A stretch of DNA of 18,220 bases from Octopus sinensis (Eukaryota), in assembly GCF_006345805.1 (NCBI RefSeq), contig NW_021824551.1:1-18220 (forward strand). Reading direction: 5' to 3'. The notes beneath the pieces were generated by a model. That model worked only from the letters and a program-made list of their open reading frames with translations, was not told where the DNA came from and searched no databases. The number at the start of each line of letters is the position of its first letter. The stretch's first letter is position 1. A program made the position numbers and the translations under genes. This document shows positions 1-18,220 of this stretch, piece after piece.

Positions 1-91
1 AATAATGATAATAATAATAATAATAATAATAATATAATAATAATAATAATAATAAAGAAGAAGAAGAAGAAGAAGAAGAAAGAGAAGAAGA
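1..91. repeat. (AAT)n followed by (GAA)n microsatellites
   Basis: Direct reading of tandem trinucleotides. Confidence 0.95.
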
Positions 92-249
92 ACATTACGA
101 GGACAAAAGCAACAAGAATAATAACGACAAAATGTAACAAAGCAAAAAACACAAACATAAACAAAACAAAACTCAAACATTCCATATTTTGTAAATAATT
201 TCCAACTCTTGACAAAGCATTGTGTCATTTTGAAAGATGAAATTAATTT

Positions 250-905
250 TACCTTCTCCTTCTTTCTTTTCTTTCTTTCTTCTTCTTCTTCTTCTTCTTC
301 TTCTTCTTCTTCCTCCTCCTCCTCCTCCTCCTCCTCTCCCCCTCCTCTTTCTTACTTTTCCTCCTCCTCCTTCATTATTCTCCTCTCCTCTTTCTTCTCA
401 TCTTCCTCCTCTCTTTCTTCTAATATTTCCCACCTCCTCCTCCTTCTCCTTCTTCACTGTCCTCCTTCCTTCTTCTTTCCCTTCTCTTTCTTCTTATCTT
501 CCCTTCCTTCCCTCCCTCCCTTCCCCCTCCTACTTGTTCTTGTCATTGTTGTTCTTCATTACCATCTTCCCTTTCTCCTTCTCACCTTCCGCTCCTCCTC
601 CTCCTTTTCCTTCTCCTTCCTTTACATTATCCTCCTCCCTCCTTCTCACCCCCCTTTGTGTTCTTCTTTTCCTCCTTTTCACCCTCCTCCTTTTTCTTCT
701 TCTTCATGTCCTCCTCTTCCCTCATCTTCATTATCCTCCCCCTCCTCTTTCTCACCTTCCTCTCCTACCTTCCTCCACCGCCATTGCCACTCTCACCACA
801 TGCTCCGCCTTCTTAATCTCTCTTTATCTCTTCTTTTTCCTCTGCTCCTCCTCTCTCCCCTCTTTCTTCTTCACCTTCCTCCTCACCATCTACTTCTCAT
901 TGTCA
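250..905. repeat. Long polypyrimidine low-complexity tract (TCT/TCC repeats)
   Basis: Almost entirely C/T on + strand; explains the spurious Ser/Leu/Pro ORFs 209..982 and 237..917. Confidence 0.95.
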
Positions 906-1206
906 TGCTTCGCTTGACTAGTTCGGTGGTCATTTTTCTCATCTTGAACACTCGTGTCCCCTTGTTGAATGCCTGCCAATAAAATGTTAATATTCTTTCG
1001 TGTTTCCCCTACAGCATCAAATCAACCCCCGATGCAGCAGACCAATTTTCAGATACATTCTGACCATGACCATCTCGATTTTTTTAGTTAGATATAGCGT
1101 CTCTAGAAATATATTATCCGATGAGCTCTTTCTTAAAAGAAAAAAAAAGGTCTTGCAGATTTTTGTAGTCCCAGATATCGTGATCATCTGTAGTGTGTGT
1201 ATGTAT

Positions 1207-1394
1207 GTGGCTGTGTGGTAAGTAGCTTACTTATCAACCACATGGTTCCGGGTTCATTCCCACTGCGTGGTACTTTTGGCATGTGTCTTCTACTATAGCT
1301 TCGGGCCGACCAAAGCCTTGTGAGTGGATTTGGTAGGCGGAAACTGAAAGAGGCCCGTCGTGTATATGTATATGTAAATGTATATATATATATA
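1207..1394 (+). mobile_element. tRNA-derived SINE, family B (CORE-like), 5' half ending in internal (TA)n
   Basis: A-box-like GTGGCTGTGTGGTAAG and B-box-like GGGTTCATTCCC; closely matches 5503-5660. The matching 3' half resumes at ~3600. Confidence 0.85.
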
Positions 1395-1456
1395 TGTGTG
1401 ACAACAAAAGAAAGAATGAAACCTCCATATTATGTAAATAGAGGAATTTATCTGTA

Positions 1457-1765
1457 ATATAATATGTGACAATTATTCGGTTGCCATAATCAGATTCCGA
1501 GTTTTGGATATCGGAGCGGAAAATTGTTCCGGCATCTCGTCAGTTTTAAGACTAACAAAAATGCTATGAAAATAACCGTTAAACAAAGGGAAAGTACTAT
1601 ATAAATGACCGTTATTAAGACGAACAAAAGAGCTATTAGAATGATCGTTAAATAAAAGGAAAAAAACCTGAAGGGGAGAAAGTAAAAAAACGCTCATAGA
1701 ATTCGCGTAAGCGCGCATGTACATACATATGCAAGCGCGCACGCACACCCACGTACATGTGCCTA
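1457..1765 (-). repeat. Inverted pseudo-LTR (left arm), with a degenerate hammerhead motif at ~1490-1547
   Basis: Reverse complement of 3072-3366 (e.g. ATATGTGACAATTATTCGGTTGCCATAAT vs ATTATGGCAACCGAATAATTGTCACATAT). The hammerhead core here reads CTGACGA...CAAAAC...ATC, so GAAA is mutated. Confidence 0.92.
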
Positions 1766-2679
1766 GCATAGCTACAGATATCAATCTGACGGTTGTCAAT
1801 TTATAGGAAGCCCAACGATAGACTTAGTTATAATGTAGGCCCCTGCCATCCCCCAACAGTGTTTAAAAATTTAGTTAAAAACATTAGCAAAAGAAATTCT
1901 AGCCTCCCCTCCGATAAGGACATTTTTAATAATGATGCCCCAGTATATAATAATGCTCTAAAAAATAGTGGATTTAGCGAGGAAATAACCTATACACCCA
2001 CCACCAGTCCAATAATAAAGAAAAGGAAACATAGGAATAGGAAAACTATCTGGTTTACACCCCCCTACTCCCCTGAAGTGATCTTTAATAGAGGTAAGTA
2101 TCTCTTATCACTTATAGATAGACATTTTTCAATCAATCATAGTTACAGAAAGCTCATCAATAGACATAACTTAAAAATCAGTTTTAGCTCAACTACTAAT
2201 TTTAAAAAGATAATCGCACACAACATACAAAAACAACAAAATGAAACCGGCTGTTCATGCAAGGATAAAAATTTGTGCCCGCTAAATGGAGCTTGCATGT
2301 CCGAGACCATGATTTATGAAGTCACCGTAGACTCTACAATCACTAAGGACATAGTTTAGTCAAAGAAATATGTGGGTCTGACAGAGGGGAATTTTAAAGC
2401 CAGGTTCAACAATCACACCTTAAGCTGCAGACACTGGGATAAAAGAAAAACAACCAAATTATCCAGTCATATATGGTACTTAAAAGAAAAAGGTGTCAAT
2501 TACAACATCCATTGGAAGATCTTAGCCAAGTGTAAGCCTTACACCAACGGCAGTGGAAAGTGTAGTCATTGTGATATGGAAAGAGGGCTCATCTGGAAAG
2601 GCAGCTTAAACTCCGTACATGTTTAAATTCAAGAACTGAACTTTTTGGATCATGTCCATATATAGCAAAATATTTGTAA
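1766..2679 (+). pseudogene. Penelope-like ORF remnant: RT thumb/linker, Cys motif and GIY-YIG endonuclease
   Basis: Motifs YRKPND..HPP, IWFTPPYS, CSC..CPLNGAC, MIYEVTV...*SKKYVGLTEGNFKARFNNH, LSSHIWYLK, CSHCDME. In-frame TAG at 2357-2359. A frameshift near 2600-2620 restores the tail CLNSRTELFGSCPYIAKYL* (stop 2677-2679). The RT catalytic core is absent. Confidence 0.9.
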
Positions 2680-3071
2680 CGTTTTTGGTCCCCGCAAGAT
2701 CACAGACAGAACATGTTTTTTATATTGTGTCCATGTACAAGCATTTTATCCCTCTATATTTATATATATATATATTTTTTTTTACATATTTTTATATATA
2801 TATTTATATATTTTTATTGCTTTATATATTTTTTACATATTTTTTCTCTATATTACCTTTCACCCTTCATTTTTTGTGCATGTGCGTATATAGACGTGTA
2901 TATGAATATAACTGTGCGCGTATGGGTATGTGTACGTGTGTGTGTGCGAGTGCTTGTGTACGGATATGTATATGTGTACATGTGTATGGTTGCATATATA
3001 TGTGTACATAAAGGCGTGTGTGAGGGTGTGCATGTATGTGTTTCACGCGAGTATGAGTGAGCATGTGCATA

Positions 3072-3366
3072 TAGGCACATGTACGTGGGTGTGCGTGCGT
3101 GTATGTGTGTTTATGTATATGCGCGCATACGCGAATTCTATAAACGTTCTTTACTTTCTCCCCTTCGGGTTTTTTCCTTTTATTTAATAGCTCTTTTTTT
3201 TGTCTTAATAACGGTCATTTACATAGTAATTTCCCTTTGTTTAACGGTAATTTTCATACCATTTTTGTTTGTCTTAAAACTGACGAGACGCCGGAGCAGT
3301 TCCCCGCCCCGACATCCGAAACTCGGAGTCTTATTATGGCAACCGAATAATTGTCACATATTATAT
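3072..3366 (+). repeat. Pseudo-LTR (right arm) of the Penelope-like element
   Basis: Inverted match to 1457-1765, downstream of the ORF stop and a (TA)/(TG)-rich 3' region. Confidence 0.92.
3276..3335 (+). ncRNA. Type I hammerhead ribozyme motif in the pLTR
   Basis: CTGACGA (3280-3286), imperfect helix II GACGCCGGAGC/GCCCCGACATC, GAAA (3318-3321), palindromic helix III ACTC-G-GAGT, GTC triplet (3328-3330). Helix I is weak. Confidence 0.7.
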
Positions 3367-3371
3367 ATATA

Positions 3372-3427
3372 TGGCGGTGCCCCAGCATGGCCACAGCTCA
3401 TAAGCTGAAACTAGAATCAATCAATCA

Positions 3428-3430
<3 letters not shown>
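3372..3430 (+). mobile_element. Short retroposon 3'-end fragment with (ATCA)n tail
   Basis: GGCGGTGCCCCAGCATGGCCACAGCT-CATA-AGCTGAAAC matches the SINE-B 3' terminus at 5889-5928, but has a different hairpin sequence and tail repeat. Confidence 0.6.
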
Positions 3431-3469
<39 letters not shown>

Positions 3470-3471
<2 letters not shown>

Positions 3472-3600
3472 ATTTGCATTCTCTCTTCGAGACCCCAAGT
3501 TCAAGTTCAGTCATACGTTGCTCCTGATGGGTTGGTATGTATCCGGTTGCTCCAATAATAATAGGTATGAAACTGAAAGTTTTTCTTGGGTACTGGTATA
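3470..3600 (-). pseudogene. C-terminal fragment of an RLE-type (R4/NeSL-like) non-LTR retrotransposon
   Basis: Translation FIPIIIGATGYIPTH...ELELG resembles the 'VPIVIGALG.IP..L...LG' motif after restriction-like endonuclease domains (recalled, not searched). Abuts a (TA)n tract. Confidence 0.55.
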
Positions 3601-3725
3601 TCTGTGTCTTTGTGTCTGTGCTTCTCAACTGCCCGGCGCTTGACAAACGGCATTGGTTTACTTACATCCCGTATCAGAGCGGTTCAGTAAATGACACCGA
3701 TAGAATAATTACCAAACTTAGGATA
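3600..3725 (+). mobile_element. SINE family B, 3' half (diverged)
   Basis: GCTTGACAAACGG...GCGGTTCAGTAAATGACACCGATAGAATAA aligns with 5768-5852. Confidence 0.75.
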
Positions 3726-4077
3726 AAGAGTAAAGACCTCCTTCAGTCATAAATGACCAGTCTCTCACACCTACTTTATAATGTCATTTTAAAAATAGCA
3801 ACCACATCATCAAAATCTCAAGCTACAAACACAATCCTGTGTGCTTAATTCAAAACATTGTGAATGTATAAGCATATTTGACAGCAATCTGACTACTGCT
3901 AAATGGTTAGTCTTACCAGCTAGGAATTTCACCTACCTCACTGAAATGATCTTTGCAGGTATTCGAAAGGCCAACGAAAATGCAATTGAATATATATGCC
4001 AAAAGTGTGTGGACGTTCCGATGGAATCAATCTACATAAATAAATAAAACTTCCTAATGGTAGAATATCAGTGAAAT

Positions 4078-4199
4078 TTATTTATCGACCCCGAAAGGAA
4101 AAATTGATCTCGGCGGAATTTGAACTCAGAACGTAGCGGCAGACGAAATACCACTAAATATTTCGCCCGGCGTGCTAACGTTTCTGCCAGCTCACCGAC
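4078..4199 (-). mobile_element. SINE family A head fragment (internally deleted)
   Basis: Reverse complement of the 4681-4800 head, including B-box GAGTTCAAATTCC. Confidence 0.85.
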
Positions 4200-4489
4200 T
4201 TCTTTCATTCATCCCCTCGTCTTTGTATAAACACAACTTAGGCTCCGTTTGACGTTCTTCGCATTTTATTATTTCATTGCATCTTTCGAGTCCTTTTGGC
4301 TTAAAATAAAAATCATTCATCATCATCGTCGTCGTCATAATGCTGGGTTGGCCGAAACAATAGTGTCCTACAAGTTACTCTACATTCTGAATTTCAACTT
4401 TCTATTCATCGACTTTGACTTTCTTTTTACTTGATCAGTGTGGAAGAAAGGCTAATGATCATGGTCTTCACAGGCCCTTCGAAACAAAC

Positions 4490-4600
4490 CAATAGAATTG
4501 ATGCCATTTCTGTGCCTCTTGAAATTTTGCAAGGTAAAATCTGCTGGGAAGACAAGAGCTGGAAGGGAGTTTCAGAGGACCGATCTAGTAAATAAGAATA
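4490..4600 (-). pseudogene. Relic of a CR1/L2-group LINE ORF2 C-terminus
   Basis: Minus strand translates as RSVL*NSLPALVFPADFTLQNFKRHRNGI, matching the 'LWNSLP..VFP....L..FK' terminal motif with TGG mutated to TGA. Confidence 0.55.
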
Positions 4601-4676
4601 ATATACTACACATACGAAACCAGGTTGGGACGGCCCTTCTCGTAGCTCCATGCAAATATATTATTTAACATTTACA

Positions 4677-5070
4677 GCGAGGCGAGCTAGCAGAATCGTT
4701 AGTACGCTGGGCGAAATGCTTAGTGGTATTTCGTCCGCCGCTGCGTTCTGAGTTCAAATTCCGCCGAGGTCGACCTTGCCTTTCATCCTTTCGGGGTCGA
4801 TTAAATAAGTACCAGTTACGCACTGGAGTCGATATAATCGACTTAATCCGTTTGTCTGTCCTTGTTTGTACCCTCTGTGTGTAGACCTTGTGGGCAGTAA
4901 AGAAATGGGTATGTCGTTCATTTTTACGTTCTGAGTTCAAATTCTATCAACGTCGACATTGCTTTTCATCCTTTAGGACTCGATAAAATACGTATCAGTT
5001 AAGTACTAGGGTCGATGTAATTGACGTACTCCCTCCTCCAAAATTGCTATCCTTATGCCAAAATTTGAAG
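4677..5070 (+). mobile_element. SINE family A dimer (unit 1 with Tx1-like tail to ~4906; unit 2 with alternative tail)
   Basis: A box TAGCAGAATCGTT, B box GAGTTCAAATTCC, central GCCTTTCATCCTTTCGGGGTCGAT..AAGTACCAG (resembles the Meta/MESC domain, from recall). The second unit restarts at GGTATGTCG. Confidence 0.88.
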
Positions 5071-5359
5071 GCATTATCTAATATTCATTTTAATTCGTTT
5101 GTGTATGTGCACGAAAAGGACGGTTAATGATAGGTTCCTTTTAATAACTGAAAACACCCTCAGCCGAGACCCTGGCTGTGTCCATGTATTACGACTGATT
5201 CAATCGATTACATCGACATTTATTTCCGGCAAAAATTAGCCTAGTGCATGGTGAAAAATAATTAGTACGTAAAAACAACACGTAATGAAAGCTGTAGAAC
5301 CAATTTCAAAACGAGGTTGTTTCTTCTGTCAGATAAAAATATATTACTTCTGTATGTGT

Positions 5360-5677
5360 AAGGTCAGTAATTTGAGGGAGGGGATAAGTCGATTACATCG
5401 ATCCCTGTGCTCAACTGGTACTTATTTTTGTCGACCTCGAAAGGATGAAAGGCAAAGTCGACCTCAGCAGAATTTGAACTCAGAATGTAAAGATAGGCGC
5501 AGGAGTGGCTGTGTCGTAAGTAGCTTGTTTACCAACCACATGGTTCCGGGTTCAGTCCCACTGCGTGGCACCTTGGGCAAGTGTCTTCTACTATAGCCTT
5601 GGGCCGACCAAAGCCTTGTGAGTAGATTTAGTAGATGGAAACTGAAAGAAGCCCGTCGTATATATGTATATATATAT

Positions 5678-5709
<32 letters not shown>

Positions 5710-6020
5710 ATATATATATATATGCGTGTGTGTATGTTTGTGTGTCTGTGTTTGTCCCCCTGGCATTGCTTGACAACCGATGCTGGTGTGTTTATGTCCC
5801 CGTTACTTAGCGGTTCGGCAAAAGAGACCGATAGAATAAGTACTGGGCTTACAGAAGAATAAGTCCCGGGGTCGAGTTGCTCGATTAAAGGCGGTGCTTC
5901 AGCATGGCCGCAGTCAAATGACTGAAACAAGTAAAAGAGTAAAAGAGTAAGAGAGTAAAAGATAGACGTAATGCTGCTAAGCATTTCCCCTGGCACGCTT
6001 AACATTCTGCCGTCTAGCCA
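5360..6020 (-). mobile_element. SINE family A copy split by a nested SINE B
   Basis: Body at 5360-5496 and head at 5958-6020 join into one continuous element if the insert is removed. Confidence 0.8.
5497..5957 (+). mobile_element. Full-length SINE family B (tRNA head, CORE-like segment, internal (TA)n/(TG)n, (GTAAAAGA)n tail)
   Basis: A/B boxes, GGCACCTTGGGCAAGTGTCTT CORE-like motif, terminal hairpin CAGTC-AAAT-GACTG. TSD AAAGATAG at 5489-5496 and 5958-5965. Confidence 0.9.
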
Positions 6021-6329
6021 TCTTTCTCAGTTAAAGATATATTGTTTCTGTCACCAGAATAGAAGGCTTGTCACAAAAACAATACAGTATGACTATTTTA
6101 TTTTTTTGCTAGTGTTAGAATAAAGCATAGTTAGAAAAGAACATTCAGTGAGGTTTGTAAGAGTGCATCCGTGTATATTTGTGTGTATGCACATGTACGC
6201 CAGTGTGTTGACGTTGCTGTTTAGCCTCAAGTCAAATTTGATTGAACCAATCTATAATCGAAGACACTCCAGACACGGTTTATTCTTTGTCTCCTATATG
6301 TATGTATTTACTACATTTATGGTTTAAAG

Positions 6330-6590
6330 CAATAGTTCTCAACCATTTTTTTTCACCTATGGACCATTTTGATTTCTATTTTATTCTGATGCACTCTTAT
6401 AGCCATTCGATTTTTCAAAAATCCTATTTTGTTTTTGTAATTAAATATTTGGAATTGCAAAAAAAAAAAAAATCTTTAAAATATTTTGCGTATTGTAAAA
6501 AGTATATAACCAGTTTCTTGCACATATATTTAACAACAAAATCTTATATGGACACCCAAGGGCCATTTGGATCCCACTTGAGAACCACTG
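6330..6590. mobile_element. hAT-superfamily (Charlie/Buster-like) MITE, 261 bp
   Basis: TIRs CAATAGTTCTCAA (6330-6342) / TTGAGAACCACTG (6578-6590). Perfect 8-bp TSD GTTTAAAG (6322-6329, 6591-6598) with central TA. Confidence 0.92.
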
Positions 6591-7096
6591 GTTTAAAGAA
6601 TAAAGTATTCTTAAAACATGAAAGAGGGAGAGGAGAATGAAGTGTTAACATGCTTTTTTCTGTTGGTTTTCGCTAAAATATCTCTTTACAACATCATGCT
6701 GGAATCAAGCTGATTTCGTAGTATTGGACTAATTTTTCATTTTTAAAAATTTCTTACTTCAAACAGACTTCACATTTATAATGGTTATTCCCCTGAGTCG
6801 ACATCAGACCAGGGTTTCTACTCGCCGTAAAAGGAACTCTACTTAAAGGTATTCGCAAAAAAGAAAGACGGAAAGGAAGAAAATAAGTAAAAAAAAAAAA
6901 AAGGTGGAGGAGGAAATGGAAGAAGAGAAAAAACTATAGAGAAGTGGGATGCAATGCAATGGCGTCCAATAATCCAAATAGCAACGCTATCACGTGACCT
7001 GACATAGCTGAGTGTTAAGTGAAGTTATTTTCTTATACGGACTGCAATGCCTCCCCTCACGCATGCACAATCACACATACACATATATTGTGTACC

Positions 7097-7100
<4 letters not shown>

Positions 7101-7132
<32 letters not shown>

Positions 7133-7472
7133 TCTCTCTCCCTCTCTCTAACCGTCTCTTTCAGTCTCTCTCTCTCTTACATACATGCATATACAAATGC
7201 ACACACATACAACGCACACACGCATAAACATGCAATCAGATCTATTTCTTTTTCCTTTTTCTTTCTCCCTCTCATATTCACCTACATATTTTCTTTCTCC
7301 TTCCCCTTCTCCTACTCTATCTTCTATCTGGTTATCTTCCTTTCTTTCTTCTTTTCTTTTCCATACACTCATAGTCTTATCTTACTCTCTCTCTCTCTCT
7401 CAGTCTATCTTTCTCCACTCTTTCTCTCTTTTTCCCTCTATTTCTCTCTTTCTTCCCCTTCTCTCTCTCTCC
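7101..7472. repeat. (CT)n and pyrimidine-rich low-complexity tract
   Basis: Direct reading. Confidence 0.9.
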
Positions 7473-7839
7473 CCAACACACAACCCACAGCCAAGACAAA
7501 CAGATGGATGATGTTATAGGATAGAAATGGTGTGAGAAACGGGAGCTGTCAGAAGGGTCTTGTTAAATAGGGGTACTAACTGTTGAGGTGTGTGAGGGCA
7601 GACAGAGATAGAGATGGCGTGGGTGGGGGTGGGGGGAAGAGCGTTTCTAGAGACGCCGTGTGTTCTCTTTTAAAGATAAACAACATAGAGAACGAACCGG
7701 CTCAGGCTCCCTTAACATTGATATGGTACATGAGACTGTACTTAGTAACAACAACAACAACAACAACAAGAGGGGAAAACAACGATAACAAAAGCAGCAG
7801 TAACCGAACCTCAAAACTAACTAGAAGATGATTAGTAAA

Positions 7840-8095
7840 ACATCGTCATCGCCAGTGCAGCCGCCGTTATCGTTATCGTCATTGCCACCGCCACCGCCGC
7901 CGCCGATGCCCCCGCTGCCATTATCACATCATCATCACCATCATCTGCATCATCAACAACAATAATACTAACAAGAACAACTAGACCTTCGTATCCATCT
8001 GTCATCATCATCATCATCATCATCATCATCGTTATCATCATCGTTGTCATCATCACCATCGTCGTCTTCGTCATCATCATAACAACAGCAACAAA
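7840..8095. repeat. Compound trinucleotide repeats (CAT/CGT/CGC/CAA)
   Basis: Direct reading; source of the poly-Met/Asp ORFs. Confidence 0.9.
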
Positions 8096-8175
8096 GAAAG
8101 TAACAACGTGAGGCCGAGCATATTTTTGTTAGAACGCTATGGGTAAAGCACACACACACATAAACCAGTTATATT

Positions 8176-8730
8176 ATTTTCTACTCTTGGTACAAGGCCT
8201 GAAATTCAGGGGGAGGGGTTCCAGTCGATTAGATCGACCCCATTACGCAACTGGTACTTAATTTATAGACTCCGAAAGGATGAAAGGCAAAGTCGACCTC
8301 GGCGAAATTTGAACTCAGAACGTAAAGTCAGACGAAATACCTATTTCTTTACTACCCACAAGGGGCTAAACATAGAGTGGACAAACAAGGACAGACAAAG
8401 GGATTAAGTCGATTACATCGACCCCGAAAGGATGAAAGGCAAAGTCGACCTCGGTGGAATTTGAACTCACAACGTAACGGCAGGCGAAATACCAATTTAT
8501 TTACTACCCACAAGGGGCTAAACATAGAATGGACAAACAAGGATAGACAAAGGGATTAAGTCGATTACATCGACCTCAGTGCGTAACTGGTATTTAATTT
8601 ATCGATCCCGAAAGGATGAAAGGCAAAGTCGACCTCGGTGGAATTTGAACTCAGAACGTAACGGTAGACGAAATACCGCTAAGCATTTCACCCGGCGTGC
8701 TAACGTTTCTGCCAGCTCGCCGCCTTGAAC
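8176..8730 (-). mobile_element. SINE family A trimer with 14-bp TSD
   Basis: Three B-box/central-domain units with junctions at ~8493 and ~8341. TSD AAACCAGTTATATT at 8162-8175 and 8731-8744. Confidence 0.92.
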
Positions 8731-8966
8731 AAACCAGTTATATTGACGCCACCATTATCAGGATCATTATGTTCATAATGATTCTTGTTGATGTTTGCAT
8801 GAAATAGCAGTAAAATCTCTTCTATGTCGCACTTTATCTGCTTAAAATATAAGGATACGAGGAGCACAGAAGTCTAGAGTTTAATAACAACATGATGGTC
8901 ACGGATAGAATGTCTTTGGTTATCGATTTCTCAATAAGATTTAGCATCGTGCTAAATCACAACAGT

Positions 8967-9219
8967 GGAGATGCGTAGCTTAGTGGTTAGGATGTTGGAC
9001 TCATGATCGTAAGATTGTGGTTTCGATAACTAGACCGGGCGAATCATTGTGTTCGTGAGCAAAACACTTCATTTCATGTTGCTCCAGTCCACTCACCTGG
9101 TAAAAGTGAGTAATCCTGCGACGGACCAGCGTCCTGTCAGGCGGGGGAGTTTATACGCCATGGAAACCAGGAGACCGGCGCTTGTGAGTCAGTATGACTT
9201 GAGAAGGTACCTTTTTTTT
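8967..9219 (+). mobile_element. tRNA-derived SINE, family C
   Basis: A box TAGCTTAGTGG, B-box-like GGTTTCGATAAC, TGAGCAAAACACTT segment, T-rich end; the head is similar to 9664-9770. Confidence 0.75.
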
Positions 9220-9312
9220 AAAAAAACACAGCTACAATGAGGATAGAGACATTAAACTTTAGATGCACTAAGTCGAAAAAAAAAGGCTTATTCATTTTTG
9301 TTATGTAAGAAC

Positions 9313-9529
9313 GATTTCTGATGTTGGCACCAAGGCCAGCAATTCTGATAGAAAGGATTAATCGACATTATCGACTTCACTACTTGACTGGAACATTATT
9401 TTGTCGATCCTGGAAGGACGAAAGGCAAAGCTGACTCTCACGGGAATTGAACGCAGGACCATAGGTATCGGAAGAAATAACGCAAAGTATCTATTCTGAC
9501 GCTAAATTTATTCTGTCGATTCACTACAC
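9313..9529 (-). mobile_element. Old diverged SINE family A monomer with 18-bp TSD
   Basis: GAAGGACGAAAGGCAAAG central domain. TSD TTTTTG(T/C)TATGTAAGAAC at 9295-9312 and 9530-9547. Confidence 0.82.
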
Positions 9530-9664
9530 TTTTTGCTATGTAAGAACATAAAGAAGACATTGCAAGAGAGACGCGTGAGTTGATGCAGCCTGCTTACAGT
9601 AGAAGACATGCAACCATGACACTATCAGTCACAACAACGACGACGACAACAACAACAACAGCAG

Positions 9665-10219
9665 GAGGCGCAATGGTCCAGTGGTTAAGGCAGCGGACTC
9701 GCGGTCGTAAAAACGCGGTTTCGATTCCTAGACCGGACATTGTGAGTGTTTATTGAGCAAAAACACCTAAGCTCCACGAGGCTCCGGCGGAGTGGGGGTG
9801 TGAACCCCGCTGTACTCTTTCACCACAACTTTCTCTCACTCTTTCTTCCTACTTCTGCCACAAAGCAGAGGAACCATGCTGTAACCCACTATGGTGTGGA
9901 AAACATTCAGACCCTAGTCTAGTTTGCGAATCCTGTGTACTCCAGGATGGTTCAGCTCTCCACCCGTTAAAAGCCACCATCTACGGAATGAGGATAACAA
10001 CGTAGTTTTCGCGTCCGTGCAATCGCCAGTCTATCGCGTGTGGTGGGTAGATCTTCAAGATGCCTCACGCATTCTTAGTAGCTTAGAGTAGGCTCGAATT
10101 AGAGATTATTCTTTGTGGCTAATGACGTGAGTCCTGATTGGAAGAAGAAGAAGAAGAAGAAGAAGAAGAAGAAGAAGAAGAAGAAGAAGAAGAAGAAGAA
10201 GAAGAAGAAGAAGAAGAAG
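9665..10219 (+). mobile_element. Long tRNA-headed SINE (family C-like head) ending in a (GAA)26 tail
   Basis: A box TGGTCCAGTGG, B box GGTTTCGATTCC, (GAA)n at 10141-10218. Candidate TSD ACAACAACAGCAG at 9652-9664 and 10220-10232. Confidence 0.7.
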
Positions 10220-10379
10220 ACAACAACAGCAGCTGCAGCAAGAAGAAGGATAACAACAACCATGGCTGCAACAGTTCTAGTTCAACAACAAGAACAATAG
10301 CAACAAGAAGTGGTTGTTAAACGGTGTGTCGCAAAGTGTTTCTAGATTCGCTGCGAACACTGCTATCACACTCAGTTGA

Positions 10380-10620
10380 AGAGGTCCTTGACTTGTGAGA
10401 TATTTGGTGACCTCACCGGTGTCGGTGCCACGTATAAAAAAAGAACCTTCTCCACTCTATAAAGTGGTTAGTATTCGGAAGGGCTTTTAGCCGTAGAAAC
10501 CATGCCAAATCAGATATTGGAATGTGGTGCAGTCCTCTGGTTTACAAGTTCTTGCAAAACCATCCAATTATTCTAAATCACGCTAGTATGACAGACATTA
10601 GATGAAGACGCTGAAGAAGA
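10380..10620 (+). mobile_element. Degenerate RTE-related non-autonomous retroposon fragment
   Basis: GGTTAGTATTCGGAAGGGCTTTTAGCCGTAGAAAC resembles the GTTGGCGTTAGGAAGGGCATCCAGCCGTA motif of RTE-related elements (recalled); decayed trinucleotide tail. Confidence 0.45.
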
Positions 10621-10709
10621 ATTTTAAGCCTTAGAAAAGGCTATTAATATATCGTCTTGAAAAATGTGTTATACATAATTTTGTTACAAAGAAATATAAT
10701 TAATAATAT

Positions 10710-10922
10710 TTCTTCTGTGGGTATAAAGTCTGAAAGTTTGCGGGTAGGGTGCTAGTCGATTATATCGACCCCGGTCCCCGACTGGTACCCATTTTATCGA
10801 CTTAAAAAGGAAAAGAAGGCAAAGTTGACCATGACGAAATTTGAACGCAGAACATAAAGATGGACGAAATGCCGCTTAACATTTCGCCCGGCGTGCTAAC
10901 GATTCTACCAGTTCACCGCCTT
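10710..10922 (-). mobile_element. SINE family A monomer (alternative tail)
   Basis: Matches the 8590-8726 head and central domain and the 8176-8260 tail. Confidence 0.85.
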
Positions 10923-10931
10923 AGAAATAAC

Positions 10932-11070
10932 ACGGTATTTATTCTATCGGTGTCTTTGGTCGAAACGCTAAGTTACGGTGACTTAAACAAACCAACATCA
11001 GTTGTCAAGCGGTGATGGCGATGGTGGTGTTGGAGGTGGGGCAAACAAGCACAAAGACATACATGTACAC

Positions 11071-11126
<56 letters not shown>

Positions 11127-11405
11127 TTATATATATACATACATACTCACACACTTATATACATAGATTCTCACACACACACACACACTCACACACACAC
11201 ACACCACACACACACACACTCACACGCATACACAAGCGCACGCGCGCACACACACACATGCCATGGACTCCCACAGAGTTTCTGTCTACCAAATTCACTG
11301 ACAAGGTATTGGTGGGTCCGAGGCTAGAGTAGAAAATACTTGCCTAAGGTGCCGCGTAGTAGGTCTGAACCCGAAACCACGTGATTGCAAGGCGAGCTTC
11401 ATAAA
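10932..11405 (-). mobile_element. SINE family B with internal (CA)n
   Basis: Reverse-complement match to 5510-5660 and 5740-5845. Confidence 0.82.
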
Positions 11406-11950
11406 CTAAACAGGAGATGGAAGATTTATAAAAGACCAGTTAGTAAAAGGGATGCTGAGCTGCATACAAACGGCTGAGGTCTTAAGAACAACAGCAACAT
11501 CAGAGTAACCCAACCAACGAAGAAGCCTGCATGGCAGTGGAGGGGAACCGTTCACTCTTCTTGAAATTTGAATCTGCTCGTTGACGAAATCTCCAAATAA
11601 TCCATAAGAAAACAAACAAACCAAAAGTAAGATGCAAAACGAAGCAGTGTAAGCCATGAGAACAAAATAATAAGTAACTTGTATGTTGTCAATACATCTT
11701 GTAGAAATAGAAGCCAAATTTCTATAAAGTTACACCATGCCATGATAAAAAAAAGAGTAGGGTACGTTATATAATGTAGGCCTTGAGATATTTTGTCCAA
11801 AAAATAAAAATAAAAATAAAAACAGAATGGCCGTTGTTAAAATAGAACTTTCATCTTAGGTCTTCTCAATGAGAACTAAGTTGGAACTTTTGTTTTGCCT
11901 TATAATGAAACACCGGTAAAATTTCCACTTCTTTCTTATTTTTTATTTTC

Positions 11951-11987
11951 CTAAAATTTTCGTCGCGTCTTGCAATCGTTTCAATAG
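11951..11987 (-). ncRNA. Degenerate minimal hammerhead-like motif (U3-A8 variant)
   Basis: Minus strand reads CTA-TTGAAAC-G-ATTGC-AAGAC-GCGAC-GAAA-ATT-T-TAG, followed by AATAAA. Confidence 0.4.
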
Positions 11988-12351
11988 TCTTGACTAAAGT
12001 TGGAACTAAAAGGCCACAAAAGTAAATAACAGCATCAGTGATAATAAAAGAAAAAGGAGGGAAAGAAACTACAGATTTAAATTGTATTTGCTAAGATGCT
12101 TAGCTTCAAAAGATCCACCTTCCGCAACTGATATAACTCCGCAGCTCTCACCTCGTACGCTCAACGAAAGCAATGGGAAAGATTTCTTAGCGAAAAGTAG
12201 ATAGCAATTGAATGTGGAACGAGGGAAAAGAAGAAAGATATGGCTTGAATGGAAACGATACAGCTTGAAGAAAAGAAAGAGAAACAAAGAAAGACATAAG
12301 AAAGAGAGAAATAAAGGAAAAAAAGGATGAGGCAAACAAAGAAAACACCGG

Positions 12352-12368
12352 ACATATAGATAGACATT

Positions 12369-12436
<68 letters not shown>

Positions 12437-12568
12437 AAGACAACCAGACAGACATATAGATGGATAGATGGATAAATAGACAGACAGATAGATTGGTAGA
12501 GAGATAGATAGATAAGTAGATAGATAAATAGATAGATAAATAGATAGCTAGCTAGCTAGCTAGCTAGC

Positions 12569-12616
<48 letters not shown>

Positions 12617-12625
12617 AAGACAACC

Positions 12626-12656
<31 letters not shown>

Positions 12657-12731
12657 TAGATGGATAGATGGATAAATAGACAGACAGACAGATAGATTGG
12701 TAGAGATATATATAGATAAGTAGATAGATAT
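12352..12731. repeat. (GATA)n/(GACA)n/(GCTA)n array, left of the LINE
   Basis: Direct reading. Confidence 0.95.
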
Positions 12732-14600
12732 GTTTCTTTATTAGCCACACAGGGCTGCACACAGATAGAACAAATTACAAGGTAGAGCTTTTCTTTTGAA
12801 GGTTTAAAAAAAAAAAAAAGGAAGGGGGAGTTTCGATCAAAAGGGATCGTAAAAGGAGAGAAAGAGGACAAAAAAAGTGGGGTTAAAAAAAAGGGGGGAG
12901 AGGAAGAAAAAAAAGAGAAAAAAAAAATTGATCAATAGGGATCGTTATCACAGAAATGTCAATATGAAGTGTAAAGGGGAGGACAGGTGAGGTTTACCCG
13001 TGGAAAGAAAAGCCTACGGAAAAGACCACGGTAACCTCGGTCAATGGAGTCACATGTTATATTTCTTTTTTTTTTTTTTTGCAAATAAGCAACTCTCTGT
13101 TTTCAATTTCTGGGTTCATAGGATCATGCTCAAGGTGGCTTCGTCATTCATACGTGCCATTCTTGCTACATTCACCCATCTTTTTTTAAAACATTCGCTA
13201 GACAATACTTGCCTCTCTACTCTCACTTTCCTTTTCAAGTGGTACTTGAAGAAGTTGATGAGAGATTGACCAGAGAGGAAAGTGTTTGTCTCCAATCCTT
13301 TCAGACGCGTCCACCAGATACATTCTTTCGCCATAGCCACAAGGATGATGAAAATAGCTCTTCCTTCCCGTTTGAAGGAGGGAGGCGTGACAATATTAAC
13401 GATAGACTCAGCTGATAAACCGACTCGTCCCACACGTGACAGCAGTTGTTCGACATAAGCCCACAGGTCGGAAATTGTTGGACACTGCACGAGTGCGTGC
13501 AGAACGGTTCGTCGCTCTGACCGCATCTCGGCAGGTCGGCCCCGTGTTTCTCGAGCCGTGTCTGTAGAGCTTATCCCGAACGGGTAGCGCTTCTCGTAGC
13601 ACTGCCAGGCCAGGGATCTCTGGAAGTTGTCCATGGGCCCTGGCCCGAAAGTCGTCCTGAACAGGCGGGTCAGGTACTCCTCGTCGACGTCCAGGTTCGC
13701 CCCGAGCTCGTCGTCGTACCTCCCCTCCACTAAACCCCTATAGAATGCTTTGGTTGTGTTGAAGTCACTCAAGGTCGACCCAGGACGGCAGAGTTGCTTG
13801 AGAGCAACGCGACACTCGCGGTGCCATTCGCCCTTCTTCGGCCTCTTTTTGATCCACGACTGCAGTTCGGTCATGGAGACGAGCTGCGGGAAAGCGTGCC
13901 TCACAAACGGCGACCACACCTGTTCACCGTCGTCTACATAGAGCCAGAGATGTCGCAGTCTCAGCGCGTGTCTGCGCATCATCAACCACGGCATGCCCAG
14001 CCCTCCTTTTAACGGGTGTTGACAGCAAATGGATTGCCTGACCATCGGGACGCATCCTTTCCACAAGAAGCGAAAGAGAATGCGTTGTAGTTTGGTGATG
14101 GTAGGGTCGGGACAAGGTACGACGGTCAGGCGGTAGTAGATGACGGACGCGATGTACGTGTTCGCCACCTCCGCCCGACCTTTTAGGGACAGTTTCCTCT
14201 CGGCCCATTGCCGGGCGAGAGTGACCACCCTACTCGTTATCTCGTTCCAGTTCTTCTCCACTTGGAGGTCCGGACCAAACCAGACCCCGAGCAACTCAAC
14301 CGGGCCGTCGGTCCAGCGTCCCACGGCATGGACGGCATGGGCTTGCTTCTCCAGATGCCTAGTCGCAAGCCCACTGACTTTTCCCGGTTGATTTTCGCTC
14401 CTGTCACCGCTTCGTAGTTTTTCAGTGTCTCGCCGACCCGCTCGATGTGCTCGTGGCTAGACACTATGACGGTGACGTCGTCCGCGTATGCAGACACGCT
14501 CGTCCCGCATCCCAGTTCTCGCGGGATGCCTCTCAAGGTTGCCAGCTTCCGCAATAATGGCTCGAGAGTCAATACGTATAGAAGCGCCGAGAGGGGGCAT
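12732..14600 (-). mobile_element. 5'-truncated L1/Tx1-clade LINE inserted in (GATA)n
   Basis: RT 3' half plus CCHC knuckle and a ~380-bp T-rich 3' UTR ending AATAAAGAAAC directly into (TATC)n. Truncated at the QG|CPLS RT motif. Confidence 0.92.
13116..14599 (-). pseudogene. Tx1/L1-type ORF2 remnant (RT motifs CPLS to YADD, thumb, C-terminal zinc knuckle)
   Basis: Motifs [65 protein letters not shown]. Frameshift near 14325-14335 and three 1-bp deletions within 13505-13600. Confidence 0.92.
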
Positions 14601-14654
14601 GTAGATAGATAAATAGATAGATAGATAGATAGACAGATAGACAGACAGACAGAC

Positions 14655-14738
<84 letters not shown>

Positions 14739-14789
14739 CGATCAAGATTTAGGCAGACAGATAGGCAGACAAACAGACAGACTGACAGT

Positions 14790-14820
<31 letters not shown>

Positions 14821-14900
14821 GTTTCTTTATTGGCCACACAGGGCTGCACACAGATGGGACAAGTTACAAGGTAGATAGATAGATAGATAGATAGATAGAT

Positions 14901-14945
<45 letters not shown>

Positions 14946-14946
14946 C
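14601..14946. repeat. (GATA)n/(GACA)n array, right of the LINE
   Basis: Direct reading. Confidence 0.95.
14821..14875 (-). mobile_element. 55-bp 3'-terminal copy of the same Tx1 LINE family
   Basis: 51/55 identical to 12732-12786, same orientation, GATA repeats on both sides. Confidence 0.9.
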
Positions 14947-15607
14947 AGAACAAAATAACAGATACCTGTTGGACAAAGACGCAAAGAAAAATGTAAAGAG
15001 CCAAGCTGCAACCGAAATAGTTAATGGTGTGTTACATATCTATGGCAAATATTTTACACATGTGATCAACAGCTGCGTTGAAATGTCATCAAGCTGTTAA
15101 CTTCCTTTTCCTTTTCGACATGACTTTGCTGTTAAAACAATATACAATGCCATCCGTTGGAAGAAGAACTTTGTTGAAGATAAAAACCAAAAAACTACAC
15201 ACACAACACACACACCACACACACACACACACACACACCACACACATATATATATATATATATGTATGTATGTATATATATTCCTGACGCTGAGTGTAAC
15301 TCAACACAAAAGATTGTTGTTCGAACATTATCAACAAATGCTAATACATCAGTGTTGTCTGAGTCGTTTAGTACAAAAGAAATTAAAAAAATATATATAT
15401 ACACGTACAACAACAACAACAATAACAACATAAGAACGTGCACTTTTGTTGAGGTCAGCTGTTTAGCGGATATGAAGATTTTGTTTCAAAATTAGAATGG
15501 AAAAGAAAATTTAAGACCCACTTTGGAATCTACGACATTTATATCCAGATTATTCTCTTATTTTATGTAGCTGCAAGTATTAAAGCCGTTGGTTATACTG
15601 ATTAGAG

Positions 15608-15972
15608 ATTTTAGCACAAGGCCAGCAAGTTCGAGCAAGGGGGCTAGTCGACTACATCTATAGCAGTACTCAATTGGTACTTCTTTAATCGACTCGGAAG
15701 GGATGAAAGGCAAAGACGGTCTCGGCAGAATTTTAACTCAGAACGTAAAGACTGACGAAATTCTTTATTTCTTTATTGCCCACAAGGGGCTAAACATAGA
15801 GGGGACAGACAAAAAGATTAAGTCGATTACATCGACCCCAGTGCGTAATTGGTACTTAATTTATCGACCACGAAGGGATGAAAGGCAAAGTCGACCTCAG
15901 AACGTAAAGACAGACGAAATTCCGCTAAGCTTTTTGCCCGGTACGCTACTGATTCTACCAGCTCGTCGCCTT
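15608..15972 (-). mobile_element. SINE family A dimer
   Basis: Head at 15972, Tx1-like tail ending ~15765, second unit with alternative tail to ~15608. Confidence 0.88.
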
Positions 15973-16142
15973 AAGGCATTCGGTTGTATTAAGATATGTT
16001 TAACTATAGGTGAAGACATGGCTGTGTGGTAAGAAGTTCGCGCGACACCTTGGGCAAATGTCTTCTACTATAACCCTAGACCCACATATACCATGTGAAT
16101 GAATTTGATAGACAGGAACTAAGTGGAAATCCGTCGTGCTTG

Positions 16143-16173
<31 letters not shown>

Positions 16174-16399
16174 CACACACACACATTTAGAGGCAATTAT
16201 GCGGACAAACAAATTAAATATATAAAATATATCAAATATTACAGTTTGGGTACGAAATACAAAGTATGTATGTATGTATACATGCAAACAAGAGAAAATA
16301 AAAGGGGAGACTATATATATATACACACAGTGTGTTTGTGTGTGTGTGTGCATGGGGTGCGTGTGTGTGTGTGTTTGAGTGTGTACGTGTGTATGTCTG

Positions 16400-16447
<48 letters not shown>

Positions 16448-16464
16448 CAAACACATATATATAT

Positions 16465-16655
16465 GCGTGTATGGTTGGCGATTTTCTTTCTCCGTCTTCC
16501 TCCTTGGATCTTCCTTTTCCTATGTTTCTGACGAAGAGCTCCGCTCGAAACGTTAAATCCTTCTTCTTTCTATCCTGTCCTGAGCGTCCAATAACACTAT
16601 ACTTGTTCCACGTCCTCGCGTGTTGTGTTTTCTCTTTGTTCATGCTTGGATTAAC
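16465..16655 (+). mobile_element. ~190-bp non-coding insert in (TA)n; probable solo Penelope pLTR or non-autonomous element
   Basis: Complex sequence between TA tracts with a central minimal hammerhead. Confidence 0.65.
16525..16557 (+). ncRNA. Minimal type I hammerhead ribozyme motif
   Basis: TTT-CTGACGA-A-GAGC-TCC-GCTC-GAAA-CG-TT-AAA: intact core, 4-bp helix II, palindromic ACGT helix III, TTT/AAA helix I. Confidence 0.78.
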
Positions 16656-16668
16656 TATATATATATAT

Positions 16669-16747
<79 letters not shown>

Positions 16748-17423
16748 GTATATATATATATCTATGTATGTATGTATGCATTGTGTCTTGTTTGTCCCCA
16801 TCACTGCTTGTAACCGCCAGTAACTTAACACTTCGGGAAAAGAAACGGATAGAAAAAAATACCAGACTTAATAGTAGCAAATATCGAGGGTCCATTTTGT
16901 TCGACTAAAAACCTTTAAGACGGTACCCAGGCATAACCGCAGTCCATTGACTGAAAGAAATAAAAGCTAAAAGCTAACTGTTCTGAAAAACTGGGGAACG
17001 TTTTACAGCTAAATATACAGATCATCTATCAAATACGTATTCTGCAAATCCAATCTGCAATTGGAATAGGCTTTTCTGAAATTCAACATGTCGCTGTTTA
17101 TTGTTGTTGCTTAAATTCCAATAATGGATCTATGTTTGTTCGAAAGCAAGTCTTTCTTTGTGTGAAGAATTTCAAATAACTAAATAAGAAACACATGTTT
17201 GTACGTCTGCTTTCCTCCCTGTTTGTCACTCCTCTTTGCCTCCCCCTCTCTCTATATATCTACAGTAATCCCACGCCATATTATTTAAGCTCACCTCGAT
17301 TCCGCCATGGCGTGTATTTACATTTATAATAAAATAAATATATACAAATTATAATAATGATAATAATAATAAAATATACAGTACAGTACTGTTTCTTTGG
17401 TCTACCCGCGAAAGCCGAGGGAT

Positions 17424-17464
<41 letters not shown>

Positions 17465-17532
17465 TACACACACGTGTGTATGCATGTGTGTTTAAAGTTT
17501 TAGCGAAGATTTAAAAAGACATATAGCTTAGT

Positions 17533-17587
<55 letters not shown>

Positions 17588-17608
17588 ACATGTATAGATG
17601 TATAGTAT

Positions 17609-17728
17609 ATAATAATTGATGAAAGAAACAGAAGATAGATTAGTCTTTATTCGGGACGATGATCGTTTCGTCGCACTGAATAAAGACTAATACCAAATCT
17701 ATCTTCTATCTCCTTCATCAATTATTAT
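17609..17728. repeat. 120-bp imperfect inverted repeat (fold-back)
   Basis: ATAATAATTGATGAA/TTCATCAATTATTAT, GAAGATAGATT/AATCTATCTTC and TTAGTCTTTATTC/GAATAAAGACTAA pair concentrically. Confidence 0.9.
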
Positions 17729-17964
17729 CATCTCAACTAGCACTGTGGAATTCCGGAAGTAGATCTAGCGGAAAAATATACCCCAACCGTGGATGACACC
17801 AGATAGCTCAAACTGTGAACGTGCTTTAATTAACACACTAATTGACATATACCCGTTAATCCAAAAATTACACACAAACGCGCGCGCGTGTATATATATA
17901 TATGTATAAGGAAAATAAGACAGGGTAGAAAATTCTGAAATGATTTTATCATGAAGAACATTTT

Positions 17965-17998
17965 AGTACCGGTTTCGGTGTTTGCGACTTTTTCAACT
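17965..17998 (-). ncRNA. Degenerate minimal hammerhead-like motif (U3-A8 variant)
   Basis: Minus strand reads AG-TTGAAAA-A-GTCGCAAACACC-GAAA-CCGG-TA-CT with palindromic ACCGGT helix III; helix II is poor. Confidence 0.45.
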
Positions 17999-18220
17999 TG
18001 AGTAAAGCATGAAAAACAAATTAAATTGTGGAAAAATTAAATGAAATGTCTTTTTAAAATATTTCCATAGTTTTTAAATGCAAGGGACATTTCCCTTTTT
18101 TCTGTCTGTCTCTGTCTCTCTCTTTTACTCATGTGAGTTCTAGGTAGTGGGCAGCAGATAGTAGTAGCCCTAATATTTGATATGAATTCTTGTCTTCTGA
18201 TTGTTTCAGCAGCAATAATA

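Follow-up and report, generated by a model that had tools for sequence, protein, structure and literature searches.

A LINE-derived 3' tail on an octopus SINE and its probable partner, a Tx1-type family that inserts into the SINE's own head

Retrotransposons of the L1 group are thought to rely mostly on poly(A). In the stringent SINE/LINE pairs of L2, CR1 and RTE, by contrast with that expectation for L1, the two partners have in common a 3' tail and a stem-loop, the latter recognised by ORF2 (PMC3747384, PMC4176376; accessible portions); the octopus elements described here likewise have a tail and a stem-loop in common, and recognition in octopus is something we infer. The accessible part of the SINE/LINE pair table in PMC3747384 contains no Tx1 partner and three SINEs with L1-clade tails, from plants and an alga. 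Maize ZmSINE2/3 with LINE1-1_ZM and Chlamydomonas SINEX-3 with L1-1_CR resemble the octopus case in their L1-group 3' hairpin, its compensatory changes and its sharing by a SINE, and differ from it in being plant and algal systems for which the available text of PMC3472496 and PMC3747384 describes no target specificity of the SINE.

A second parallel is provided by the crocodilian SINEU elements and Tx1-Mar (PMC4494074, in the part accessible): there, as here, use of a Tx1 element was inferred from a common target preference, sequential insertion gives rise to tandem copies, and the target is another transposon. The two systems diverge in that no LINE with the 3' end of SINEU-1 was found, whereas the octopus element that we call SINE A shares a LINE tail, and in that SINEU heads derive from snRNAs and the target is a Mariner element, whereas in octopus the target is the SINE itself. 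Kibi, Koshi, Keno and Tx1-Mar are APE elements that insert specifically into microsatellites, small RNA genes or transposons (PMC4494074, PMC4640811), and target-specific APE elements belong to the Tx1 or R1 clades (PMC4640811; both sources in their available sections). The octopod LINE clade described below, with (TATC)n, (ATT)n and repeats as its targets, is like them, except that two of its families, B and G, target SINE heads. Among open papers, as far as their accessible text extends, we found no description of a partner of SINE A, of a Tx1-tailed SINE or of a SINE-head-specific LINE, and a prior account in Repbase, Dfam or SINEBase is quite possible; an octopus repeat annotation (PMC13282606, in part) has L1-Tx1 families and leaves SINEs mostly unclassified, and SINE A may be one of the families named in the 1994 octopus SINE paper. 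Tail sharing between SINEs and LINEs is thus known; a Tx1-type partner with a common tail, and a partner targeting the SINE itself, are the new elements.

The features of the window, by which we mean the whole stretch of 18,220 nucleotides analysed (Octopus sinensis, contig NW_021824551.1), are collected in Table 1; the family letters (A, A2, B, C, E, G, H, I and J, with SINE A and SINE B) are labels coined in the present analysis. The window also includes a broken Penelope-like fragment (1457-3366; weak GIY-YIG match at 2360-2623, E 0.0025) lying between inverted arms, 1457-1638 and 3185-3366, that are 91% complementary.

Table 1. Coordinates of SINE and LINE features in the window
Feature	Position	Strand	Remarks
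Young LINE-type 3' tail of SINE A	15766..15814	-	copy without ~10 nt of the tail's 5' half
4-bp hairpin, 5-nt loop, CCC/GGG stem (stem type as in families G and I)	15778..15790	-	
SINE A unit: head, body (16-nt internal deletion), young tail	15766..15972	-	
Head site targeted by LINE family G	15908..15923	-	rare base common to the site copy after the tail (~15749-15764)
5'-truncated SINE A unit, beginning at the G target site, older tail type	15610..15764	-	
SINE A array: head, two young-tail units (8494-8541, 8344-8390), older-tail unit	8176..8725	-	
SINE A array: head, body, young tail (~4850-4907), older-tail unit from the G site	4678..5075	+	
LINE family A copy, 5'-truncated (frameshifted RT C-terminal part, 3' UTR)	12733..14600	-	(TATC)n on both sides
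Family A 3' hairpin, 6-nt loop	12743..12756	-	
Isolated 50-nt 3' end of a family A subfamily	14822..14872	-	inside (TATC)n / (GATA)n

An initial annotation of this DNA had proposed that the SINE A tail at 15768-15807 is homologous to a LINE terminus at 14822-14861, with an ungapped identity of 33/40. We recovered the same count, and the best of 2,000 dinucleotide shuffles of the 40-mer, run against the whole window on both strands, reached 26/40. Without its terminal 10 nt the tail still matches the LINE end at 23/30 (shuffle maximum 22/30), so that the signal is not limited to the A-rich end and the excess over shuffled controls is present at both lengths. The other LINE terminus, at 12733, gave 30/40 with the same tail. 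Further tails that had been reported at ~4860-4906, 8344-8390 and 8494-8541 each align to both LINE ends, and the hairpins described in SINE and LINE are both there (Table 1). Of the window tails, only the copy at 15768 has the exact AATAAAGAAA end, the other three having AGT there. Two details required revision. The terminus at 14822 is a separate 5'-truncated LINE 3' end of 50 nt, the long fragment ending at 12733, and the outer stem pair of this isolated end is an A.C mismatch. The shared region, secondly, runs to ~56 nt, beyond the 40 nt first claimed, and its 5' half has a better match in other LINE families than in the window's LINE.

SINE A, at ~230 nt, has the attributes of a SINE: it is short, non-coding, high-copy, interspersed and accompanied by target-site duplications. 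A 22-mer of its tail has 28,376 exact matches in the genome, and 52 stretches of 10 kb at fixed coordinates of the 2.72-Gb genome, 520 kb in all, contained 48 copies of body plus young tail, giving an estimate of ~250,000 copies genome-wide. Duplications of at least 10 nt starting directly after the young tail accompany 37 of 67 monomers with unique flanks, compared with 1-5 when flanks are swapped. Their presence at monomers marks the young tail as the genuine 3' terminus of a SINE subfamily and rules out that it is merely internal to a SINE dimer. Head and body are common to copies with young and older tails, and body divergence is 6.2% in the former (n = 73) and 15.5% in the latter (n = 46), indicating that tail replacement ran from old to young; the tail swap put forward earlier is thereby upheld, a LINE-derived terminal tail having taken over from an older one. 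Bivalve CORE, V and Meta SINEs similarly combine a constant head and body with exchanged tails, their partners being, unlike in octopus, CR1, CR1-Zenon, L2 and Nimb (PMC4824008, PMC11481361, PMC4758252; available portions); the accessible text of PMC11481361 mentions neither Tx1 nor cephalopods.

In the SINE A head ARAGORN detected no tRNA and Rfam returned no tRNA match; A- and B-box-like motifs were recognised there by eye, against the usual box consensus. RNA-seq reads match the SINE equally on both strands and most continue into other sequence, a pattern that makes Pol III transcripts inseparable from SINE copies embedded in other RNA. The SINE stretch is present in sequencing runs of several organisms, with the young tail covered in one (organism D), and the young tail is likely to predate some species splits. 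Older tails in the window (8176-8215, 5030-5075 and 15610-15640) form a hairpin with an identical 5-nt loop and a GGC/GCC stem, whose outer pair is A-T or T-A according to subfamily, and older tails frequently terminate in (ATT)n, as families E and H do. Older and young tails may come from the same LINE clade; the similarity of the older ones to LINE ends is weak, family E being best at p ~0.007, uncorrected for six tests.

Long family A copies encode an ORF2 of ~1150 aa in which Pfam identifies an APE endonuclease, an RT and a zf-RVT, and the set of APE, RT and C-terminal zinc domain was found for families A and B alike. The best PDB match of the LINE ORF2 is human L1 ORF2p (E 3e-53; R2, 2e-20), the closest named homologue of the window LINE's ORF2 is from Argonauta hians, and an Atlas search retrieved generic RT clusters only. 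Genome searches and sampled stretches revealed sister families of A with ORF2 identities of about 55-70%, the ORF2 of family G being 56-59% identical to those of A and B; in a quick tree, A, B, G and J fall with the Argonauta protein and one further protein in a single clade (SH-aLRT 100). The ORF1 of family B contains a zf-CCHC, and the ORF1 of G is 41% identical to it over 236 aa. A CCHC knuckle in ORF1 is a feature of the Tx1 clade. Because APE domain, CCHC ORF1 and target specificity all point to Tx1, the octopod clade is likely to be an APE-RT lineage of the L1/Tx1 group and of Tx1 type; the earlier description of the tail as belonging to the Tx1 clade accordingly agrees with domain structure and targeting. 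Protein searches yielded none named Tx1, and the tree, built without such references, speaks to the unity of the octopod clade only.

All families of the clade follow one 3' plan, consisting of a pyrimidine tract, a 4-bp hairpin and an A-rich end, and their fixed targets accord with the site-specific enzyme that had been suspected. Thus (TATC)n follows family A in 66 of 73 ends and A2 in 16 of 19, and (ATT)n follows family E in 23 of 27 ends and H in 3 of 3; one flank count of target specificity left out 8 of 70 rows with an unresolved end. Family B targets the head of a different SINE, SINE B, in 29/29 young and 29/33 older copies, with a 12-bp duplication in the two full-length copies read. 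An example lies at locus G000:C8, 2900-8400, and B target sites occur in the window near 1223 and 5521. Many B subfamilies retain the SINE B target, and B constitutes a second SINE-targeting lineage, sister to G/J.

The young tail of SINE A is homologous to the 3' ends of this Tx1-type clade, SINE terminus to LINE terminus, as in stringent SINE/LINE pairs. The majority tail scores 37/46 against A, 39/44 against A2, 47/55 against C, 40/54 against E and, in its 5' half, 29/30 against B, exceeding all 1,000 shuffles for each of six families tested. The tail's 5' 26 nt match families B and C at up to 26/26 and G at 15/26, and the hairpin half matches G, I and A2. Over the last 33 nt of the window tail G agrees at 30 positions, and no other of the 10 families compared has so high a median; over the tail's 40 nt, A2 surpasses G (medians 35 and 31). 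The hairpin of family I is identical to that of SINE A, and the best whole-tail match, up to 53/56, belongs to the non-autonomous family C. Closer sister families of the kind suspected as the tail's source do exist, none of the autonomous ones being near-identical over the whole tail: no single LINE in the sampled genome matches all 56 nt, and 104 pattern matches (~44 loci examined) and 20 ORF1-led regions contained no autonomous family with both tail halves. A search for an autonomous parent of family C gave none and turned up family G.

Family C is HAL1-like: ORF1-like matches occur in 14 of 30 loci, and an ORF2 C-terminus adjoins the tail in 0 of 30 (1.5 kb upstream). It shares with the half-L1 elements HAL1 (PMC5786205, in part) the combination of ORF1 and 3' tail without ORF2, and comes from the octopod clade. 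One short motif recurs after 20 of 27 C ends, which suggests that C has its own target site. Families I and J share ~66% identity with G at the C-terminus and lie next to varied flanking sequence; the stem of J is TCC/GGA, and three of its seven copies precede one and the same repeat.

These comparisons make the window's own LINE family, or its subfamily A2, a barely credible partner. A is abundant, and A2 leads over the window tail's 40 nt; yet the (TATC)n that follows nearly all A and A2 ends follows 2 of 165 SINE copies and 0 of 48 sampled ones, which speaks against the partnership with this LINE as initially envisaged. Family A moreover differs in its 6-nt loop and GCC/GGC stem, has no counterpart to the tail's 5' half, and is of more recent date than the majority of SINE copies. 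A search for a family A variant with a SINE-like tail gave 29 matches, all of them point variants of A.

Compensatory changes of the kind foreseen for the hairpin were observed. Across 24 natural ends aligned without editing (23 of them distinct, and mutually related), 89% of cells keep the stem paired and 14 double changes occur; slid controls gave 13-47%, and 0 of 500 shuffles were as high, a figure that is not a probability since the rows are related. Pairing reaches 96% in the 14 of 24 rows chosen by their 5-nt loop, where one pair is C-G in seven rows and G-C in seven. In a comparison by family restricted to intact-core copies, and hence unconstrained only at the outer pair, that pair is broken in A2, which counts against the reading that the stem is recognised. 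With related rows and a stem of 4 bp, the covariation supports a stem without proving it.

Family G combines an ORF1 of 520 aa and an ORF2 of 1134 aa, intact in many copies, with 158 exact 3' ends, and its stem is the CCC/GGG stem of SINE A. Upstream of full-length G copies lies a SINE A head in 4 of 4 cases, with a 16-bp site duplication, and a fixed site of the SINE A head directly follows young G copies in 32 of 32. The site also comes next in 17 of the 20 older G-like copies that retain a tail of their own, the other three forming a 72-73% subfamily (5 of 70 rows without a resolved end and 3 without their own tail were left out). Each G insertion is in a different SINE copy. Transduction of SINE units 3' of G is ruled out, as the downstream units differ. 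The SINE tail adjoins this head site too, and in matching register, in 12 of the 48 sampled copies, exact SINE tail/G-site junctions number 26,908 genome-wide (chance ~6e-5), and in all three window arrays the SINE tail is followed by the G site. Median divergence is 0% for young G copies (n = 32), 7.7% for older ones (range 4-16%, n = 17) and 6.5% for SINE A monomers (quartiles 4.4-9.8%, n = 75); the overlap between older G and SINE A indicates concurrent activity, on a rough measure from mixed subfamilies.

Taken together, this makes it probable that the SINE captured its tail from the Tx1-type clade and owes its mobilisation mainly to family G, which targets the SINE's own head. Tail homology, terminal position, hairpin covariation, the specificity of G, the junction site common to G and SINE, and overlapping ages are the observations on which we base this reading. 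Recognition of the SINE RNA, and its mobilisation by G, are likely on the strength of these sequence comparisons. Several results pull the other way. That no LINE matches all 56 nt counts against G as sole tail source and partner; the lead of A2 over G in the window tail's 40 nt and the identical hairpin of family I count against the partnership with G, as does the rarity of very young SINE monomers, 1 of 75 lying within 2% of the majority though young G copies are near 0%.

Tandem SINE units at the G site form 184-bp arrays, and these admit another history, which we regard as improbable: a LINE-derived tail, with the arrays descending from one founder junction through multimer transcripts or DNA duplication and with no ongoing preference for heads, agreement with G's site merely recording how the founder was made. 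Direct repeats that enclose whole arrays would be expected on this account, and 14-bp repeats (8162-8175 and 8731-8744, by eye) do enclose the window array at 8176..8725. So would near-identical neighbours, and adjacent units are at most 2% apart in 8 of 50 pairs, compared with 0 of 388 between arrays; adjacent units being closer than random pairs, some arrays are local duplications or multimer copies. A test for nested insertion by shared rare variants was negative (2/49 in the 16-bp site, 13/190 downstream, P = 0.74), with low power if targets were young when hit; in the window's 15768 array one rare site base is common to both site copies. The near-identical neighbours and the negative test count against nested insertion by G. 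A tandem array of an 88-bp deleted SINE unit, comprising target site and tail, in >25 copies (G000:C26:18220666-18223585), is a junction-born satellite and also suits a founder. Half of adjacent pairs, however, are at least 6.7% apart, overlapping the between-array range (medians 6.7% and 9.7%), and in arrays of young and old units the downstream older-tail unit is usually the more diverged, such units coming from several different subfamilies.

Outside SINE heads lie 33 of 48 sampled SINE copies, which, given the near-strict specificity of G for the head site, counts against G as partner. The first target bases at such places vary with the tail: T-type tails have GGT/GAT in 26 cases and AGA in 0, C-type tails GGT/GAT in 1 and AGA in 13 (P = 1e-9). 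At the head site the first base is G in 36/36 SINE junctions and is divided 16 G/16 C after family G, and intact heads vary. Both patterns are consistent with steering by RNA; different enzymes for different SINE subfamilies would also explain the tail-linked bases. A second junction hot spot, at SINE head position ~15 near the A box (3 of 48 copies; 8710 in the window), involves mainly C-type tails and is seen in RNA-seq reads; a search there for a LINE gave 164 pattern matches, no LINE is so far known for it, and this site, too, counts against the partnership with G.

The dispersed copies bear on a further alternative, which we consider unlikely. The tail would stem from an extinct or unfound family with a 5' half like B/C and a hairpin like G/I, perhaps the parent of C, and several families of the clade would mobilise the SINE, G accounting for the in-head insertions only and the less specific I or J for the dispersed ones. 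The whole-tail match to C, the identical hairpin of family I together with its varied flanks, the dispersal of most SINE copies and the existence of three junction types all argue for such promiscuity, while dispersed T-type duplications begin with GGT/GAT, as G's own site does, and the search described above brought to light no autonomous family with both halves of the tail.

If family G is the main partner, its ORF2 would recognise the pyrimidine tract, hairpin and A-rich end, and the SINE transcript would run a few bases past the tail, with the extra bases pairing with the nicked target. SINE copies would then land back in SINE heads or at short look-alike sites elsewhere; in heads, the 5' junction would be seamless through the SINE's own sequence and would yield the 184-bp arrays. 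Capture of the tail may have occurred through a template switch: reverse transcription, begun on a LINE 3' end at the head site, would have passed to SINE RNA, an event that at G's site would leave head, body and LINE tail in front of what remained of the old SINE. More tentatively, and at somewhat less than even confidence, we propose a closed parasite loop: the LINE targets the promoter region of the SINE, the SINE with its captured tail spreads by its attacker's enzyme to become one of the genome's most frequent repeats, and read-through bases retarget insertion, including to the second site.

Should the partnership hold, it would mean a target-specific LINE of the L1/Tx1 group with stringent hairpin recognition in an animal, and would point to a likely driver of part of the expansion of SINEs in octopus. 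The parasite loop, if true, would be the first case of a Tx1-type element with a SINE partner that shares its tail, and a natural instance of RNA-steered site choice in target-primed reverse transcription. The octopod clade offers a test set of related enzymes, about 57-70% identical, with one tail fold and with (TATC)n, (ATT)n and two SINE heads as targets, and this set, together with its intact young copies, could separate endonuclease specificity from RNA-guided site choice.
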